Origin: Escherichia coli
GTDB lineage: Bacteria; Pseudomonadota; Gammaproteobacteria; Enterobacterales; Enterobacteriaceae
NCBI RefSeq assembly: GCF_030013205.1
Contig: NZ_CP122648.1
Length of the DNA stretch: 64,000 nt
Reading direction: 5' to 3' (one strand)
In this document: piece after piece, positions 1-64,000 of the stretch
How positions within the stretch are numbered: the first letter of the stretch is position 1
Layout: each line of letters begins with the position of its first letter
The notes under the pieces: generated by a model
What the model was told of the DNA's origin: nothing
Databases searched by the model: none
The model's input: only the letters and a program-made list of their open reading frames with translations
Made by a program: the position numbers and the translations under genes

Positions 1-414
1 TAAGTAATGCTTTAAATGCTTTAACTAGTTCTTCTTGCTTAGCCGAGCTTCGCATAAGTCACCCGATATGGTGGTTGATACAACATTATTGTGCATACAG
101 ATGAATTTTTATGCAAACAGTCAGCCCTGAAGAAGGCTGAAATAATGTTATGAAAGAGCGGGATTTTATCAAATTTCGTTATTGAGAAACATGCCTGCGT
201 CACGGCATGCAAATTCTGCTTAAAAGTAAATTAATTGTTATCAAATTGATGTTGTTTTGGCTGAACGGTAGGGTATATTGTCACCACCTGTTGGAATGTT
301 GCGCTAATGCATAAGCGACTGTTAATTACGTAAGTTAGGTTCCTGATTACGGCAATTAAATGCATAAACGCTAAACTTGCGTGACTACACATTCTTGAGA
401 TGTGGTCATTGTAA

Positions 415-1428
<1,014 letters not shown>

Positions 1429-1444
1429 TTGATTAGCGGATAAT

Positions 1445-1474
1445 AAAAAACCGGAGCACAGACTCCGGTTTTTT
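1445..1474. terminator. bidirectional intrinsic terminator after mdh
   Basis: perfect hairpin ccggagcacagactccgg flanked by A6 and T6 runs immediately after the mdh stop. Confidence 0.7.
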
Positions 1475-1477
1475 GTT

Positions 1478-2150
1478 GTGCACAGAAAACCCCCAGCTAG
1501 GCTGGGGGTTCCGGAAAGCTTTCAGCTTTGAGCCAGTTATTAAAACCCCTTTTGATTTGTTAAAACACCTTGCGGTCTGGCAACTGCAAGTGTCAAACAA
1601 GAAATCAAAAGGGGGTCCCAATGGGGAACGAAAAGAGCTTAGCGCACACCCGATGGAACTGTAAATATCACATAGTTTTTGCGCCAAAATACCGAAGACA
1701 GGTGTTCTACAGAGAGAAGCGTAGAGCAATAGGCAGTATTTTGAGAAAGCTGTGTGAGTGGAAAAGCGTACGGATTCTGGAAGCTGAATGCTGTGCAGAT
1801 CATATCCATATGCTTGTGGAGATCCCGCCCAAAATGAGCGTATCCGGGTTTATGGGATATCTGAAAGGGAAAAGCAGTCTGATGCTTTACGAGCAGTTTG
1901 GTGATTTGAAATTCAAATACAGGAACAGGGAGTTCTGGTGCAGAGGGTACTACGTCGATACAGTGGGTAAGAACACGGCGAAGATACAGGATTACATAAA
2001 GCACCAGCTTGAAGAGGATAAAATGGGAGAGCAGTTATCGATTCCCTATCCGGGCAGCCCGTTTACGGGCCGTAAGTAACGAAGTTGGATGCAAATGTCA
2101 GATCGTGTGCGCCTGTTAGGGCGCGGCTGGTAAGAGAGCCTTATAGGCGC
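1478..2150 (+). mobile_element. IS200-like insertion sequence (IS200/IS605 family); boundaries approximate
   Basis: carries a 152-aa Y1/HUH transposase ORF; perfect hairpin aaacccccagctaggctgggggtt near the left side; sits between two convergent-gene terminators; exact ends not determinable without a reference. Confidence 0.6.
1621..2079 (+). CDS. tnpA: IS200-type transposase TnpA (HUH/Y1 family)
   Basis: 152 aa from internal ATG of track ORF 1570..2079: MGNEKSLAHTRWNCKYHIVFAPKYRR... with HIH motif (ADHIHMLVEIPP); near-identical to IS200 TnpA as I recall it. Confidence 0.9.
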   Translation: MGNEKSLAHTRWNCKYHIVFAPKYRRQVFYREKRRAIGSILRKLCEWKSVRILEAECCADHIHMLVEIPPKMSVSGFMGYLKGKSSLMLYEQFGDLKFKYRNREFWCRGYYVDTVGKNTAKIQDYIKHQLEEDKMGEQLSIPYPGSPFTGRK

Positions 2151-2202
2151 ATTTGAAAAACCTCCGGCTATGCCGGAGGATATTTATTTTTGAGCGCACG
2201 AC

Positions 2203-3270
2203 TTAATTGGTTGCCGGATATTCCTGAATGGTGACCTGCAGCGTTAACTGCTTATCATCACGCATCACTACAACCGGGATCACCGAGCCAGGGCGAATTT
2301 CCGCCACCTGATCCATCGTCTCCAGAGCAGAGATGGCCGGTTTGTTATCCACCGAAATAATCAAATCGTTGACCTGAATACCCGCATTCGCCGCCGGGCC
2401 GTCAGGTGACACTTCATTAACCACGATCCCTTGCAGTTGATCTATACCACCGCCCTGCGCGTGCAGTGGTGCGATCTCACGTCCGCCGATACCAATGTAG
2501 CCGCGGATCACGCGACCATCGCGGATCAGCTTATCCATAATTTTGGTTGCTAACTGGAAAGGAATCGCAAAGCCGATGCCTTCCGGCGTTTCGCCATCGT
2601 TACTCTTATCAAACGACAGCGTGTTAATGCCCATCAGTTCGCCCAGCGAGTTCACCAGCGCGCCGCCAGAGTTACCGTGGTTAATGGAAGCATCTGTTTG
2701 CAGGAAGTTTTGCCGCCCGGTCGGGTTCAGACCAATTCGACCCGTGGCACTAATAATCCCCTGGGTAATGGTCTGCCCGAGGTTGTATGGGTTACCGATC
2801 GCCAGTACCACGTCACCAATGTGCGGTACGCGACGTGCATTGATTGGAATGGTAGGTAAACCGCCAGTGGCATTAATTTTAAGTACCGCCAGATCGGTTA
2901 GAGAGTCAGATCCCACCAGCAATGCTTCAAATACACGTCCATCCTGTAAGGCGACGATGATCTGATCGGCGTCGTTGATGACGTGTTTATTGGTGATGAT
3001 ATAACCGCGTTGATCCATGATTACACCGGATCCCAGGGTGCGGATCTCAAGCTGGTTGTGAGAGTTGGTGTTCAAACCACGGTTGTAAACGTTAACCACC
3101 GCTGGCGCGGCGCGGCGAACCGCCAGATTATAGCTGGCAGGCGTCTCATCGGTACTGTCAAATTGCGGAGTGGAAAGCGGGTTAAGGCTGCGCAGCGAAG
3201 GCATGGCAACCAGCAGAATAGCGCCGACAATTAATCCAATCGCAACGGAACGTAAGAGCTTCACAAACAT
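2203..3270 (-). CDS. degS: periplasmic serine endoprotease DegS
   Basis: 355 aa, MFVKLLRSVAIGLIVGAILL..., trypsin-like protease plus PDZ; matches E. coli DegS. Confidence 0.96.
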   Translation of the reverse strand: MFVKLLRSVAIGLIVGAILLVAMPSLRSLNPLSTPQFDSTDETPASYNLAVRRAAPAVVNVYNRGLNTNSHNQLEIRTLGSGVIMDQRGYIITNKHVINDADQIIVALQDGRVFEALLVGSDSLTDLAVLKINATGGLPTIPINARRVPHIGDVVLAIGNPYNLGQTITQGIISATGRIGLNPTGRQNFLQTDASINHGNSGGALVNSLGELMGINTLSFDKSNDGETPEGIGFAIPFQLATKIMDKLIRDGRVIRGYIGIGGREIAPLHAQGGGIDQLQGIVVNEVSPDGPAANAGIQVNDLIISVDNKPAISALETMDQVAEIRPGSVIPVVVMRDDKQLTLQVTIQEYPATN

Positions 3271-3359
3271 GATGGAGGCGTCATTAAAAAAGGGAACGGC
3301 AGCAGCATACCACGAGTTAACCGGACATCACACGTCAGCCTGATGCCCGGTTTACGACA

Positions 3360-4727
3360 TTAACGCATCAGCAGATAGATGCTTTCATTGCCGCGTACAA
3401 TTTGCAGGGCGATGATGGCCGGTTTTGCCGCCAGCACTTTACGCATTTCAGCAATCGAGTTCACCCGATCGCGGTTGACGCCAATGATCACATCGTCTTT
3501 TTGCAAGCCAGCCTGAGCAGCTGGGCTTCCTTTGACAACCTCATCGATCTTAATACCTTTGCCGCCATCTTTTAGCTGACCATCGCTCAACGTTGCACCT
3601 TCAAGCGCTGGCGTGATCATTTCAGCGCTGGCCGACGAAGAGGTGCTGGTATCGAGCGTCACTTCTACTTCCAGTGGTTTGCCGTTACGCAGCAGGCCAA
3701 GCTTCACTTTCGTGCCCGGCTCGGTGGTTGCGATACGAGAGCGCAACTCAGCAAAGCTATTCAGCGGTTTGCCGTTGAGGCTGGTAATAATATCGCCCGC
3801 TTTGACGCCCGCTTTTGCCGAGCCAGAACCTGGCAACACTTCGCTGACAAACGCGCCACGCTGCACGTCAAGGTTGAAGGCTTTGGCGATATCGGCACTC
3901 ATCTCGGTGCCTTTGATGCCTAACAAACCGCGTTTGATTTCACCAAAGTCGATAAGCTGCTGCGCCAGTGTTCGCGCCATATTACTGGGGATGGCAAATC
4001 CAATCCCGACGCTCCCGCCGCCAGGCGCAAGGATTGCAGTGTTGATGCCAATTAACTCACCGTTAAGGTTTAACAGTGCACCGCCGGAGTTACCGCGGTT
4101 AATGGAAGCATCTGTCTGGATAAAGTTTTCCAGACCTTCAAGATTCAACCCACTGCGGCCTAATGCGGAAACAATGCCAGAGGTGGCGGTTTGCCCAAGG
4201 CCAAATGGGTTACCGACCGCCACGGCAAAATCACCGACGCGCAATTTATCGGAGTCGGCAATAGCGATTTGCGTTAATTTGCTCGGGTTTTGAATTTGCA
4301 ACAGGGCGATATCGCTCTGGTCATCGCTACCAATCAGTTTTGCATCAAACTCGCGCCCATCATTGAGCTGAATACTGATTTTCTGTGCCTGATTAATCAC
4401 ATGGTTGTTAGTCAGCACATAGCCTTTACTGGCGTTGATGATGACACCGGAGCCTAAACCTTCGAAGGGTTGTGCCGGTTGATCCGGTAAATCATCACCA
4501 AAAAACTTTTTGAATTCTTCCGGGATTTTCTGTCCCTGACTGGCCGTTCCTTCCACCCGTACGCTCACCACTGCCGGAAGCACTTTTTCCAGCATTGGGG
4601 CCAGACTGGGGAGGGGGGCCTGATCGGCAACCTGGCCTGGAATCGACGCGACGGCCTGAAATGACGCCGAGAGAGTTAACCCGACACTTAACGCTAATGC
4701 ACTCAACAGCTGGGTTTGTTTTTTCAT
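3360..4727 (-). CDS. degQ: periplasmic serine endoprotease DegQ
   Basis: 455 aa from MKKQTQLLSALALSVGL (track ORF has upstream extension); protease plus two PDZ domains. Confidence 0.95.
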   Translation of the reverse strand: MKKQTQLLSALALSVGLTLSASFQAVASIPGQVADQAPLPSLAPMLEKVLPAVVSVRVEGTASQGQKIPEEFKKFFGDDLPDQPAQPFEGLGSGVIINASKGYVLTNNHVINQAQKISIQLNDGREFDAKLIGSDDQSDIALLQIQNPSKLTQIAIADSDKLRVGDFAVAVGNPFGLGQTATSGIVSALGRSGLNLEGLENFIQTDASINRGNSGGALLNLNGELIGINTAILAPGGGSVGIGFAIPSNMARTLAQQLIDFGEIKRGLLGIKGTEMSADIAKAFNLDVQRGAFVSEVLPGSGSAKAGVKAGDIITSLNGKPLNSFAELRSRIATTEPGTKVKLGLLRNGKPLEVEVTLDTSTSSSASAEMITPALEGATLSDGQLKDGGKGIKIDEVVKGSPAAQAGLQKDDVIIGVNRDRVNSIAEMRKVLAAKPAIIALQIVRGNESIYLLMR

Positions 4728-4880
4728 TATTCCTGCTCTCGTACCTGAATGATAAGAAAAGAGATTCAAAACAGTTTGATGTTATTGAATTTTCAGACGG
4801 CTAACAATGAGACACCAGATTAAATGATAGTCGGGGAGGGAGAGAAGAGGAGGGCGCAATGGCTGCGCCCGAAAAATAAA

Positions 4881-5279
4881 TTAGTCGCGCTTCGCGCCAG
4901 TACGCAGCAGGCCGGACGCGCCTTCAGAATAGTCGCGAGGCATCTGCACCGGTGCCTGATCGTTGCTGGCTTCAGACTCTGCCAGACGATTACGGAACGG
5001 GTTTGCTTCAGCAGACAGTTCCGGCAGCAGGCTGCTGGAGCTTTTCGCCATGTGCTGATACAGCTGGCGATAGTCGTGCGCCATGGTATCCAGTAATTCC
5101 GCGCTGCGGGCAAAGTGGCTAACCAGCTCTTCGCGATACTCGTCCAGTTCAGCTTTATTCTTTTCCAGTTCGTACTGCAACGCCTGTTGCTGGCGTAGTT
5201 TACGATTACCAAAACGCATGGCCACAGCACCAATAATGATGCCGACGACTAACCCAATTAGCGCATATTCCCAGGTCAT
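4881..5279 (-). CDS. zapG: inner-membrane cell-division associated protein ZapG/YhcB
   Basis: 132 aa from MTWEYALIGLVVGIIIGAV; N-terminal TM helix then coiled coil; matches YhcB. Confidence 0.92.
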   Translation of the reverse strand: MTWEYALIGLVVGIIIGAVAMRFGNRKLRQQQALQYELEKNKAELDEYREELVSHFARSAELLDTMAHDYRQLYQHMAKSSSSLLPELSAEANPFRNRLAESEASNDQAPVQMPRDYSEGASGLLRTGAKRD

Positions 5280-5472
5280 GAACATCTCCCGTTGTCTTTT
5301 GTTTCCGTAGGGTGTTGGCTTCAGGCTCCATGCCTGCGGCTGATTATGCCACTATAACCGTTAATTCCACAGAAGTGGAATCCCGACTGCATATCGCGTA
5401 GTGTAGAACGGCCTTTTTTTCGTCAACCGTGAACAACGGCGCACCGATTATTCAAGGAATAACAATAAGATC

Positions 5473-6600
5473 ATGCAAAGCGTTACCCCAACATCGCAAT
5501 ACCTGAAGGCGCTCAATGAAGGCAGCCATCAACCCGACGACGTTCAAAAAGAGGCCGTCAGCCGCCTGGAAATTATTTATCAGGAACTCATCAATAGCAC
5601 GCCTCCAGCCCCCAGGACGAGTGGGCTAATGGCGCGGGTCGGTAAGCTGTGGGGTAAACGCGAAGACACAAAGCATACGCCAGTGCGTGGCTTATATATG
5701 TGGGGCGGTGTAGGACGCGGGAAAACCTGGCTGATGGACCTTTTCTATCAAAGCCTGCCGGGAGAGCGGAAACAGCGTCTGCACTTTCACCGTTTTATGC
5801 TGCGGGTGCACGAAGAGCTGACCGAATTACAAGGCCAAAGCGATCCGCTGGAAATTATTGCCGATCGCTTTAAAGCAGAAACTGACGTGCTCTGTTTTGA
5901 CGAATTTTTTGTTTCTGATATTACCGATGCCATGCTACTTGGCGGTCTGATGAAAGCCCTGTTCGCCCGCGGTATTACCCTGGTAGCGACGTCAAATATT
6001 CCGCCGGACGAACTTTATCGAAATGGCCTACAACGTGCGCGTTTTTTGCCTGCAATCGATGCCATTAAACAGCATTGTGATGTAATGAACGTGGACGCTG
6101 GTGTTGATTATCGACTGCGTACACTCACTCAGGCGCATCTGTGGCTTTCGCCCCTCAACGATGAAATCCGGGCGCAAATGGATAAACTATGGTTGGCGCT
6201 GGCGGGGGCGAAACGAGAAAATTCACCGACGTTAGAAATCAACCATCGGCCATTGGCGACAATGGGCGTCGAGAACCAGACGCTGGCGGTCTCTTTTACT
6301 ACGCTGTGCGTCGACGCCCGCAGTCAGCATGACTATATTGCGCTCTCACGCCTCTTTCATACGGTCATGTTGTTTGATGTACCAGTTATGACTCGGTTGA
6401 TGGAGAGTGAAGCGCGGCGCTTTATTGCGCTGGTGGATGAGTTTTACGAGCGCCATGTCAAATTAGTGGTGAGTGCAGAAGTGCCGCTATATGACATTTA
6501 TCAGGGCGAGCGGCTGGAATTTGAGTTCCTGCGTTGCCTGTCACGTCTGCAAGAGATGCAAAGCGAAGAGTATCTGAAGCGCGAGCATTTAGCGGGTTAA
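5473..6600 (+). CDS. zapE: AFG1-like ATPase ZapE
   Basis: 375 aa with Walker A GGVGRGKT; matches E. coli ZapE (YhcM). Confidence 0.93.
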   Translation: MQSVTPTSQYLKALNEGSHQPDDVQKEAVSRLEIIYQELINSTPPAPRTSGLMARVGKLWGKREDTKHTPVRGLYMWGGVGRGKTWLMDLFYQSLPGERKQRLHFHRFMLRVHEELTELQGQSDPLEIIADRFKAETDVLCFDEFFVSDITDAMLLGGLMKALFARGITLVATSNIPPDELYRNGLQRARFLPAIDAIKQHCDVMNVDAGVDYRLRTLTQAHLWLSPLNDEIRAQMDKLWLALAGAKRENSPTLEINHRPLATMGVENQTLAVSFTTLCVDARSQHDYIALSRLFHTVMLFDVPVMTRLMESEARRFIALVDEFYERHVKLVVSAEVPLYDIYQGERLEFEFLRCLSRLQEMQSEEYLKREHLAG

Positions 6601-6731
6601 AACCTGCCACAAATCACAAAAAGGGGTCGATCTTTGACCCCGACTTCTCTATAATCCTGCGACCCCACGTTACAAGAAAGTTTTTTTCCCAAAACTTTTT
6701 GTGTGCTGGCATAGGCTATTCGAAGGGGTAG

Positions 6732-7247
<516 letters not shown>

Positions 7248-7259
7248 TCGGGATTATAG

Positions 7260-7655
<396 letters not shown>

Positions 7656-7687
7656 TTGGCTTCTGCTCCGGCAGAAAACAATTTGCG

Positions 7688-7716
7688 AAAAAACCCGCTT
7701 CGGCGGGTTTTTTTAT
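7688..7716 (+). terminator. intrinsic terminator after rplM-rpsI
   Basis: aaaaaacccgcttcggcgggttttttt hairpin plus U-run downstream of the rpsI stop. Confidence 0.75.
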
Positions 7717-8049
7717 GGCTAAATTCTGAATCAGCGTAAAAAATGGAAAGTTGCTTTTTGCTGCCGTCTGACAGACAGGCAAAACAAAAACCACATCGCC
7801 AATAAGGGACTAAGTCAACTATTTCAGACTAAAGCGCATCTCTTTTTCCCCATTTCCGGCATCGACTCACCACAAAGGTCGCAAAATCTGGTAAACTATC
7901 ATCCAATTTTCTGCCCAAATGTCGGGTATTGCTCATTTTTTGTTTGATTTTCGAACAAAGAGAGTCGTTCCTTACTGGGTAACACAACTTCTGACTGGCC
8001 ACCTGGTGGCTGGTAGCAGTAAAAATTCTGACTATACCTGGAGGTTTTC

Positions 8050-8688
8050 ATGGCTGTCGCTGCCAACAAACGTTCGGTAATGACGCTGTTTTCCGGTCCT
8101 ACTGACATCTATAGCCATCAGGTCCGCATTGTGCTGGCTGAGAAAGGTGTAAGTTTCGAGATCGAACACGTGGAAAAGGACAATCCGCCTCAGGATCTGA
8201 TTGACCTCAACCCGAATCAGAGCGTTCCGACTCTGGTGGATCGTGAGCTGACCCTGTGGGAATCTCGCATCATTATGGAATATCTGGATGAGCGTTTCCC
8301 GCATCCGCCACTGATGCCTGTTTACCCGGTAGCTCGCGGTGAAAGCCGTCTGTACATGCATCGCATCGAAAAAGACTGGTACACGCTGATGAACACCATC
8401 ATCAACGGTTCAGCTTCTGAAGCAGATGCCGCACGTAAGCAACTGCGCGAAGAACTGCTGGCGATTGCGCCGGTCTTCGGTCAGAAGCCGTACTTCCTGA
8501 GCGATGAGTTCAGCCTGGTCGATTGCTACCTTGCTCCGCTGCTGTGGCGTCTGCCGCAACTGGGTATCGAGTTCAGCGGCCCGGGTGCGAAAGAGCTGAA
8601 AGGCTATATGACCCGCGTCTTTGAGCGTGACTCTTTCCTTGCTTCTTTAACTGAAGCTGAACGTGAAATGCGTCTGGGCCGGAGTTAA
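8050..8688 (+). CDS. sspA: stringent starvation protein A
   Basis: 212 aa MAVAANKRSVMTLFSGPTDIYSHQVRIVLAEKG...; GST-like fold. Confidence 0.96.
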   Translation: MAVAANKRSVMTLFSGPTDIYSHQVRIVLAEKGVSFEIEHVEKDNPPQDLIDLNPNQSVPTLVDRELTLWESRIIMEYLDERFPHPPLMPVYPVARGESRLYMHRIEKDWYTLMNTIINGSASEADAARKQLREELLAIAPVFGQKPYFLSDEFSLVDCYLAPLLWRLPQLGIEFSGPGAKELKGYMTRVFERDSFLASLTEAEREMRLGRS

Positions 8689-8693
8689 TCTGT

Positions 8694-9191
8694 ATGGATT
8701 TGTCACAGCTAACACCACGTCGTCCCTATCTGCTGCGTGCATTCTATGAGTGGTTGCTGGATAACCAGCTCACGCCGCACCTGGTGGTGGATGTGACGCT
8801 CCCTGGCGTGCAGGTTCCTATGGAATATGCGCGTGACGGGCAAATCGTACTCAACATTGCGCCGCGTGCTGTCGGCAATCTGGAACTGGCGAATGATGAG
8901 GTGCGCTTTAACGCGCGCTTTGGTGGCATTCCGCGTCAGGTTTCTGTGCCGCTGGCTGCCGTGCTGGCTATCTACGCCCGTGAAAATGGCGCAGGCACGA
9001 TGTTTGAACCTGAAGCTGCCTACGATGAAGATGCCAGCATCATGAATGATGAAGAGGCATCGGCAGACAACGAAACCGTTATGTCGGTTATTGATGGCGA
9101 CAAGCCAGATCACGATGATGACACTCATCCTGACGATGAACCACCGCAGCCACCACGTGGTGGTCGACCAGCATTACGCGTTGTGAAGTAA
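8694..9191 (+). CDS. sspB: ClpXP specificity-enhancing adaptor SspB
   Basis: 165 aa MDLSQLTPRRPYLLRAFYEWLLDNQLTPHLVV... with acidic C-terminal tail ending ALRVVK. Confidence 0.96.
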   Translation: MDLSQLTPRRPYLLRAFYEWLLDNQLTPHLVVDVTLPGVQVPMEYARDGQIVLNIAPRAVGNLELANDEVRFNARFGGIPRQVSVPLAAVLAIYARENGAGTMFEPEAAYDEDASIMNDEEASADNETVMSVIDGDKPDHDDDTHPDDEPPQPPRGGRPALRVVK

Positions 9192-9195
9192 TACT

Positions 9196-9228
9196 AAAAC
9201 AGGCCCTGGCGGCCTGTTTTGTCTTTTT
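9196..9228. terminator. bidirectional terminator between sspB and dcuD
   Basis: aaaacaggccctggcggcctgtttt hairpin with flanking A/T runs between convergent genes. Confidence 0.65.
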
Positions 9229-9234
9229 AATCGC

Positions 9235-10602
9235 TTAATAAAATAGCGTGATAGTGGCAATCATATTCACCACGAAACCGACTGCCATGGGGATCGCTGT
9301 CCGCTTCACTACCGCAAAAGGCGAAACGCCTGCAATTCCTGACGTAACGACCACCACCGCAGTAATCGGCGAAACAGCGCGCGCTAGCGTCGTGGCAAAA
9401 TGCATCGGCATAATCATTACAACCGCTGGTACATGTAGTCCGGCTGCGATATTCGGAATAAGACTGGCAAATGACATAAACGGCGCATTGCCTGAGCCCA
9501 TCACAATGGCACAAATGGCAATGACCAGCGCCATAATAATCATCACGCCAATACCGCCCAGACCAGAATGCTCCGCCCCCCTGATAACCGCATCGACAGT
9601 GCCAATCGTCGTTAAGCCTTTCGCAAATATTTCACCCGCGACCACCAGCGTTACCACGTTGGCAAACTGCGTACCCATGCCATCAAAAAACGCCTGCACA
9701 TCGTCCATTGTTTCGCGCAAGTTATGCTTGCGGAAGAACTCAACAAACATCGTCACCGTCAAACTCAGTAACATCACCACCACCAGATGCAGTTCTGACT
9801 GCATCAGCCCGACGTGGGCAAGGAACAGCGAGCCGAGCATCAGGATTAACGGCATCACCGGTAAAATGGCGTAATAGAGCGGCGGGACATTATCGAGAGC
9901 TTTTTGCTCTGCCTGTTCGTGATTGATATTTTTATCTTTTTTGTCGAAAGCGCGTTGCACGAAAAAGTGGGAGATCGCCACCGAGATAATGACGCAAGAG
10001 GCGACCGGAAGCTGGTAGTGGAAGAAGTAAGTGGCAATTTTCATTCCTGCGACCTGGGCAGCAAAAATGGAGTTCGTTTCCAGAATCCCCCACTCAATGG
10101 ACATGGTGGTTGCGATAACCGCCACCGCAGAGAGACTACTTACTCCCAGACTCACCAGCGTCGGAAATAAGGTGACCATCAGCAACATACCCAGACCGGA
10201 GGCGCTGGTAATAAACTGCGCCATGATTTGGCCGATGACGTAAGTTGCCGACAGAATAATATACGGCGAGCGAATGAGTTTTAACGGGCGGCTTAACAAG
10301 CTCACCATCGCGCGACTTGCCCCTATGCGCTCCATATAGCGGGCATAACCGCCCACTGCCATAATCGACAGCCCCAATCCGGCAATGCGGTTGGACAGCA
10401 TGCGCAGGATTTCATTATAAATATCGACGATCAAGTAGCCGCTGCTTTTGGCGGGATCGAGCACACCACCGAACCCTAACCAGACACCGCACATCATCAG
10501 GAAGATACCTGCGGCAGCCAGCACCACCTGAGGTTTGTAGTTTTTCAGGATCAAATAGCCCATCGTAATTAATACGATGACAGATATAATTATGCCGAAC
10601 AT
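9235..10602 (-). CDS. dcuD: C4-dicarboxylate transporter family protein DcuD
   Basis: 455 aa from [25 protein letters not shown] (internal ATG; track ORF starts at an upstream TTG); polytopic membrane protein. Confidence 0.9.
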
Positions 10603-10981
10603 TGTTGAACTCCGTGTCAAAAGAAAACGGTCAATCCCATAAACGGCAGATTGAAAACAATGATGTTATATTTTTTGCAAGGCTATTTATGGTGCGGATG
10701 TCGTGTTTTTAATTGTAGGTGAGGTGATTTTTCATTAAAAAATATGCGCTTATGATTATTTTGTAAGAACACATTTATAATATTCATAATGCTCGTGAAT
10801 AGTCTTATAAATAATTCAATCGGGATGTTTTTATCTGCGTTACATTAATTTTTCGCAATAGTTAATTATTCCGTTAATTATGGTAATGATGAGGCACAAA
10901 GAGAAAACCCTGCCATTTTCCCCTACTTTCAATCCTGTGATAGGATGTCACTGATGATGTTAATCACACTGACCTTACAGA

Positions 10982-11773
10982 ATGGGCCTTATGAACGCAT
11001 TTGATTCGCAAACCGAAGATTCTTCACCTGCAATTGGTCGCAACTTGCGTAGCCGCCCGCTGGCGCGTAAAAAACTCTCCGAAATGGTGGAAGAAGAGCT
11101 GGAACAGATGATCCGCCGTCGTGAATTTGGCGAAGGTGAACAATTACCGTCTGAACGCGAACTGATGGCGTTCTTTAACGTCGGGCGTCCTTCGGTGCGC
11201 GAAGCGCTGGCAGCGTTAAAACGCAAAGGTCTGGTGCAGATAAACAACGGCGAACGCGCTCGCGTCTCACGTCCTTCTGCGGACACCATCATCGGCGAGC
11301 TTTCCGGCATGGCGAAAGATTTCCTTTCTCATCCTGGCGGGATTGCCCATTTCGAACAATTACGTCTGTTCTTTGAATCCAGCCTGGTGCGCTATGCGGC
11401 TGAACACGCCACCGATGAACAAATCGATTTGCTGGCAAAAGCACTGGAAATCAACAGTCAGTCGCTGGATAACAACGCGGCATTCATTCGCTCAGACGTT
11501 GATTTCCACCGCGTTCTGGCGGAGATCCCCGGTAACCCAATCTTCATGGCGATCCACGTTGCTCTGCTCGACTGGCTGATCGCCGCACGTCCAACCGTGG
11601 CTGATCAGGCTCTGCACGAGCATAACAACGTTAGCTATCAACAGCATATTGCGATCGTTGACGCGATCCGCCGCCACGATCCCGATGAAGCCGATCGCGC
11701 GTTGCAATCGCATCTCAACAGCGTCTCTGCTACCTGGCACGCCTTCGGTCAGACCACCAACAAAAAGAAATAA
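10982..11773 (+). CDS. nanR: GntR/FadR-family repressor of sialic acid catabolism NanR
   Basis: 263 aa [32 protein letters not shown]...; N-terminal wHTH. Confidence 0.95.
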
Positions 11774-11836
11774 TGCCACTTTAGTGAAGCAGATCGCATT
11801 ATAAGCTTTCTGTATGGGGTGTTGCTTAATTGATCT

Positions 11837-11859
11837 GGTATAACAGGTATAAAGGTATA
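11837..11859 (+). promoter_or_regulatory. NanR operator: three tandem GGTATA repeats in the nanA promoter
   Basis: ggtataacaggtataaaggtata read directly about 40 bp upstream of the nanA start; matches the known GGTATA-repeat NanR site. Confidence 0.75.
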
Positions 11860-11894
11860 TCGTTTATCAGACAAGCATCACTTCAGAGGTATTT

Positions 11895-12788
11895 ATGGCA
11901 ACGAATTTACGTGGCGTAATGGCCGCACTCCTGACTCCTTTTGACCAACAACAAGCACTGGATAAAGCGAGTCTGCGCCGCCTAGTTCAGTTCAATATTC
12001 AGCAGGGCATCGACGGCTTATACGTGGGTGGTTCGACCGGCGAAGCCTTTGTACAAAGCCTTTCCGAGCGTGAACAGGTACTGGAAATCGTCGCCGAAGA
12101 GGCGAAAGGCAAGATTAAACTCATCGCCCACGTTGGTTGCGTCAGCACTGCTGAAAGCCAACAACTTGCGGCATCGGCTAAACGTTATGGCTTCGATGCC
12201 GTCTCCGCCGTCACGCCGTTCTACTATCCTTTCAGCTTTGAAGAACACTGCGATCACTATCGGGCAATTATTGATTCAGCGGATGGGTTGCCGATGGTGG
12301 TGTACAACATTCCAGCCCTGAGCGGGGTAAAACTGACCCTGGATCAAATCAACACACTTGTTACGTTGCCTGGCGTCGGTGCGCTGAAACAGACTTCTGG
12401 CGATCTCTATCAGATGGAACAGATCCGTCGTGAACATCCTGATCTGGTGCTCTATAACGGTTACGACGAAATCTTCGCCTCTGGTCTTCTGGCGGGCGCT
12501 GATGGTGGTATCGGTAGTACCTACAACATCATGGGCTGGCGTTATCAGGGGATTGTGAAGGCGCTGAAAGAAGGCGATATCCAGACCGCGCAGAAGCTGC
12601 AAACCGAATGTAATAAAGTCATTGATTTACTGATCAAAACGGGCGTATTCCGCGGCCTGAAAACGGTCCTGCATTATATGGATGTCGTTTCTGTGCCGCT
12701 GTGCCGCAAACCGTTTGGACCGGTAGATGAAAAATATCTGCCAGAACTGAAGGCGCTGGCCCAGCAGTTGATGCAAGAGCGCGGGTGA
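11895..12788 (+). CDS. nanA: N-acetylneuraminate lyase
   Basis: 297 aa [31 protein letters not shown]...; class I aldolase. Confidence 0.96.
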
Positions 12789-12896
12789 GTTGTTTCCCCT
12801 CGCTCGCCCCTACCGGGTGAGGGGAAATAAACGCATCTGTACCCTACAATTTTCATACCAAAGCGTGTGGGCATCGCCCACCGCGGGAGACTCACA

Positions 12897-14387
12897 ATGA
12901 GTACTACAACCCAGAATATCCCGTGGTATCGCCATCTCAATCGTGCACAATGGCGGGCATTTTCCGCTGCCTGGTTGGGATATCTGCTTGACGGTTTTGA
13001 TTTCGTTTTAATCGCCCTGGTACTCACCGAAGTACAAGGTGAATTCGGGCTGACGACGGTGCAGGCGGCAAGTCTGATCTCCGCAGCCTTTATCTCTCGC
13101 TGGTTCGGCGGCCTGATGCTCGGCGCTATGGGTGACCGCTACGGGCGTCGTCTGGCAATGGTCACCAGCATCGTTCTCTTCTCGGCCGGGACGCTGGCCT
13201 GCGGCTTTGCGCCAGGCTACATCACCATGTTTATCGCTCGTCTGGTCATCGGCATGGGGATGGCGGGTGAATACGGTTCCAGCGCCACCTATGTCATTGA
13301 AAGCTGGCCAAAACATCTGCGTAATAAAGCCAGTGGTTTTCTGATTTCCGGCTTCTCTGTGGGGGCCGTCGTTGCCGCTCAGGTCTATAGCCTGGTGGTT
13401 CCGGTCTGGGGCTGGCGTGCGCTGTTCTTTATCGGCATTTTGCCAATCATCTTTGCTCTCTGGCTGCGTAAAAACATCCCGGAAGCGGAAGACTGGAAAG
13501 AGAAACATGCTGGTAAAGCACCAGTACGCACGATGGTAGATATTCTCTACCGTGGTGAACATCGCATTGCCAATATCGTAATGACACTGGCGGCGGCTAC
13601 TGCGCTGTGGTTTTGCTTCGCCGGTAACCTGCAAAATGCCGCGATCGTCGCTGTTCTTGGGCTGTTATGCGCCGCAATCTTTATCAGCTTTATGGTGCAA
13701 AGTACGGGCAAACGCTGGCCAACGGGCGTAATGCTGATGGTGGTCGTGTTGTTTGCTTTCCTCTACTCATGGCCGATTCAGGCGCTGCTGCCAACGTATC
13801 TGAAAACCGATCTGGCTTATAACCCGCATACTGTCGCCAATGTGCTGTTCTTTAGTGGCTTTGGCGCGGCGGTGGGATGCTGCGTAGGTGGCTTCCTCGG
13901 TGACTGGCTGGGAACCCGCAAAGCGTACGTTTGTAGCCTGCTGGCCTCGCAGCTGCTGATTATTCCGGTATTTGCGATTGGCGGCGCAAACGTCTGGGTG
14001 CTCGGTCTGTTACTGTTCTTCCAGCAAATGCTTGGACAAGGGATCGCCGGGATCTTACCGAAACTGATTGGCGGTTATTTCGATACCGACCAGCGTGCAG
14101 CGGGCCTGGGCTTTACCTACAACGTCGGCGCATTGGGCGGTGCACTGGCCCCAATCATCGGCGCGTTGATCGCTCAACGTCTGGATCTGGGTACTGCGCT
14201 GGCATCGCTCTCGTTCAGTCTGACATTTGTGGTGATCCTGCTGATTGGTCTGGATATGCCTTCCCGCGTTCAGCGTTGGCTGCGCCCGGAAGCATTGCGT
14301 ACTCATGACGCTATCGACGGCAAACCATTTAGCGGTGCCGTGCCATTTGGCCGCGCCAAAAACGATTTAGTCAAAACCAAAAGTTAA
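12897..14387 (+). CDS. nanT: sialic acid:H+ symporter (MFS)
   Basis: 496 aa from [22 protein letters not shown] (internal ATG; track ORF starts at an upstream GTG). Confidence 0.95.
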
Positions 14388-14434
14388 TCCTGTTGCCCGG
14401 TCTCTGTACCGGGCCTTTCGCTAAGGGAAGATGT

Positions 14435-15120
14435 ATGTCGTTACTTGCACAACTGGATCAAAAAATCGCTGCTAACGGTGGCCTGATTGTCTCCTGCCAG
14501 CCGGTTCCGGACAGCCCGCTCGATAAACCCGAAATCGTCGCCGCCATGGCATTAGCGGCAGAACAGGCGGGCGCGGTTGCCATTCGCATTGAAGGTGTGG
14601 CAAATCTGCAAGCCACGCGTGCGGTGGTGAGCGTGCCAATTATCGGGATTGTGAAACGCGATCTGGAGGATTCTCCGGTACGCATCACGGCCTATATTGA
14701 AGATGTTGATGCGCTGGCGCAGGCGGGCGCGGACATTATCGCCATTGACGGCACCGACCGCCCGCGTCCGGTGCCTGTTGAAACGTTGCTGGCACGTATT
14801 CACCATCACGGTTTACTGGCGATGACCGACTGCTCAACGCCGGAAGACGGCCTGGCATGCCAAAAGCTGGGAGCCGAAATTATTGGCACTACGCTTTCTG
14901 GCTATACCACGCCTGAAACGCCAGAAGAGCCGGATCTGGCGCTGGTGAAAACGTTGAGCGACGCCGGATGTCGGGTGATTGCCGAAGGGCGTTACAACAC
15001 GCCTGCTCAGGCGGCAGATGCGATGCGCCACGGCGCGTGGGCGGTGACGGTCGGTTCTGCCATTACGCGTCTTGAACACATTTGTCAGTGGTACAACACA
15101 GCGATGAAAAAGGCGGTGCT

Positions 15121-15124
<4 letters not shown>
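14435..15124 (+). CDS. nanE: N-acetylmannosamine-6-phosphate 2-epimerase
   Basis: 229 aa from [23 protein letters not shown]. Confidence 0.95.
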
Positions 15125-16457
<1,333 letters not shown>

Positions 16458-16516
16458 AACTTAGTTCGTTTTAAAGATTCTGCAGACACTGTCTGCAGAA
16501 TTCGAAACCGCTGAAA

Positions 16517-17629
16517 TTAACGGCGTCTATAGCCTTCCTCTAGCACCGCCTGTGTTCGAACGAGTTCATCCGCGAGTCGTTTTTCATCAGGTAGTTGCAT
16601 CTTATATTCGCTCGCCAGAACGGTGTTAGGCAAACCAGCCAGTGCATAATACGCTTCGCCGGCTCCTTTCTCTGCACAGAGAACCAGACCGATGGGCGGA
16701 TTTTCATCCGGTAGTGTCCAGTGCTCTTTGGCGTAGTTGAGATACATATTCATCTGTCCGGCATCGCTATAGCTGAATTTGCCCACTTTTAGATCGACGA
16801 TTAGCAGGCAGCGTAAACGGCGGTGGAAAAACAGCAGATCGACACGAAACCAGTTGTCATCAATGCGTAACCTTCGCTGTCGACCAACAAAGGCAAAATC
16901 ATCCCCAAGTTCCAGCATGAAATCCATCAGGTGGTTGATCAGCGCCTCCTCAAAATCGGATTCTGAGTATTCATCTTTCAATTCCAGAAATTCGAGCACA
17001 AAGGGATCGCGTATCGCCTGCTGCGGAAGAATATGCGTCTCGGTAGGAGCGTGTTGTTGCAGCATGGCTGATTTGTCATGTGACAGTAGTGTCCGCTCAT
17101 AAAACTGGGTCGCAATTTGTCGTTCGAGCTGACGAGCAGACCAGCCACAGCGGAGTGTCTCTTTCTCATAAAAGCTGCGAGCATCAGCTTTTTTAACAGA
17201 AAGCAAACGGACGTAAGTGGACCAGGGCAGGGGGAAGGATTTGGCGAGTTGCGCTAAATGGCAAGATTCTCCAGACACAGTCTGGAGAATTGTGGGGGTG
17301 AATTGTGCAGACAGTGTCTGCACAATTTCAATTCTTTGAAAACAAATATAAAAATTCTTAAACTGCCATAAATTCCTGGTGGAAAATCCACGCTTATACC
17401 TTAGACTTAAATCCTTTGATAGTCGCTTGATTAGCTGCGCACCATACGCAGCCCTGGCCTCGCCACCTTGTTCAAATTCGACAATTCGTCGGCCAATTTC
17501 CCAGTACGTCGCGGTCATTAACGCGTTAACGCTACGTACCGTTTCCGTTCGGGCGCTATCGACCAGATGAATAATGCCGTCGTGGATTTGCTGGTAGCCT
17601 GCTGTGGTTCCTTCTGAGAGCGATTCCAT
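16517..17629 (-). CDS. yhcG: DUF1016 / YhcG-family putative PD-(D/E)XK nuclease
   Basis: 370 aa; C-terminal RVDLLFFH...LLIVDLKVGK resembles a PD-(D/E)XK core; contains an internal 12-residue tandem repeat encoded by palindromic DNA (see findings). Confidence 0.8.
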   Translation of the reverse strand: MESLSEGTTAGYQQIHDGIIHLVDSARTETVRSVNALMTATYWEIGRRIVEFEQGGEARAAYGAQLIKRLSKDLSLRYKRGFSTRNLWQFKNFYICFQRIEIVQTLSAQFTPTILQTVSGESCHLAQLAKSFPLPWSTYVRLLSVKKADARSFYEKETLRCGWSARQLERQIATQFYERTLLSHDKSAMLQQHAPTETHILPQQAIRDPFVLEFLELKDEYSESDFEEALINHLMDFMLELGDDFAFVGRQRRLRIDDNWFRVDLLFFHRRLRCLLIVDLKVGKFSYSDAGQMNMYLNYAKEHWTLPDENPPIGLVLCAEKGAGEAYYALAGLPNTVLASEYKMQLPDEKRLADELVRTQAVLEEGYRRR

Positions 17630-17812
17630 TATCTGTCCCTTAATATGGCGCAGTGTTGAATAATGGAATCAGCTATACGCCGGGCATCTGCCGGTAACAA
17701 TCCAGATGTGCGTATTACATTGGTTTTCTTCAGATTATGCGAGGCGCTTTCCAGAACGAAAGGAGAATTTCAGCGCCGACTCTTTTCTGAGGAGGCGGCG
17801 CTGGGACAGAGC

Positions 17813-19243
<1,431 letters not shown>

Positions 19244-22200
19244 TTACTGCGCCTGCACGCGCAACTCTGCTGCGCTACGACTACGGTGACCCAGCAGTGC
19301 TTTTACATCACTGGACTTCGGTTTAACCAGCGCAAATTTAGTGGCGAAGGTTGACCAGTTCGCCAGAATCTCTTCACCGCGCTGAGAACCGGTATGCTGA
19401 ACATGCTCGGTGATAAGACCGCGCAGATGCTCTTCATGGATCGCCAGATCGTCAACGCTTAAGACCTCGACCAGTTCCGGGTTAACGCGTTTGCGGAAAT
19501 CGCCGCTTTCATCGAGAACGTAAGCGAAGCCGCCGGTCATGCCCGCGCCGAAGTTAACGCCGGTTTTACCCAGAATACAGACAATACCGCCCGTCATATA
19601 TTCACAGCCGTTGTCGCCAATGCCTTCTACCACGGTGATAGCACCGGAGTTACGCACGCCGAAACGTTCACCCGCGCGGCCTGCGGCATACAGACGACCT
19701 CCGGTCGCGCCATACAGGCAGGTGTTGCCGATAATGCTTGCTTCATGGCTGCGGAAGGCTGAGCCAACCGGAGGACGAATGGCGATTAAGCCGCCCGCCA
19801 TGCCTTTACCGACATAGTCGTTGGCATCACCGGTCAGGTACAGTTCCACGCCGCCCGCGTTCCACACACCGAAGCTCTGGCCTGCGGTGCCGTTGAAGTA
19901 CGCTTTGATCGGATCGGCTGCCAGACCCTGATCGCCGTGCGTCTGGGCGATATAGCCTGAAAGCGACGCGCCGACAGAACGGTCGGTGTTGCGAATATCG
20001 AACCAGAAGGTTTTGCTCTGACGCTCATCGACAAACGGTTTTGCCTGTTGCAGCAACTGTGCGTTCAGCAGGCCGTTATCAAACGGCGGGTTGTTTTCGG
20101 TACAGTAGAGCGCCTTACCTGGATGCGGCTCAGCGGTCTCCAGCAGTTTCGACAGCGCCAGTTTCTGCTGTTTGGCGGTGAAACCGTCCAGCTCTTTCAG
20201 CAGGTCGGTGCGACCAATCAGATCCACCAGACGCGTTACCCCCAGCTGTGCCATCAGCTCGCGGGTTTCACGGGCGATAAACTCAAAGTAATTAGTCACC
20301 TTGAACGGCAGGCCGTGATAGTGATTCTTACGCAGTTTGTCATCCTGAGTTGCTACACCCGTCGCGCAGTTGTTCAGGTGGCAAATACGCAGATATTTAC
20401 AGCCGAGCGCCACCATCGGACCGGTGCCGAAGCCGAAGCTTTCTGCGCCGAGAATCGCCGCTTTGATGATATCGACACCCGTTTTCAGGCCGCCATCGAC
20501 CTGCAAACGAATTTTATGACGTAAACCGTTGGCAACCAGCGCCTGTTGGGTTTCCACCAGGCCGAGTTCCCACGGACAGCCTGCGTATTTCACCGATGAA
20601 AGCGGACTTGCGCCGGTGCCGCCATCATAGCCTGCGATGGTGATTAAATCGGCATAAGCTTTCGCCACGCCAGTCGCGATGGTGCCTACGCCCGGTTCGG
20701 AAACCAGCTTCACGGAGATCATCGCTTTCGGGTTAACCTGCTTGAGGTCGAAAATAAGCTGCGCTAAGTCCTCGATAGAGTAGATATCATGGTGCGGCGG
20801 CGGGGAGATCAGCGTCACTCCGGGCACCGAATAGCGCAGTTTGGCGATGTAAGGCGTGACTTTATCGCCCGGTAACTGACCGCCTTCGCCCGGCTTCGCG
20901 CCCTGGGCGACTTTAATCTGAATGACGTCGGCATTGACCAGATACGCCGGAGTAACCCCAAAGCGACCGGAAGCCACCTGCTTGATGCGCGACACTTTGT
21001 TGGTGCCGTAGCGTGCCGGATCTTCGCCGCCTTCACCGGAGTTAGAGTTGCCGCCGATGCTGTTCATCGCTTCAGCCAGCGCCTCGTGGGCTTCCGGGCT
21101 TAACGCGCCGATAGACATCGCAGCGGTATCGAAGCGTTTAAACAGTTCGCTTGCCGGTTCAACATCAGCAATGTTGACCGCGTTTTCACCCGGCGTAATT
21201 GCCAGCAGATCGCGCAGCGTGGTTGCCGGACGCTCATTAACCAGCTTCGCGTATTCCTGATAGTCGCTGTACTCGCCGCTTTGTACCGCCTGTTGCAGCG
21301 TGCGCACCACGTCCGGGTTGTAGGCGTGGTATTCGCCGCCGTGCACATATTTCAGCAGGCCGCCCTGGCTGATGGGCTTACGCGCCAGCCAGGCACGTTT
21401 CGACAGATTCAGCAGATCCTGCTGGAAGTCTTCAAAGCTTGCCCCGCCAATGCGGCTGACCGCGCCCTGGAAGCACAGGCCCACTACATCATCGTGTAGA
21501 CCGACCGCTTCAAACAGTTTCGAGCAGCGGTAAGAGGCGATGGTGGAGATGCCCATTTTGGACATGATTTTGTACAAGCCTTTGTTGATGCCGTTACGGT
21601 AGTTGAGCATCACGGTACGATAATCTTTGGCAATCGCGTGGGTGTCTACCAGGCGGCCCAGCGTTTCATAGGCAAGGTACGGATAAATAGCCGTCGCACC
21701 GAAGCCCAGCAACACGGCGAAATGGTGCGGATCGCGGGCGCTGGCGGTTTCGACGATGATGTTGGCATCGCAACGCAAGCTTTGATCGACCAGACGGGTC
21801 TGGATCGCGCCAACCGCCATCGGGGCTGGAACCGGCAGGCGATCTTTAGCGATATTCCTGTCGGAGAGCACCAGCAGCACAGTGCCGCTACGTACCATTT
21901 TTTCAGCTTTGTCGCACAGCTCTTTGACCGTCGCTTCGAGCGTGGTTTTGGTGACGTCAAAGGTGATATCCAGTGTATCTGCGCGGTAGTGCTCCTCTTT
22001 CATCGTCGTGAGCTGTTTGAAATCGGAGTAGAGCAGAATCGGCGATTTAAAACTTAAACGGTGCGCCTGGCCCTCTGCTTCACAGAAGACGTTCATTTCA
22101 CGCCCTATGCTGGTGGCGAGCGACATAACATGCGCTTCACGCAGTGGGTCGATTGGCGGGTTGGTGACCTGGGCAAATTGCTGGCGGAAGTAATCGTAAA

Positions 22201-23797
22201 TAATGCGCGGCTGACTGGAGAGCACGGCGAATGGGGTGTCGTCGCCCATCGAACCGACCGCTTCCTGACCGTTTTCGCCCAGTACGCGAATTACGGAGTC
22301 CAGCTCTTCCGCGCTGTAGTTAAACTGTTTCTGGTAGCTGGCAAGTGTGTCGTCGTCCAGTTCGCGGCTACCCACTTCTTCATCGGGCAGATCTTCAAAC
22401 GGTACCAGTCGGCGGACGTTTTTCTCCATCCACTCTTTATATGGATGGCGGCTTTTCAGATCGTCATCAGTTTCTGCCGAGTGCAGAATGCGCCCACTGC
22501 GAGTGTCGATCACCATCAGTTCGCCTGGCCCGACGCGGCCTTTTTCGACCACTTCGTCAGGCTGATAATCCCAGATACCGACTTCAGAGGCGCAGGTGAT
22601 GAGCTTATCTTTGGTGATGACGTAGCGCGCCGGACGCAGACCGTTACGGTCGAGGTTACAGGCGGCAAAACGACCATCGGACATCACGATGCCCGCCGGG
22701 CCATCCCACGGCTCCATATGCATGGAGTTAAAGTCAAAGAAGGCACGCAGTTCCGGGTCCATATCCGGGTTGTTCTGCCAGGCGGGTGGTACTAACAGAC
22801 GCATGGCGCGGATGATATCCATCCCGCCTGCCAGCAGCAGTTCCAGCATGTTATCCATGGAACTGGAGTCAGAGCCGGTTTCGTTGACGAACGGCGCGGC
22901 GTCGTGCAGGTCAGGGATCAGCGGCGTCTGGAATTTATAGGTACGCGCACGCGCCCATTGGCGGTTGCCGGTGATGGTGTTGATTTCACCGTTATGCGCC
23001 AGGTAGCGGAACGGCTGCGCCAGCGGCCAGCGCGGTACGGTGTTAGTGGAGAAGCGCTGGTGGAACAGGCAAATGGCCGATTCCAGACGCAGGTCCGCAA
23101 GATCCAGGTAGAAGCGCGGTAGATCCGCCGGCATACACAGACCTTTATAGATGTTCACCAGATTCGACAGGCTACAGACGTAGAAGTCTTTGTCGGCTTC
23201 GAGACGCTTTTCAATGCGGCGGCGGGCGATAAACAGACGGCGCTCCATATCGCGCGGACGCCAGCCTGCCGGGGCGTTCACAAAAATTTGCTCAATGCGT
23301 GGCAGAGAGGAGAGGGCGATTTCACCCAGCACGCCTTCGTTGGTGGGGACATCACGCCAGCCCACAATCGATAAGGTTTCGCGTTGCAGCTCTTCTTCAA
23401 CGATGCGGCGTGCGGCAGCGGCGAGTTCAGGATCTTTATTCAGGAAGAGCATCCCGACGGCGTAGTTTTTCGCTAAACGCCAGCCGCGCTCCTGCGCAAC
23501 GATGCGAAAAAAGCGATCCGGTTTTTGTAACAGCAAGCCGCAACCGTCACCGGTTTTACCATCGGCGAGAATCGCGCCACGGTGCTGCATGCGGGCCAGT
23601 GCGTGTATTGCAGTACGCACTACCTTGTGGCTAGGTTCGCCTTCTATGTGGGCGATCAGGCCGAAACCACAGTTATCCCTCTCAAGGGATTTATCGTACA
23701 ACATATCGTGAACCTCCCCCAGGCTCTGCGGGAACCCCACTTCCGAACCGCTGCGCACGGGCACAGAAAGAGCGTGGCGACGGGGGTTGCGTGTCAT
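19244..23797 (-). CDS. gltB: glutamate synthase large subunit
   Basis: about 1517 aa from [20 protein letters not shown] (track ORF extends 5 codons further upstream); amidotransferase Cys in ...[11 protein letters not shown]... Confidence 0.95.
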
Positions 23798-24378
23798 ACG
23801 CGCGCCTCGCATTCGCCCCCTTGTTGTCCTTTTCGCATCGGTTAATACGGTGAAGAGGGGATCTCAATTACTGCATAAATATGATGAGCAGGCTGCTCAT
23901 CCAGAAAGCTTCCAGCGGATTTCCAACTTATCGGGAAAGCTGATACAGGTCAAATGGCAAGCTTATTGGTACAGAAATGTGCTTTAGCGCAAAATTCTTT
24001 ATTAATTTGCTGAAATTAAAGTGGATTTTCTATTTAAGGCTAAAAGGGGCGTCGTTAGAGAAACAGTCAATTCCTGACTGTCATAAAGGCGTGTTAACCC
24101 TTATCCTGCCTTGAACTGACGAGAAAGCCAGCATTTTATACTGCTTTAATTGGTAATGGCATTTTATGCTACTGTTTTTGCCTAAAATCCATAAGGAGAT
24201 AAAAAAATCTGACACAAGATAAGCAAAAATGATTTATGTGATCATGCATGAAATTTCGGTAATTTTGATTGATTATGCAGTTGATAAAAGCAGGCCGGGA
24301 CGATTGATCCAGGTCATCGCCGAATTGAGCTAAAAATGGCAGGCTTTGGCCTCTTTTCAAGGCGCGGTCTATCAGATT

Positions 24379-25308
24379 ATGCAGTTACAGAAATTAGTCA
24401 ATATGTTTGGTGGTGATCTCACCCGTCGTTATGGGCAAAAGGTGCATAAGCTGACGCTGCACGGCGGTTTTAGCTGCCCTAACCGTGACGGTACCATCGG
24501 GCGTGGTGGCTGCACATTCTGTAATGTTGCCTCGTTTGCCGATGAAGCGCAGCAACATCGTTCCATTGCCGAACAACTGGCGCACCAGGCGAATTTAGTT
24601 AACCGCGCTAAACGCTATCTGGCCTACTTTCAGGCGTATACCAGCACCTTTGCGGAAGTTCAGGTGCTGCGTTCTATGTATCAGCAGGCGGTGAGCCAGG
24701 CCAATATTGTCGGTTTGTGTGTTGGTACCCGCCCGGACTGCGTGCCGGATGCAGTGCTGGATCTGCTTTGTGAATATAAAGACCAGGGCTACGAAGTGTG
24801 GCTGGAGCTGGGGCTACAAACCGCCCACGACAAAACGCTACATCGCATCAACCGCGGCCATGATTTTGCCTGTTATCAGCGTACAACCCAGCTGGCACGT
24901 CAGCGCGGGCTGAAGGTGTGTTCCCACTTAATTGTCGGCCTGCCTGGCGAAGGGCAGGCTGAATGTTTGCAAACGCTGGAGCGAGTGGTTGAAACCGGCG
25001 TGGACGGCATAAAGCTGCATCCGCTGCATATTGTGAAAGGCAGCATTATGGCGAAAGCCTGGGAAGCGGGGCGTTTGAACGGTATTGAACTGGAGGATTA
25101 CACGCTCACTGCCGGAGAAATGATTCGCCATACGCCACCGGAAGTGATCTACCACCGCATTTCCGCCAGCGCCCGTCGCCCGACGCTGCTTGCTCCTCTG
25201 TGGTGCGAAAATCGATGGACGGGAATGGTCGAGCTGGATCGTTATCTGAATGAACATGGCGTACAGGGATCGGCGCTGGGACGTCCGTGGCTACCTCCAA
25301 CGGAGTAG
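24379..25308 (+). CDS. yhcC: radical SAM protein YhcC (TIGR01212 family)
   Basis: 309 aa from MQLQKLVNMFGGDL; divergent from gltB. Confidence 0.9.
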   Translation: MQLQKLVNMFGGDLTRRYGQKVHKLTLHGGFSCPNRDGTIGRGGCTFCNVASFADEAQQHRSIAEQLAHQANLVNRAKRYLAYFQAYTSTFAEVQVLRSMYQQAVSQANIVGLCVGTRPDCVPDAVLDLLCEYKDQGYEVWLELGLQTAHDKTLHRINRGHDFACYQRTTQLARQRGLKVCSHLIVGLPGEGQAECLQTLERVVETGVDGIKLHPLHIVKGSIMAKAWEAGRLNGIELEDYTLTAGEMIRHTPPEVIYHRISASARRPTLLAPLWCENRWTGMVELDRYLNEHGVQGSALGRPWLPPTE

Positions 25309-25403
25309 TCCATTGAGGGGGATTCCGCATTTCTCACACAATTTATAACGTAACTGTCAGAATTGGGTATTATTGGGGCAGGTTGTCGTGAAGGAATTCC
25401 CTA

Positions 25404-27740
25404 ATGAAGCAAATTCGTCTGCTGGCGCAGTATTATGTTGACCTGATGATGAAGTTAGGTCTGGTGCGCTTCTCAATGTTGCTGGCGCTGGCCCTCGTCG
25501 TTCTTGCCATTGTGGTACAAATGGCGGTAACCATGGTGCTGCATGGTCAGGTCGAAAGCATTGATGTTATTCGTTCTATCTTCTTTGGTTTGCTGATTAC
25601 GCCGTGGGCGGTCTACTTTCTATCGGTGGTCGTCGAGCAACTGGAGGAGTCACGGCAACGTCTGTCACGGCTGGTGCAAAAACTGGAGGAGATGCGCGAG
25701 CGCGATTTGAGCCTCAACGTTCAGTTAAAAGATAATATTGCCCAGCTAAATCAGGAAATCGCCGTTCGTGAAAAAGCGGAAGCAGAACTGCAGGAAACCT
25801 TCGGCCAACTGAAAATTGAAATTAAAGAGCGCGAAGAGACACAAATTCAGCTCGAACAGCAATCCTCATTCTTACGTTCCTTTCTTGATGCTTCACCCGA
25901 CCTGGTTTTTTATCGTAACGAAGATAAAGAGTTTTCCGGCTGTAACCGCGCGATGGAGCTGCTGACCGGAAAAAGCGAAAAACAACTGGTTCACCTGAAA
26001 CCTGCTGATGTTTACTCACCGGAAGCCGCCGCAAAAGTCATTGAAACCGATGAAAAAGTGTTCCGTCATAATGTGTCACTGACCTATGAACAGTGGCTGG
26101 ATTACCCGGACGGGCGCAAAGCCTGTTTTGAAATCCGTAAAGTGCCGTACTACGACCGCGTGGGTAAACGTCACGGTTTGATGGGTTTTGGTCGCGACAT
26201 TACCGAGCGTAAGCGGTATCAGGATGCGCTTGAACGGGCCAGCCGCGACAAAACGACGTTTATCTCCACCATCAGTCACGAATTGCGTACACCGCTGAAT
26301 GGTATCGTCGGCCTGAGCCGCATTCTGCTGGATACCGAACTCACCGCCGAGCAGGAAAAATATCTCAAAACCATCCATGTTTCGGCCGTCACGCTCGGGA
26401 ATATCTTCAACGATATTATCGACATGGATAAGATGGAACGGCGTAAGGTCCAGCTTGATAATCAGCCGGTTGATTTCACCAGCTTCCTTGCCGATCTGGA
26501 AAATCTCTCCGCATTGCAGGCGCAACAAAAAGGATTGCGCTTTAATCTGGAGCCTACGCTGCCATTACCGCATCAGGTCATTACCGACGGGACGCGTTTA
26601 CGGCAGATCCTGTGGAATCTCATCAGTAACGCCGTCAAATTCACCCAGCAAGGCCAGGTTACCGTGCGCGTGCGCTACGATGAAGGCGATATGCTGCATT
26701 TTGAAGTGGAAGACTCTGGTATCGGCATTCCGCAGGATGAGCTGGATAAAATCTTTGCCATGTATTACCAGGTGAAAGACAGTCATGGCGGTAAACCTGC
26801 CACCGGCACCGGTATTGGTCTGGCCGTTTCTCGTCGTCTGGCGAAAAATATGGGCGGCGATATTACGGTTACCAGCGAACAGGGTAAAGGTTCAACCTTT
26901 ACGTTGACGATCCACGCACCGTCGGTGGCTGAAGAGGTCGATGATGCGTTTGATGAAGACGATATGCCTTTACCGGCGCTGAATGTGCTGCTGGTGGAAG
27001 ACATTGAACTGAACGTGATTGTCGCGCGTTCTGTGCTGGAAAAATTAGGTAACAGCGTTGATGTCGCCATGACCGGCAAGGCGGCGCTGGAGATGTTTAA
27101 ACCGGGCGAATACGACCTGGTATTGCTGGATATTCAGTTGCCAGATATGACCGGGCTGGATATCTCTCGTGAACTGACGAAGCGTTATCCGCGCGAGGAT
27201 TTACCGCCGCTGGTGGCCTTAACCGCTAACGTGCTGAAAGACAAGCAAGAGTACCTCAATGCTGGAATGGATGATGTGCTGAGTAAGCCGCTTTCTGTTC
27301 CGGCGCTAACCGCGATGATCAAGAAATTCTGGGATACCCAGGATGATGAGGAGAGTACGGTGACGACAGAAGAGAACAGTAAATCAGAAGCATTGCTCGA
27401 TATTCCCATGCTGGAACAGTATCTCGAACTTGTAGGACCGAAGCTGATCACCGACGGGTTAGCGGTGTTTGAGAAGATGATGCCGGGCTATGTCAGCGTG
27501 CTGGAGTCGAATCTGACGGCGCAGGATAAAAAAGGCATTGTTGAGGAAGGACATAAAATTAAAGGTGCGGCGGGGTCAGTGGGGTTACGCCATCTGCAAC
27601 AGCTGGGTCAGCAAATTCAGTCTCCTGACCTTCCCGCCTGGGAAGATAACGTCGGTGAATGGATTGAAGAGATGAAAGAAGAGTGGCGTCACGACGTAGA
27701 AGTACTGAAAGCGTGGGTGGCAAAAGCCACTAAAAAATGA
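25404..27740 (+). CDS. arcB: aerobic respiration control sensor kinase ArcB
   Basis: 778 aa MKQIRLLAQYYVDLMMKLGLVRF...; transmitter H-box ISHELRTPLN, receiver and HPt domains. Confidence 0.97.
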   Translation: MKQIRLLAQYYVDLMMKLGLVRFSMLLALALVVLAIVVQMAVTMVLHGQVESIDVIRSIFFGLLITPWAVYFLSVVVEQLEESRQRLSRLVQKLEEMRERDLSLNVQLKDNIAQLNQEIAVREKAEAELQETFGQLKIEIKEREETQIQLEQQSSFLRSFLDASPDLVFYRNEDKEFSGCNRAMELLTGKSEKQLVHLKPADVYSPEAAAKVIETDEKVFRHNVSLTYEQWLDYPDGRKACFEIRKVPYYDRVGKRHGLMGFGRDITERKRYQDALERASRDKTTFISTISHELRTPLNGIVGLSRILLDTELTAEQEKYLKTIHVSAVTLGNIFNDIIDMDKMERRKVQLDNQPVDFTSFLADLENLSALQAQQKGLRFNLEPTLPLPHQVITDGTRLRQILWNLISNAVKFTQQGQVTVRVRYDEGDMLHFEVEDSGIGIPQDELDKIFAMYYQVKDSHGGKPATGTGIGLAVSRRLAKNMGGDITVTSEQGKGSTFTLTIHAPSVAEEVDDAFDEDDMPLPALNVLLVEDIELNVIVARSVLEKLGNSVDVAMTGKAALEMFKPGEYDLVLLDIQLPDMTGLDISRELTKRYPREDLPPLVALTANVLKDKQEYLNAGMDDVLSKPLSVPALTAMIKKFWDTQDDEESTVTTEENSKSEALLDIPMLEQYLELVGPKLITDGLAVFEKMMPGYVSVLESNLTAQDKKGIVEEGHKIKGAAGSVGLRHLQQLGQQIQSPDLPAWEDNVGEWIEEMKEEWRHDVEVLKAWVAKATKK

Positions 27741-27853
27741 CCCCGGCTAGACCGGGGTGCGCGAATACTGCGCCAACACCAGGGAAATCTTGGCTGCGCC
27801 GTAAATTATTATGATGAGTTACAAGGGCACAGCACTGTTTTTCAGGCCGCACG
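27733..27853 (-). ncRNA. arcZ: small regulatory RNA ArcZ
   Basis: minus-strand sequence gtgcggcctgaaaaacagtgctgtgccc...ccccggtctagccggggtcatttttt matches ArcZ as I recall it; its terminator overlaps the arcB stop codon. Confidence 0.85.
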
Positions 27854-27969
27854 CAGTTAAGATAGCAAAACTTAAATGATTTGTTACATGAATCAGTTAA
27901 ATGTGTGATGCGTAGCATTTTTATTAAAAAAATTAATGTGTTTCAGTCAATTGCGAAAGGATGATCACA

Positions 27970-28623
27970 ATGAAGAAAATTGGCGTAATTCTGAGCGGAT
28001 GCGGCGTCTATGACGGTTCTGAAATTCATGAAGCGGTGTTGACGTTGTTAGCTATTTCACGCAGCGGTGCGCAGGCGGTCTGCTTTGCACCGGATAAGCA
28101 GCAGGTTGATGTTATCAACCATTTAACGGGCGAAGCGATGACGGAAACGCGCAATGTGCTGATTGAAGCGGCACGAATAACGCGCGGTGAAATCCGTCCT
28201 CTGGCCCAGGCCGATGCCGCTGAACTGGATGCGTTGATTGTGCCGGGGGGGTTTGGCGCGGCGAAGAATTTAAGCAATTTTGCCAGTCTTGGTAGCGAAT
28301 GCACCGTTGACCGTGAATTAAAGGCGCTGGCACAAGCGATGCATCAGGCCGGAAAACCGCTTGGTTTTATGTGTATTGCCCCGGCGATGCTGCCGAAAAT
28401 TTTCGATTTCCCGCTGCGTTTGACCATCGGTACTGATATCGATACCGCAGAAGTGCTGGAAGAGATGGGCGCGGAGCATGTGCCGTGTCCTGTCGATGAT
28501 ATCGTGGTTGATGAAGACAATAAGATTGTCACCACCCCGGCATATATGCTGGCGCAGAACATTGCAGAAGCGGCGAGCGGCATTGATAAGCTGGTTTCCC
28601 GCGTGCTGGTCCTGGCGGAATGA
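27970..28623 (+). CDS. elbB: DJ-1/PfpI-family protein ElbB
   Basis: 217 aa from [23 protein letters not shown]. Confidence 0.93.
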
Positions 28624-29348
28624 GTAAAAGCCGCTTAACGGTGTTTAGTTTCATTCGCCGTTTTCTTCTGCGGTTAATGGTTGTCCTCGCCGTTTTCTGG
28701 GGCGGGGGCATTGCGTTGTTTAGCGTTGCGCCTGTTCCTTTCTCTGCGGTAATGGTCGAGCGGCAAGTCAGCGCCTGGCTGCATGGCAATTTTCGTTACG
28801 TGGCACATTCTGACTGGGTCAACATGGATCAAATCTCGCCGTGGATGGGACTGGCGGTGATTGCCGCAGAAGATCAGAAGTTTCCTGAGCACTGGGGCTT
28901 TGATGTCGCTTCCATTGAGCAAGCCCTGGCGCACAACGAACGCAATGAAAACCGTATTCGCGGTGCGTCGACGATTTCTCAGCAGACAGCCAAAAATCTC
29001 TTTTTATGGGATGGGCGCAGCTGGGTTCGAAAAGGGCTGGAAGCCGGATTAACGCTGGGGATAGAAACTGTCTGGAGCAAAAAGCGTATCCTGACGGTTT
29101 ACCTGAATATCGCCGAATTTGGCGACGGTGTGTTTGGCGTCGAAGCTGCGGCACAACGTTATTTCCACAAACCCGCGAGCAAACTTACCCGCTCGGAAGC
29201 TGCATTACTGGCTGCTGTATTACCTAATCCACTTCGTTTCAAAGTCTCCGCGCCATCGGGCTACGTGCGTAGCCGTCAGGCGTGGATTTTACGGCAGATG
29301 TATCAGTTAGGCGGTGAGTCGTTTATGCAACAGCACCAGCTGGATTAA
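28620..29348 (+). CDS. mtgA: monofunctional peptidoglycan glycosyltransferase
   Basis: 242 aa [29 protein letters not shown]...; start overlaps the elbB stop. Confidence 0.95.
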
Positions 29349-29977
29349 GCTTCGCGCGAAGTGAGGGCCAGCGTTTTGCTCTCACGAGGTTGCAGATCTT
29401 TCTGCAGGGCAATAGCCAGCGCCGGTTGGGCGATAAATCGTTTCCATAACCGCTCTTGCTTACGCAGACAACACCACTTCGACCAGGTCGCCAGTGGAAT
29501 CAATGTGCTTTCACCAATGTTGTCGCAGACGACGGGGATAACCTCTGACTCACTGATGCGGTGACAGAGGATATTCTGCGGCTTCAGCGACATCGTCACG
29601 ATACGGTTATCCTGCAAATAACGCTTCAGCTGTTTCAGTAGCTGGCGCAGTTGTGCAATGTCTTCTTCGTAACGGCATTGTTCAGCAAATTCGGTCAGCG
29701 TAATGGAGGGTTTGCCGTCAAAATCTGCAATCACATCGTAGACATAACCGGTTCCGCAATCCGTCTCAACGGTACCGTGATAGCGCGGTATTCCACTCCA
29801 GTCTTTTAACCGACGACCAAGATGCGCGTAGTACTTTAACTCACGGCGGATCTCTTTATCGCCACCATCGCCACGATGGTAGACAATCTTGATACAGCGT
29901 TGGGCATCTTCCGGATGCGCATAACATTTCCGATGTCTTCCGGTGCCCAGGGGACTTTGTTCAGATAAGCGAATCAT
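29345..29977 (-). CDS. yrbL: PhoP-regulated protein YrbL
   Basis: 210 aa from [28 protein letters not shown] (internal ATG; track ORF starts at an upstream TTG). Confidence 0.9.
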
Positions 29978-30027
29978 GCCATCTCCTGGAAATATTTTCT
30001 GACGATCTCCAGTATGGTCGATTAACT

Positions 30028-30044
30028 TAAACAAAACCTAAACA
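30028..30044 (-). promoter_or_regulatory. PhoP box upstream of yrbL
   Basis: minus-strand TGTTTA-GGTTT-TGTTTA direct repeat about 50-65 bp upstream of the yrbL ATG; matches the (T/G)GTTTA-N5-(T/G)GTTTA consensus. Confidence 0.7.
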
Positions 30045-30189
30045 ATGCCTCTTAAGGTTTTCTTAAGGTTCTTCTGAAAGTGAAAAGCGCACAAAATGTA
30101 CAAATGACGTTGATTGAGAACGATTTCAGTACGCGCTTTTCTTATTGCCGGAGGAGCTTGAAGGGATTTGAATGTCAAAGTGATGAAGA

Positions 30190-30462
30190 TTAATCTTCAT
30201 CAAAACCAGAGTTAAAGAGGGCGATAACGGCGGCCAGTGCTTCCTCTTCCTGTGGACCGGTCGCTTCAACTTCAATCTGCCGTCCTTTGGCAGAATCCAA
30301 CATCAGCAGCGCAATAACGCTGTTGGCTTCAGCCTCGGTGCCTTCGTCATTACGTAACAGCACTTCAGCGTCAAAACCCTGCATTAATTCAAACAGCTTC
30401 ATTGCAGGCCGGGCATGCATGCCCAGCTTGTTTGTGATTTCAACAGTTTGCTTGACGGTCAT
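30190..30462 (-). CDS. ptsO: nitrogen-PTS phosphocarrier NPr
   Basis: 90 aa [24 protein letters not shown]...; HPr-like with active-site His. Confidence 0.95.
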
Positions 30463-31313
30463 GGTTTACGTTTTTCCAGCGTCCGATGGCGTGACTGGAC
30501 GTTTTTACCGCGCGAGCGGAAGTAGTCTGCCAGTTGCTCTGCAATATACACCGAACGGTGCTTCCCGCCGGTACAACCAATGGCGACCGTCAGGTAGCTA
30601 CGGTTGTTGGTTTCCAGCATAGGTAACCATAGCTCAAGATAGCTTCGCGTCTGGTAGATAAAATTGTGTACTTCTGTGTGGCGGTCGAGGAACGCGGCGA
30701 CAGGTTTATCAAGACCTGTCATTGGACGCAGTTTCGGATCCCAGTGCGGGTTCGGCAAGAAGCGCACGTCAAAGACGTAATCTGCATCGATAGGGATACC
30801 GTGTTTGAAGCCGAAAGACTCAAAGACCATTGTCAGTTCGCGTTCACGTTTACCCAGCAGACGGGTACGCAGCATTTCAGCCAGCTCGTGAACGGACATT
30901 TCTGAGGTATCGACAATCAGATCCGCTCGCGAACGCAGAGGCTCCAGCAAATCGCTTTCTTTGTCGATAGCACTTTCCAGCGACAGGTTTTTGCTGGAAA
31001 GCGGATGCAGTCGGCGCGTGTCACTGTAACGACGAATTAAGGTATTACGGTCGGCATCCAGGAACAGGAGTTGCGGTGAGAAAGCGTCAGGCAGGTTACT
31101 CATCGCCTGTTCGAATATTTCTGGTGACTCCGGCATATTACGAACATCAATGCTGACGGCGGCAGAAATCTCGCGATCGGCCAGGGTTCGAGCCAGATCG
31201 GGTAACAACACTACGGGAAGGTTATCCACGCAGTAAAAACCCATATCTTCCAGCGCACGCAGGGCGACAGATTTACCTGAACCTGAACGTCCGCTGACGA
31301 TCATCAGTACCAT
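30459..31313 (-). CDS. rapZ: RNase adaptor protein RapZ
   Basis: 284 aa [26 protein letters not shown]... with Walker A. Confidence 0.95.
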
Positions 31314-31358
31314 GTACTGTTTCTCCTCACAACGTCTAAAAGAGACATTACCGAATAA

Positions 31359-31850
31359 CTACGCTTCATCCGGAGTACCTTCGGTATCCGTAATGATTTG
31401 ATACAGCTCTTCATCGCTCTGGGCTGCGCGTAAACGGCGGCAGATGGTTTTGTCCGCCAGACGTTTCGCCACCAGTGACAGAGTATGCAGGTGCGTTTTA
31501 GTTTGGTCTGCCGGCACCAGCAGGGCAAAAAGTAAGTCCACCGGTTGGTTGTCGATGGCATCGAAAGCTATAGGCGTTTCGAGCTGAACGAAAACGCCAA
31601 CGGCGCGCAGAGTATCTTCTTCCAGTTTGCCATGCGGAATGGCAATACCATTGCCGATACCGGTACTGCCCATTTTTTCCCGCGTCAGGATAGCTTCAAA
31701 AACCACCTGAGGCGGCAGACTAAGTTGTTTCGCCGCCAGCTCGCTGATGATTTCCAGGGCGCGTTTTTTGCTCTGACAGTGGACGCGGCTTCGCGTACAT
31801 TCCCTGTTAAGAACACTGCTAAGCTGTAGAGTTGTATCATTATTTGTCAT
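31359..31850 (-). CDS. ptsN: nitrogen-PTS EIIA-Ntr
   Basis: 163 aa from MTNNDTTLQLSSVLNRECTRSRVH. Confidence 0.95.
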   Translation of the reverse strand: MTNNDTTLQLSSVLNRECTRSRVHCQSKKRALEIISELAAKQLSLPPQVVFEAILTREKMGSTGIGNGIAIPHGKLEEDTLRAVGVFVQLETPIAFDAIDNQPVDLLFALLVPADQTKTHLHTLSLVAKRLADKTICRRLRAAQSDEELYQIITDTEGTPDEA

Positions 31851-31967
31851 AATTTCACCTAAGAACCTGCCCACTCAAACAGTGGAACAGGCTCGGAGCA
31901 TTAACCGTACAAATGGCCCGTTGTGCCGCACAACAGGCCGCCATGCACATGCTAATTGCCCGGACAA

Positions 31968-32255
31968 TTAGTGTTGTTTCAGTTTATCTTTATGTTTGGT
32001 CAACTGGCGTGCCAGCTTATCAATTAAGCCATCAATGGCAGCGTACATGTCCTGACCTTCCGCGCTGGCATGAATTTCACCACCGTTTACATGCAGTGTT
32101 GCATCTGAGGTGTGGGTGACTTTCTCCACTTTCAGAACAACATAGACCTGGTTGATTCGGTCAAAATATTGCTCAAGTTTGGCAAATTTGGCTGTAACAA
32201 ATTCGCGCAGTGCCTCGGTGATCTCGACGTTATTTCCGGTAATGTTGAGCTGCAT
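31968..32255 (-). CDS. hpf: ribosome hibernation promoting factor
   Basis: 95 aa from MQLNITGNNVEITEALREFV. Confidence 0.95.
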   Translation of the reverse strand: MQLNITGNNVEITEALREFVTAKFAKLEQYFDRINQVYVVLKVEKVTHTSDATLHVNGGEIHASAEGQDMYAAIDGLIDKLARQLTKHKDKLKQH

Positions 32256-32277
32256 AGTGTCTTCCTTATCGGTTGGG

Positions 32278-33711
32278 TCAAACGAGCTGTTTACGCTGGT
32301 TTGACGGCGGAATGGATAAAGACTCTCGGTACTTCGCAACAGTGCGGCGTGCCACCATGATACCTTGTTCCGACAGCAAAGAGGTTAACTTGCTGTCGCT
32401 CAATGGTTTCGCTGGGTTTTCCGCCGCGATTAATTTCTTCACCAGCGCACGAATCGCCGTGGAGGAAGCTTCGCCGCCGCCCTCGGTATTGACGTGACTG
32501 GAAAAGAAATACTTCAGTTCAAAAATGCCTCGTGGACTATGCAGGTATTTTTGCGTGGTCACGCGAGATATCGTCGATTCATGCATTTCGACAGCCTGGG
32601 CGATATCGGCCAGTACCATCGGTTTCATATATTCTTCACCTTGCTCAAAGAAGGCTTGCTGCTGTTCAACGATACAGCGACTCACGCGCAGTAGCGTATC
32701 GTTACGGCTTTCCAGACTCTTGATCAACCATTTGGCATCCTGCAGATTGCTGCGGATAAACTGGCTATCACCATCGTTGCGCGCGTTATTGCACATCGAG
32801 GCGTAGTGCTGGTTGATTTGCAGACGCGGAATGCTGTCACTGTTGAGTTCTACCGTCCAGTGACCGTTATGCTTACGCACCAGCACATCTGGAATGACAT
32901 ACTCAGGTTCGCCCGTCTGGATCGACTGCCCGGGGCGCGGATCGAGCGACTGGATCAGATTGACGGCTTCTTTCAGCACATCTTCTTTCAGACGCGTGAC
33001 GCGCATTAAAGTGCGGAAGTCGTGATTGGCTAACAGATCGAGATGATCGCTAATAATCAGTCTGGCCTCTTCCAGCCACGGCGTGGTTTTATCGAATTGG
33101 GAGAGTTGGATCAGCAGGCAGTCACGCAGATCTTTTGCCGCCACACCGACCGGATCAAACCGTTGGATCCGCTTAAGGACGGCTTCAACTTCGTCGATGT
33201 CGATCTCTTCATCGCCCATACTTTCGAGAATATCTTCCAGCGGGACAGTCAGATAACCGGTGTCATCAACGGCATCGACGATAGAGGTAGCAATGGCGCG
33301 GTCAGTATCGGAAAACGGTGTCAGCTCGACCTGCCACATCAGGTAATCCTGCAAGGTCTGCGTCGTTTCGCCCTGATAGACCGGCAGCTCGTCGTCAATG
33401 TAGTCACCGCTGGTGCCGGATGGTGTACCAGCGGTGTAAATGGTGTCCCAACTGGCATCGAGCGGCAGCTCTTCCGGCATCTCTTTTTGTTCGAGCGCGT
33501 CGGCGGTGTCCAGCGTTTCACTGTCTTGCGTTTCGCGGGTGTCGATTTCTTCATGAGTGTCGATTTGCTCAAGCAGCGGATTACTCTCCAGCGCCTGCTG
33601 TAGCTCCTGCTGAAGTTCCAGCGTCGACAACTGCAACAGACGAATTGCCTGTTGGAGCTGTGGCGTCATCGCCAGTTGTTGGCTAAGCCTGAGTTGCAAA
33701 CCTTGCTTCAT
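32278..33711 (-). CDS. rpoN: RNA polymerase sigma-54 factor
   Basis: 477 aa [33 protein letters not shown]...; C-terminal RpoN box ARRTVAKYR. Confidence 0.97.
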
Positions 33712-33758
33712 GTTCAGAATCGTACTCTCCTGCTAAAACGTCGCAAACTTCTACCCTA

Positions 33759-34484
33759 TCAGAGTCTGAAGTCTTCCCCAAGGTATACACGCTTAACGTG
33801 TTCGTCTTGTAAGATTTCCGTAGGCGTGCCGTGGGCGATCAAATGCCCCTGACTGACGATATAAGCGCGTTCACAAACCGCCAGTGTTTCACGCACGTTG
33901 TGGTCAGTGATCAGTACGCCCAGGCCGCTGTCGCGCAGGTGCTCAATGATGCGTTTAATGTCGATAACCGAGATCGGGTCAACCCCGGCAAACGGTTCGT
34001 CGAGCAGAATAAATTTCGGATTCGCAGCCAGTGCGCGGGCAATTTCTACACGGCGACGTTCACCCCCGGAGAGTGACTGCCCCATGCTGTCACGCAGGTG
34101 CTCAATGTGAAACTCTTCCATCAGCTCGTTCGCGCGGTCTTCACGTTGTTCAGCAGACAAGTCGTCACGAATTTGCAGTACCGCCATCAGGTTATCGTAA
34201 ACGCTGAGGCGACGGAAAATGGAGGCTTCCTGTGGCAGATAGCCGATACCGCGGCGCGCGCGTGCATGCAGAGGCAGCAGACTGATATCGTCATCATCAA
34301 TAATGATGTTGCCCGCATCGCGCGGCACAATGCCTACAACCATGTAGAAAGTGGTGGTCTTACCGGCACCGTTTGGCCCCAGCAGACCGACAATTTCCCC
34401 GGAGTTGACGGTCAGGCTGACGTCTTCTACCACGCGACGGCCTTTATAGGCTTTTGCAAGGTTCTTTGCAGTTAATGTTGCCAT
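33759..34484 (-). CDS. lptB: LPS export ABC transporter ATPase LptB
   Basis: 241 aa [24 protein letters not shown]...; Walker [10 protein letters not shown]. Confidence 0.96.
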
Positions 34485-34490
34485 AACGAA

Positions 34491-35048
34491 TTAATTACCC
34501 TTCTTCTGTGCCGGGGTCTGGCCTTTGTTGTTTTTGTCCTGCAGCTGCGACGGCACCAGAACGGTGGTTACGCGCTTACCTTTGTCGCTGAAAGCCTGCA
34601 TTTTCTGCTCTTTCACCAGGTAAGTGATCTTATCGCCCTTAATGTTGCTATCGACCTGCTGCAGATAAGCATTACCCGTCAGAACGACAAAATCTTTTGC
34701 CAGTTCGTAGTGCATCTGGGAAGCGTGACCTTCAACGGGTTTACCATTGTCCTGCATCTGGTAGAACGTTGCCGGTTTACCGTAGCCGTCAATCACTTCT
34801 TTACCTTGTTCGCCGCCCGGACGGGTAACGACCACTTTGTCGGCATTAATTTTGATGGTGCCCTGGGTGACGATGACATTACCGGTAAAGGTAACCACGT
34901 TGCCTTGCATATCAAGAGATTGCTGGTCCGATTCAATGTGGATCGGCTGATCAGTGTCTCCGGTTACGGCAAATGCCGGAATGCTGGCGGCCAGAAGTGA
35001 GCTGGCAAGCACAAGATTAAGGCTGAGTTTGTTTGTTTTGAATTTCAT
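34491..35048 (-). CDS. lptA: LPS transport periplasmic protein LptA
   Basis: 185 aa from MKFKTNKLSLNLVLASSLLAASIPAFA (signal peptide). Confidence 0.95.
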   Translation of the reverse strand: MKFKTNKLSLNLVLASSLLAASIPAFAVTGDTDQPIHIESDQQSLDMQGNVVTFTGNVIVTQGTIKINADKVVVTRPGGEQGKEVIDGYGKPATFYQMQDNGKPVEGHASQMHYELAKDFVVLTGNAYLQQVDSNIKGDKITYLVKEQKMQAFSDKGKRVTTVLVPSQLQDKNNKGQTPAQKKGN

Positions 35049-35592
35049 AGGATGTTCTAACCTTTTCAATCAGCTCGGCGTTCTTGCTGCGTAAGTTGCC
35101 GCGCATTTTCAGACCGCTGGAGTTAAATGTTGTTCCGTATAACGTGACGAGGTCTTCAGAGGTAACATCCTGCGTCACCAGATTGATCTGCGCGTTATCC
35201 GTCGTGATTCTGCGAAGTTGAGAGTCCGGCACAAGTGCGTTGACTTCAACGTGTCCATATAAATAGAGCATCCGGTCATTGGTCAGCTTGGCTTTATCTG
35301 CTTTTACGGACCATGTCGGGATTTTATCCTTATCAAACGTGGTAAGTACCGGCTGCGTAAACCACGAAACGGCCTGATCGGAATAATATTCAACATGTTG
35401 AGCAATCAATCGATAGCTTAGTGCCCCTTCTGGGTTATAGACGAGCGTGTCCGTATGCTCGCTTTTATAGGTGGGATCATTGTTGTTGACGACCACCTGG
35501 GCGGTATCGTCTTTTTCGGCCATATTAATGCCGATCATCACCAGAACCGCCAGTGATAGCACAATGATAACCCAACGTCTGGCTTTACTCAT
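35017..35592 (-). CDS. lptC: LPS export system protein LptC
   Basis: 191 aa MSKARRWVIIVLSLAVLVMIGINMAEKDD...; 3' end overlaps the lptA start by about 32 nt. Confidence 0.95.
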   Translation of the reverse strand: MSKARRWVIIVLSLAVLVMIGINMAEKDDTAQVVVNNNDPTYKSEHTDTLVYNPEGALSYRLIAQHVEYYSDQAVSWFTQPVLTTFDKDKIPTWSVKADKAKLTNDRMLYLYGHVEVNALVPDSQLRRITTDNAQINLVTQDVTSEDLVTLYGTTFNSSGLKMRGNLRSKNAELIEKVRTSYEIQNKQTQP

Positions 35593-36155
35593 ATCGATTG
35601 CCCTTTGGCTTCATCCAGTTTGCCCTGCGCCAGGAGTAATAAGTCGCAAACTTCACGCACTGCACCACGACCGCCAGCAATGCGCGTCACGTAATCGGCG
35701 CGCGGGAGCAACAGTGGATGCGCATCGGCCACGGCGACGCTTAAACCCACTTTTTCCATTACCGGCCAGTCGATGAGATCATCGCCGACATAAGCCACAT
35801 TTTCCGGGGCAATCGCCAGTTTTTCCAGCAAATCGCTAAAGGCGATCAGTTTGTTTGACTGCCCCTGATACAAGTGAGTGATCCCCAATGTGGCACAACG
35901 ATCTTCTACCAGTTTAGCCTTTCGCCCGGTAATGATAGCGACTTCAATATCAGAGGTGAGCGCACAACGAATGCCATAACCGTCACGAACATTGAACGCT
36001 TTCAGCTCTTCGCCATTATTGCCCATATAAATCAGGCCATCTGACAGTACGCCATCGACATCGAGGATCAGCAGACGAATGTTCTCTGCTTTTGCTATAA
36101 CGTCGGCGCTGACAGGGCCGTAACAGGTCGCAAGCGACGCACCTGCTTTGCTCAT
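35589..36155 (-). CDS. kdsC: KDO-8-phosphate phosphatase
   Basis: 188 aa MSKAGASLATCYGPVSADVIAKAENIRLLILDVDGVL (HAD motif). Confidence 0.95.
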   Translation of the reverse strand: MSKAGASLATCYGPVSADVIAKAENIRLLILDVDGVLSDGLIYMGNNGEELKAFNVRDGYGIRCALTSDIEVAIITGRKAKLVEDRCATLGITHLYQGQSNKLIAFSDLLEKLAIAPENVAYVGDDLIDWPVMEKVGLSVAVADAHPLLLPRADYVTRIAGGRGAVREVCDLLLLAQGKLDEAKGQSI

Positions 36156-36175
36156 TGTTGTTTATCCTTGAATCT

Positions 36176-37162
36176 TTACACTACGCCTGCACGCAGTAAA
36201 TCATGCATATGTAACACACCGAGTAAATGGTCGCCATCGGCAACCATCACGGAGGTGATATGGCGGGACTGCATTAAGTTCAGTGCCTCAACGGCCAGAA
36301 TGCCAGGGCGCACGCGTATTCCCCCCGGCGTCATAACATCGGCAATACTTAACTGACGAACATCCACGCCCATATCGAAGACACGGCGTAAATCACCGTC
36401 GGTAAAGATGCCTTCAATCATCATATTGTCATCGCAAATGACAGTCATACCAAGATTTTTGCGGGTAACTTCCAGCAATGCGTCACGCAGACTGGCCGTT
36501 TTCTTAACATGCGGGATCTCATCGCCCGTATGCATAATATCGTTTACGCGCAGCAGAAGTTTACGACCCAGTGCGCCGCCTGGATGTGAGAGCGCAAAAT
36601 CTTCGGCAGTAAAGCCGCGTGCTTTTAACAGCGCGACAGCGAGGGCATCGCCCATAACCAGCGTGGCGGTGGTGCTGCTGGTCGGTGCCAGCCCTAACGG
36701 ACAGGCTTCTTTCGCTACTTTAACACACAGATGAACATCTGCGGCGCGCGCCATGCTGCTCTCCGGGCGACCGGTGATGCAGATTAACGGTACGTGAAGA
36801 CGCTTAAGCACTGGAATTAAGGCCGTGATTTCGCTGGATTCACCTGAGTTAGAGATAGCAATCACCACATCCTGTGGGGTGACCATGCCTAAATCACCAT
36901 GCGCGGCTTCACCAGGATGGACGAAAAATGAAGGTGTACCGGTGCTGGCAAACGTTGCCGCCATTTTGCGCCCAATATGCCCCGATTTCCCCATCCCCAT
37001 GACGACAACTTTCCCTTTACACCAGAACATCTTTTCACAGGCAAGCGTGAAATTCTGATTGATGTATTGATCAAGCTCCGCCAGGCATTCACGTTCAATC
37101 GCCAGGACTTCTTTACCTGCTTGCTGAAAGTCAAAACCCGGTTGTAACTCTACGTGCGACAT
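36176..37162 (-). CDS. kdsD: D-arabinose-5-phosphate isomerase
   Basis: 328 aa from MSHVELQPGFDFQQAGKEVL; SIS domain plus tandem CBS. Confidence 0.95.
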   Translation of the reverse strand: MSHVELQPGFDFQQAGKEVLAIERECLAELDQYINQNFTLACEKMFWCKGKVVVMGMGKSGHIGRKMAATFASTGTPSFFVHPGEAAHGDLGMVTPQDVVIAISNSGESSEITALIPVLKRLHVPLICITGRPESSMARAADVHLCVKVAKEACPLGLAPTSSTTATLVMGDALAVALLKARGFTAEDFALSHPGGALGRKLLLRVNDIMHTGDEIPHVKKTASLRDALLEVTRKNLGMTVICDDNMMIEGIFTDGDLRRVFDMGVDVRQLSIADVMTPGGIRVRPGILAVEALNLMQSRHITSVMVADGDHLLGVLHMHDLLRAGVV

Positions 37163-37175
37163 AATGCGTTTCCAG

Positions 37176-38153
37176 TTATTCAACGAGTATTGGCGATAAC
37201 CAGTACAACATCGCCAGCCATACGATAAATCCGCCAGTTAATAATACCCCTACACCACGGCCCGATTGCGGGGAGCGCCGCCAGCACAGCAACGCAAAAA
37301 TAATGCTCACCAGCAACATCACGCTGTAGTCACGACTGTACGCCAGTGGATCAATCTCTCCTGGCGTTATCAGCGCGGGTAAACCCAACACGATGACAAT
37401 ATTAAAAATGTTTGCGCCAATGATATTTCCGACAGCAATGTCGTTTTCACCTTTGCGAACCCCCGCTATTGCGGTTGCCAGTTCCGGCAGGCTGGTTCCG
37501 ATAGCAATTGCCGTCAGCCCCATCGTCAACTCGCTGATGGCAAAGTAATTCGCCAGCACCGTGGCGTTATCAACCACCATCCGCGTGGCCACTGGCATGA
37601 TGATAAGCGCAATGCCGAGCCATAAAAACGCGACGGGCAATCCACCTTCACGCGGCAGCTCTGCAAGCTGCTCTCTGGTCAGACTGTCAGTCCCCTGACG
37701 TTCAGCCTGACGTGCAAGTTTAACAATGAACAGCAGCCATAGCACAGCCAGAAAGAGGAGAAAGATACCATCGCTGCGACTAAGTTGTCCGTCATAGAGT
37801 ACGGAACCGGCCACCACGCTGACCAACAACATTAAGGGTAATTCACGGCGTAGAACATCAGAATGGACGGTAAAAGGACGAACCAGCGCAGCCAGACCGA
37901 GGATCAGCAATATATTGATAATGTTTGAGCCGAGGGCTGTACCAACGGCTAAATCGCGTTGTTCGTGCAGAGACGCGGCAAGCGAGACGATGATTTCTGG
38001 TAACGATGTACCAATACTGACCACCGTCATGCCGATGATCAGCGGCGGGATGCCAAAGGTTCGGCAAAGAATAGACGCGGCAAAAACCAGGCGGTCGGCA
38101 CTGTAAACGACCAAAAGTAAACCAACAATTAACAGTGCCGTAGCTAAAAGCAT
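37176..38153 (-). CDS. yrbG: CaCA-family cation antiporter YrbG
   Basis: 325 aa polytopic membrane protein MLLATALLIVGLLLVVYSADRL... with duplicated GTSLPE motifs. Confidence 0.92.
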   Translation of the reverse strand: MLLATALLIVGLLLVVYSADRLVFAASILCRTFGIPPLIIGMTVVSIGTSLPEIIVSLAASLHEQRDLAVGTALGSNIINILLILGLAALVRPFTVHSDVLRRELPLMLLVSVVAGSVLYDGQLSRSDGIFLLFLAVLWLLFIVKLARQAERQGTDSLTREQLAELPREGGLPVAFLWLGIALIIMPVATRMVVDNATVLANYFAISELTMGLTAIAIGTSLPELATAIAGVRKGENDIAVGNIIGANIFNIVIVLGLPALITPGEIDPLAYSRDYSVMLLVSIIFALLCWRRSPQSGRGVGVLLTGGFIVWLAMLYWLSPILVE

Positions 38154-38362
38154 CTAACGTCCTTTCTTCAGGTATACTCGCCGGTCCGCTGAAGATTTTC
38201 AGAAAGCCGTAACGGATTCTTAATTTTGACTTTATGCGGCTAAAAAGTAAAACAAATGCCAGCTTTCGCTAACCACGGCGGGTAATATTCTGTAAATATG
38301 TTGGGTTCAAGGTTAAATTGAGCGCCATGCTTAGAAAATCAACGCAAGACGAAGGGTGAATT

Positions 38363-39962
<1,600 letters not shown>

Positions 39963-39966
39963 GTTC

Positions 39967-40518
39967 ATGCAAACGAAAAAAAATGAAATTTGGGTGGGTA
40001 TCTTTTTATTAGCAGCACTACTGGCGGCGCTGTTTGTTTGCCTGAAGGCGGCGAACGTGACGTCCATACGTACTGAACCGACCTACACGCTTTATGCGAC
40101 GTTCGATAACATTGGCGGCCTGAAAGCGCGCTCTCCGGTCAGCATTGGTGGTGTTGTTGTGGGCCGGGTGGCGGATATTACGCTGGACCCGAAAACCTAT
40201 CTGCCGCGCGTAACGCTGGAAATTGAACAACGTTATAACCACATTCCTGATACCAGTTCGCTGAGCATTCGTACTTCCGGCCTGCTGGGGGAACAATATC
40301 TGGCATTAAACGTCGGTTTTGAAGACCCGGAACTGGGGACTGCTATCCTGAAGGATGGCGATACAATTCAGGACACCAAGTCTGCGATGGTGCTGGAAGA
40401 TCTTATTGGTCAGTTCCTTTACGGTAGTAAAGGCGATGACAATAAGAATAGTGGCGATGCGCCAGCTGCTGCGCCAGGTAATAATGAAACCACTGAACCT
40501 GTGGGTACAACGAAATAA
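39967..40518 (+). CDS. mlaD: MCE-domain phospholipid transport protein MlaD
   Basis: 183 aa from MQTKKNEIWVGIFLLAALLAALF. Confidence 0.94.
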   Translation: MQTKKNEIWVGIFLLAALLAALFVCLKAANVTSIRTEPTYTLYATFDNIGGLKARSPVSIGGVVVGRVADITLDPKTYLPRVTLEIEQRYNHIPDTSSLSIRTSGLLGEQYLALNVGFEDPELGTAILKDGDTIQDTKSAMVLEDLIGQFLYGSKGDDNKNSGDAPAAAPGNNETTEPVGTTK

Positions 40519-41171
<653 letters not shown>

Positions 41172-41172
<1 letters not shown>

Positions 41173-41465
41173 TGAGCGAGTCACTGAGCTGGATGCAGAC
41201 GGGTGACACGCTGGCGCTATCCGGAGAGCTGGATCAGGACGTTCTGCTACCGCTTTGGGAAATGCGTGAGGAAGCGGTGAAGGGGATTACCTGCATCGAT
41301 CTTAGCCGTGTGTCCCGCGTGGATACGGGTGGACTGGCATTGCTGCTCCATCTTATCGATCTGGCGAAAAAGCAGGGCAACAACGTGACGCTTCAGGGGG
41401 TAAACGACAAAGTGTATACCCTGGCGAAATTGTATAATTTGCCTGCTGATGTTCTGCCTCGTTAA
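41172..41465 (+). CDS. mlaB: STAS-domain protein MlaB
   Basis: 97 aa from MSESLSWMQTGDTLALSGELD (internal start of track ORF 41076..41465); start overlaps the mlaC stop. Confidence 0.92.
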
Positions 41466-41624
41466 ATTTTTTCAGGCCGGATATGGCGTTAACCGCCTGT
41501 CCGGCAAACCTGCCTGCAAGTCGAGCCTTGTCTGATTTATCAGCGAGGCTTTTTGCTTATTTATGCCAGCGCAACTTTGCTCTAAGATGTTTCGCTGGTT
41601 TATTAACTGATGATTGAAGATCCC

Positions 41625-41879
41625 ATGGAAAATAATGAAATTCAGAGCGTGTTGATGAACGCTCTCTCCCTCCAGGAAGTCCACGTTTCCGGCGATGGCA
41701 GCCACTTTCAGGTTATTGCCGTGGGTGAGTTGTTTGACGGCATGAGTCGGGTTAAAAAACAGCAGACGGTCTATGGCCCGCTGATGGAATATATTGCGGA
41801 TAACCGCATTCATGCTGTGTCGATCAAAGCGTATACCCCTGCGGAGTGGGCGCGCGATCGCAAACTGAACGGCTTTTGA
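41625..41879 (+). CDS. ibaG: BolA-family acid-stress protein IbaG
   Basis: 84 aa from [21 protein letters not shown] (internal ATG of track ORF). Confidence 0.92.
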
Positions 41880-41933
41880 GCTATGGGCGATTCGCCGGTA
41901 GCGGATATGAATTGTTAACTGAGAACAAACTAA

Positions 41934-43193
<1,260 letters not shown>

Positions 43194-43240
43194 TTGTCTG
43201 AGAGCTGGCAGCCCCGTTCGCGGGGCTACCGCCAGACCAC

Positions 43241-43519
43241 TCATTTTTTCGGTTTAGTGTAGCTACGCATCAACTGCGTTCTGTCGATAAACTCATGGGT
43301 CTGCGGATCATGGTAGCGAGATGGCCAGATAATCCAGGGGTCAGTTCCCAGGGCTTTCGCAATAATCATCTCTCCTTTCGGCCAGGGGCGCGATAATGCG
43401 TTCGCCAGCGTTGAGGAACTCAAACCATTTCTGCGAGATTCCGCCGCCATTGACGTTCCCTTCTTGCGCAAACCCGCAATGATGTCAGCGGGATGCCAGT
43501 CAATGAAATTACTTTCCAT
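43241..43519 (-). CDS. sfsB: Ner-like DNA-binding protein SfsB (Nlp)
   Basis: 92 aa MESNFIDWHPADIIAGLRKKGTSMAAESRRNGLSSSTLANAL... Confidence 0.93.
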   Translation of the reverse strand: MESNFIDWHPADIIAGLRKKGTSMAAESRRNGLSSSTLANALSRPWPKGEMIIAKALGTDPWIIWPSRYHDPQTHEFIDRTQLMRSYTKPKK

Positions 43520-43746
43520 CTTTCCTCACTCCTTAAGTTAGTCGCTTTCATTCAGAACATTTCTTCTGTCGGGCATCACTATACTCCTGATGGCGTATTG
43601 TTCTAAAAAGTTCCTGTAAAGAGTGTGAATATTCAGAATATATAAAGATGTACAGCCCTATTATTCAGGTGTTATAGAGCTGAATAAGTGTTTTTATGGA
43701 ATTTACTAGAACCATCCCGCGCGCTGCGCGGGATGCGGGGAGGGGA

Positions 43747-44718
43747 TTAACGATCGCGTTGAACAGCGATGTGCGCGAGGCCGATGAGTGCTTCTCGCCA
43801 CGGGGTGTCCGGGAGCACCTGTAACGCTGCGATGGCTTTGTCTGCTTCTTCCTCGGCACGCTGACGCGTCCATTCAAGAGAGCCACAAGCGTTCATTGCT
43901 TCCAGAACCGGTTCCAGAAGATGACGACCGTTACCCTGTTCGATGGCGGTACGAATCATCTGTGCCTGTTCTGGTGTGCCATGATGCATTGCATGCAGCA
44001 GCGGCAGCGTCGGTTTACCTTCGTTCAGATCGTCGCCGACGTTTTTACCTAACTGTTCGTCATCGGCATTGTAATCGAGTAAATCGTCGATCAACTGGAA
44101 AGCAGTGCCGAGATAGCGCCCATAATCCTGCAGGCCTTTCTCCTCCTCCGGCGTACAGCCAGCCAGAATCCCGGAACACTGCGCGGCAGCCTCAAACAGA
44201 CGCGCGGTTTTGCTATAGATAACGCGCATGTAGTTTTCTTCAGTGATGTCCGGATCGTTAACGTTCATCAGTTGCAGAACTTCACCTTCTGCGATGACGT
44301 TTACGGCTTCTGACATGACTTCCAGCACTTTGAGCGAACCGAGGCTGGTCATCATCTGGAACGCGCGGGTATAAATAAAATCGCCTACCAGCACGCTGGC
44401 GGCATTGCCAAATGCGGCGTTGGCGGTAGCTTTACCCCTGCGCATATCTGATTCATCCACAACGTCGTCGTGCAGCAGAGTCGCCGTGTGGATAAACTCG
44501 ATCAGGGCAGCAATGGTGACATGCGCATTTCCCTCATAGCCAACAGCTCGTGCAGCCAGTACAGCAATCATCGGACGAATACGTTTACCGCCGCCGCTGA
44601 CGATGTAATAGCCTAACTGATTGATCAGTTGGACGTCGGAATTAAGCTGCTCAAGGATTGTCGCATTAACACCCGCCATATCTTGCGCGGTTAACTCATT
44701 GATTTTTTCTAAATTCAT
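43747..44718 (-). CDS. ispB: octaprenyl diphosphate synthase
   Basis: 323 aa MNLEKINELTAQDMAGVNATILEQL...; DDxxD motifs (LLHDDVVDESD and QLIDDLLD). Confidence 0.96.
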   Translation of the reverse strand: MNLEKINELTAQDMAGVNATILEQLNSDVQLINQLGYYIVSGGGKRIRPMIAVLAARAVGYEGNAHVTIAALIEFIHTATLLHDDVVDESDMRRGKATANAAFGNAASVLVGDFIYTRAFQMMTSLGSLKVLEVMSEAVNVIAEGEVLQLMNVNDPDITEENYMRVIYSKTARLFEAAAQCSGILAGCTPEEEKGLQDYGRYLGTAFQLIDDLLDYNADDEQLGKNVGDDLNEGKPTLPLLHAMHHGTPEQAQMIRTAIEQGNGRHLLEPVLEAMNACGSLEWTRQRAEEEADKAIAALQVLPDTPWREALIGLAHIAVQRDR

Positions 44719-44940
44719 CGCAAAAGCCGGGCTTTTCGCCCCGATTACCTTACTGTGAACAAAGGCAACTTAGGGTTTATGGTTAGGAATATAGGGTGAT
44801 TGTACTGAAAAAATGGCACAGATAAACGTTACCGTACAAGTTGTGTTTTTTTTCTTCGTGTATTGACTGTAGCACTTGTCAAAGGCGTGCGTTTTGCGTA
44901 ATATTCGCGCCCTATTGTGAATATTTATAGCGCACTCTGA

Positions 44941-45566
<626 letters not shown>

Positions 45567-45591
45567 GTTTTTCGCGTCCCGGTAACGGATG

Positions 45592-45622
45592 AAAGCCCCG
45601 CAACACGTTGCGGGGCTTTTTA
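45592..45622 (+). terminator. intrinsic terminator after rplU-rpmA
   Basis: aaagccccgcaacacgttgcggggcttttt hairpin plus U-run. Confidence 0.75.
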
Positions 45623-45692
45623 CATTCGATAACCGGTAAAAATGCGCATGGTGCGACGTTAATCCGCAAATGCGCTTTGCAGGGAATACGGT

Positions 45693-46658
45693 ATGAAGCA
45701 GCAGGCAGGCATTGGCATTCTTTTGGCGCTCACCACAGCAATTTGCTGGGGGGCGTTGCCAATCGCAATGAAGCAGGTGCTGGAGGTGATGGAACCTCCG
45801 ACAATCGTGTTTTACCGTTTCTTGATGGCGAGTATTGGCCTTGGTGCCATTCTTGCGGTGAAGAAGAGGTTGCCGCCATTACGCGTGTTTCGTAAGCCAC
45901 GCTGGTTGATTTTGTTGGCAGTGGCGACCGCCGGGCTGTTTGGGAACTTCATCCTGTTCAGCTCATCCTTGCAATACCTGAGTCCGACCGCTTCGCAGGT
46001 GATTGGGCAACTCTCGCCAGTTGGCATGATGGTTGCCAGCGTATTTATCCTGAAAGAGAAAATGCGCAGCACTCAGGTTGTAGGGGCATTGATGCTCCTG
46101 AGCGGCCTGGTGATGTTTTTTAACACCAGTCTGGTCGAGATATTTACAAAGCTCACCGATTACACCTGGGGAGTTATCTTTGGGGTCGGTGCTGCGACGG
46201 TTTGGGTGAGTTATGGCGTGGCGCAAAAGGTTTTATTGCGTCGGCTGGCCTCACCGCAGATTCTGTTTTTACTGTACACTTTATGTACAATTGCGCTCTT
46301 CCCTCTGGCAAAGCCTGGAGTGATAGCGCAGCTTAGCCACTGGCAGCTCGCATGTTTAATTTTTTGCGGACTGAATACATTGGTAGGATATGGCGCCCTG
46401 GCGGAAGCGATGGCTCGCTGGCAGGCAGCGCAGGTGAGCGCGATCATTACGCTCACCCCACTGTTTACGCTGTTTTTTTCAGATCTTTTATCACTGGCCT
46501 GGCCCGATTTCTTCGCCAGACCGATGTTAAACCTTTTAGGTTATCTCGGTGCGTTTGTCGTGGTTGCGGGCGCGATGTATTCCGCCATTGGTCATCGTAT
46601 TTGGGGCGGATTACGTAAGCATACAACGGTGGTATCGCAACCCCGCGCAGGCGAATGA
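45693..46658 (+). CDS. yhbE: EamA/DMT-family inner-membrane transporter YhbE
   Basis: 321 aa MKQQAGIGILLALTTAICWGALPIAMKQ...; 10 predicted TM helices. Confidence 0.92.
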   Translation: MKQQAGIGILLALTTAICWGALPIAMKQVLEVMEPPTIVFYRFLMASIGLGAILAVKKRLPPLRVFRKPRWLILLAVATAGLFGNFILFSSSLQYLSPTASQVIGQLSPVGMMVASVFILKEKMRSTQVVGALMLLSGLVMFFNTSLVEIFTKLTDYTWGVIFGVGAATVWVSYGVAQKVLLRRLASPQILFLLYTLCTIALFPLAKPGVIAQLSHWQLACLIFCGLNTLVGYGALAEAMARWQAAQVSAIITLTPLFTLFFSDLLSLAWPDFFARPMLNLLGYLGAFVVVAGAMYSAIGHRIWGGLRKHTTVVSQPRAGE

Positions 46659-47846
<1,188 letters not shown>

Positions 47847-47852
47847 TCAGCA

Positions 47853-47877
47853 AAACCCCGGCCATGTGCCGGGGTTT
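47853..47877. terminator. bidirectional terminator between obgE and dacB
   Basis: aaaaccccggccatgtgccggggttt hairpin between convergent genes. Confidence 0.7.
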
Positions 47878-47886
47878 CTCTTTAGA

Positions 47887-49320
47887 CTAATTGTTCTGGT
47901 AAATATCTTTATACAAACGGCTTTCAAAACGTACCAACGGAATACGGCGATTACGCTGATCCGCCGGTTCTACTGCATAGCCAGAAAGATATTGCACAAA
48001 CGCCATTCGTTGCCCGCTCGCTGTGGTAATGAATCCCGCCAGGTTATATACCCCCTGCAACGAACCGGTTTTCGCTGAGACTTTTCCATCCACGCCCGCC
48101 TGATGCAGACCTGCACGGTACTGCAAAGAGCCGTCATAGCCCGCCAGCGGCAGCATGGAGATAAAGTTAAGTTCATTGTCGTGTTGGGCAATGTATTGCA
48201 GCACCTGCATCATGGTGGCGGGGGCAATCAGGTTATGCCGCGAAAGCCCTGAACCATCGGCAATAATGGTGTTTCCAATATCGACACCGGCTTGCTGGCG
48301 CAGGATCTGACGCACGGCGTCCGACCCGGCCCGCCATGTTCCGGGCACATTGAAGCGCGCATGGCCTATCATGCGGAAAACCGTATCGGCGATCATGTTG
48401 TCTGACTTTTTCAGCATAATCTTAAGCAGATCGTGCAGCGGGGCCGACTGTTTACTGGCAACTACCGTTCCAGGTTCGTTAACCTGAGTCTGGCGCAGCA
48501 GTGTTCCGCTCCAGGTGATACCCGCCTGTTTTAACTCATCTTTCAGAATTGCCCCGGCATAGCTGGCTCCATCCTGCACGGCAAAAGCCAACGGGAGCGG
48601 CTCAGAACGTTGCGGCAGGCATCCCGTCAGCGTAAAGCGGTTCAGCTCGCCTGGTACGACATCCAGTTCGCAGTATTGCGCTTCGGCAGAACCACGGGGG
48701 AGGGTGCGTACCTGGCTGAACATCGTAACGGGGTAATAAGATGCCACGCGTATAAAAGCCATATCACCAGGTTTTGGGGCACTGTAGAGCGAGACGGAGA
48801 AACAGTTGCGGTCAACTATGGCGGCGGCAGGCGGAGCGCTAAAGCATTGTGTCATGTCATTCCATGGCCAGCCGGGGGCTTTATCGTGGCTGGCGAAAAT
48901 GGAGGTATCTATAAACACATTGCCATCGATTTGGTTGACGCCAGATTTTTTCAAAGTCGCGACCATATTGCGAATATCCTGACGTCTTAACGTCGGATCG
49001 GCACCAAATCGCGCCACTAAGTCACCCTTAAGTACGCCGTTTTCCACATTGCCTTTGGTTTCAAGCGTCGTGGTAAAACGAAAATCGGGGCCGAGTTGAA
49101 TCAACGCCGCCAGTGCAGTAATCACTTTCTGCGTACTGGCGGGCAGCGCCATCTGCTGACTGTGGTAATCAATAGCGGGGGCCGACGCGCCGACTTTTTG
49201 CACCATCAGGGCAAGGTTGGCACCAGCGGGGAGTTGAGTAATGTACTCATCAACATTTGCGGCCTGAACACTGAACGCTATACAGCTGGTCAATCCGATG
49301 ATAAATCTGGAAAATCGCAT
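47887..49320 (-). CDS. dacB: D-alanyl-D-alanine carboxypeptidase/endopeptidase PBP4
   Basis: 477 aa MRFSRFIIGLTSCIAFSVQAANVDEY...; SxxK active site STQK. Confidence 0.96.
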   Translation of the reverse strand: MRFSRFIIGLTSCIAFSVQAANVDEYITQLPAGANLALMVQKVGASAPAIDYHSQQMALPASTQKVITALAALIQLGPDFRFTTTLETKGNVENGVLKGDLVARFGADPTLRRQDIRNMVATLKKSGVNQIDGNVFIDTSIFASHDKAPGWPWNDMTQCFSAPPAAAIVDRNCFSVSLYSAPKPGDMAFIRVASYYPVTMFSQVRTLPRGSAEAQYCELDVVPGELNRFTLTGCLPQRSEPLPLAFAVQDGASYAGAILKDELKQAGITWSGTLLRQTQVNEPGTVVASKQSAPLHDLLKIMLKKSDNMIADTVFRMIGHARFNVPGTWRAGSDAVRQILRQQAGVDIGNTIIADGSGLSRHNLIAPATMMQVLQYIAQHDNELNFISMLPLAGYDGSLQYRAGLHQAGVDGKVSAKTGSLQGVYNLAGFITTASGQRMAFVQYLSGYAVEPADQRNRRIPLVRFESRLYKDIYQNN

Positions 49321-49435
49321 AATCTCGCGCTAACAACCTGGAATCGAGCCGTCATACTACGGCGCAACGCCCTATAAAGTAAACGATGACCCTTCGGGAA
49401 CTTCAGGGTAAAATGACTATCAAAATGTGAATTGT

Positions 49436-49476
49436 AGCTGACCTGGGACTTGTACCCGGGTCGGTATTTTTTTGCT
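49436..49476 (+). promoter_or_regulatory. greA leader terminator/attenuator (GraL-like)
   Basis: hairpin gacctgggacttgtacccgggtc followed by T7 run about 90 bp upstream of the greA ATG; consistent with the known greA leader RNA. Confidence 0.5.
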
Positions 49477-49567
49477 TCTGGTCCCGGTGAGGAGTTATGC
49501 CGGGCAGGCCGAACAGCCGGGGTGGGTGAAGACTTGCCCCATCAGGAATATTCAAGAGGTATAACAA

Positions 49568-50044
<477 letters not shown>

Positions 50045-50087
50045 GAATTACCCAATACTCAAGATGTTGATGTATTGTAAAGAAAGG

Positions 50088-50114
50088 AAAAAGGCCGCTA
50101 TGCGGCCTTTTATC
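50088..50114. terminator. bidirectional terminator between greA and yhbY
   Basis: aaaaaggccgctatgcggccttttat hairpin between convergent genes. Confidence 0.7.
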
Positions 50115-50199
50115 AACGAACAGAGCGTGGCATTTTGCTCTCCTGCCTGCGGAAAACCCCTCGTTTTACACAGCAAATGTGTGTAACTTTAGGATAATC

Positions 50200-50493
50200 T
50201 TAGCGTGGCAGCGAGATTTTACGTTCTTTAGTTGGGCGATAAAGCACCAGCGTTTTACCGATGACCTGTACATTACAGGCGCCGGTTTCGCGCACGATAG
50301 CTTCCACGATCAAGGTTTTAGTTTCGCGATCTTCGGTGGCGATTTTCACCTTGATGAGTTCATGGTGCTCTAACGCTTGTTCAATCTCGGCCAGCACCCC
50401 TTCGGTCAAACCATTACTGCCAAGCAGAACAACTGGCTTGAGCGGATGTGCCAGACCTTTCAGGTGCTGTTTTTGTTTAGTACTCAGATTCAT
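50200..50493 (-). CDS. yhbY: CRS1/YhbY-family RNA-binding protein
   Basis: 97 aa MNLSTKQKQHLKGLAHPLKPVVLLGSNGLTEGV... Confidence 0.95.
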   Translation of the reverse strand: MNLSTKQKQHLKGLAHPLKPVVLLGSNGLTEGVLAEIEQALEHHELIKVKIATEDRETKTLIVEAIVRETGACNVQVIGKTLVLYRPTKERKISLPR

Positions 50494-50618
50494 CGTATTT
50501 TTTGCTTACGTTGGGATTGAAAACGGGTCATTCTACCGCCATCTCCCATATATCGCCAAATAGGCGCGTAAAAATTTACGCAATTGGTTACGATGAGTTA
50601 TCCCCATGGGAAAGTTAA

Positions 50619-51248
50619 ATGACAGGTAAGAAGCGTTCTGCCAGCTCCAGCCGCTGGCTTCAGGAACACTTTAGCGATAAATATGTTCAACAGGCACAGA
50701 AAAAGGGGTTACGTTCCCGTGCCTGGTTTAAACTTGATGAAATACAGCAAAGTGACAAACTCTTTAAACCGGGAATGACGGTTGTCGACCTTGGTGCTGC
50801 GCCGGGTGGTTGGTCACAATATGTGGTCACCCAAATTGGCGGCAAAGGCCGTATCATCGCTTGCGATCTTTTACCTATGGATCCTATCGTTGGTGTGGAC
50901 TTTCTTCAGGGCGATTTTCGTGATGAACTGGTGATGAAAGCACTGCTGGAGCGCGTTGGCGACAGCAAAGTCCAGGTTGTCATGTCCGATATGGCACCAA
51001 ACATGAGCGGAACACCGGCGGTGGATATCCCCCGTGCCATGTATCTGGTGGAACTGGCGCTAGAAATGTGTCGTGATGTATTAGCGCCAGGTGGCAGTTT
51101 TGTAGTGAAGGTGTTCCAGGGCGAAGGTTTCGATGAGTATCTAAGGGAAATTCGCTCCCTGTTTACGAAGGTCAAAGTTCGTAAGCCGGACTCTTCTCGT
51201 GCACGTTCGCGGGAAGTGTATATTGTAGCGACCGGGCGTAAACCCTAA
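50619..51248 (+). CDS. rlmE: 23S rRNA U2552 2'-O-methyltransferase RlmE/FtsJ
   Basis: 209 aa [42 protein letters not shown]...; SAM motif [11 protein letters not shown]. Confidence 0.96.
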
Positions 51249-51347
51249 CCGGGAGATTTCAGACGAAAGTTTGAAAGATGCTGGATATAGAGTATCCTGA
51301 CGCTGTTTTTAACACAGTTGTAATAAGAGGTTAATCCCTTGAGTGAC

Positions 51348-53282
51348 ATGGCGAAAAACCTAATACTCTGGCTGGTCATTGCCGTTGTGCTGATGTCAGT
51401 ATTCCAGAGCTTTGGGCCCAGCGAGTCTAATGGCCGTAAGGTGGATTACTCTACCTTCCTACAAGAGGTCAATAACGACCAGGTTCGTGAAGCGCGTATC
51501 AACGGACGTGAAATCAACGTTACCAAGAAAGATAGTAACCGTTATACCACTTACATTCCGGTTCAGGATCCGAAATTACTGGATAACCTGTTGACCAAGA
51601 ACGTCAAGGTTGTCGGTGAACCGCCTGAAGAACCAAGCCTGCTGGCTTCTATCTTCATCTCCTGGTTCCCGATGCTGTTGCTGATTGGTGTCTGGATCTT
51701 CTTCATGCGTCAAATGCAGGGCGGCGGTGGCAAAGGTGCCATGTCGTTTGGTAAGAGCAAAGCGCGCATGCTGACGGAAGATCAGATCAAAACGACCTTT
51801 GCTGACGTTGCGGGCTGCGACGAAGCAAAAGAAGAAGTTGCTGAACTGGTTGAGTATCTGCGCGAGCCGAGCCGCTTCCAGAAACTCGGCGGTAAGATCC
51901 CGAAAGGCGTCCTGATGGTCGGTCCTCCGGGTACCGGTAAAACGCTGCTGGCGAAAGCGATTGCAGGCGAAGCGAAAGTTCCGTTCTTTACTATCTCCGG
52001 TTCTGACTTCGTCGAAATGTTCGTCGGTGTGGGTGCATCCCGTGTTCGTGACATGTTCGAACAGGCGAAGAAAGCGGCACCGTGTATCATCTTTATCGAT
52101 GAAATCGACGCCGTAGGCCGCCAGCGTGGCGCAGGCCTGGGCGGTGGTCACGATGAACGTGAACAGACTCTGAACCAGATGCTGGTTGAGATGGATGGCT
52201 TCGAAGGTAACGAAGGTATCATCGTTATCGCCGCGACTAACCGTCCGGACGTTCTCGACCCGGCGCTGCTGCGTCCTGGCCGTTTCGACCGTCAGGTTGT
52301 GGTTGGTTTGCCAGATGTTCGCGGTCGTGAGCAGATCCTGAAAGTTCACATGCGTCGCGTACCATTGGCACCCGATATCGACGCGGCAATCATTGCCCGT
52401 GGTACTCCTGGTTTCTCCGGTGCTGACCTGGCGAACCTGGTGAACGAAGCGGCACTGTTCGCTGCTCGTGGCAACAAACGCGTTGTGTCGATGGTTGAAT
52501 TCGAGAAAGCGAAAGACAAAATCATGATGGGTGCGGAACGTCGCTCCATGGTGATGACGGAAGCGCAGAAAGAATCGACGGCTTACCACGAAGCGGGTCA
52601 CGCGATTATCGGTCGCCTGGTGCCGGAACACGATCCGGTGCACAAAGTGACGATTATCCCACGCGGTCGTGCGCTGGGTGTGACTTTCTTCTTGCCTGAG
52701 GGCGACGCAATCAGCGCCAGCCGTCAGAAACTGGAAAGCCAGATTTCTACGCTGTACGGTGGTCGTCTGGCAGAAGAGATCATCTACGGGCCGGAACATG
52801 TTTCTACCGGTGCGTCCAACGATATTAAAGTTGCGACCAACCTGGCACGTAACATGGTGACTCAGTGGGGCTTCTCTGAGAAATTGGGTCCACTGCTGTA
52901 CGCGGAAGAAGAAGGTGAAGTGTTCCTCGGCCGTAGCGTAGCGAAAGCGAAACATATGTCTGATGAAACTGCACGTATCATCGACCAGGAAGTGAAAGCA
53001 CTGATTGAGCGTAACTATAATCGTGCGCGTCAGCTTCTGACCGACAATATGGATATTCTGCATGCGATGAAAGATGCTCTCATGAAATATGAGACTATCG
53101 ACGCACCGCAGATTGATGACCTGATGGCACGTCGCGATGTACGTCCGCCAGCGGGCTGGGAAGAACCAGGCGCTTCTAACAATTCTGGCGACAATGGTAG
53201 TCCAAAGGCTCCACGTCCGGTTGATGAACCGCGTACGCCGAACCCGGGTAACACCATGTCAGAGCAGTTAGGCGACAAGTAA
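51348..53282 (+). CDS. ftsH: ATP-dependent zinc metalloprotease FtsH
   Basis: 644 aa from [20 protein letters not shown] (ATG three codons inside the TTG-initiated track ORF); Walker A GPPGTGKT and HEAGH zinc motif. Confidence 0.96.
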
Positions 53283-53313
53283 GTTCCCGCATCAGATGAC
53301 TGTATTTGTACCG

Positions 53314-53346
53314 AAAACCCCGGGGCGTGCTCCGGGGTTTTTTCTT
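53314..53346 (+). terminator. hairpin terminator/attenuator between ftsH and folP
   Basis: aaaaccccggggcgtgctccggggttttttctt. Confidence 0.65.
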
Positions 53347-53371
53347 ATCAATTCATACCAGGGATAACACC

Positions 53372-54220
53372 ATGAAACTCTTTGCCCAGGGCACTTCACT
53401 GGACCTTAGCCATCCTCACGTAATGGGGATCCTCAACGTCACGCCTGATTCCTTTTCGGATGGCGGCACGCATAACTCGCTGATAGATGCGGTGAAACAT
53501 GCGAATCTGATGATCAACGCTGGCGCGACGATCATTGACGTTGGTGGCGAGTCCACGCGCCCAGGAGCGGCGGAAGTTAGCGTTGAAGAAGAGTTGCAAC
53601 GTGTTATTCCTGTGGTTGAGGCAATTGCTCAACGCTTCGAAGTCTGGATCTCGGTCGATACATCCAAACCAGAAGTCATCCGTGAGTCAGCGAAAGTTGG
53701 CGCTCACATTATTAACGATATCCGCTCCCTTTCCGAACCAGGGGCTCTGGAGGCAGCTGCAGAAACCGGTTTACCGGTTTGTCTGATGCATATGCAGGGA
53801 AATCCAAAGACCATGCAGGAAGCCCCGAAGTATGACGATGTCTTTGCAGAAGTGAATCGCTATTTTATTGAGCAAATAGCACGTTGCGAGCAGGCGGGTA
53901 TCGCAAAAGAGAAATTGTTGCTCGACCCCGGATTCGGTTTCGGTAAAAATCTCTCCCATAACTATTCATTACTGGCGCGCCTGGCTGAATTTCACCATTT
54001 CAACCTGCCGCTGTTGGTGGGTATGTCACGAAAATCGATGATTGGGCAGCTGCTGAACGTGGGGCCGTCCGAGCGTCTGAGCGGTAGTCTGGCTTGTGCG
54101 GTCATTGCCGCTATGCAAGGCGCGCATATCATTCGTGTTCATGACGTCAAAGAAACCGTAGAAGCGATGCGGGTGGTGGAAGCCACTCTGTCTGCAAAGG
54201 AAAACAAACGCTATGAGTAA
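53372..54220 (+). CDS. folP: dihydropteroate synthase
   Basis: 282 aa from [32 protein letters not shown] (internal ATG). Confidence 0.96.
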
Positions 54221-55550
54221 TCGTAAATATTTCGGTACCGATGGGATTCGTGGTCGTGTAGGGGATGCGCCGATCACCCCTGATTTTGTGCTTAAGCTGG
54301 GTTGGGCCGCGGGTAAAGTGCTGGCGCGCCACGGCTCCCGTAAGATCATTATTGGTAAAGATACGCGTATTTCTGGCTATATGCTGGAGTCAGCACTGGA
54401 AGCGGGTCTGGCGGCTGCCGGTCTTTCCGCGCTCTTCACTGGCCCGATGCCAACACCGGCCGTGGCTTATCTGACGCGGACTTTCCGCGCAGAGGCTGGG
54501 ATTGTGATATCTGCATCGCATAACCCGTTCTACGATAATGGCATTAAATTTTTCTCTATCGACGGCACCAAACTGCCGGATGCAGTTGAAGAGGCCATCG
54601 AAGCGGAAATGGAAAAAGAGATCAGCTGCGTTGATTCGGCAGAACTGGGTAAAGCCAGCCGTATCGTTGATGCTGCGGGTCGCTATATCGAGTTTTGCAA
54701 AGCCACGTTCCCGAACGAACTTAGCCTCAGTGAACTGAAGATTGTGGTGGATTGTGCAAACGGTGCGACTTATCACATCGCGCCGAACGTGCTGCGTGAA
54801 CTGGGGGCGAACGTTATCGCTATCGGTTGTGAGCCGAACGGTGTAAACATCAATGCCGAAGTGGGGGCTACCGACGTTCGCGCTCTCCAGGCTCGTGTGC
54901 TGGCTGAAAAAGCGGATCTCGGTATTGCCTTCGACGGCGACGGCGATCGCGTGATTATGGTTGACCATGAAGGCAATAAAGTCGATGGCGATCAGATCAT
55001 GTATATCATCGCGCGTGAAGGTCTTCGTCAGGGCCAGCTGCGTGGTGGCGCTGTGGGTACATTGATGAGCAACATGGGGCTTGAACTGGCGCTGAAACAG
55101 TTAGGAATTCCATTTGCGCGTGCGAAAGTGGGTGACCGCTACGTACTGGAAAAAATGCAGGAGAAAGGCTGGCGTATCGGTGCAGAGAATTCCGGTCATG
55201 TGATCCTGCTGGATAAAACCACTACCGGTGACGGCATCGTTGCTGGCTTGCAGGTGCTGGCGGCGATGGCGCGTAACCATATGAGCCTGCACGATCTTTG
55301 CAGCGGCATGAAAATGTTCCCGCAGATTCTTGTTAACGTGCGTTACACCGCAGGTAGCGGCGATCCGCTGGAGCATGAATCAGTCAAAGCTGTGACCGCA
55401 GAAGTTGAAGCGGCGCTGGGTAGCCGTGGACGTGTGCTGTTGCGTAAATCCGGCACCGAACCGTTAATTCGCGTGATGGTGGAAGGTGAAGACGAAGCGC
55501 AGGTGACTGAATTTGCACACCGCATCGCTGATGCAGTAAAAGCCGTTTAA
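54213..55550 (+). CDS. glmM: phosphoglucosamine mutase
   Basis: 445 aa [18 protein letters not shown]...; active-site SASHNP; overlaps the folP 3' end by 8 nt. Confidence 0.97.
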
Positions 55551-55777
55551 AGCGTTATATAGCTGGCTAAAAAGGCGGCGATTGTCGCCTTTTTTCTCAG
55601 CGAACACATCGGTTTTGCTGTTTTTTTCCGCAGTTGATACAATGCGATAAAATTGCCCTTGCGAAGGTCATTCGCTTTGGTTAGTATTCACACCCGCTTC
55701 AGTGGGAAAGATTAAAAATTCCCGCTTTATTGGTTGAAGCATTGGTACGCGGCAACTCCGCAAGGAACAGGTTGATT

Positions 55778-56110
55778 ATGTACGAAGCTCTTTTAGTAGT
55801 TTTCCTTATTGTGGCAATTGGCCTTGTTGGTCTGATCATGCTGCAGCAAGGTAAAGGCGCTGATATGGGAGCCTCCTTCGGAGCAGGCGCTTCCGCTACG
55901 CTGTTTGGTTCAAGTGGTTCTGGTAACTTCATGACCCGCATGACGGCGCTGCTGGCAACGTTATTCTTCATCATCAGTCTGGTGCTGGGTAACATCAATA
56001 GCAATAAAACCAATAAAGGTAGCGAATGGGAAAACCTGAGTGCGCCGGCGAAAACCGAACAAACTCAGCCAGCTGCTCCGGCTAAGCCGACCAGCGATAT
56101 CCCGAACTAA
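55778..56110 (+). CDS. secG: protein translocase subunit SecG
   Basis: 110 aa from MYEALLVVFLIVAIGLVGLIMLQQGKGADMG (internal ATG). Confidence 0.96.
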   Translation: MYEALLVVFLIVAIGLVGLIMLQQGKGADMGASFGAGASATLFGSSGSGNFMTRMTALLATLFFIISLVLGNINSNKTNKGSEWENLSAPAKTEQTQPAAPAKPTSDIPN

Positions 56111-56124
56111 AAAGTAGTATCCGT

Positions 56125-56211
56125 GCCGAGGTGGTGGAATTGGTAGACACGCTACCTTGAGGTGGTAGTGCCCAATAGGGCTTACGGGTTCAAGTCCCGT
56201 CCTCGGTACCA
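56125..56211 (+). tRNA. leuU: tRNA-Leu (anticodon GAG)
   Basis: 87-nt gccgaggtggtggaattggtagacacgctaccttgaggtggtagtgcccaatagggcttacgggttcaagtcccgtcctcggtacca; long variable arm, anticodon loop cttGAGgt, 3' CCA encoded. Confidence 0.93.
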
Positions 56212-56217
56212 AATTCC

Positions 56218-56248
56218 AGAAAAGAGACGCTGAAAAGCGTCTTTTTTC
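56218..56248 (+). terminator. intrinsic terminator after secG-leuU
   Basis: agagacgctgaaaagcgtcttttttcg hairpin plus U-run. Confidence 0.7.
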
Positions 56249-56667
56249 GTTTTGGTCCTGGTCTGAGGAATGGTTGTCAGGTATCTGTATCTCGTCCAGT
56301 TGCTTTACTCGTAGCTGGTACTTTGAAACGATGGTATCGGTACGCCTTAGTTATAAACTTTTCCCTTCTGCTGACATAATTGGCACTTTATTGTGTCAAC
56401 TCCAGTTCCGGTACGAATACGGATATGTTTACTTCTCGATAAACCATCCTGCTCCTGTCAGTATAACTACTGATGGCTACGTTCTGCGTAATGTTTAGAG
56501 ACGCATTGATAATGTTATTTAATTACTGAGAACAATGGCCGCATCATTTAAAAAGAAAAAACTAACAGTGTTTCGGTCTGATATGGATCAGAGTTGAAAA
56601 ACATGTCTGATATAAAATTGAACATTGTTGATAATTGTTTATATTGGTTGTGAACTTGGATTTCTGG

Positions 56668-58293
56668 ATGACAGTATTCAACAAATTTGTTAGAAGTTTT
56701 AAATCTCATTGGTTGTTGTATCTTTGTGTTATTGTTTTTGGTATTACGAACTTAGTCGCCTCTTCCGGAGCGCATATGGTTCAGCGATTGCTGTTCTTCG
56801 TTCTGACCATCCTGGTTGTTAAACGTATATCATCCCTTTCGCTTCGCCTGCTTGTTGCCGCACCATTTGTGTTACTGACAGCGGCAGACATGAGTATTAG
56901 CCTCTATTCATGGTGTACCTTTGGTACAACTTTCAATGATGGATTTGCGATTAGCGTGCTGCAGAGTGATCCGGATGAAGTTGTCAAAATGCTGGGGATG
57001 TATATCCCTTATCTATGTGCTTTTGCCTTTTTATCCCTTCTTTTTTTTGCAGTAATAATAAAATATGATGTTTCCTTGCCGACGAAAAAAGTGACAGGAA
57101 TATTATTGCTGATTGTCATTTCGGGCAGTTTATTTTCCGCTTGTCAATTTGCTTATAAAGATGCAAAAAATAAAAAAGCGTTCAGTCCATATATACTAGC
57201 GTCGCGATTTGCTACCTATACACCGTTTTTCAATCTCAATTATTTTGCTTTAGCAGCGAAAGAGCATCAAAGATTACTCTCAATTGCAAACACGGTGCCG
57301 TATTTTCAATTATCAGTCAGGGATACAGGTATTGATACCTACGTGTTGATTGTGGGGGAGTCTGTACGTGTCGACAATATGTCTTTGTATGGATATACAC
57401 GCTCTACGACACCGCAAGTCGAAGCACAAAGAAAACAGATCAAACTGTTTAATCAAGCAATAAGCGGTGCACCTTACACTGCGCTGTCGGTTCCCCTTTC
57501 TTTAACTGCTGATTCTGTTTTGAGTCATGACATTCATAATTACCCGGACAACATTATTAATATGGCTAATCAAGCAGGATTTCAGACTTTCTGGCTAAGC
57601 TCGCAATCCGCTTTTCGGCAGAATGGTACAGCAGTTACCAGTATCGCCATGCGCGCCATGGAAACAGTCTATGTCAGAGGATTTGATGAATTGTTGTTGC
57701 CGCATTTATCGCAAGCGTTAAAGCAAAAGACGCAGCAAAAGAAACTGATTGTTCTTCATTTAAATGGAAGCCATGAACCGGCTTGTAGCGCCTATCCGCA
57801 ATCCAGCGCCGTGTTTCAACCGCAGGACGATCAGGATGCCTGCTATGACAACTCCATTCATTACACAGATAGTTTGCTAGGTCAGATTTTTGAATTATTA
57901 AAAGATCGCCGCGCCTCGGTCATGTATTTTGCCGACCACGGCCTGGAACGTGACCCTACGAAGAAGAACGTCTATTTTCATGGAGGCAGGGAGGCTAGCC
58001 AGCAGGCATATCATGTCCCGATGTTTATCTGGTATAGCCCCGTTCTTGGGGATGGCGTGGATCGCACAACGGAAAACAACATCTTTTCCACAGCTTACAA
58101 TAATTACCTGATTAATGCGTGGATGGGGGTAACAAAGCCGGAACAACCGAAAACGCTGGAGGAAGTGATTGCACACTATAAAGGAGACTCACGGGTTGTG
58201 GATGCAAACCATGATGTTTTCGATTATGTGATGCTCAGAAAGGAGTTTACAGAGGATAAGCAAGGTAACCCCACCCCTGAAGGGCAGGGTTGA
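56668..58293 (+). CDS. yhbX: putative phosphoethanolamine transferase (EptA-like sulfatase-family membrane protein) YhbX
   Basis: 541 aa from MTVFNKFVRSFKSHWLLYLCV (internal ATG); N-terminal TM segments, C-terminal sulfatase-like domain; visibly AT-rich compared with neighbours. Confidence 0.85.
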   Translation: MTVFNKFVRSFKSHWLLYLCVIVFGITNLVASSGAHMVQRLLFFVLTILVVKRISSLSLRLLVAAPFVLLTAADMSISLYSWCTFGTTFNDGFAISVLQSDPDEVVKMLGMYIPYLCAFAFLSLLFFAVIIKYDVSLPTKKVTGILLLIVISGSLFSACQFAYKDAKNKKAFSPYILASRFATYTPFFNLNYFALAAKEHQRLLSIANTVPYFQLSVRDTGIDTYVLIVGESVRVDNMSLYGYTRSTTPQVEAQRKQIKLFNQAISGAPYTALSVPLSLTADSVLSHDIHNYPDNIINMANQAGFQTFWLSSQSAFRQNGTAVTSIAMRAMETVYVRGFDELLLPHLSQALKQKTQQKKLIVLHLNGSHEPACSAYPQSSAVFQPQDDQDACYDNSIHYTDSLLGQIFELLKDRRASVMYFADHGLERDPTKKNVYFHGGREASQQAYHVPMFIWYSPVLGDGVDRTTENNIFSTAYNNYLINAWMGVTKPEQPKTLEEVIAHYKGDSRVVDANHDVFDYVMLRKEFTEDKQGNPTPEGQG

Positions 58294-58300
58294 TGTCGAA

Positions 58301-59659
<1,359 letters not shown>

Positions 59660-59695
59660 TTAATTAACTGATGATGAGCCTGGATTTCCGCTCTC

Positions 59696-59732
59696 ACTGA
59701 ATTTTTATGCAAAATAAATGAGTTTTCATTTA
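59696..59732 (-). promoter_or_regulatory. candidate tandem ARG boxes (ArgR operator) in the argG promoter
   Basis: actgaatttttatgcaaa and taaatgagttttcatttaa, two adjacent AT-rich near-palindromes resembling the TNTGAAT-W4-ATTCANW consensus, 50-90 bp upstream of argG. Confidence 0.55.
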
Positions 59733-59879
59733 ATCATCTTTTATCGGAGACAGGAAGAGTTTAGTGTGTTTTTTGTAAAATAATGCGCTTAAGGGAGAGC
59801 AGGAGAAGGCAAAAGTATTCAACAAATGAAAGTGAACTGGATATTCATTCACGTGATTAGCAATAAACGTTGACAAAAT

Positions 59880-59976
59880 GTGGCATGGATCACTATAATG
59901 CCTGCAGATTTTACGTCCCGTCTCGGTACACCAAATCCCAGCAGTATTTGCATTTTTTACCCAAAACGAGTAGAAT
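59880..59976 (+). promoter_or_regulatory. tandem sigma-70 promoters of the metY-rimP-nusA-infB operon
   Basis: TTGACA-18 bp-TATAAT at about 59880-59909, and TTGCAT-17 bp-TAGAAT at about 59948-59976 ending about 15 nt before the tRNA. Confidence 0.6.
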
Positions 59977-59991
59977 TTGCCACGTTTCAGG

Positions 59992-60068
<77 letters not shown>

Positions 60069-60182
60069 CTTTAGTCCTTTTTCAAATATACTGTGAAGAC
60101 TTCGGCCTTCGTAGTGGGATTTGAAAAAATCCTTCTGGAAAGTGCTCCAGACCGCAGTTGCGGTTATAGGGTTCAGTTATAT

Positions 60183-60210
60183 AAAGCCCCGATTTATCGG
60201 GGTTTTTTGT
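60183..60210 (+). terminator. intrinsic terminator/attenuator after metY
   Basis: aaagccccgatttatcggggttttttg. Confidence 0.7.
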
Positions 60211-60267
60211 TATCTGACTACAGAATAACTGGGCTTTAGGCCCTTTTTTTATGTCTTGGGGGTGGGC

Positions 60268-60720
60268 TTGTCCACATTAGAGCAAAAATTAACAGAGATG
60301 ATTACTGCGCCAGTTGAGGCCCTGGGTTTTGAACTGGTTGGCATCGAATTTATTCGCGGTCGCACATCCACACTGCGCATCTATATTGATAGTGAAGATG
60401 GCATCAATGTTGATGATTGTGCTGATGTGAGCCACCAGGTAAGTGCTGTGCTGGATGTTGAAGATCCCATCACCGTTGCTTATAACCTGGAAGTCTCCTC
60501 ACCGGGTCTCGATCGCCCACTGTTCACGGCTGAACACTACGCCCGTTTCGTCGGAGAAGAGGTGACTCTGGTTCTCCGCATGGCGGTACAAAACCGTCGT
60601 AAATGGCAGGGCGTTATCAAAGCGGTAGACGGTGAAATGATCACAGTTACCGTCGAAGGTAAAGATGAAGTGTTCGCGCTGAGTAATATCCAGAAGGCGA
60701 ACCTGGTTCCCCACTTTTAA
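60268..60720 (+). CDS. rimP: ribosome maturation factor RimP
   Basis: 150 aa if started at TTG (L)[24 protein letters not shown]; the track ORF begins 4 codons earlier at another TTG, so the start is uncertain. Confidence 0.88.
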
Positions 60721-60747
60721 TAGTCTGGATGAGGTGAAAAGCCCGCG

Positions 60748-62235
<1,488 letters not shown>

Positions 62236-62259
62236 TAAACTGTAGCAGGAAGGAACAGC

Positions 62260-64000
62260 ATGACAGATGTAACGATTAAAACGCTGGCCGCAGAGCGACA
62301 GACCTCCGTGGAACGCCTGGTACAGCAATTTGCTGATGCAGGTATCCGGAAGTCTGCTGACGACTCTGTGTCCGCACAAGAGAAACAGACTTTGATTGAC
62401 CACCTGAATCAGAAAAATTCAGGCCCGGACAAATTGACGCTGCAACGTAAAACACGCAGCACCCTTAACATTCCTGGTACCGGTGGAAAAAGCAAATCGG
62501 TACAAATCGAAGTCCGCAAGAAACGCACCTTTGTGAAACGCGATCCGCAAGAGGCTGAACGCCTTGCTGCGGAAGAGCAAGCCCGTCGTGAGGCAGAAGA
62601 ATCGGCTAAACGCGAGGCGCAACAAAAAGCTGAACGTGAGGCCGCAGAACAAGCTAAGCGTGAAGCTGCTGAACAAGCGAAACGTGAAGCTGCGGAAAAA
62701 GACAAAGTGAGCAATCAACAAGACGATATGACTAAAAACGCCCAGGCTGAAAAAGCCCGCCGTGAGCAGGAAGCTGCAGAGCTCAAGCGTAAAGCCGAAG
62801 AAGAAGCGCGTCGTAAACTCGAAGAAGAAGCACGTCGCGTTGCTGAAGAAGCACGTCGTATGGCGGAAGAAAACAAATGGACTGATAACGCGGAACCGAC
62901 TGAAGATTCCAGCGATTATCACGTCACTACTTCTCAACATGCTCGCCAGGCAGAAGACGAAAGCGATCGTGAAGTCGAAGGCGGCCGTGGCCGTGGTCGT
63001 AACGCGAAAGCTGCGCGTCCGAAGAAAGGCAACAAACACGCTGAATCAAAAGCTGATCGTGAAGAAGCACGCGCAGCAGTACGTGGCGGTAAGGGCGGAA
63101 AACGTAAAGGTTCTTCGCTGCAGCAAGGCTTCCAGAAGCCTGCTCAGGCCGTTAACCGTGACGTTGTGATCGGCGAAACCATCACCGTTGGCGAACTGGC
63201 GAACAAGATGGCGGTTAAAGGCTCTCAGGTCATCAAAGCGATGATGAAACTGGGCGCAATGGCAACCATCAACCAGGTTATCGATCAGGAAACCGCACAG
63301 CTGGTTGCTGAAGAGATGGGCCACAAAGTTATCCTGCGTCGTGAAAACGAGCTGGAAGAAGCGGTAATGAGCGACCGTGACACGGGTGCAGCGGCTGAAC
63401 CGCGCGCGCCGGTTGTGACCATCATGGGTCACGTTGACCACGGTAAAACCTCTCTGCTGGACTACATTCGTTCAACGAAAGTGGCCTCTGGCGAAGCGGG
63501 CGGTATTACCCAGCACATTGGTGCATACCACGTTGAAACTGAAAACGGCATGATCACCTTCCTGGACACCCCGGGGCACGCCGCGTTTACTTCAATGCGT
63601 GCTCGTGGTGCGCAGGCAACGGACATCGTAGTCCTGGTTGTTGCTGCCGACGACGGCGTAATGCCGCAGACCATCGAAGCAATCCAGCACGCGAAAGCGG
63701 CGCAGGTTCCGGTGGTCGTTGCAGTGAACAAGATCGATAAACCAGAAGCCGATCCGGATCGCGTTAAGAACGAACTCTCCCAGTACGGCATCTTGCCGGA
63801 AGAGTGGGGCGGTGAAAGCCAGTTCGTACATGTGTCTGCGAAAGCGGGTACTGGTATCGATGAGCTGCTGGACGCTATCCTGCTGCAGGCGGAAGTTCTG
63901 GAACTGAAAGCGGTACGTAAAGGCATGGCGAGCGGTGCGGTTATCGAATCCTTCCTCGATAAAGGTCGTGGTCCGGTTGCTACCGTTCTGGTACGTGAAG
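62260..64000 (+). CDS. infB: translation initiation factor IF-2 (5' part; truncated by the window end)
   Basis: open frame from ATG about 25 nt after the nusA stop, [32 protein letters not shown]..., through the G-domain motifs GHVDHGKTS and DTPGH to the last base; no stop in the window. Confidence 0.95.

Follow-up and report, generated by a model that had tools for sequence, protein, structure and literature searches.

The direct repeat TGTTTA-GGTTT-TGTTTA at positions 30028-30044 (minus strand) of the analyzed DNA, a 64,000-nt stretch of an Escherichia coli genome that we call the window, is almost certainly the PhoP-binding site of the yrbL promoter, for which class II activation is predicted. 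The yrbL PhoP box is already well characterized, and the finding is correct but ordinary. In this analysis, we observed the anatomy of the promoter, its identity with that of K-12, and the conservation of its sequence and spacing; we rely on the literature for the binding of PhoP, the dependence of yrbL on PhoP, the start site in Salmonella, and repression by PmrA.

Anatomy of the yrbL promoter

Read along the minus strand, the region has the order ...AACCTTAAGAAAACCTTAAGAGGCAT-TGTTTA-GGTTT-TGTTTA-AGTTAATCGAC-CATACT-GGAGATCGTCAGAAAATATTTCCAGGAGATGGC-ATG. The following features were assigned:

30103 to 30084, minus strand: conserved block TTGTACATTTnGTGCnCTTT, at -126 to -107 from the ATG
30051 to 30059 and 30062 to 30070, plus strand: PmrA/BasR box, two CTTAAGGTT units separated by tt, forming an 11-bp direct repeat on the strand opposite to yrbL
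30044 to 30028, minus strand: PhoP box TGTTTA-GGTTT-TGTTTA, at -67 to -51 from the yrbL ATG, overlapping the -35 position
30044 to 30039, minus strand: half-site 1 of the PhoP box, TGTTTA
30038 to 30034, minus strand: internal spacer of the PhoP box, GGTTT
30033 to 30028, minus strand: half-site 2 of the PhoP box, TGTTTA
30016 to 30011, minus strand: -10 hexamer CATACT, 11 nt 3' of the PhoP box; hexamer and gap are as in Salmonella yrbL (PMC3335776)
30003 to 30008, minus strand: predicted start region, by transfer from the Salmonella map (PMC3335776)
29987 to 29983, minus strand: Shine-Dalgarno sequence AGGAG, 5 nt before the ATG, read from the sequence and conserved
29345 to 29977, minus strand: yrbL coding sequence, 210 amino acids plus stop, encoding a PF10707 kinase-like protein

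The initial annotation had described a minus-strand repeat about 50 to 65 bp upstream of the yrbL start codon that matches the PhoP direct-repeat consensus. On reading the sequence, its position proved exact to the base; the box spans -67 to -51 and agrees with the consensus (T/G)GTTTA-N5-(T/G)GTTTA at 12 of 12 specified positions. On both strands of the window, TGTTTA-N5-TGTTTA was found once, compared to 0.01 occurrences expected by chance (100 shuffles). When one mismatch to KGTTTA-N5-KGTTTA was allowed, one extra match was obtained against 0.73 expected. This PhoP-box-like sequence, TGTTAATTGTTGGTTTA (38118-38134, minus strand), lies within the yrbG coding sequence 20 nt past the ATG, encodes a hydrophobic stretch, and is a chance match. 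Genome-wide, a single perfect match is unremarkable, at an estimated 0.7 per 4.6 Mb according to our extrapolation from the window shuffles. It is the position of the box, 11 nt 5' of a near-invariant -10 hexamer, together with its conservation in orthologues, that lifts it above chance level.

The yrbL ATG (29977 to 29975) is the same start as that annotated for K-12 b3207, and the RefSeq product name is "PhoP regulatory network protein YrbL." The locus is annotated as mtgA / yrbL / npr / rapZ, with the gene order of K-12 MG1655. The -35 position is occupied by TAGGTT, which has 2 of 6 consensus matches and is the same as in Salmonella yrbL. When 29800-30300 was scanned with promoter and terminator consensus sequences, neither a complete sigma-70 promoter nor any other match was obtained. 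This outcome is expected of a promoter that depends on an activator, and it provides no independent call of the -35 and -10 elements. An Rfam search of the npr-yrbL intergenic region returned only noise.

For the transcription start in E. coli, two positions can be proposed. By analogy, A30008 would be the counterpart of the S1-mapped Salmonella +1, 2 nt past the -10 hexamer; given the usual 7-nt gap after the -10 hexamer, +1 would be G30003. The Salmonella +1, being just 2 nt past the assigned -10 hexamer, is unusually close to it, which points to a small error in the position of either the start or the hexamer.

Two further observations concern the start region. The elemental pause consensus G-10/Y-1/G+1 has two overlapping matches at the yrbL start on the minus strand (window positions 29970-29985), namely, G29985...T29976|G29975 and G29980...C29971|G29970. 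Studies of RNA polymerase (RNAP) pausing use a "yrbL consensus elemental pause" as a standard model, for which these matches are candidate positions. Directly 3' of the -10 hexamer, there is a GATC (Dam) site (30004-30007), which is present in the window, in K-12, and in three other inspected E. coli strains but absent from the other Escherichia-labelled loci (one of them labelled E. coli) and from the Citrobacter and Salmonella loci that were retrieved. In a preprint, yrbL is listed among the genes mildly upregulated in dam/dcm mutants.

Conservation across orthologues and variation within E. coli

The window and the K-12 MG1655 yrbL promoter are base-for-base identical from -130 to the ATG (100% from -130 to +12), and the window strain departs from K-12 solely beyond this segment, in the intergenic sequence closer to npr. 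Therefore, results obtained with the K-12 yrbL promoter carry over directly. Several E. coli strains from swine match a 1.2-kb stretch containing the locus at 100% identity, and of 5426 complete E. coli genomes, 5425 possess this stretch. The 66-bp core from the PmrA box to +1 (30005-30070) was found in 5409 of these 5426 genomes and is identical to the window in 3123; thus, approximately 42% of the complete E. coli genomes differ from it. In all three variants inspected (E. coli STEC17-183, FDAARGOS_1254, and the ST131 strain 4993), half-site 2 is CGTTTA, and in two of the three, the spacer is GATTT. In strain 4993, an 11-bp deletion additionally merges the two PmrA units into one. A C at the first position of a half-site is tolerated according to the published PhoP submotifs (C/T/G)GTTTA (PMC3335776).

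Orthologous promoters were collected in two ways. A protein-guided scan provided 11 loci, which belong to S. enterica arizonae and to species of Escherichia and Citrobacter. Look-ups of exact proteins extended the set to Salmonella, Siccibacter, Pluralibacter, an Erwinia-labelled isolate, Enterobacter hormaechei, Cedecea, and Superficieibacter, all with yrbL in a rapZ-npr-yrbL-mtgA context. Most of the npr-yrbL spacer could not be aligned; the conserved islands in it are a block of 20 nt, the boxes for PmrA and PhoP, the CATACT hexamer, and the Shine-Dalgarno sequence with the ATG. With the sequences anchored on the -10 hexamer and compared without gaps, mean column identities were as follows:

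-10 hexamer: 0.99 (18 orthologues)
PhoP half-sites: 0.86-0.88
PhoP internal spacer: 0.79
stretches between the elements: 0.49-0.63

The gap between the PhoP box and the -10 hexamer is 11 nt in 18 of the 18 orthologous promoters with a locatable -10 hexamer, which come from Escherichia, Citrobacter, Salmonella, Siccibacter, Superficieibacter, Enterobacter, and the Erwinia-labelled isolate. The box itself is perfect in most Escherichia, reads CGTTTA-N5-(T/C)(G/A)TTTA in Citrobacter and Salmonella, and is degenerate in Siccibacter, Superficieibacter (TGTTGAAGTTCCATTTA), and the Erwinia-labelled isolate (CCATTGAGCCTTTATTTA). In the Pluralibacter yrbL promoter, a weak box-like repeat and no -10 hexamer were seen, and in that of Cedecea, neither box nor -10 hexamer was recognizable.

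The genes for YrbL-family proteins of approximately 50% identity have unrelated genomic surroundings and lack their own promoter; they are therefore uninformative on the PhoP box. Some of these PF10707 homologues, on gut metagenome contigs, are located directly after dnaE, beside genes of the Kdo kinase family, glycosyltransferase genes, and Wzy_C genes; these neighbors hint at LPS/LOS as a possible target of this family of kinase-like proteins. Furthermore, a 420-bp contig of the Tannerella forsythia ATCC 43037 assembly (NZ_JUET01000135.1) is 99% identical to E. coli yrbL and most likely represents E. coli contamination of that assembly.

The 20-nt island TTGTACATTTnGTGCnCTTT precedes the PmrA box, at a distance of 13 nt from the extended repeat and 16 nt from the CTTAAG core. 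It shows no mismatch at 18 specified positions in 12 of 12 Escherichia, Citrobacter, and S. arizonae loci, with two positions being variable and the flanks unalignable, and it is partly retained in Enterobacter, Pluralibacter, Siccibacter, and Superficieibacter. A BLAST search with a 35-mer revealed no other copy in E. coli (single copy at BLAST sensitivity). The block matched no Rfam family and no promoter or terminator consensus, and RNA folding of the npr-yrbL spacer from five species gave no significant or conserved structure. Several candidate functions were rejected. A terminator is unsupported, as the long hairpin of the window is destroyed in K-12. The RstA box TACATNTNGTTACA, with its tandem TACA sites, is fitted by the block in its first half only, with 4 mismatches, and an RstA consensus search allowing three mismatches gave 30 matches in the window compared to 37.6 expected, with none in the yrbL promoter. 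The consensus sequences of MlrA, marbox, CRP, OmpR, TorR, and sigma-54 sites, compared with the block by eye, did not fit it. We tentatively propose that the block could be the site of an undescribed third input to yrbL or a conserved signal of the rpoN operon 3' end and, separately, that the TGTTTA/CGTTTA polymorphism in half-site 2 could tune PhoP sensitivity between lineages.

Control of yrbL by PhoP and PmrA

That yrbL is regulated by PhoPQ, as was initially annotated, is borne out by published data. Salmonella yrbL carries the box TCGTTTAGGTTTTGTTTAA in direct orientation 11 nt 5' of the -10 hexamer CATACT, with the -35 sequence TAGGTT and an 18-nt spacer; it was classed as architecture I and is predicted to be a class II promoter (PMC3335776). 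S1 mapping there revealed a single start site that depends on PhoP and on low Mg2+, and phosphorylated PhoP gave a DNase I footprint on the promoter (PMC3335776). A start at a distance that conflicts with the box would have spoken against this assignment; the start in the Salmonella S1 map does not conflict with it. In Shigella flexneri 301 (Sf301), the 19-nt box tTGTTTAggtttTGTTTAa is exactly that of the window. Phosphorylated PhoP shifted the S. flexneri yrbL promoter fragment carrying tTGTTTAggtttTGTTTAa in an electrophoretic mobility shift assay (EMSA), and deletion of phoPQ decreased the yrbL mRNA level to 0.02 of that of the wild type, a 50-fold drop (PMC5775216). The E. coli yrbL promoter, identical in the window and K-12, responds in reporter assays to induced PhoP, albeit weakly (PMC13215669), and yrbL was reported to be the weakest or least sensitive PhoP target (PMC13215669, PMC4196223).

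The initial annotation overlooked the adjoining PmrA/BasR box, through which a second regulator acts on this promoter. The core of the PmrA/BasR box is located 6 nt upstream of the PhoP box, is inverted in orientation relative to yrbL, and is conserved in the orthologous promoters. CTTAAG-N5-CTTAAG, which satisfies YTTAAK-N5-YTTAAK, has one match in the window compared to 0.13 expected. PhoP and PmrA sites were described in the yrbL promoters of both E. coli and Salmonella, with PmrA repressing yrbL, and for E. coli yrbL, binding by PmrA is reported as well (PMC3335776, PMC2681069, and PMC4196223, citing Zwir 2005). In an evolution study with E. coli B, yrbL was downregulated whenever basR, eptA, and arn were upregulated (PMC13405929), which is consistent with repression by PmrA. 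Repression probably occurs by steric crowding of PhoP or RNAP, as we infer from the arrangement of the sites.

Taken together, these data suggest the following model. When Mg2+ is low or PhoQ receives another signal, phosphorylated PhoP would bind as a dimer, head to tail, to both TGTTTA half-sites. This site, on the strand of the gene and 11 nt 5' of the weak -10 hexamer CATACT, would stand in for the -35 element that the promoter lacks. There, PhoP would recruit RNAP by class II activation, with a contact between the activator and sigma/RNAP, which we infer for this promoter, replacing the -35 contact. Transcription would begin a few nucleotides past the -10 hexamer, resulting in a leader of approximately 26 to 31 nt. 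PmrA/BasR bound to the adjoining repeat of two CTTAAGGTT units, 6 nt upstream, would lower yrbL expression.

Three other explanations of the repeat were considered. The first is that it mainly serves a different OmpR-family regulator (such as PmrA/BasR, RstA, or OmpR), the dependence on PhoP being indirect. A second response regulator does act at the yrbL promoter, and a direct repeat with an approximately 11-bp period is common to all sites of OmpR-family regulators. However, PmrA has its own adjoining CTTAAGGTT repeat, the RstA consensus occurs in the promoter no better than by chance, and phosphorylated PhoP binds directly in vitro (PMC5775216, PMC3335776), which leaves this explanation very improbable. 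We consider it just as improbable that PhoP serves here chiefly as a roadblock or repressor of read-through from the rpoN-hpf-ptsN-rapZ-npr operon and not as an activator. On the same strand, npr ends 145 nt before the box, and a consensus intrinsic terminator was not detected in the interval, but the yrbL mRNA level drops rather than rises without PhoPQ (PMC5775216), and Salmonella yrbL has a single, PhoP-dependent start site (PMC3335776). Finally, a chance repeat in an AT-rich intergenic region, with yrbL controlled from elsewhere, is effectively refuted: a perfect TGTTTA-N5-TGTTTA is indeed expected about once per E. coli-sized genome by extrapolation, and the one-mismatch match at 38118-38134 is clearly due to chance, but the constant 11-nt phasing to an invariant -10 hexamer in 18 orthologues, the half-sites conserved above their flanks, the EMSA with the identical Shigella sequence (PMC5775216), and the Salmonella footprint (PMC3335776) contradict it.

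Comparison with other PhoP-controlled promoters

Within the ancestral PhoP regulon, yrbL is a textbook case, and its PhoP box has been described, footprinted, and used in reporters for approximately twenty years. The value of the present case is that of a positive control, in which a reader without tools placed a real regulatory site to the base. What it adds is the full promoter map with the PmrA box, the PhoP box, and the -10 hexamer, the variation of the core within E. coli, and the conserved upstream block.

The promoter in the window does not differ from those of E. coli K-12, which is the same from -130 to the ATG, and S. flexneri, in which Sf301 has the same 19-nt box. It is also similar to Salmonella enterica yrbL, which has one directly oriented box at 11 nt from CATACT, the poor -35 sequence TAGGTT with the 18-nt spacer, a short leader (PMC3335776), and an adjoining PmrA box approximately 23 to 24 bp upstream. 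In contrast to the window, half-site 1 is CGTTTA instead of TGTTTA in Salmonella, and the leader differs in sequence and, by 1 to 3 nt, in length.

Like yrbL, the canonical PhoP class II promoters mgtA and phoP P1 have a (T/G)GTTTA-N5-(T/G)GTTTA box in direct orientation, which is located approximately one helical turn 5' of the -10 hexamer and replaces the -35 element (PMC3335776). However, they have a 12-nt gap, 7 nt between the -10 hexamer and +1, and no PmrA box, whereas yrbL combines an 11-nt gap with repression by PmrA. The pmrD promoter likewise pairs a PhoP box for activation with a PmrA box for repression (the "bi-fan" motif). In Salmonella pmrD, the distance between the two boxes is approximately 38 bp, with a degenerate submotif as the PhoP box, whereas in yrbL of the window the distance is 23 bp and the box is perfect.

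Follow-up and report, generated by a model that had tools for sequence, protein, structure and literature searches.

Gene overlaps in the window, the whole 64,000-nucleotide stretch of Escherichia coli DNA analysed here, are very probably (about 0.8) ordinary operon-internal overlaps identical to those of the curated K-12 gene models, with short stop/start junctions at which translation is re-initiated in part, and with lptA, whose start lies inside lptC, reached by two routes. At the short junctions, a ribosome ending the upstream gene would sit on or beside the downstream AUG, and downstream translation would probably be supplied partly by termination-reinitiation. On the long transcript from the yrbG promoter, ribosomes translating lptC would cross the lptA start, reach their stop 32 nt beyond it, and may aid initiation at the weak lptA Shine-Dalgarno (SD) sequence, either by re-initiating upstream or by keeping the site open. 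Promoters embedded in lptC, one of them sigma-E-dependent, would in addition give lptAB transcripts on which, as published, lptA initiates alone. The overlap itself would be shared between two segments under low constraint, i.e., the flexible LptC C terminus and the n-region of the cleaved LptA signal peptide.

The window is a piece of E. coli chromosome that differs from strain EC556 (NZ_AP027440.1) by 5 mismatches in 50 kb, and the 5,501 bases around the kdsC-lptC locus have a match in 5,425 of 5,426 complete E. coli genomes. When the annotation of EC556 is carried over, all 59 CDS give intact ORFs, which bears out the statement of an earlier note on this DNA that the operons are intact. yrbG, kdsD, kdsC, lptC, lptA and lptB follow one another in this order on a single strand, each with an intact ORF, as in the yrbG-lptB (LPS transport / KDO) operon; the span 35017-36155, to which the earlier note had drawn attention, corresponds to lptC plus kdsC. 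Gene order, protein lengths, and the 4-nt and 32-nt overlaps are identical in the E. coli K-12 locus yrbG-kdsD-kdsC-lptC-lptA-lptB (b3196-b3201), which belongs to another strain and lies in reverse orientation—hence the minus strand of the lpt genes here—with no relevant difference. More generally, a comparison with the curated starts of K-12 MG1655, proposed in the earlier note as a check, returned identical overlaps for 7/7 pairs. A search of the kdsC-lptA region against Rfam found no RNA family.

Table 1. Positions in the window of the genes, gene overlaps and sequence elements discussed in the text.
Feature	Position	Strand	Description
lptC/lptA overlap	35017-35048	minus	32 nt; encodes LptC Y182-P191 plus stop and LptA M1-N11
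kdsC stop/lptC start overlap	35589-35592	minus	ATGA, 4 nt; read from the sequence; local nucleotide-entropy minimum
rapZ stop/npr start overlap	30459-30462	minus	ATGA, 4 nt; K-12 coordinates agree
nanE stop/nanK start overlap	15121-15124	plus	ATGA, 4 nt; K-12 coordinates agree
nanK stop/nanQ (yhcH) start overlap	15993-15996	plus	ATGA, 4 nt; followed by two further in-frame ATGs
elbB stop/mtgA start overlap	28620-28623	plus	ATGA, 4 nt; K-12 coordinates agree
folP/glmM overlap	54213-54220	plus	8 nt, ATGAGTAA; K-12 coordinates agree
mlaC/mlaB overlap	41172	plus	1 nt, TAATG; sequence and K-12 coordinates
AAGG, weak Shine-Dalgarno-like	35061-35064	minus	12 nt upstream of the lptA ATG; anti-SD duplex -3.4 kcal/mol
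Sigma-E-type motif GGAACAA-N16-TCTGA	35109-35136	minus	inside lptC; pattern match; predicted start near 35102
kdsC	35589-36155	minus	188 aa; intact ORF; PGAP annotation in EC556; K-12 b3198 of equal length
lptC	35017-35592	minus	191 aa; intact ORF; in EC556 and K-12 annotation; homologues with Pfam PF06835
lptA	34491-35048	minus	185 aa; signal peptide MKFKTNKLSLNLVLASSLLAASIPAFA; intact ORF; in EC556 and K-12 annotation
lptB	33759-34484	minus	intact ORF; 6 nt past the lptA stop
yrbG	37176-38153	minus	
kdsD	36176-37162	minus	
rpoN	32278-33711	minus	

The lptC/lptA overlap, put at about 32 nt in the earlier note, is exactly 32 nt in the sequence, and the AUG of lptA sits within the Tyr182-Glu183 codons of lptC. 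The earlier note had also called the overlaps expected for these operons and not novel, and this is right: the K-12 annotation agrees, and the 32-nt overlap has been stated in print by Benedet et al. (PMC4986956). Of 5,425 complete E. coli genomes, 5,420 carry the 161-nt stretch spanning the junction at 99% identity or more. A broader sample was drawn from a scan with LptB, with one genome per species and the best 80 loci kept, all of them from Enterobacteriaceae; in the 79 species of this sample, among the best 80 loci, LptC identity goes down to 74%. Among the same best 80 loci, the overlap is 32 nt in 77/79 species and 20 nt in the other 2/79, via an earlier lptC stop (TAA), and lptA and lptB are separated by 6 nt in 80/80 species.

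Beyond this sample, a word-index search with the LptA protein matched close relatives only (at least 82% identity), and distant taxa were reached through LptA homologues at 36-53% identity in a 50%-identity representative library, followed by contig look-ups. The starts in these loci are gene-caller predictions, and the presence of an overlap is more secure than its precise length: lptC and lptA share 26 nt in Pantoea sp. Aalb, 20 nt in Grimontia, 8 nt in Candidatus Providencia siddallii, 29 nt in Aeromonas (14 nt with the NCBI 175-aa start), 44 nt on a further distant contig (17 nt with a nearer ATG), and 14 nt on another. These distant overlaps are always 2 mod 3 in length and therefore, like the others, keep lptC and lptA in the same frame relationship, with the lptA ATG embedded in two codons of the LptC tail that read Tyr-Glu or Asn-Glu. 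On an AT-rich symbiont-like contig lptC is truncated and a 21-nt gap replaces the overlap, and in Serratia symbiotica the lptC/lptA locus is rearranged. On these comparisons of sequence, the overlap is best described as old, phase-locked dual coding. It is affordable because the shared 32 nt encode two tolerant protein segments; residues 185-191 of LptC are disordered in the crystal structure (PMC2963376).

The imprint of this arrangement can be seen at the nucleotide level. Across 73 aligned loci, the two deepest minima of nucleotide entropy are the kdsC/lptC junction and the last ~120 nt of lptC. Third-codon-position entropy is ~1.2 over most of lptC (~1.0-1.2 elsewhere), and then 0.73, 0.54, 0.26 and 0.40 in codons 151-160, 161-170, 171-180 and 181-190, respectively, while in codons 1-10 of lptA it is 0.04. 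Synonymous variation is thus suppressed in both frames across the overlap, as characterises dual coding, and the three frequent substitutions found there are synonymous in lptC, their sole effect on protein being in the signal peptide of LptA (F>S, K>R, T>I). The suppression starts ~90 nt before the overlap, and dual coding alone is therefore insufficient as an explanation; embedded promoters, a ribosome-binding site and a second reading frame would together make the last ~40 codons of lptC the most nucleotide-conserved of the region.

A sigma-E-type motif, GGAACAA-N16-TCTGA, falls in this zone of suppressed synonymous change, as does GAAAAGGTTAGAAC with the weak lptA SD. The sigma-E pattern taken alone is weak: 0.45 occurrences are expected in the window and 2 are present. 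The TCTGA element of the motif is also the -10 sequence of degP and rpoH P3. The whole motif closely resembles GGAACTT-N16-TCAAA, the sigma-E consensus of Rhodius et al. Two minor promoters, lptAp1 and lptAp2, have been reported within lptC upstream of lptA, the first requiring sigma-E (PMC4986956), and the motif is likely the published lptAp1, positioned here from the pattern match. A simple sigma-70 scan of lptC gave no match. A RegulonDB-derived table lists an lptB leader of 549 nt (PMC5230787 Table S3), which, converted between K-12 sequence versions, places a transcription start near 35032, i.e., inside the overlap and 16 nt past the lptA ATG, in conflict with the motif in lptC; near this point there is a poor sigma-E-like match, AGAACAT-N15-ACAAA. 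A transcript starting at 35032 would yield an lptB-only message. The comparison among species argues strongly that the lptA start is nonetheless correct.

The shorter junctions present a similar picture of agreement with known models. Four-nucleotide overlaps of ATGA or TGATG type had been claimed for five pairs; all five are present and all are ATGA, whereas the TGATG type is found in none. The claimed 8-nt folP/glmM overlap is likewise in the sequence and equal in K-12. nanQ begins ATGATGATG and may start at any of three adjacent ATGs, for an overlap of 4 nt, 1 nt or none; the second would give a 1-nt junction of TGATG type. Two further overlaps, absent from the earlier list, are the 1-nt overlap of mlaC and mlaB and a 4-nt convergent overlap of mtgA and yrbL (29345-29348).

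The window has 43 pairs of co-directional neighbours; overlaps are present in 8 of these, and in 5 the spacing is exactly -4, against 0.15 expected (P about 4e-7, under a crude uniform null). The overlap pattern is not due to chance, given this excess and the retention of the junctions across species: among the best 80 Enterobacteriaceae loci, the ATGA of kdsC/lptC is kept in 76/78 and that of rapZ/npr in 72/72. The gene pairs of the rpoN and nan operons presumably lie on one transcript. The genes from yrbG to lptB share a transcript according to published work (PMC4986956), and spacings of -4 and -1 are by far the commonest motifs between co-directional prokaryotic genes (PMC12548453); the five ATGA overlaps, together with mlaC/mlaB at 1 nt and folP/glmM at 8 nt, fall in the commonest co-directional spacing classes. 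The -4 or -1 co-directional geometry of coupled pairs is found in the window at five ATGA junctions and one TAATG junction, all in known operons, and resembles that of the ATGA/TGATG termination-reinitiation pairs described by Huber et al. 2019 (PMC6728339) and in PMC12548453. Unlike those pairs, the present ones are known from sequence geometry, and nanK and nanQ, with strong SDs, may not depend on coupling. Translational coupling at the ATGA junctions, as the earlier note suggested, is a reasonable reading of this geometry, and for the ATGA, TAATG and 8-nt junctions termination-reinitiation is the usual account.

For lptA, coupling cannot be obligatory and would be at most partial. When lptC is untranscribed, under depletion, lptAB are still expressed, at a lower level, from the promoter inside lptC (PMC8727689; PMC4986956), and coupling to lptC is not required because LptA and LptB are made from this internal promoter without lptC transcription. 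Coupling efficiency drops as the distance between stop and start grows, according to a 2025 review (PMC12548453), and 32 nt is far for reinitiation. The closest parallel is with phage MS2 coat/lysis constructs, in which the start lies about 38 nt upstream of the stop (PMC12548453), similar to the -32 of lptC/lptA; in MS2, however, coupling has been shown experimentally, whereas for lptC/lptA it is only possible, and lptA has promoters of its own. A search of the literature on these pairs found no coupling experiment.

The strongest rival holds that there is no coupling, lptA and perhaps the other downstream genes initiating only independently, each at its own ribosome-binding site, and the overlaps being neutral, frozen by-products of genome compaction that are difficult to reverse when one sequence serves two frames; we consider it unlikely, while giving it some weight. 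Consistent with it, LptA arises from internal-promoter transcripts without lptC translation, and the 131 nt around the lptA start, when folded, show no significant structure (z = -0.74), leaving the start unmasked. A structure-masked lptA start was dropped as a candidate on this value, and the RNA-unfolding form of coupling is unsupported because the start region is not unusually structured. Independent initiation would also suit the strong anti-SD pairing that nanK and nanQ have of their own, the variation of the lptC/lptA overlap in distant taxa with its loss through a truncated lptC in a symbiont-like lineage, and the view that the -4 motif is common partly through easy evolution (PMC12548453). 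It sits less well with the initiation signals of the other genes: the anti-SD pairing of lptA is among the weakest in the window (its AAGG is held in GAAAAGGTTAGAAC, nearly invariant across species), that of npr and mlaB is also weak (-3.3 kcal/mol), and the best pairing of mtgA (-4.8 kcal/mol) ends 0 nt before the start codon, an unusable placement. Such weak or badly placed SDs fit a reliance on the upstream ribosome, and those of npr, mlaB and mtgA are compatible with termination-reinitiation. Furthermore, ATGA junctions are invariant over about 75 species, whereas nearby kdsD and kdsC, which do not overlap, are set apart by a spacer that drifts from 13 to 31 nt in Enterobacteriaceae (among the best 80 loci), and tight coupling has been reported for other E. 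coli -4/-1 pairs (PMC6728339; PMC10666635).

A more speculative proposal, which we regard as rather improbable, takes the lptC/lptA overlap not as a passive remnant but as an ancient device that would tie LptA to LptC output on the main transcript via reinitiation 8 to 32 nt upstream, with the sigma-E promoter uncoupling the two under LPS stress. On this reading a single frame relationship, with the AUG always in a Tyr/Asn-Glu pair, would be fixed over at least Enterobacterales, Vibrionales and Aeromonadales.

Negative coupling by occlusion, in which ribosomes on the last 11 codons of lptC would cover the lptA start and limit LptA relative to LptC, is highly unlikely. It is suggested by geometry alone, the lptA start region lying within translated lptC over 32 nt, and a weak SD would heighten sensitivity to such competition; arabinose-driven transcription of lptCAB, however, raises LptA alongside LptC (PMC8727689), which strong occlusion would not predict, although the observation is confounded by transcription level.

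That the overlaps are annotation artefacts, the true downstream starts lying further 3', is scarcely credible: a possible misannotation of the ORF beside yhbG is raised by Rhodius et al., a transcription start is listed inside lptA, and nanQ has tandem ATGs, but the curated K-12 models are the same as those of PGAP, and for lptA and npr this reading has largely been refuted already. The earlier note had named alternative downstream starts as what would overturn its overlaps, and for lptA this alternative is refuted: of the candidate start codons, the annotated ATG alone is conserved, in 80/80 species among the best 80 loci. In the same set of best 80 loci, the next in-frame start, at codon 13, occurs in 24/80 Enterobacteriaceae and would remove the basic n-region of the signal peptide, 18/80 species lack any further in-frame start over 40 codons, and for 13 species the next start lies past the signal-peptide cleavage site. 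The annotated start, on the other hand, gives a textbook signal peptide, whose basic n-region (MK[FS][KR]xNK) is followed by a hydrophobic core and Ala-x-Ala. On the upstream side, an in-frame TTG at 35069 (53-nt overlap) was rejected: it has no SD, and no comparable upstream in-frame start stands beside the lptA ATG in Grimontia, Pantoea sp. Aalb or the other distant taxa examined. Alternative starts of lptC, glmM, nanK and npr would remove at least 10 N-terminal residues, the cost for glmM, nanK and lptC being 10 to more than 40. For npr, an N-terminal peptide of NPr begins at residue 2 of the annotated start in a supplementary table of bacterial N-terminomics (PMC13245402), in agreement with that start; a search of INRI-seq supplements for these genes gave no match.

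The overlaps are ordinary operon architecture, already published and in curated annotation, and are no discovery; their value is mainly one of quality control, as they confirm correct gene models and intact operons in the window. For work on LPS transport, one point of some use concerns engineering: tagging, deleting or recoding the lptC 3' end alters at the same time the start codon and signal peptide of lptA, the weak site at which ribosomes bind to it, and what is likely a sigma-E promoter. Across about 75 species, no other part of the locus is as conserved in nucleotide sequence as this end.

In the other species compared, exceptions to the overlaps fall at both junctions of the kdsC-lptC-lptA set. 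At the kdsC/lptC junction, the kdsC frame of Citrobacter koseri NCTC10786 (locus L022) stops 132 nt short of the lptC start, leaving no overlap, and possible causes of this early end are a frameshift, a premature stop codon and an error in the assembly. The lptC/lptA overlap is lost in two reduced, symbiont-like genomes (loci L085 and L092), in one of which lptC is shortened to 159 aa, with a 21-nt gap to lptA and the AAAAGGTTAAAAC motif retained. The gene order in Serratia symbiotica, a member of this pair, is lptC-lptB-lptA.

Elsewhere in the window, three ATG codons in tandem open nanQ (yhcH; 15993-16001), so that the nanK/nanQ overlap may be 4 nt, 1 nt or none, according to which of the three is used; Shine-Dalgarno spacing favours the first. 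The convergent genes mtgA (+) and yrbL (-) share 4 nt (29345-29348), here as in K-12.

A RegulonDB-derived table (PMC5230787 Table S3) gives lptB a leader of 549 nt, which places a transcription start at about 35032, inside the lptC/lptA overlap and 16 nt past the lptA ATG. This listed start disagrees with the good sigma-E-type motif GGAACAA-N16-TCTGA at 35109-35136 (-), the proposed lptAp1. A second sigma-E-like candidate, GCAACTT-N18-GCTGA, would begin a transcript some 15 nt before the lptA ATG and could be either lptAp2, a published promoter within lptC, or a chance match. The pattern GGAAC-N17-19-TCTRA is matched twice in the window (0.45 matches expected), and the only match besides the motif at 35109-35136, antisense to ftsH, is probably due to chance. 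The Rfam scan of the window recovered, besides the RNAs tabulated below, two tRNAs, and gave no RNA family match within the kdsC-lptA region.

Promoter candidates, structured RNAs and strain-specific features in the window
Feature	Position	Strand	Basis or remark
IS200C element	1433-2140		between mdh and degS
STnc490 RNA family match	1488-1611		Rfam; leader of IS200C element
tnpA of IS200C element	1621-2079
gltD / yhcG-like PDDEXK gene junction	17630-17812		PDDEXK gene directly after gltD
ArcZ sRNA	27745-27852	-	Rfam, expected
GCAACTT-N18-GCTGA	35070-35099	-	pattern match
greA leader	49351-49472	+	Rfam, expected
GGAAC-N17-19-TCTRA	53259-53287	-	over ftsH 3' end
rimP leader	60150-60250	+	Rfam, expected

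The window also differs from the reference strains in gene content and spacing. In contrast to the IS200C insertion seen here, mdh and degS are just 62 nt apart in K-12, and the K-12 block gltF-yhcA-yhcD-yhcE(IS5)-yhcF, of about 7 kb, is missing in this strain. Divergence from EC556, the strain whose annotation was transferred, begins at 60073, just past a tRNA-Met gene (59992-60065), and the net length difference between the two is 7 bp, ahead of rimP. Finally, the gap between cgtA (obgE) and dacB measures 40 nt in the window (47847-47886) but 185 nt in K-12, so that K-12 has an additional element some 145 nt long, which may be of the REP type.

Follow-up and report, generated by a model that had tools for sequence, protein, structure and literature searches.

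The greA promoter-leader region of an Escherichia coli chromosome and the GraL terminator within it

The DNA directly upstream of greA in the Escherichia coli chromosome analysed here is, with a probability of roughly 0.93, the greA promoter-leader region that encodes GraL, an intrinsic terminator and GreA feedback element. It was studied within a stretch of 64,000 nucleotides of contig NZ_CP122648.1 (assembly GCF_030013205.1), called the window below, and all positions are counted from the first letter of that stretch. The element is already known; it is a device of constitutive down-setting with factor-enhanced feedback, not a switch-type attenuator. Its anatomy, its identity to the K-12 sequence, its family membership and the covariation of its stem were established in the present analysis. 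For start sites, short transcripts, termination efficiency and GreA dependence, we rely on published work on the K-12 sequence, which is identical, and the present strain probably behaves as K-12 does. No sequence evidence contradicting the assignment to GraL was found.

Locus and identity

The open reading frames of the window place the element in the order obgE (46674-47846, + strand), dacB (47887-49320, - strand), greA (+ strand, Table 1), yhbY (50200-50493, - strand), rlmE and ftsH. The K-12 MG1655 annotation of the aligned locus has the same gene order, with dacB and greA transcribed away from each other. The element lies on the same strand as greA, inside the dacB-greA intergenic region of 247 nt. 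The interval 49380-49567, which a sequence-only reading had described as a greA leader with an upstream GraL-type terminator hairpin, covers most of this region.

The name given to the leader in that reading is borne out by two comparisons. Rfam family RF01769 ("Enterobacteria greA leader") matches 49351-49472 on the + strand over its full length (positions 1-124 of 124) at 127.5 bits, against a gathering score of 60, with E = 1.5e-24. This is the sole significant Rfam match in 48800-50300, and no riboswitch family is among the five Rfam matches up to E = 1 in that interval. Moreover, alignment with K-12 MG1655 shows base-for-base identity over 49321-49488, a stretch with the two promoters, the complete hairpin and its U-rich tail.

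The element is widespread within the species. The 247-nt intergenic region occurs at an identity of at least 95% in 5425 of 5426 complete E. coli genomes, and one complete genome of the 5426 gave no greA leader match. The leader matches in the E. coli collection amount to 5427; one of them is on a plasmid record, and at least one genome has two copies. The 59-nt GraL itself is at least 99% identical in 5106 of 5420 E. coli genomes. Many other complete E. coli genomes carry an allele of the intergenic region 100% identical to that of the window, and K-12 falls in the 99.2% identity band.

Two observations concern the wider neighbourhood. A perfect 10-bp hairpin (AAAAGGCCGC-uau-GCGGCCUUUU) is found on both strands at 50089-50111, where greA and yhbY converge. 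An A-run and a U-run flank it, one on each side, and it has the appearance of a bidirectional terminator shared by the two genes; its Rfam similarities (STnc540, STnc420) are below threshold only. In addition, a rimP leader (RF01770) and tRNA genes were found about 7 kb from the greA leader in four loci of other bacteria (L089, L025, L024 and L076: Dickeya, a Klebsiella-labelled isolate, Photorhabdus and Erwinia), which indicates that the synteny of the neighbourhood is conserved.

Table 1 Features of the greA promoter-leader region in the window
Feature	Positions	Strand	Evidence
16-mer AAAGTAAACGATGACC, located before the greA start sites and ending in the -35-like hexamer of P1	49376-49391	+	Promoter scan
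greA P2 (sigmaE) promoter, GGAACTT-N16-TCAAA	49397-49424	+	Perfect consensus match
greA P1 (sigma70) -10 hexamer, TAAAAT; P1 +1 is A49419	49409-49414	+	Promoter scan; +1 deduced
GraL RNA	49419-49477	+	K-12 identity; fold; transcripts shown in K-12
Terminator stem I, GCUGACCUGGG	49437-49447	+	Terminator scan; fold; covariation with stem II in 42 species
Terminator loop, ACUUGUA, 7 nt	49448-49454	+	Terminator scan; fold
Terminator stem II, CCCGGGUCGGU	49455-49465	+	Terminator scan; fold; covariation
U-rich tail, A-U7-GCUU, zone of imprecise transcript release	49466-49477	+	Matches the published 'AU7GCU2' (PMC2836576)
Rest of the greA 5' UTR in read-through transcripts: G+C-rich hairpins, AGGA (49544-49547), Shine-Dalgarno sequence AAGAGG (49554-49559)	49478-49567	+	
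greA coding sequence, 158 aa, leader-controlled gene	49568-50044	+	Open reading frame; greA in K-12 annotation

Promoters and start sites

In K-12, greA is transcribed from a pair of strong promoters that overlap, P1 (sigma70) and P2 (sigmaE); their starts were mapped 11 bp apart (PMC2836576). Both are recognizable in the window. The promoter scan reports a sigma70-like promoter with the -35 hexamer ATGACC at 49386-49391, a 17-nt spacer and the -10 hexamer TAAAAT. The sigmaE consensus GGAACTT-N16-TCAAA has its sole match in the 64-kb window here, compared with 0.02 matches expected by chance. The P1 start is placed at A49419 because the published coordinates, in which +19 is the first stem base (49437) and +59 the end of the U-rich tail (the end of GCUU, 49477), fit no other position (PMC2836576, PMC6829880). 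The same placement follows from the initiating dinucleotide ApU reported for P1, which matches A49419-T49420. For P2, the same paper gives ApA as well as the sigmaE consensus (PMC2836576); ApA matches A49430-A49431, and P2 +1 is A49430, 11 nt downstream of P1 +1. The arrangement of overlapping P1 and P2 with starts 11 nt apart is present here at the sequence level only. The hairpin had been proposed to lie between the greA promoters and the ribosome-binding site, and it does: the promoter elements are upstream at 49386-49424, and the Shine-Dalgarno sequence AAGAGG is downstream, followed by the greA ATG at 49568.

The sequence upstream of P1 contains further constant elements. The 16-mer AAAGTAAACGATGACC was the search pattern for the leaders of other species and is for that reason bound to be invariant in the 43 fetched leaders. 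The adjoining ATACTA block (49354-49359), in turn, is invariant in 44 leaders without having been selected for. Read on the - strand, 49378-49383 and 49354-49359 give TTTACT and TAGTAT, separated by an 18-nt spacer that is variable in sequence and fixed in length. These hexamers are plausible as the -35 and -10 elements of a candidate divergent promoter of dacB, whose ATG is at 49320; it would stand back to back with the -35 of greA P1, and with TAGTAT as its -10 the dacB start would be predicted near 49347. The candidate matches 8 of 12 consensus positions, which is under the promoter-scan threshold. AGTAAA (49378-49383) is constant in the 44 leaders but is part of the 16-mer search pattern.

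The GraL terminator

The stem-loop noticed by the sequence-only reading, followed by T7, is present at 49440-49473. It consists of gacctggg (49440-49447), the loop acttgta (49448-49454) and cccgggtc (49455-49462), with one G.U pair (T49444.G49458). Three further pairs between GCU and GGU, two of them wobble, extend it to an 11-bp stem (49437-49447 with 49455-49465) containing 7 G-C pairs. Between this full stem and the T7 run (49467-49473) stands a single A (49466), and GCTT (49474-49477) follows the run. The terminator scan returned the same 11-pair stem and 7-nt loop, with a ATTTTTTTGC tail. A G+C-rich stem, a short loop and a U-run no more than 2 nt from the stem, here seven U after one A, make this an intrinsic (Rho-independent) terminator.

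The 59-nt RNA from the P1 start to the end of the tail (49419-49477) folds with -21.4 kcal/mol, compared with -10.9 +/- 2.5 for shuffled sequences (z = -4.17), and none of 200 shuffles is as stable. Together with the Rfam E value, these figures indicate that the hairpin is more than chance.

The short leader transcript of 40-60 nt predicted by the sequence-only reading has been observed on the identical K-12 sequence, by Northern blot and by in vitro transcription. Potrykus et al. (2010) described RNA clusters of 50-60 nt from P1 and of 40-50 nt from P2, both with pure RNA polymerase and on in vivo Northern blots (PMC2836576). Taking the sizes from this K-12 work, the P1 form of GraL in the window is about 50-60 nt long and the P2 form, from 49430, about 40-50 nt, with 3' ends scattered over UAU7GCU2. 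Northern blots hardly detected the short RNAs when they were expressed from a single copy (PMC2836576).

Other structural readings of the hairpin were rejected. A stem extension pairing GUGAA (49426-49430) with UUUGC (49471-49475) appears in the minimum free energy (MFE) folds. It consists mostly of invariant A-U pairs, and its outer two pairs fail in 13 and 26 of 42 sequences. A role of the hairpin as dacB terminator was ruled out, as dacB is transcribed away from it; the terminator scan called no minus-strand terminator at the hairpin.

Conservation in Enterobacterales

For a comparison across species, the 16-mer AAAGTAAACGATGNCC, which lies outside the hairpin, was scanned in one genome per species. 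The scan returned 120 loci, and 43 of these were kept, namely those from Enterobacterales in which the 16-mer is followed by greA, in the same orientation, after 190-276 nt. They cover Enterobacteriaceae, Erwiniaceae, Pectobacteriaceae, Yersiniaceae, Photorhabdus, Morganella and Plesiomonas. In all loci except Morganella, a hairpin and then a U-rich run are found at a constant distance from the sigmaE -10 element.

The terminator stem is kept by compensatory changes among enteric bacteria. In the 42-sequence alignment, 91.5% of the cells of the 11-pair helix are paired, and 8 of the 11 pairs have changed on both sides. Neither the observed covariation score nor the percentage paired is reached in any of 500 shuffles, and sliding the 3' strand by 1-3 columns brings pairing down to 34-60%. 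A previous comparison of four species had found that 17 of 18 stem substitutions preserve pairing (PMC2836576); the covariation in 42 leaders reproduces and widens that statement. RF01769 also scores above threshold in 15 of the 17 most distant loci, the two that fail being Morganella and Plesiomonas.

The tail is more variable. A-U7-GC was found only in E. coli, E. albertii and Citrobacter in the fetched sample. Most other aligned leaders have a U-tract with a C interruption, commonly U4-C-U4(-G), and Photorhabdus has a poor U-tract (AUUGUUUAUUG). Judging from these tails, imprecise termination may be specific to Escherichia and Citrobacter.

Termination and GreA feedback

In K-12, the efficiency of termination at GraL is about 66% in vivo; in vitro, in reactions of pure RNA polymerase free of ribosomes, it is about 60%. 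Termination is unusually imprecise, the 3' ends being spread over about 10 nt (PMC2836576). When the terminator was added to a P1P2-lacZ fusion, activity was cut about 3-fold (PMC2836576). A later study likewise gave termination of about two thirds, roughly constant through growth, and its authors found the element hard to class as attenuator or riboswitch (PMC6829880). In that study, Dylewski et al. (2019) reported that GreA represses its own expression independently of the promoter and that catalytically active GreA is required. More GreA led to more GraL, and GreA increases, rather than relieves, termination in vivo. Both +1 to +18 and the hairpin at +19 to +48 are required in cis for this autoregulation. 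It was not reproduced in vitro, and the missing factor is neither Hfq nor sigmaE nor one of the Nus factors (PMC6829880). As pure components fail to reproduce the effect of GreA, an extra factor would be needed.

Applied to the window, these data suggest the following course of events. Transcription would start at 49419 (P1, sigma70) and at 49430 (P2, sigmaE), from the overlapping promoters. Having gone no further than 18 nt (P1) or 7 nt (P2), RNA polymerase would make the 11-bp hairpin and the A-U7-GCUU tail. The intrinsic terminator would then release about two thirds of the transcripts as GraL of 40-60 nt, with 3' ends over about 10 nt, and the remaining third would read through into greA, setting greA expression at about one third of the promoter output. 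Catalytically active GreA would lower its own synthesis via the terminator in cis and thereby form a negative feedback loop in vivo. The released GraL may also act in trans on nudE mRNA, a reported effect that rests on overexpression.

The trans activity gives rise to another view of the locus, in which GraL is an independent small-RNA gene that regulates in trans and the lowering of greA by its terminator is incidental. For instance, GraL overexpression changed more than 100 transcripts and improved fitness in competition, and scrambled GraL had no effect (PMC2836576). The later study (PMC6829880) names nudE as a trans target, and the 18 nt before the stem are partly conserved in sequence. 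These conserved bases, however, overlap the sigmaE -10 element and the start sites, and their conservation need not mean small-RNA function. The cis role has also been shown directly, by the cut in lacZ activity and by the requirement of autoregulation for GraL in cis, whereas GraL supplied in trans had no effect on greA (PMC2836576, PMC6829880). Trans and cis roles are not mutually exclusive, and we consider it unlikely that the control of greA is incidental.

Comparison with attenuators

The sequence-only reading had also suggested attenuation. What holds of this claim is that a premature terminator limits read-through into greA, as demonstrated in K-12; the mechanism of a classical attenuator does not hold. 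For the P1 transcript, the MFE structure and the centroid coincide in the terminator hairpin (ensemble frequency 0.51), and no mutually exclusive antiterminator was found in it. Neither a leader peptide nor a ligand-sensing domain was found, the one reading frame being an AUG-UGA start-stop (49425-49430). GraL is not a classical attenuator because it has no antiterminator or leader peptide. It resembles classical attenuators (trp-type leader peptides, T-boxes, riboswitches) in having an intrinsic terminator between promoter and coding sequence that limits read-through. It differs from them in that it has no alternative fold, leader peptide or ligand-binding domain, and in that GreA, its known effector, makes a terminator that is already working more efficient. 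GraL has also been compared with SreA of Listeria (PMC6829880), another leader RNA that terminates prematurely and reportedly acts in trans as well; SreA responds to SAM as a ligand-controlled riboswitch, whereas GraL is without a sensing domain.

An upstream antiterminator that competes with the terminator would nonetheless make the leader a classical attenuator. Naville and Gautheret state that antiterminators were found for the greA and rnk leaders (PMC2965389), and the consensus of RF01769, of which this survey of premature terminators is the apparent source, draws three 5' helices at positions 1-71, equivalent to 49351-49421 in the window. E. coli is able to form all 15 of their pairs. 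Positions 1-68 of the model, however, are DNA upstream of the mapped P1 start, so that only the last three bases of 49351-49421 are transcribed. In the 44 Enterobacterales leaders compared, compensatory changes are absent from all 15 pairs. Where the sequences vary, they do so on one side of a pair only, nearly always at the cost of pairing, with mismatches in 19 of 44 leaders at pair 2-39, in 21 at pair 42-47 and in 19 at pair 58-70. Even when 49351-49477 is folded as one RNA, including the untranscribed upstream 68 nt, the terminator hairpin stays intact in both the MFE structure and the centroid. With so few nucleotides before the stem in either transcript, and with the terminator hairpin as the predicted fold of the P1 transcript, a competing antiterminator is very improbable.

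The 5' helices were therefore rejected as RNA structure, given their lack of covariation and their position upstream of +1. The stretch 49351-49421 consists of invariant sequence blocks with variable spacers of fixed length between them, and this is the pattern expected of promoters. Most likely, the helices of the model represent conserved promoter DNA, and about half of the family model seems to be of this kind. They are outside GraL as experimentally defined. The leader matches RF01769 over the full length of the model, whose terminator helix is identical with the covarying one described above; the difference lies in the three 5' helices, which have no covariation support in the 44 leaders.

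Least likely of all, and by a reasonable estimate negligible, is attenuation coupled to translation of a leader mini-ORF (49425-49430, + strand), an AUG directly followed by UGA 7 nt from the P1 start: an AUG stands here in many aligned leaders, but it has no Shine-Dalgarno sequence, is missing from P2 transcripts (start at 49430), belongs to frames that vary in length or are absent in other genera (AUUG in Enterobacter and Kosakonia, AUAC in Serratia), owes its conservation to an overlap with the sigmaE -10 and start region, and would not account for the termination seen with pure RNA polymerase and no ribosomes (PMC2836576).

The remaining 5' untranslated region

As for the comparison with K-12 GraL (PMC2836576, PMC6829880), the locus is the same, in the same dacB-greA context, and the promoters, 11-bp stem, loop and AU7GCU2 tail are identical. 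The sole two differences in the intergenic region are downstream of these elements: position 49489 is G (A in K-12) and position 49540 is C (T in K-12). The G at 49489 is within a Shine-Dalgarno-like AGGAG, inside a predicted hairpin. The C at 49540 turns a predicted G.U closing pair with G49519 into a G-C pair. Both substitutions fall in a region that is dispensable for autoregulation: deletion of the 5' UTR downstream of GraL had no effect on GreA autoregulation in K-12, and the sequence beyond +59 was dispensable (PMC6829880). We infer that the two are neutral.

A uORF of 10 codons downstream of GraL (ATG at 49497), with the Shine-Dalgarno-like AGGAG only 2 nt upstream, was rejected. It is not conserved even in Citrobacter, lies inside a predicted hairpin and was treated as a chance occurrence.

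Motifs resembling CsrA sites were noticed in the leaders. Of 44 leaders, 36 have AGGA 22-27 nt ahead of the greA start codon; the E. coli copy (49544-49547) is at -24. Outside Enterobacteriaceae, 14 leaders have a 4-bp hairpin with a GGA loop (GUCA-GGA-UGAC; GUCAGGAUGAC), 43-56 nt ahead of the ATG (loci L034, L009, L068, L089, L078, L076, L035, L121, L064, L008, L065, L096, L024 and L044). The AUCAGGAUGAU version of it in Photorhabdus and Morganella is a compensatory change. This hairpin is absent in the E. coli leader. A whole-word literature search found no papers linking CsrA to greA, and in an E. coli table of CLIP-seq and ribosome-profiling results greA (b3181) is marked 'No' in all four flag columns and NS (PMC5694010). 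CsrA control of the greA 5' UTR was rejected for E. coli only, as greA is neither bound nor regulated according to that table.

Conclusions

How GreA acts on the GraL terminator has been addressed in the literature by the proposal of direct GreA sensing (PMC6829880). Along this line, one could speculate that the terminator is a direct sensor of GreA activity, with read-through set by polymerase backtracking and rescue on the unusually long A-U7 tract and without any RNA switch. Such behaviour, together with the 3'-end spread of about 10 nt, might then be specific to Escherichia and Citrobacter, a restriction suggested by the U-tract alignment. We hold this extension of the GraL assignment to be doubtful rather than probable.

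For the annotation of this strain, the value of the analysis is that GraL, as a cis- and trans-acting regulatory RNA, and two mapped promoters can be placed at exact coordinates. Moreover, according to the analysis, promoter DNA is probably what the 5' helices of RF01769 represent, and U-tract architecture varies between genera. What the element controls is the amount of GreA, a factor that acts globally in transcription fidelity and against arrest.

Follow-up and report, generated by a model that had tools for sequence, protein, structure and literature searches.

Between leuU and argG on the Escherichia coli chromosome lies yhbX, an AT-rich gene whose position next to a tRNA gene was taken by the initial annotation as the classic signature of an old horizontal acquisition. 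We wondered where this gene came from, whether the neighbouring tRNA gene had any part in its arrival, and what it encodes. Our analysis of the 64,000-nucleotide stretch of DNA that contains it (hereafter the window), and of the corresponding slot in other genomes, indicates that very probably a foreign single-gene cassette (56254-58307) replaced an XRE-family gene here, and that it encodes an inner-membrane enzyme with the catalytic set of a phosphoethanolamine (PEtN) transferase.

Layout and base composition of the leuU-argG interval

The arrangement of genes is as first described, with yhbX adjoining tRNA-Leu. Upstream, secG (55778-56110, plus strand) precedes leuU, a tRNA-Leu(GAG) gene on the same strand (56125-56211; called by ARAGORN and scored at 52.8 bits by the Rfam tRNA model); a 456-bp spacer (56212-56667) then leads to yhbX (56668-58293, plus strand), which encodes 541 amino acids from the start given in the RefSeq annotation, and argG (58301-59644, minus strand) converges on it in both the list of open reading frames (ORFs) and the annotation. 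The 87-nt leuU sequence is identical in Salmonella, Citrobacter, Edwardsiella and Hafnia, and forms the conserved left flank, outside the acquired DNA; argG is the conserved right flank. A terminator scan located the intrinsic terminator of secG-leuU at 56219-56253, on both strands, and conserved sequence stops at 56253. This terminator is identical in the two E. coli alleles of the slot described below, and closely similar in Salmonella and Citrobacter amalonaticus spacers.

That yhbX is AT-rich relative to its neighbours, as had been noted by eye, is borne out by calculation. Its GC content (0.429) and its GC content at third codon positions (GC3; 0.426) are both the lowest among the 52 genes in the window; the remaining genes have a mean GC of 0.525 (s.d. 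0.024, minimum 0.464), placing yhbX at z = -4.1 for GC and -3.2 for GC3. The lowest-GC stretch of the window falls here at both scales used, at 1,000 bp (56347-57346, GC 0.374, against a next distinct minimum of 0.436 and a window mean of 0.515) and at 2,000 bp (56269-58268, GC 0.414; next 0.466). Within the gene, GC is 0.39 in the 5′ 700 nt, which encode the membrane domain, and 0.459 in the remainder; the run TTTTTTTTGCAGTAATAATAAAATATGATG that the initial annotation quoted lies at 57041-57070, inside yhbX.

The roughly 450 bp after leuU had also been called AT-rich, and they are (GC 0.379 across 56212-56667, falling to 0.308 in 56499-56667, and given as 0.365-0.308 for 56254-56667), but the value is within the range of the window's other intergenic regions (0.33-0.57); only the yhbX coding sequence truly stands out. 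Codon adaptation separates the gene less clearly than GC does: the Sharp-Li codon adaptation index (CAI) of yhbX, 0.221, is the lowest of the 52 genes yet no clear outlier, with four others close to it at 0.226-0.237.

Occupants of the slot and origin of the cassette

Presence of yhbX varies within and beyond E. coli. At a coverage of at least 80% it is found in 5,165 of 5,426 complete E. coli genomes, about 95%, while 237 of the 5,426 (4.4%) have at the leuU-argG slot an unrelated gene for a 317-aa XRE-family helix-turn-helix (HTH) protein; both alleles still segregate in the species. E. marmotae, Salmonella enterica and Citrobacter koseri have the same HTH gene at this position, and over 3,013 bp the HTH allele of E. 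coli aligns collinearly with Salmonella at 79.5%. Elsewhere the slot is empty: leuU and argG are only 180-212 bp apart in Salmonella diarizonae, C. amalonaticus S646 and Citrobacter sp. MGH106, whose three spacers hold the leuU and argG terminators, together with a REP-like repeat in S. diarizonae and C. amalonaticus S646. Salmonella, Citrobacter and E. marmotae all lack yhbX at the syntenic position, and this comparison, which the initial annotation had proposed, identifies it as a lineage-specific acquisition. The outgroups came from an exact leuU pattern search that yielded only 16 loci, several of them ending just past the tRNA gene. Within Escherichia the comparison covered E. coli and E. 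marmotae, which dates the gain only loosely in the genus.

The XRE-family gene is itself AT-rich (GC 0.375-0.40) and is found at 52-73% identity across many Proteobacteria; PADLOC gave only HTH-level matches for it. Because it is AT-rich and only 71-73% identical between genera, it could conceivably have targeted the slot repeatedly and independently. The locus shares with pan-genome hotspots of E. coli its conserved flanks (secG-leuU and argG) and contents that vary by strain and genus; it differs from them in that both E. coli alleles are single AT-rich genes and in that the exchange reached into a core gene at its 3′ end.

Comparison of the two E. coli alleles places the left breakpoint at 56253/56254, just past the leuU terminator and 42 bp beyond the tRNA, and the right breakpoint within the last two argG codons, at about 58307, giving a cassette of 2.05 kb. 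The right junction (58294-58307) comprises the 7-bp gap between the convergent stops and the argG stop codon with its last two codons. ArgG accordingly ends in NKGQ in the yhbX allele and in NKVK in the E. coli HTH allele; the three empty-slot outgroups have NNAK or (S/N)KAK, and the HTH-carrying Salmonella and C. koseri have NKGK and NKSK. The hairpin terminator of argG is kept in the HTH allele and in the spacers of Salmonella and of C. amalonaticus and MGH106 but is absent from the yhbX allele, where the terminator scan found no minus-strand terminator between the argG stop and 56242. Since relatives carry the HTH gene or an empty spacer, we read yhbX as a derived replacement that removed the argG terminator. 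On the lineage leading to most E. coli, the cassette would have displaced the 317-aa XRE-family gene between leuU and argG, taken out the argG terminator and rewritten the last two argG codons, presumably through illegitimate or flank-guided recombination in a slot that has been repeatedly remodelled in Enterobacteriaceae. yhbX is an ordinary gene gain and no new kind of element, and current understanding of horizontal transfer is unchanged by it.

Outside its own cluster, YhbX has few close relatives. Among 1.84 billion representative proteins nothing outside the cluster (9,957 members) exceeds 50% identity, bar one paralog at 64%; the relatives that follow reach 48% at most and lie in unrelated contexts, and the named cluster members examined were all E. 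coli or a multispecies Enterobacteriaceae entry. The paralog, on plasmid pRHB40-C01_2, is 64% identical in amino acids over 96% of the length; its DNA (GC 0.437) matches yhbX at 68% in the coding region only, the upstream regions being unrelated. Chromosomal copies of the paralog occur in 445 of 5,426 E. coli genomes (8%), against 95% for yhbX; both genes are AT-rich. The one context examined, in strain XH989, is a large pheV island next to tRNA-Phe, where the paralog keeps company with a tyrosine integrase, a type I restriction-modification system and IS elements, whereas yhbX at leuU stands alone without mobility genes. In a word-indexed homolog search, near-identical sequences from E. coli filled the results and hid any wider distribution; a contig scan with YhbX peptide patterns gave no confirmed relative, and no donor of yhbX was identified.

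Two sequences that looked like divergent orthologs were rejected. The first (P0158/L033; 74% identical on a 159-aa fragment and 69% by tblastn over the full gene) we take as a chemically converted or error-laden read set because it is 82% collinear with the window at a GC of 0.32 and with an ArgG of only 64%. The second (P0129/L032; 83-85% identical) was set aside as a lone 1.5-kb read-assembly contig without flanking context.

The company kept by the paralog bears on a different origin for yhbX, namely that an integrase-bearing element put it site-specifically into the leuU 3′ end and then decayed to its cargo gene. The cassette starts close to the tRNA gene and has the atypical composition and variable presence of a genomic island; besides the pheV island of XH989, YhbX/YjgX-like genes have been noted in pheU, pheV and selC islands (PMC6174562), and differing cargo lies 3′ of leuU in C. 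amalonaticus ku-bf3 (MFS and enolase genes) and in Intestinirhabdus (a fimbrial operon). The cassette, however, contains no integrase gene or remnant, only yhbX and short spurious ORFs; no direct repeats flank it, and the search for copies of the leuU 3′ end that the initial annotation had suggested returned a single occurrence of its 25 nt in the 64-kb window, even at three mismatches. Its left boundary lies past the terminator and not in the tRNA gene, its right boundary cuts into the coding sequence of argG, and the exchange removed an older resident gene, all of which fits replacement and not site-specific insertion; we regard the decayed element as decidedly unlikely. leuU is merely a neighbour, its terminator having set the left boundary, with no attachment site. 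What stands of the initial reading is the acquisition of a lineage-specific gene of atypical composition; the tRNA signature falls away, there being no integrase and no repeats and the right boundary lying inside argG, and an AT-rich gene beside a tRNA gene does not alone imply integrase-mediated insertion.

We also asked about the AT-rich, non-coding 5′ part of the replacement cassette (56254-56667, plus strand), presumably the promoter and leader region of yhbX, whose left limit is the end of homology to the alternative allele. It could have a function in its own right, through either a small protein encoded by a 74-codon ORF with a TTG start (56274-56498, plus strand) or a regulatory RNA or leader acting on yhbX. 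All seven E. coli strains compared keep the ORF intact, a GAGG motif lies 5 nt upstream of its start, and the spacer has been kept together with yhbX as one cassette. Its pN/pS (0.46), however, resembles that of an out-of-frame control (0.41), 8 of its 13 segregating sites are amino-acid-changing, and its nucleotide diversity (0.023) is as high as that of neutral flanks; it has no NCBIfam or PHROG match and no annotation in RefSeq records, and by a rough base-composition estimate chance alone would yield about half an ORF this long in 450 bp of such composition. Rfam returned no match for 56254-56667 at E ≤ 1, the region upstream of the 64% paralog is unrelated, and a 65-aa ORF there, considered as a possible homolog, shows no homology on comparison. 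We judge the ORF to be non-coding, in agreement with the earlier remark that it lacks recognisable features, and a functional element in the spacer seems very unlikely. Weak sigma-70-like sites occur at 56607-56645 and are not enriched (6, against 5.3 expected from shuffles); an in vitro RNAP-sigma SELEX site has been reported in the yhbX-leuU spacer (PMC5493296).

Already disfavoured, and highly improbable, is the notion that yhbX is old and vertically inherited, its low GC stemming from membrane-protein amino-acid composition and weak expression and its absence from Salmonella, Citrobacter and E. marmotae from loss: carriage by 95% of E. coli, purifying selection, a CAI at the end of but not beyond the range of other weakly expressed genes, and an AT-richest part that coincides with the transmembrane domain would suit it, but GC3, which is independent of amino-acid content, is also the window's lowest, the slot in four other lineages holds a different and mutually collinear gene, the argG terminator of outgroup spacers and the HTH allele is missing from the yhbX allele, and no ortholog of 50-98% identity is found outside the E. 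coli cluster except the plasmid and pheV-island paralog.

Fold, active site and family of YhbX

To ask what the replacement brought in, we turned to the protein. YhbX has five N-terminal transmembrane helices (approximately amino acids 14-162, from hydrophobic segments and from helices in the AF2 model) followed by a periplasmic sulfatase-fold domain (amino acids 224-467, at 57337-58068; Pfam Sulfatase, PF00884, E = 6.1e-56). The AF2 model (pLDDT 91.8) matches NmEptA (5FGN) and MCR-1 (9NWW) over the full length, and Foldseek aligned it with the catalytic domains of EptC, EptA and MCR-1 at TM scores of 0.69-0.77. The periplasmic domain has a zinc-dependent alkaline-phosphatase fold with the full PEtN-transferase catalytic set. 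Across 33 subfamily members, residues E231, T271, H369, D423 and H424 do not vary and H438 is conserved in at least 90%; the six align with E240, T280, H383, D452, H453 and H465 of NmEptA. YhbX would most likely move phosphoethanolamine from phosphatidylethanolamine onto an envelope acceptor.

The family to which YhbX belongs, EptA/EptB/EptC/OpgE/MCR, was formerly called the 'YhbX/YhjW/YijP/YjdB family'. The initial description of the gene as EptA-like holds for fold and family, but YhbX scores below the curated NCBIfam cut-offs, in alignments that begin at amino acids 18-43: 157 against 500 for the generic PEtN-lipid A transferase, 143 against 404 for CptA, 124 against 561 and 94 against 660 for EptA, 104 against 493 for EptB, and at most 71 against at least 1075 for MCR. 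The Pfam profile for the membrane domain, EptA_B_N (PF08019), does not match, and besides Sulfatase only a chance-level DUF2585 hit was returned. NmEptA and MCR-1, both lipid A PEtN transferases, align with YhbX over about 550 columns that include the five transmembrane helices and the sulfatase-fold domain, yet at only 18-20% identity. Among solved structures its best sequence match is instead E. coli EptC (CptA/YijP; 5ZZU, 6A82), the PEtN transferase that modifies heptose I in the LPS core (87.5 bits, ~23% identity; catalytic domain TM 0.77, rmsd 3.4). The two have in common the Glu/Thr/Asp/His catalytic set and a membrane anchor joined to a periplasmic domain, although YhbX remains well under the CptA subfamily cut-off. 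Nothing in our results points to lipid A modification or polymyxin resistance through YhbX, and PADLOC assigned it to no defence system.

Selection on yhbX is purifying (pN/pS 0.15) and about ten times more relaxed than on its neighbours. Of the five PEtN-transferase paralogs in E. coli K-12, yhbX is to our knowledge the last that lacks an assigned substrate. It has been described as having no established function (PMC4013655), and our literature search found no later paper assigning it a PEtN acceptor. That yhbX is accessory and acquired and keeps an intact active site under selection suggests a niche-specific envelope modification over a core function.

Transcription across the locus

The AT content of the locus (GC 0.374 over 56347-57346, against the window mean of 0.515) is well above average, as expected of xenogeneic DNA, and from it we would predict that yhbX is probably expressed at a low level and possibly repressed by H-NS. 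Sites resembling the high-affinity H-NS motif are not enriched (4 in the cassette, with as many or more in 27% of equal-sized windows), A/T-tract counts are likewise uninformative on H-NS, and the literature and supplements of genome-wide H-NS studies yielded no record of H-NS binding at yhbX. A literature search for b3173 returned only a GalR site list.

With the argG terminator lost, read-through from argG enters yhbX antisense, and overlapping transcription has indeed been reported, argG-yhbX forming a convergent excludon in MG1655 RNA-seq (PMC12288877). We infer from this arrangement that the overlap may have a regulatory effect. More speculatively, leuU-argG may be a long-lived two-allele locus at which selection keeps both alleles, with YhbX decorating an envelope acceptor and loss of the argG terminator wiring yhbX. 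We think this rather unlikely; if it were so, the ancestral XRE-family gene and the acquired yhbX would be mutually exclusive through selection and not drift, antisense read-through would tie yhbX expression inversely to arginine biosynthesis, and the acceptor of YhbX would be an as yet unrecognised envelope component.

The argG-yhbX and leuU-yhbX spacers also serve as neutral insertion sites in strain engineering, and for users of these sites it is relevant that the argG terminator is missing here, so that transcription overlaps.

A compositional outlier beside leuU

Over positions 56100-58400 the window matches strain CFSAN018748 at 100% identity and K-12 MG1655 at 98.2%. Gene order runs glmM (54213-55550), secG (55778-56110), leuU encoding tRNA-Leu(GAG) (56125-56211), yhbX (56668-58293) and argG (58301-59644), the last on the strand opposite to yhbX; beyond argG lie metY, the rimP leader (60150-60250; RF01770, 102 bits), which sits downstream of metY as expected for the operon, rimP and nusA.

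The initial annotation had described both yhbX and its upstream region as AT-rich; the observation holds, but the 456-bp leuU–yhbX spacer, at GC 0.379, is ordinary for intergenic DNA in the window. The GC (0.429) and GC3 (0.426) of yhbX are both the lowest among the 52 window genes, at z = -4.1 and -3.2, respectively; the other genes have a mean GC of 0.525 (s.d. 0.024, minimum 0.464). Sliding windows placed the minima of the entire 64 kb at the yhbX locus, with GC of 0.374 over 1 kb (56347-57346; next minimum 0.436) and 0.414 over 2 kb (56269-58268; next minimum 0.466), and the T-rich run quoted earlier is present at 57041-57070. The refuting condition named at the outset, values within the range of neighbouring genes, therefore fails on GC, and codon usage is a weakly informative test: its CAI of 0.221 is the lowest, with four other genes at 0.226-0.237. 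The second-lowest GC in the ORF list (0.46) belongs to a 152-aa ORF at 1621-2079 (+) starting MGNEKSLAHTRWNCKYHIVFAPKYRRQVFY, which we take to resemble an IS200/IS605-type transposase.

Two alleles of the leuU–argG slot

The occurrence of yhbX here is best read as the replacement of one cassette by another in a slot prone to recombination, the interval between leuU and argG. Counted at 80% coverage or more, yhbX occurs in 5,165 of 5,426 complete E. coli genomes; 237 carry at its position a different, 1.2-kb cassette, and 24 fall in neither count. The alternative cassette holds a 317-aa gene on the strand opposite to yhbX, with an XRE-type helix-turn-helix (HTH) at the N-terminus of its product. 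Alignment of the two alleles put the left breakpoint at 56253/56254, directly 3' of the T-run of the secG–leuU terminator, and the right breakpoint within the last two argG codons; ArgG ends in ..NKGQ with yhbX and in ..NKVK with the HTH gene. The last two residues of ArgG (GQ versus VK; window 58294-58307) thus depend on the slot allele, meaning that a core enzyme bears the scar of a cassette exchange. In an HTH-allele strain, argG is otherwise of the usual E. coli type, with additional differences confined to the 224 bp next to the junction. What is modestly new here is the slot with its two alleles and the scar left in argG.

Horizontal acquisition of yhbX, as first proposed, is well supported by its outlying GC and by the different gene in the slot of relatives. 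The mechanism suggested with it, a tRNA-adjacent island, is not supported: the cassette contains no integrase, a search around it found no flanking repeats, and the leuU 3' end has no second copy in the 64-kb window even with three mismatches allowed.

Read most simply, the HTH gene was the earlier occupant of the slot, and yhbX took its place and that of the argG 3' end in the E. coli lineage. Counterparts of the HTH gene, 71-73% identical in entries named Salmonella enterica and C. koseri and 89% in one named E. marmotae, lie between argG and secG in all three, and the E. coli HTH allele aligns to Salmonella as a single collinear block from secG through argG (79.5% over 3,013 bp). We located the gene at 2687-3640 in E. 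coli G3X16-2 (L002) and at 4001-4960 / 3501-4454 in three further loci (L037, L039 and L041). Its 317-319-aa product, in which the XRE-type HTH occupies the first ~45 residues ahead of an uncharacterised remainder of ~270 aa, is 52-73% identical across distant Proteobacteria (Salmonella, Photorhabdus, Pseudomonas, Acinetobacter, Massilia and Oryzomonas, by source name), and had no defence-system match beyond the HTH itself. Across seven E. coli strains, yhbX has less synonymous diversity (pS 0.051) than argG or glmM (0.086); on this small sample, the yhbX allele might postdate the species-wide coalescent of its flanks.

A search for exact matches to leuU gave 16 loci from other Enterobacterales. 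Only 180-212 bp separate leuU from argG in Salmonella diarizonae, Citrobacter amalonaticus S646 and Citrobacter sp. MGH106, a spacer containing the leuU terminator, the argG hairpin terminator and, in the first two, a REP-like repeat. MFS and enolase-family genes lie downstream of leuU in C. amalonaticus ku-bf3, and a fimbrial operon in Intestinirhabdus. The rimP region directly follows leuU in Edwardsiella, Hafnia and Tenebrionibacter; there and in one Enterobacteriaceae MAG (L010, L014, L018, L020, L021 and L023), rimP is found ~360-380 bp after leuU and argG is absent from the position, so the placement of argG between leuU and the rimP region seems particular to the Escherichia, Salmonella and Citrobacter group. 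This conserved gene row also varies at a second point, the glmM–secG spacer, which measures 227 bp in E. coli and holds an insertion of ~3.9 kb in Shimwellia (L012, 6762-10667) and Citrobacter sp. MGH106 (L025, 4736-8616).

The spacer and transcription of yhbX

The 74-aa ORF in the spacer, initially judged to have no recognisable features, matched no family and is absent from the annotation; it is open in all seven E. coli strains compared, but eight of its 13 variable sites change an amino acid, and its pN/pS of 0.46 is at the level of an out-of-frame control (0.41). No Rfam family matched the spacer at E<=1, and promoter-like sites, at 56607-56645, occur no more often than in shuffled sequence. 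Where it deals with heat-shock sigma promoters, a genomic SELEX study lists a site for RNA polymerase holoenzyme in the yhbX–leuU spacer (PMC5493296). Going by AT content, the gene may be silenced by H-NS; H-NS motif-like sites were not enriched in the yhbX cassette.

The stop codons of yhbX and argG are 7 bp apart, and the argG terminator, kept in the HTH allele, is absent from the yhbX allele; we found no minus-strand terminator-like site between the argG stop and 56242. This loss fits independent RNA-seq work on MG1655, in which argG–yhbX is listed as a convergent pair with overlapping transcription (PMC12288877).

YhbX and its relatives on islands

As read from sequence, yhbX is a known, annotated gene for a putative phosphoethanolamine-transferase paralog, and an ordinary finding. 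Pfam assigned a Sulfatase domain to residues 224-467 (E = 6e-56) and no EptA_B_N match; among NCBIfam models, residues 18-485 align to EptA, EptB, CptA and MCR, always far below curated cut-offs. Ahead of the catalytic domain are five hydrophobic segments. Among solved structures, E. coli EptC and Neisseria EptA are the closest in sequence, and the EptA zinc ligands and threonine nucleophile have counterparts in E231, T271, H369, D423, H424 and H438, which vary little or not at all among 33 subfamily members. An AlphaFold2 model (pLDDT 91.8, pTM 0.90) matches NmEptA and MCR-1 at full length and EptC over the catalytic domain. Across the seven strains, the pN/pS of 0.15 (0.10 in the catalytic domain) indicates purifying selection roughly ten times more relaxed than in argG (0.012) or glmM (0.028). 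The literature gives YhbX no established function (PMC4013655), and knock-outs have given scattered phenotypes that only hint at envelope effects (PMC4551910; PMC9765716).

Among 1.84 billion representative proteins clustered at 50% identity, the E. coli YhbX cluster stands alone; every named member that we read is E. coli, apart from a multispecies Enterobacteriaceae entry. Full-length sequences come next at 41-46% identity, with 48% for a partial sequence of 429 aa, and those distant relatives that were traced sit in unrelated gene contexts. A closer paralog, 64% identical, is carried on the 62-kb record pRHB40-C01_2 (L035, 438-2099) and is chromosomal in 445 of the 5,426 E. coli genomes; its homology to yhbX is confined to the coding region, and a 65-aa hydrophobic ORF lies upstream of it. 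In the one chromosomal context examined, strain XH989 (L036, 12339-14012), the paralog is in a pheV island adjoining tRNA-Phe, together with a tyrosine integrase, a type I restriction-modification system and IS1; an internally deleted copy adjoins an integrase in strain CNR20180903 (L031, 1987-2668). A published survey reports 'YjgX or YhbX' phosphoethanolamine transferases on each of the pheU, pheV and selC islands of STEC (PMC6174562). The YhbX subfamily therefore does travel on classical islands, although the copy at leuU shows none of their machinery.

One apparent distant ortholog was rejected: L033, a contig from SRR3359616, is collinear with window 52670-60000 at 82%, but its GC is 0.32 and even its ArgG shares just 64% identity. 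The contig resembles an assembly of reads that were chemically converted or full of errors, rather than a divergent species, and such records can mimic 'distant orthologs' in protein libraries.

What the first reader, a model, noticed from the sequence alone, without database searches (positions are those of the whole stretch)
59696..59732. Paired ARG-box-like palindromes in the argG promoter
Two adjacent AT-rich near-palindromes, actgaatttttatgcaaa and taaatgagttttcatttaa, lie upstream of argG on its coding strand side. They resemble the tandem ArgR operator arrangement and suggest arginine repression is retained.
Basis: inference. Interest (0 to 1): 0.2.

Follow-up and report, generated by a model that had tools for sequence, protein, structure and literature searches.

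The report
Known ArgR operator of argG
The two AT-rich repeats upstream of argG are the textbook pair of arginine-repressor binding sites that shut the gene off when arginine is plentiful; they are identical to E. coli K-12, so this is real but ordinary.

Summary
The window is an E. coli chromosome segment, the reverse complement of K-12 from about 3.32 to 3.385 Mb. argG lies at 58301-59644 (-) and the divergent metY tRNA at 59992-60068 (+).

- **Motif score.** I learned an ArgR matrix de novo from nine other K-12 arginine-regulon promoters, leaving argG out. It ranks 59694-59732 as the best 39-mer on either strand of the 64 kb.
- **Box scores.** Box 1 (59696-59713) scores 20.2 bits and box 2 (59717-59734) 14.0 bits, separated by a 3-bp spacer. 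The pair scores 34.1 bits; random 64-kb sequences give a best pair of 7.1±3.5.
- **Comparison with real operators.** Eight bona fide operators scored leave-one-out give 22-38 bits.
- **Identity.** The stretch is base-identical to K-12, and a 51-mer over it is identical in 5189 of 5423 E. coli genomes.
- **Conservation.** The pair forms a sharp conserved island: 91% column identity against 37-54% in the flanks across 11 enterobacterial genera.

The boxes overlap the predicted argG core promoter, so the likely mechanism is promoter occlusion by the arginine-bound ArgR hexamer. This is already known and of low interest.

The parts
59696..59713 (.). ARG box 1, the box nearer the argG ATG: ACTGAATTTTTATGCAAA on the + strand, TTTGCATAAAAATTCAGT on the argG sense strand
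   Evidence: 20.2 bits, the best single box in the 64-kb window. It matches 17 of 18 positions of WNTGAATWWWWATTCANW and 9 of 10 core positions. Identical to K-12.
59714..59716 (.). 3-bp spacer (ATA) between the boxes; centre-to-centre distance is 21 bp
   Evidence: Spacer 3 gives 34.1 bits for the pair, against 7.7 bits for spacer 2 at the same start. 100% conserved across the 11 sequences of the alignment.
59717..59734 (.). ARG box 2, distal to the ATG: AATGAGTTTTCATTTAAT on the + strand, ATTAAATGAAAACTCATT on the argG sense strand
   Evidence: 14.0 bits, the fourth best box in the window. It matches 15 of 18 consensus positions and 8 of 10 core positions. 95% column identity across the 11 sequences.
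59735..59742 (-). Invariant 8-bp block AAAAGATG (argG sense) directly upstream of box 2 and outside the ARG consensus. Possibly an UP-element-like or RNA polymerase contact, or an extended ArgR contact.
   Evidence: 99% column identity across the 11 sequences, while the next 18 bp fall to 63%. Function is inferred only.
59724..59729 (-). Predicted argG -35 hexamer ATGAAA, lying inside box 2
   Evidence: Shimada et al. 2014 list ATGAAA-17-AAAAAT as the argG promoter (PMC3946193). I mapped it onto the sequence. This is a prediction, not a mapped transcription start.
59701..59706 (-). Predicted argG -10 hexamer AAAAAT, lying inside box 1. The implied start is near 59694.
   Evidence: Same source and sequence. 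The generic promoter scan did not report it, because it matches only 8 of 12 positions.
58301..59644 (-). argG coding sequence (argininosuccinate synthase, 447 aa), the regulated gene
   Evidence: ORF. Annotated as argG in every matching RefSeq E. coli genome and in K-12.
59836..59853 (.). Isolated third ARG-box-like 18-mer, ACTGGATATTCATTCACG, just upstream of the metY P1 -35 hexamer
   Evidence: 13.4 bits here and 17.0 bits in K-12, which has A at 59853. About 0.9 boxes of this score are expected per 64 kb by chance. It is not conserved in other genera (28% column identity) and is polymorphic within E. coli.
59879..59894 (.). CRP-like site TGTGGCATGGATCACT, lying in the spacer of the metY P1 promoter
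   Evidence: 2 mismatches to TGTGA-N6-TCACA. The pattern is not enriched in the window as a whole. A single CRP site shared by metY and argG is reported (PMC3105977). Assigning it to this position is my inference.
59870..59899 (+). Divergent metY P1 promoter, TTGACA-18-TATAAT
   Evidence: 12 of 12 consensus match. The same hexamers are listed for metY in PMC3946193.
59992..60068 (+). metY initiator tRNA-Met (CAT), the divergent neighbour
   Evidence: ARAGORN. K-12 annotation as metY.

Best explanation
59696-59734 is the ArgR operator of argG. It consists of two 18-bp ARG boxes (59696-59713 and 59717-59734) separated by 3 bp, so their centres lie 21 bp apart on one face of the helix. When arginine is abundant, one arginine-loaded ArgR hexamer binds both boxes cooperatively. 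The boxes cover the predicted -35 and -10 hexamers of the argG promoter, so bound ArgR excludes RNA polymerase and represses argininosuccinate synthase expression. Shown here: the motif match, spacing, uniqueness in the window, identity to K-12, and deep conservation. Inferred from established knowledge: ArgR binding, cooperativity, and promoter occlusion.
For: (1) A matrix found by EM on nine other K-12 arginine-regulon promoters, with argG excluded, recovers the double-box motif. It ranks 59694-59732 first among all 39-mers on both strands of the window, at 32.3 bits against a random best of 5.7±4.0. (2) With an 18-bp palindromic matrix, box 1 scores 20.2 bits and box 2 scores 14.0 bits. The pair with a 3-bp spacer scores 34.1 bits, against a random best of 7.1±3.5 and a maximum of 24.0. 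Leave-one-out scores of eight genuine operators are 22.2-38.1 bits. (3) Positive controls: the next-best pairs in the window are two other known ArgR sites. One is the gltBDF distal site at 24243-24281, whose position agrees with the DNase I footprint at -361 to -318 in PMC1784095. The other is argR's own operator at 80-117, with a 2-bp spacer. (4) The operator is identical to K-12 MG1655, and a 51-mer over it is identical in 5189 of 5423 E. coli genomes. (5) The pair is found upstream of argG, at 27-37 bits, in 19 further loci: Enterobacteriaceae, Pectobacteriaceae, and one contig labelled Tolumonas. Betaproteobacterial and Acinetobacter argG loci lack it, scoring 7 bits or less. (6) In an 11-sequence alignment (10 named genera) the operator is a conservation island: 91% column identity, against 37% upstream and 54% in the 5' UTR. 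The positions that vary are ARG-box 'n' and 'w' positions. (7) The architecture matches published descriptions (PMC6245113; PMC4381063), and argG repression by ArgR at its promoter is reported (PMC4632782). (8) The boxes overlap the published predicted promoter ATGAAA-17-AAAAAT (PMC3946193).
Against: No binding or expression data were generated. The primary operator-mapping papers could not be read, so the statement that the K-12 operator was mapped exactly here rests on my memory plus sequence identity. The argG transcription start could not be obtained, so overlap with the core promoter rests on a predicted, weak promoter matching 8 of 12 positions. Box 2 alone, at 14.0 bits, is at the level of the best chance hit in 64 kb (14.4±1.9). 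Its significance comes from the exact 3-bp spacing to box 1 and from its conservation.
Confidence: 0.95

Rival explanations
1. The AT-rich repeats are only core-promoter or UP-element sequence of argG, and look like ARG boxes by compositional accident. No repressor binds them.
For: The boxes coincide with the predicted -35 and -10 hexamers. An adjacent non-box block, 59735-59742, is equally conserved, so promoter constraint contributes to conservation here.
Against: Composition-matched random sequence never reached the observed pair score in 200 trials: maximum 24.0 bits against 34.1. The matrix also picks out two other genuine ArgR sites in the same window. The exact 3-bp spacing is specific to ArgR. 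The predicted promoter hexamers are weak, so they would not by themselves explain 91% conservation across the alignment.
Confidence: 0.02
2. The functional element is the perfect 7-nt inverted repeat TAAATGA-N4-TCATTTA (59715-59732). It would be the site of some other dimeric regulator or a DNA/RNA hairpin, rather than an ARG box.
For: It is the longest perfect inverted repeat in the intergenic region.
Against: Its symmetry centre is 2 nt away from the ARG register, and that register scores -13.3 bits. In most other genera the repeat is broken (CTCACT instead of CTCATT), at a position that is a free 'n' in the ARG box, while the ARG-register score stays between 10.5 and 15.8 bits. With the predicted transcription start near 59694, the repeat is not transcribed.
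Confidence: 0.02
3. The boxes are a decayed, non-functional relic in this particular strain, so repression is not retained.
For: The window holds only the first 18 codons of argR, so the repressor cannot be checked directly in the window. The third upstream ARG-like box is weakened by a SNP at 59853.
Against: The operator is identical to K-12. The genome identical to the window at both ends has an ArgR identical to K-12's at 156 of 156 residues. argR's own operator is intact at 80-117.
Confidence: 0.01

Closest known systems
E. coli K-12 argG control region: ArgR operator, shared CRP site, divergent metY (Charlier et al. 1992, J Mol Biol 226:367; Krin et al. 2003, J Bacteriol 185:3139; both cited from memory and from reference lists, not read here)
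   Same: The sequence from the argG ATG through both boxes is 100% identical. The argG/metY divergent arrangement is the same. The 3-bp spacing and position relative to the ATG are the same.
   Different: There are only two SNPs elsewhere in the intergenic region. 59853 is G where K-12 has A, in the third ARG-like box. 59885 is A where K-12 has G, in the N6 of the CRP-like site. metY also differs by one base, and 7 bp are missing after it.
carAB P2 operator and the argF, argI, argECBH, argA, argD, artJ and artP operators of the E. coli arginine regulon
   Same: All have two imperfect 18-bp palindromes 3 bp apart at the promoter (PMC6245113). They were recovered as one motif by EM, and the argG pair scores within their range.
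   Different: Each operator has its own sequence. Box 2 of argG has TAAAT and TGAGT half-sites instead of TGAAT, and the TAAAT deviation is invariant across the aligned genera.
argR autoregulatory operator (window 80-117)
   Same: A pair of ARG boxes at the promoter of a regulon member. One box, GATGAATTTTTATGCAAA, shares 16 of 18 bases with argG box 1.
   Different: 2-bp spacer instead of 3. The 2-or-3-bp spacer range is stated in PMC4381063.
gltBDF distal ArgR site (Paul et al. 2007, PMC1784095)
   Same: A pair with a 3-bp spacer, detected by the same matrix at 24243-24281 with 21.8 bits.
   Different: It lies more than 300 bp upstream of the promoter and does not occlude RNA polymerase. The argG boxes sit on the predicted core promoter.

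Membership tests
ArgR operator (tandem ARG boxes) of the enterobacterial arginine regulon | Each element is an 18-bp imperfect palindrome matching the ARG-box consensus (WNTGAATWWWWATTCANW) | tested here: met
   Box 1 matches 17 of 18 positions (20.2 bits) and box 2 matches 15 of 18 (14.0 bits). The matrix came from 16 boxes of other operators, whose scores range from 8.8 to 22.9 bits.
ArgR operator (tandem ARG boxes) of the enterobacterial arginine regulon | Two boxes separated by 3 bp (2 bp in argR), which places the centres 21 bp apart on one helix face | tested here: met
   The spacer is ATA, 59714-59716. The pair scores 34.1 bits with spacer 3, 7.7 bits with spacer 2, and is not among the top hits with spacer 4. 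The architecture is described in PMC6245113 and PMC4381063.
ArgR operator (tandem ARG boxes) of the enterobacterial arginine regulon | Located at, and overlapping, the promoter of an arginine biosynthesis or transport gene | tested here: inconclusive
   The boxes lie 52-90 nt upstream of the argG ATG. They overlap the promoter ATGAAA-17-AAAAAT predicted in PMC3946193. No experimentally mapped transcription start could be retrieved.
ArgR operator (tandem ARG boxes) of the enterobacterial arginine regulon | Conserved in orthologous promoters of related species that have ArgR | tested here: met
   The pair is present at 27-37 bits upstream of argG in 19 further loci (Enterobacteriaceae, Pectobacteriaceae and one contig labelled Tolumonas), and absent in betaproteobacterial and Acinetobacter loci. 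The operator shows 91% column identity against 37-54% in the flanks.
ArgR operator (tandem ARG boxes) of the enterobacterial arginine regulon | Cognate repressor gene argR present and intact | tested here: inconclusive
   Only the first 55 nt of argR lie in the window. The genome identical to the window at both sampled ends (ETEC4079) encodes an ArgR 100% identical to K-12's.
ArgR operator (tandem ARG boxes) of the enterobacterial arginine regulon | Arginine-dependent binding by hexameric ArgR (footprint, EMSA or ChIP) | not testable with these tools
   This needs a wet-lab experiment. For the identical K-12 sequence it is reported in the literature (Charlier 1992, Tian 1992, cited in PMC4381063), but I could not read those papers.
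ArgR operator (tandem ARG boxes) of the enterobacterial arginine regulon | Arginine- and argR-dependent repression of the downstream gene | not testable with these tools
   Reported for the E. coli argG promoter as used in an arginine biosensor (PMC4632782). Not measured here.

The most novel reading that the evidence does not exclude
The operator is embedded in a slightly larger invariant unit, 59701-59742. The 8-bp block AAAAGATG (59735-59742), directly upstream of box 2, is as conserved as the boxes themselves (99% across the 11 aligned sequences) but is not part of the ARG consensus. It could be an undescribed determinant of argG control. Candidates are an UP-element-like contact, a site for a second factor, or a sequence-specific contact for the third ArgR dimer, which current models treat as non-specific. 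Separately, the common G/A polymorphism at 59853 changes the score of the isolated third ARG-like box by 3.6 bits, and might tune ArgR's influence on the divergent metY promoter between E. coli lineages.
Probability: 0.15. Interest if true: 0.25.

Novelty: already known. Interest (0 to 1): 0.08.

Why it matters
It confirms that this strain keeps the standard feedback control of the second-to-last step of arginine biosynthesis. It also shows that a reader using sequence alone can recognise ArgR operators. It adds nothing new to biology: the site is identical to the characterised K-12 operator and nearly invariant across E. coli. The only mildly useful by-products are a clean conservation map of the argG-metY control region across 10 enterobacterial genera, and the observation of an invariant 8-bp extension next to box 2.

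Tried and rejected
- **Primary papers.** I tried to read the papers that map the K-12 operator: Krin 2003 (PMC154083), Makarova 2001, Cho 2012 (PMC3777760) and Maas 1994 (PMC372985). None is held.
- **ChIP-exo coordinates.** The supplements of the ChIP-exo paper are not held, so no in vivo ArgR coordinates could be taken from them.
- **Transcription start.** I looked for an experimental argG start in three supplements. The Cappable-seq file is cut before 3.3 Mb. The Shigella M90T and Romero 2014 supplements have no argG entry. The start therefore remains a prediction.
- **Alternative promoter.** I considered an extended -10 promoter, TG-n-TTAAAT at 59736-59728, because the TG and the hexamer are invariant across genera. 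I rate it lower because TTAAAT lacks the critical A at position 2 of the -10 hexamer. It is not excluded.
- **CRP site around 59838-59853.** I considered TGGAT-N6-TCACG and rejected it: the half-sites are poor and it did not pass 3 mismatches. 59879-59894 is the better candidate.
- **EM pick in the argR promoter.** The EM choice there (window 211-249) looks wrong, so I left it out of the 18-bp matrix. The real argR boxes, with a 2-bp spacer, were then found at 80-117.
- **Yersinia, Rahnella and Acerihabitans.** Their argG upstream regions did not give a 3-bp-spaced pair. Rahnella has strong single or overlapping boxes. I did not pursue this.

Full report
**Context.** The window is an E. coli chromosome segment. 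Positions 59500-60100 match 5422 of 5426 complete E. coli genomes over at least 80% of their length, and the features under the match are annotated as argG and tRNA-Met. The window runs antiparallel to K-12 MG1655 coordinates. argG is at 58301-59644 on the minus strand, and the divergent initiator tRNA gene metY is at 59992-60068 on the plus strand. Between the argG start codon and metY, the window differs from K-12 at only two bases, 59853 and 59885. Everything from the ATG through the reported elements is identical.

**Observation.** Both strings are present. 'actgaatttttatgcaaa' is at 59696-59713. 'taaatgagttttcatttaa' is at 59715-59733, so the quoted end is one base short. The second contains a perfect inverted repeat, TAAATGA/TCATTTA, with 4 nt between the arms. 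The first is only loosely palindromic.

**Motif test.** I could not retrieve a published ArgR matrix, so I built one independently of argG.
- I fetched nine other K-12 arginine-regulon control regions: carA, argF, argA, argR, argD, argE/C, argI, artJ and artP.
- I ran a seed-exhaustive EM for a 39-nt motif. It converged on the double ARG box in eight of the nine regions.
- Scanning both strands of the window with that matrix puts 59694-59732 first, at 32.3 bits. The best hit in each of 200 composition-matched random 64-kb sequences averaged 5.7±4.0 bits, with a maximum of 20.3.
- A symmetrised 18-bp matrix from the 16 boxes has the consensus AGTGAATAATTATTCACT.
- That matrix scores box 1 (59696-59713) at 20.2 bits, the best in the window, and box 2 (59717-59734) at 14.0 bits.
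- With the canonical 3-bp spacer the pair scores 34.1 bits, against a random best of 7.1±3.5 and a maximum of 24.0.
- Leave-one-out scores of the eight genuine operators are 22.2-38.1 bits, with a median of 29.4. The argG pair is therefore an above-average operator.

**Register of box 2.** The ARG register of the second element is 59717-59734. That register scores -13.3 bits and matches none of the ten core positions. In other genera the perfect repeat is broken at a position that is a free 'n' of the ARG box, while the ARG-register score is kept.

**Positive controls inside the window.** The next-best pairs are both known ArgR sites.
- 24243-24281 scores 21.8 bits with a 3-bp spacer and lies about 430-470 bp upstream of the gltB ORF. 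This agrees with the ArgR DNase I footprint at -361 to -318 of gltBDF (PMC1784095).
- 80-117 scores 20.9 bits with a 2-bp spacer and lies just upstream of the argR start codon at 55-53. This fits argR's own operator. The 2-or-3-bp spacer range is noted in PMC4381063.

**Conservation.**
- A 51-mer over the operator is identical in 5189 of 5423 E. coli genomes.
- A scan of one genome per species with the ArgG protein returned 80 loci.
- A 3-bp-spaced pair scoring 27-37 bits lies upstream of argG in every Enterobacteriaceae and Pectobacteriaceae locus that includes the upstream region. It is also present in one contig labelled Tolumonas.
- Betaproteobacterial and Acinetobacter loci score 7 bits or less. 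Three Pasteurellaceae loci score 6.3 or less, and a fourth (Spirabiliibacterium) reaches 11.1.
- In an 11-sequence alignment (10 named genera) of the argG-metY intergenic region, the operator has 91% column identity. The region between it and the metY promoter has 37%, and the 5' UTR has 54%.

**Mechanism.**
- Established knowledge: one arginine-loaded ArgR hexamer binds two 18-bp boxes 3 bp apart cooperatively, on one face of the helix, and at carAB P2 it excludes RNA polymerase (PMC6245113; PMC4381063).
- At argG, the promoter predicted by Shimada et al., ATGAAA-17-AAAAAT (PMC3946193), maps to a -35 hexamer at 59729-59724 and a -10 hexamer at 59706-59701. The first lies inside box 2 and the second inside box 1 (sequence).
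- I therefore infer promoter occlusion.
- The transcription start itself could not be retrieved, so this step is inferred.
- An alternative start near 59720, from an extended -10-like TG-n-TTAAAT, would place the boxes at roughly -13 to +26. They would still be on the core promoter.
- That argG is repressed by ArgR binding its promoter is stated in PMC4632782.

**Is repression retained?** Only 18 codons of argR are in the window. However, the window is identical over positions 1-400 and 59500-60100 to strain ETEC4079, whose ArgR equals K-12's at 156 of 156 residues.

**Surroundings.**
- A third, isolated ARG-like box lies at 59836-59853. It scores 13.4 bits here and 17.0 bits in K-12, because of the SNP at 59853.
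- That third box is not conserved outside E. coli and is polymorphic within it.
- A CRP-like site, TGTGGCATGGATCACT, lies at 59879-59894, in the spacer of the consensus metY P1 promoter.
- This position fits the reported single CRP site shared by metY and argG (PMC3105977). From memory, it also fits Krin et al. 2003, who found that CRP activates argG and inhibits metY from a single position.
- An 8-bp block, 59735-59742 (AAAAGATG on the argG sense strand), is invariant across the aligned genera and lies outside the ARG consensus. I cannot explain it with confidence.

**Verdict.** This is the already-known argG ArgR operator, unchanged from K-12. Interest is low.

Noticed in passing
window 1-117: The window begins inside argR: its ATG is at 55-53 on the minus strand and the product reads MRSSAKQEELV.... 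argR's own operator is at 80-117, two ARG boxes with a 2-bp spacer scoring 20.9 bits. One of the boxes, GATGAATTTTTATGCAAA, is nearly the same as argG box 1.
   Followed up: partly
window 24243-24281: A second ARG-box pair with a 3-bp spacer (21.8 bits) lies about 430-470 bp upstream of the 1522-aa gltB ORF (19244-23812, minus strand). It matches the published distal ArgR footprint of gltBDF at -361 to -318 (PMC1784095).
   Followed up: partly
window 59735-59742: An 8-bp block, AAAAGATG on the argG sense strand, lies directly upstream of box 2. It is 99% invariant across the 11 aligned enterobacterial sequences but is not part of the ARG-box consensus. It may be an UP-like element, an extended ArgR contact, or another factor's site.
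   Followed up: partly
window 59836-59853: An isolated third ARG-like box lies next to the metY P1 -35 hexamer. The window has G at 59853 where K-12 has A, which lowers the matrix score from 17.0 to 13.4 bits. The window allele is common: the 51-mer around it is identical in 2313 of 5426 E. coli genomes. The box is not conserved in other genera.
   Followed up: partly
window 59879-59894: A CRP-like site, TGTGGCATGGATCACT, sits between the -35 and -10 hexamers of the consensus metY P1 promoter (TTGACA-18-TATAAT, 59870-59899). The window has A at 59885 where K-12 has G, in the N6 spacer. The site is poorly conserved across genera (49% column identity).
   Followed up: partly
window 60038 and 60072/60073: metY has G at 60038 where K-12 has A. 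This is tRNA position 46, so this strain's metY encodes the tRNAfMet1-type sequence rather than K-12's tRNAfMet2. Seven bases present in K-12 (CCCTTAG) are missing right after the tRNA 3' end. Only 6 of 5425 E. coli genomes match 59500-60100 at 99% or better.
   Followed up: partly
window 55-59644: The distance from the argR ATG to the argG ATG is 59,589 bp here and 66,066 bp in K-12 MG1655. About 6.5 kb present in K-12 is therefore absent from this strain somewhere in the window. I did not locate it.
   Followed up: no
L029, L030, L031, L033 (Yersinia, Rahnella, Acerihabitans argG loci): These Yersiniaceae and related argG upstream regions lack a canonical 3-bp-spaced pair within 400 bp. Rahnella has strong but overlapping or differently spaced boxes (15-19 bits). 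metY is not the divergent neighbour outside Enterobacteriaceae.
   Followed up: no

Follow-up and report, generated by a model that had tools for sequence, protein, structure and literature searches.

Charged repeats, an absent repeat unit and spurious antisense reading frames in the IF2 N-terminal region of an Escherichia coli strain

The gene for translation initiation factor IF2, infB, contains a low-complexity stretch in its N-terminal coding region, and in the DNA analyzed here (64,000 nucleotides of E. coli contig NZ_CP122648.1, assembly GCF_030013205.1, referred to below as the window) this stretch, at positions 62540-62900, is overlapped by long open reading frames (ORFs) on the opposite strand. 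This raises the question of whether the interval holds genes other than infB and whether its repeats differ from those of other strains. With high confidence, the interval can be described as residues 95-215 of E. coli IF2, which would form two long charged helices built from 8- and 7-residue repeats, in which a repeat unit is occasionally lost or gained and opposite which the minus-strand ORFs arise as by-products. Overall this biology is already known, and the only unusual point of the interval is that the strain is without one 8-residue repeat unit.

The identity of the gene is clear. infB occupies positions 62260..64000 on the plus strand, with an ATG start at 62260 downstream of the end of nusA at 62235; 580 codons lie inside the window, the 3' end lies beyond it, and codons 94-214 are those that fall in 62540-62900. 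The product matches the full-length E. coli IF2 sequence in the PDB (3JCJ and others, E=3.4e-181) and gives Pfam matches to IF2_N (two copies, 1.6e-27), IF2_assoc (residues 56-94, 1.4e-17) and GTP_EFTU (residues 385-541, 1.1e-37), so that the IF2 architecture of IF2_N, IF2_assoc, IF2_N and GTP-binding domain is present. The window aligns without mismatch to positions 511997-575996 of the E. coli ETEC4079 chromosome, where the annotation of the same DNA lists the gene order nusA-infB-rbfA-truB and assigns infB to WP_000133055.1. An Rfam scan returned the rimP leader and tRNA-Met, both upstream of the interval, and no match within it.

The initial annotation had described the interval as rich in A/E/K/R repeats, and indeed both peptides that it quoted are found, within codons 95-215. 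The repeats form two arrays. Array 1 (62569..62706, plus strand) belongs to the C-terminal part of domain I and comprises 5.75 units of 24 nt or 8 residues of the type A-E-E-Q-A-K-R-E; it is confined to the longest isoform, IF2-alpha, and counts six units here versus seven in K-12. Array 2 (62788..62871, plus strand) lies in domain II and is made of 24-nt and 21-nt units. Tandem Repeats Finder detects three stretches, two with a 24-nt period (62587-62701, 4.8 copies, 74% matches; 62788-62837, 2.1 copies, 88% matches) and one with a 21-nt period (62824-62871, 2.3 copies, 85% matches). The periodicity of both arrays exceeds what composition alone produces: array 1 has 26 residue matches at lag 8, compared to 7.7±2.4 expected from composition-preserving shuffles (z=7.8), and the domain II array shows z=4.0 at lag 7 and z=2.9 at lag 8, likewise against shuffles. 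The description of the repetitive DNA as GC-rich has to be abandoned, however, as its GC content is 53.2% compared to 51.5% for the window and 55-58% deeper in infB. Its outstanding trait is a poverty in T (T 11.1%, A 35.7%, AT skew +0.44 to +0.55).

An AlphaFold2 model built on an alignment of 34 sequences, with block pLDDT values of about 70-87, predicts a first long helix at residues 96-151 (62545..62712), a break at 152-157, a second long helix at residues 158-207 (62731..62880) that forms the N-terminal part of domain II, and disorder at 206-262; with a pTM of 0.26, the mutual arrangement of the two predicted helices is not fixed by the model. Both helices have the sequence character of charged single alpha-helices (ER/K), being rich in E and K/R and without a hydrophobic seam: opposite-charge pairs at i,i+4 are enriched in helix 1 (z=3.9) and in helix 2 (z=5.7), and hydrophobic residues account for 2 of 56 and 5 of 50 positions, respectively. 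Residues 98-157 were reportedly described as helical by Laursen et al. in J Biol Chem in 2003. A literature search for a single alpha-helix in IF2 returned nothing relevant, and a preprint regards the N-terminus of IF2 in its entirety as intrinsically disordered (PMC11838494), which counts against the single-helix reading. Helix 1 is part of full-length IF2-alpha only, in which, we infer, it may serve as a stiff, charged spacer that sets the N1 sub-domain apart from the remainder of the protein. Predicted helix 2 lies at the beginning of domain II, a domain that is specific to enterobacteria and targeted by lamotrigine.

The flagged interval also contains the internal starts of the short IF2 isoforms, which the initial annotation did not mention. 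Three isoforms of IF2 are known (PMC12297416), with internal start positions at residues 158 and 165 (PMC10486304), and a known infB internal start site was readily detected by Ribo-RET (bioRxiv 10.1101/520783). At the equivalent positions the window has an in-frame GTG for IF2-beta (62707..62709, codon 150, K-12 codon 158) and an in-frame ATG for IF2-gamma, also called beta2 (62728..62730, codon 157, K-12 codon 165); codon numbers in this strain are offset by 8 because of the missing array-1 unit. Of 82 sequences, 70 have the ATG and all 82 have the GTG, despite the availability of four valine codons. The translation-initiation region around the IF2-beta start (codons 141-151, 62680..62712) shows almost no synonymous variation among 81 sequences: normalized codon entropy is 0.17 at codons 141-150 against a mean of 0.485, the lowest of any 10-codon block in 390 codons, while at infB's own start it is 0.20. 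Constraint is hence visible at the level of the nucleotides. As judged from the sequence, the internal starts are a gene-within-a-gene signal of the kind that a scan should recognize, initiation at them and the shorter proteins being known from the literature cited above.

Comparison of the repeat copy number with K-12, which the initial annotation had proposed, identified a rare allele. The K-12 unit GCGGAAGAGCAAGCGCAGCGTGAA (AEEQAQRE), flanked there by the 14-nt direct repeat GCGGAAGAGCAAGC, is lacking at the junction 62568..62569 (plus strand). The resulting 941-nt form with six units was found in 3 of 5,425 complete E. coli genomes, nearly all others having 965 nt, and longer alleles of 989 nt and 1013 nt in 4 and at least 2 genomes, respectively; these counts are lower bounds, since they were obtained with full-length 941-nt and 989-nt BLAST queries and BLAST splits alignments at repeat indels. 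Across enterobacteria, 68 sequences have seven array-1 units and 12 have eight, and in none of 80 other species is array 1 as short as in the window. The expectation that the length of the region is polymorphic among enterobacteria was correct as far as the region varies, but among enterobacteria the variation is confined to array 1 and to whole 8-residue units, while the domain II repeat core (residues 165-204) is 39 residues long in 82 of 82 sequences. Within E. coli, rare deletions do occur in domain II: 24 nt (8 residues) are deleted in 29 records, namely CNR20191027 and 28 'Esc' isolates, whose near-identical chromosome sizes indicate that they are probably one lineage, and 21 nt (7 residues) in 4 records, among them AR_0149, H32 and AH21H025.

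Every one of these indels is a whole unit and all alleles remain in frame. Perfect 14-nt direct repeats flank the array-1 deletion as well as the 21-nt deletion. Backgrounds bearing 6, 7, 8 and 9 units show no SNP differences in 993 columns, and the three 6-unit alleles are 5-8 SNPs apart from each other while all encoding WP_000133055.1. Because identical SNP backgrounds carry six to nine units and because the 6-unit alleles differ by SNPs, the unit changes appear to be recurrent, which points to repeated events of gain and loss. Since the repeats are near-identical direct repeats of 21-24 nt, units can be lost or gained in frame, and we infer that this occasionally happens by slippage or recombination between them; the allele in the window would be one such loss, from seven to six units. 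The infB repeats are polymorphic at low frequency, with in-frame changes that recur.

It could be argued that the number of array-1 units does not reflect neutral or mildly deleterious slippage but a selected tuning of the length of the IF2-alpha spacer, lineage by lineage. Such a reading would accommodate the restriction to whole 8-residue units, the difference between genera with seven units (68 sequences) and eight (12 sequences) and the recurrence of the events, and it gains some plausibility from the binding of NusA by domain I, which contains N1 (PMC12297416), and from the correlation of N-terminal length with growth temperature across bacteria (PMC11838494). Whole-unit in-frame changes are, however, the ordinary output of slippage when tolerated by purifying selection, array-1 variants are very rare in E. 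coli (about 9 of 5,425 genomes), seven units strongly predominate across genera, and the variant strains come from pig, human and cat hosts without a shared ecology. Selected length tuning is therefore unlikely. In its most pointed form, array 1 would be an evolvable ruler whose 8-residue units, each about 12 Å of helix, adaptively tune the distance between N1 and the ribosome-binding body; if this were true, the 6-unit allele of this pig ETEC would measurably affect transcription-translation coupling or growth in the cold, a prediction we consider slightly less likely still. The preferred reading remains occasional slippage within a tolerated repeat.

The ORFs opposite the repeats exist as reported, at 62409..62714 (101 residues, with AASR-type repeats) and 62419..63039 (206 residues), and a third one of 53 residues lies at 62715..62876, all on the minus strand; a further ORF of 135 residues runs in an alternative frame of the sense strand (62762..63169). 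The alternative, in which at least one of the three minus-strand ORFs is a real antisense gene within infB, would be in keeping with the length of two of them (206 and 101 residues), with reports of antisense overlapping genes in E. coli (PMC9927249, PMC5810103), and with a paper that places infB high in a ranking by antisense translation potential (PMC10400600). Yet the lengths are unremarkable. Synonymous recoding of infB leaves the 206-residue stretch open in 15-38% of trials, the 101-residue stretch in 31-43% and the 53-residue stretch in 73-82%, and the probability of a longest run at least as long as observed in the codon-aligned antisense frame is 0.55-0.88 under recoding. Equal or longer antisense runs are present in 8 other genes of the window. 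Because the region has 5 antisense stops, compared to 3.0±1.5 expected from recoding, it shows no selection for openness. In 81 other sequences from enterobacteria and K-12, the homologous stretches are free of stops in 25 (206 residues), 45 (101 residues) and 73 (53 residues) cases, which means that stops break up the two longer ones in 56/81 and 36/81 sequences, about as often as expected by chance. In their predicted products the ORFs simply mirror the IF2 repeats as low-complexity sequence, and a Pfam search of the antisense ORFs gave no match at E≤0.1. A simple sigma-70 consensus match found no promoter-like site on either strand in 62200-63300, terminator-like matches on the minus strand (3 versus 2.2±1.5 in shuffled sequence) are not above expectation, and a literature search did not turn up any description of an antisense gene within infB. 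With conservation at the chance level and neither a promoter nor a protein family of their own, the overlapping-gene reading was rejected, and an antisense gene here is very improbable.

On these grounds the earlier warning against mistaking the antisense ORFs for genes is well founded, while its explanation of why the frames are open holds only in part. The repeats do locally exclude leucine and serine codons; but the DNA is not notably GC-rich and the same codon-aligned antisense frame is open for longer in genes without repeats, namely nusA (433 codons), ftsH (560 codons) and argG (370 codons). Antisense stops are scarce because codons for A, E, K, R and Q are poor in T, while each such stop needs a TTA, CTA or TCA in the sense sequence. 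The 206-residue ORF, which lies in the codon-aligned frame, is long because that frame is closed only by these rare codons; it has only 4 stops in the 1,740 nt of infB in the window, and the two Ser-TCA codons that delimit the ORF, at 62419 and 63046, lie at a clear distance from the repeats. The minus-strand ORFs would accordingly be by-products of T-poverty and rare-codon avoidance, and on the sequence evidence they are spurious. The same T-poverty would account for the 135-residue plus-strand ORF, which is judged spurious as well, its frame being stop-free in only 2 of 81 orthologous stretches.

Least credible of all is a sequencing or assembly artefact as the source of the 24 nt missing in comparison with K-12. 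Short-read assemblies can collapse tandem repeats, but a 24-nt unit is far shorter than the reads, and the three complete genomes with this allele, which differ in laboratory, host, country and SNP background, all encode the same protein, WP_000133055.1.

For annotation, the consequence is that the 206-, 101- and 53-residue minus-strand ORFs and the 135-residue plus-strand ORF should not be called as genes, for the general reason of sense-strand T-poverty and rare-codon avoidance rather than anything peculiar to the infB locus. The 206-residue ORF is a typical shadow ORF, the name for long antisense ORFs that highly expressed genes contain in codon-aligned register, and the repeats add only local T depletion.

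The repeats themselves are comparable to coding VNTRs that change by slipped-strand events, with which they share units that are multiples of three, whole-unit changes, perfect flanking repeats and recurrence on identical haplotypes. They differ from phase-variable contingency loci in being without frameshift or on/off switching and in residing in a housekeeping gene that is essential and does not encode a surface protein; classification as such a locus was rejected because units are multiples of three, alleles are in frame and variants make up <1% of the 5,425 genomes. At the protein level, the 56- and 50-residue predicted helices resemble ER/K single alpha-helices and EAAAK-type rigid linkers in their high content of E plus K/R, their i,i+4 pairing and their few hydrophobic residues, and depart from classical ER/K motifs in a far higher alanine content (22-29%) and a regular 8-residue period. 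The likeness probably indicates a similar way of working and does not by itself demonstrate membership.

In alleles of infB that confer resistance to lamotrigine, part of domain II is deleted in frame or duplicated, and one of them, a 17-residue deletion (K-12 residues 176-192), partly overlaps array 2 (PMC4371806, PMC10486304). The natural 8- and 7-residue deletions fall in the domain II repeat array, and the laboratory-selected deletions also map to domain II; the array hosts rare natural deletions in a region known to set lamotrigine sensitivity. The window, in contrast, has a wild-type domain II, and the unit that it lacks belongs to domain I, upstream of where IF2-beta begins.

The closest comparison is IF2 of E. 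coli K-12 (infB, 890 residues, domains I-II, isoforms IF2-alpha, -beta and -gamma), whose place in the operon metY-rimP-nusA-infB-rbfA-truB is common to both. The two share the repeats, both internal starts (GTG and ATG) and the sequence of domain II, and the aligned N-terminal regions are identical except for one repeat unit: IF2 of the window has 882 residues, is without the unit at K-12 residues of about 104-111 and has its internal starts at codons 150 and 157 (in K-12, 158 and 165), an 8-residue loss that touches only IF2-alpha.

The infB reading frame opens with the ATG at position 62260 on the plus strand, 25 nt past nusA, and together with rimP and nusA occupies the 3' end of the window in the RefSeq annotation, with 580 codons lying inside before the window end truncates the gene. 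The whole 64,000 nt are found without a mismatch in the E. coli ETEC4079 chromosome (NZ_CP122643.1, 511997-575996). The rimP-nusA-infB genes are preceded by the tRNA-Met gene metY (59992-60065, plus strand; 61 bits for the Rfam tRNA family) and by the rimP leader RF01770 (60150-60250, plus strand; 102 bits, gathering score 47), which is the usual layout of this operon. Far from this locus, an IS200C-family tnpA (1621-2079, plus strand) is inserted between mdh and degS. In the infB product, a Pfam search placed IF2_N at residues 1-50 and 306-356, IF2_assoc at residues 56-94 and the GTPase domain from residue 385 onwards, while no family covered the stretch encoded by 62540-62900 (codons 94-214).

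This stretch carries two repeat arrays. Tandem Repeats Finder detected two plus-strand arrays with a 24-nt period (62587-62701 and 62788-62837) and one with a 21-nt period (62824-62871); in codon register the first array extends over 62569-62706 (46 residues, plus strand). Both peptides quoted in the initial annotation are found in the infB translation, and the periodicity of the arrays exceeds mere low complexity: in the first array 26 residues match at a lag of eight compared with 7.7±2.4 in shuffles that keep composition (z=7.8), and the domain II array is periodic at lags of seven (z=4.0) and eight (z=2.9) against the same kind of shuffle. The description of the DNA as GC-rich does not hold, with 53.2% GC in the region against 51.5% in the window and 55-58% deeper in infB. 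It is instead extremely T-poor (T 11.1%, A 35.7%, AT skew up to +0.55).

Comparison of the repeat copy number with K-12, proposed earlier as a check, revealed a difference that had been overlooked, as the first array has six units in the window and seven in K-12. Where infB of the window has its first 941 nt, K-12 and nearly all of 5,425 complete E. coli genomes have 965 nt; the 941-nt form occurs in only three of these genomes, ETEC4079 (pig, Belgium), N18-04097 (human, Canada) and Z1323PEC0008 (cat, South Korea), which share one identical 882-residue protein already in RefSeq (WP_000133055.1). The absent unit is GCGGAAGAGCAAGCGCAGCGTGAA (AEEQAQRE), which in K-12 has the 14-nt direct repeat GCGGAAGAGCAAGC on either side. 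The same unit is doubled in a 989-nt form (four genomes), and a 1013-nt form (at least two genomes) has in addition a third AAEQAKRE copy, so that variants of the first array amount to about 9 of 5,425 genomes. In the second array, 24 nt (KLEEEARR) are missing from 29 records, CNR20191027 and 28 'Esc' isolates, the latter probably one lineage because their chromosome sizes are near-identical, and 21 nt flanked by the 14-nt repeat GAAGAAGCACGTCG are missing from four records.

The backgrounds of these alleles suggest that the unit changes are recent and recurrent. Over 993 gap-free columns the six-unit allele of N18-04097 is identical to the seven-unit allele of K-12, the eight-unit allele of BS74R-D, the nine-unit allele of M15 and the domain II deletion allele of AR_0149, whereas the three six-unit alleles differ pairwise by 5-8 SNPs and the 21-nt deletion is found on two backgrounds 6 SNPs apart. 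Units could be gained and lost through slippage or recombination between the direct repeats. A contingency locus can be dismissed, since every change is in frame and rare. As far as we could find, the polymorphism within the species and its recurrence are not discussed in the searchable literature, although both would be expected for coding tandem repeats.

Across species, the segment between residue 94 and the GTG of the internal start measures 64 residues in 67 of 80 other enterobacterial species, as in K-12, 72 in 12 and 63 in one; only the window has 56. Seven units are thus ancestral and the window allele is a derived deletion, shorter than in every sampled species. The domain II core (residues 165-204), on the other hand, has 39 residues and a nearly invariant sequence in all 82 sequences (these species, K-12 and the window), and the earlier remark that the length is polymorphic among enterobacteria is therefore right for the first array and a short stretch past residue 204, not for the domain II repeats. 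Two database records stood out in this comparison. The 'Citrobacter freundii' M-21 infB, with eight units and 83% identity to the query, is probably mislabelled; most other Citrobacter loci have seven units and 89-92% identity, and Citrobacter sp. JGM124 is also at 83%. The Affinibrenneria salicis scaffold NZ_VYKJ01000001.1 contains two oppositely oriented infB 5' regions (~398 kb and ~674 kb) that are identical across the aligned slice; part of an essential gene has either been truly duplicated or been assembled twice in error.

The minus strand has the two ORFs described earlier, 62409..62714 (101 aa) and 62419..63039 (206 aa), along with a further one at 62715..62876 (53 aa). Minus-strand stop codons read as TTA, CTA or TCA on the plus strand, and in the codon-aligned antisense frame infB has only four such triplets in the 1,740 nt within the window. 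The 206-aa ORF is the gap between two Ser-TCA codons, at 62419 and 63046, and hence reaches far past the repeats. Openness of this frame is common in the window: it extends over 560 codons in ftsH (51348-53282), 433 in nusA, 370 in argG (58301-59644) and more than 200 in five more genes, and about one in three of the 62 window genes has a run of at least 100 codons in the frame used by the 101-aa ORF. Nearly all of nusA, which is non-repetitive, is spanned by a codon-aligned 489-aa antisense ORF (60934-62403, minus strand), longer than any over infB. In 5,000 synonymous recodings of infB that followed the codon usage of the window, the 206-aa, 101-aa and 53-aa stretches remained free of stops in 15-38%, 31-43% and 73-82% of cases, and the longest codon-aligned run was at least as long as the observed 208 codons in 55-88%. 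Five antisense stops were observed in the flagged region against 3.0±1.5 predicted, so that openness is not being selected for, and the homologous stretches are stop-free at about the recoding expectation (25/81, 45/81 and 73/81 among the 80 species and K-12). No sigma-70-like site was found on either strand of 62200-63300, no Pfam match at E≤0.1 for the three products and no Rfam family inside the flagged interval. All of this upholds the earlier conclusion that the antisense ORFs are not genes. The cause given for them, repetitive GC-rich DNA, is imprecise: the repeats help by locally excluding Leu and Ser codons, but for the most part these are shadow ORFs of the kind that generally arise in genes avoiding TTA, CTA and TCA. 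The T-poverty of the region also accounts for a plus-strand alternative-frame ORF at 62762..63169 (135 aa), which is spurious as well since it is stop-free in only 2 of 81 orthologous stretches; another, of 48 aa (62564-62710, plus strand), lies over the same T-poor sequence.

Also overlooked were the internal starts. The last unit of the first array is degenerate (AAEKDK-VS) and includes GTG at 62707-62709, seven codons before ATG at 62728-62730; IF2-beta and IF2-gamma/beta2 start in frame at these two codons, which are codons 158 and 165 in K-12 (PMC10486304, PMC12297416). The known internal start site of infB is readily picked up by Ribo-RET (bioRxiv 10.1101/520783). The start Val codon is GTG in 82/82 sequences despite four available Val codons, and the ATG is retained in 70/82. 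Synonymous variation reaches its minimum at codons 141-150, where the normalised codon entropy falls to 0.17 (mean 0.485; 0.20 at the gene's own start); codons 145-147, 149-151 and 153 are invariant in nucleotide sequence and codon 148 (Asp) is variable, a pattern characteristic of internal ribosome binding. As a whole, the initial observation is confirmed and its interpretation partly supported; infB with its three isoforms, the repetitive and helical N-terminal region, and shadow ORFs in general are all well-described biology.

The IF2 N-terminal region promotes both condensation in response to cold and fitness in the cold (PMC11838494), and the Enterobacteriaceae-specific domain II is the target of lamotrigine, to which resistance arises by in-frame deletions, including one of 8 aa and one of 17 aa (K-12 residues 176-192), or by a short duplication in this domain (PMC4371806, PMC10486304). 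The natural deletions lie in domain II like the laboratory-selected ones, namely the 8-aa KLEEEARR deletion (equivalent to window 62809-62832) in the clinical urine isolate CNR20191027 (NZ_OZ369157.1) and the 28 'Esc' records, and a 7-aa deletion in AR_0149, H32 and AH21H025; by analogy, such strains may be intrinsically insensitive to lamotrigine.

AlphaFold2, run on a 34-sequence alignment, placed residues 96-151 (block pLDDT about 70-87) and residues 158-207 in two predicted helices, with a low-confidence break at residues 152-157, exactly between the two internal starts, and disorder at residues 206-262; the pTM was only 0.26, so that the mutual arrangement of these parts is not predicted. 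Residues 98-157 reportedly formed a repetitive hydrophilic helix in the NMR work of Laursen et al. from 2003. The first helix might act as a semi-rigid spacer that grows or shrinks by about 12 Å per unit. Loss of one unit, as in the window, shortens only IF2-alpha; IF2-beta and IF2-gamma stay unchanged. That variants are rare and that seven units prevail across genera suggests mild purifying selection which keeps the array near a favoured length. With hardly any hydrophobic residues (2/56 in the first helix, 5/50 in the second) and an excess of oppositely charged i,i+4 pairs (z=3.9 and z=5.7, respectively), the predicted helices resemble charged single alpha-helices and EAAAK-type rigid linkers, but they differ from classical ER/K helices in their higher alanine content.
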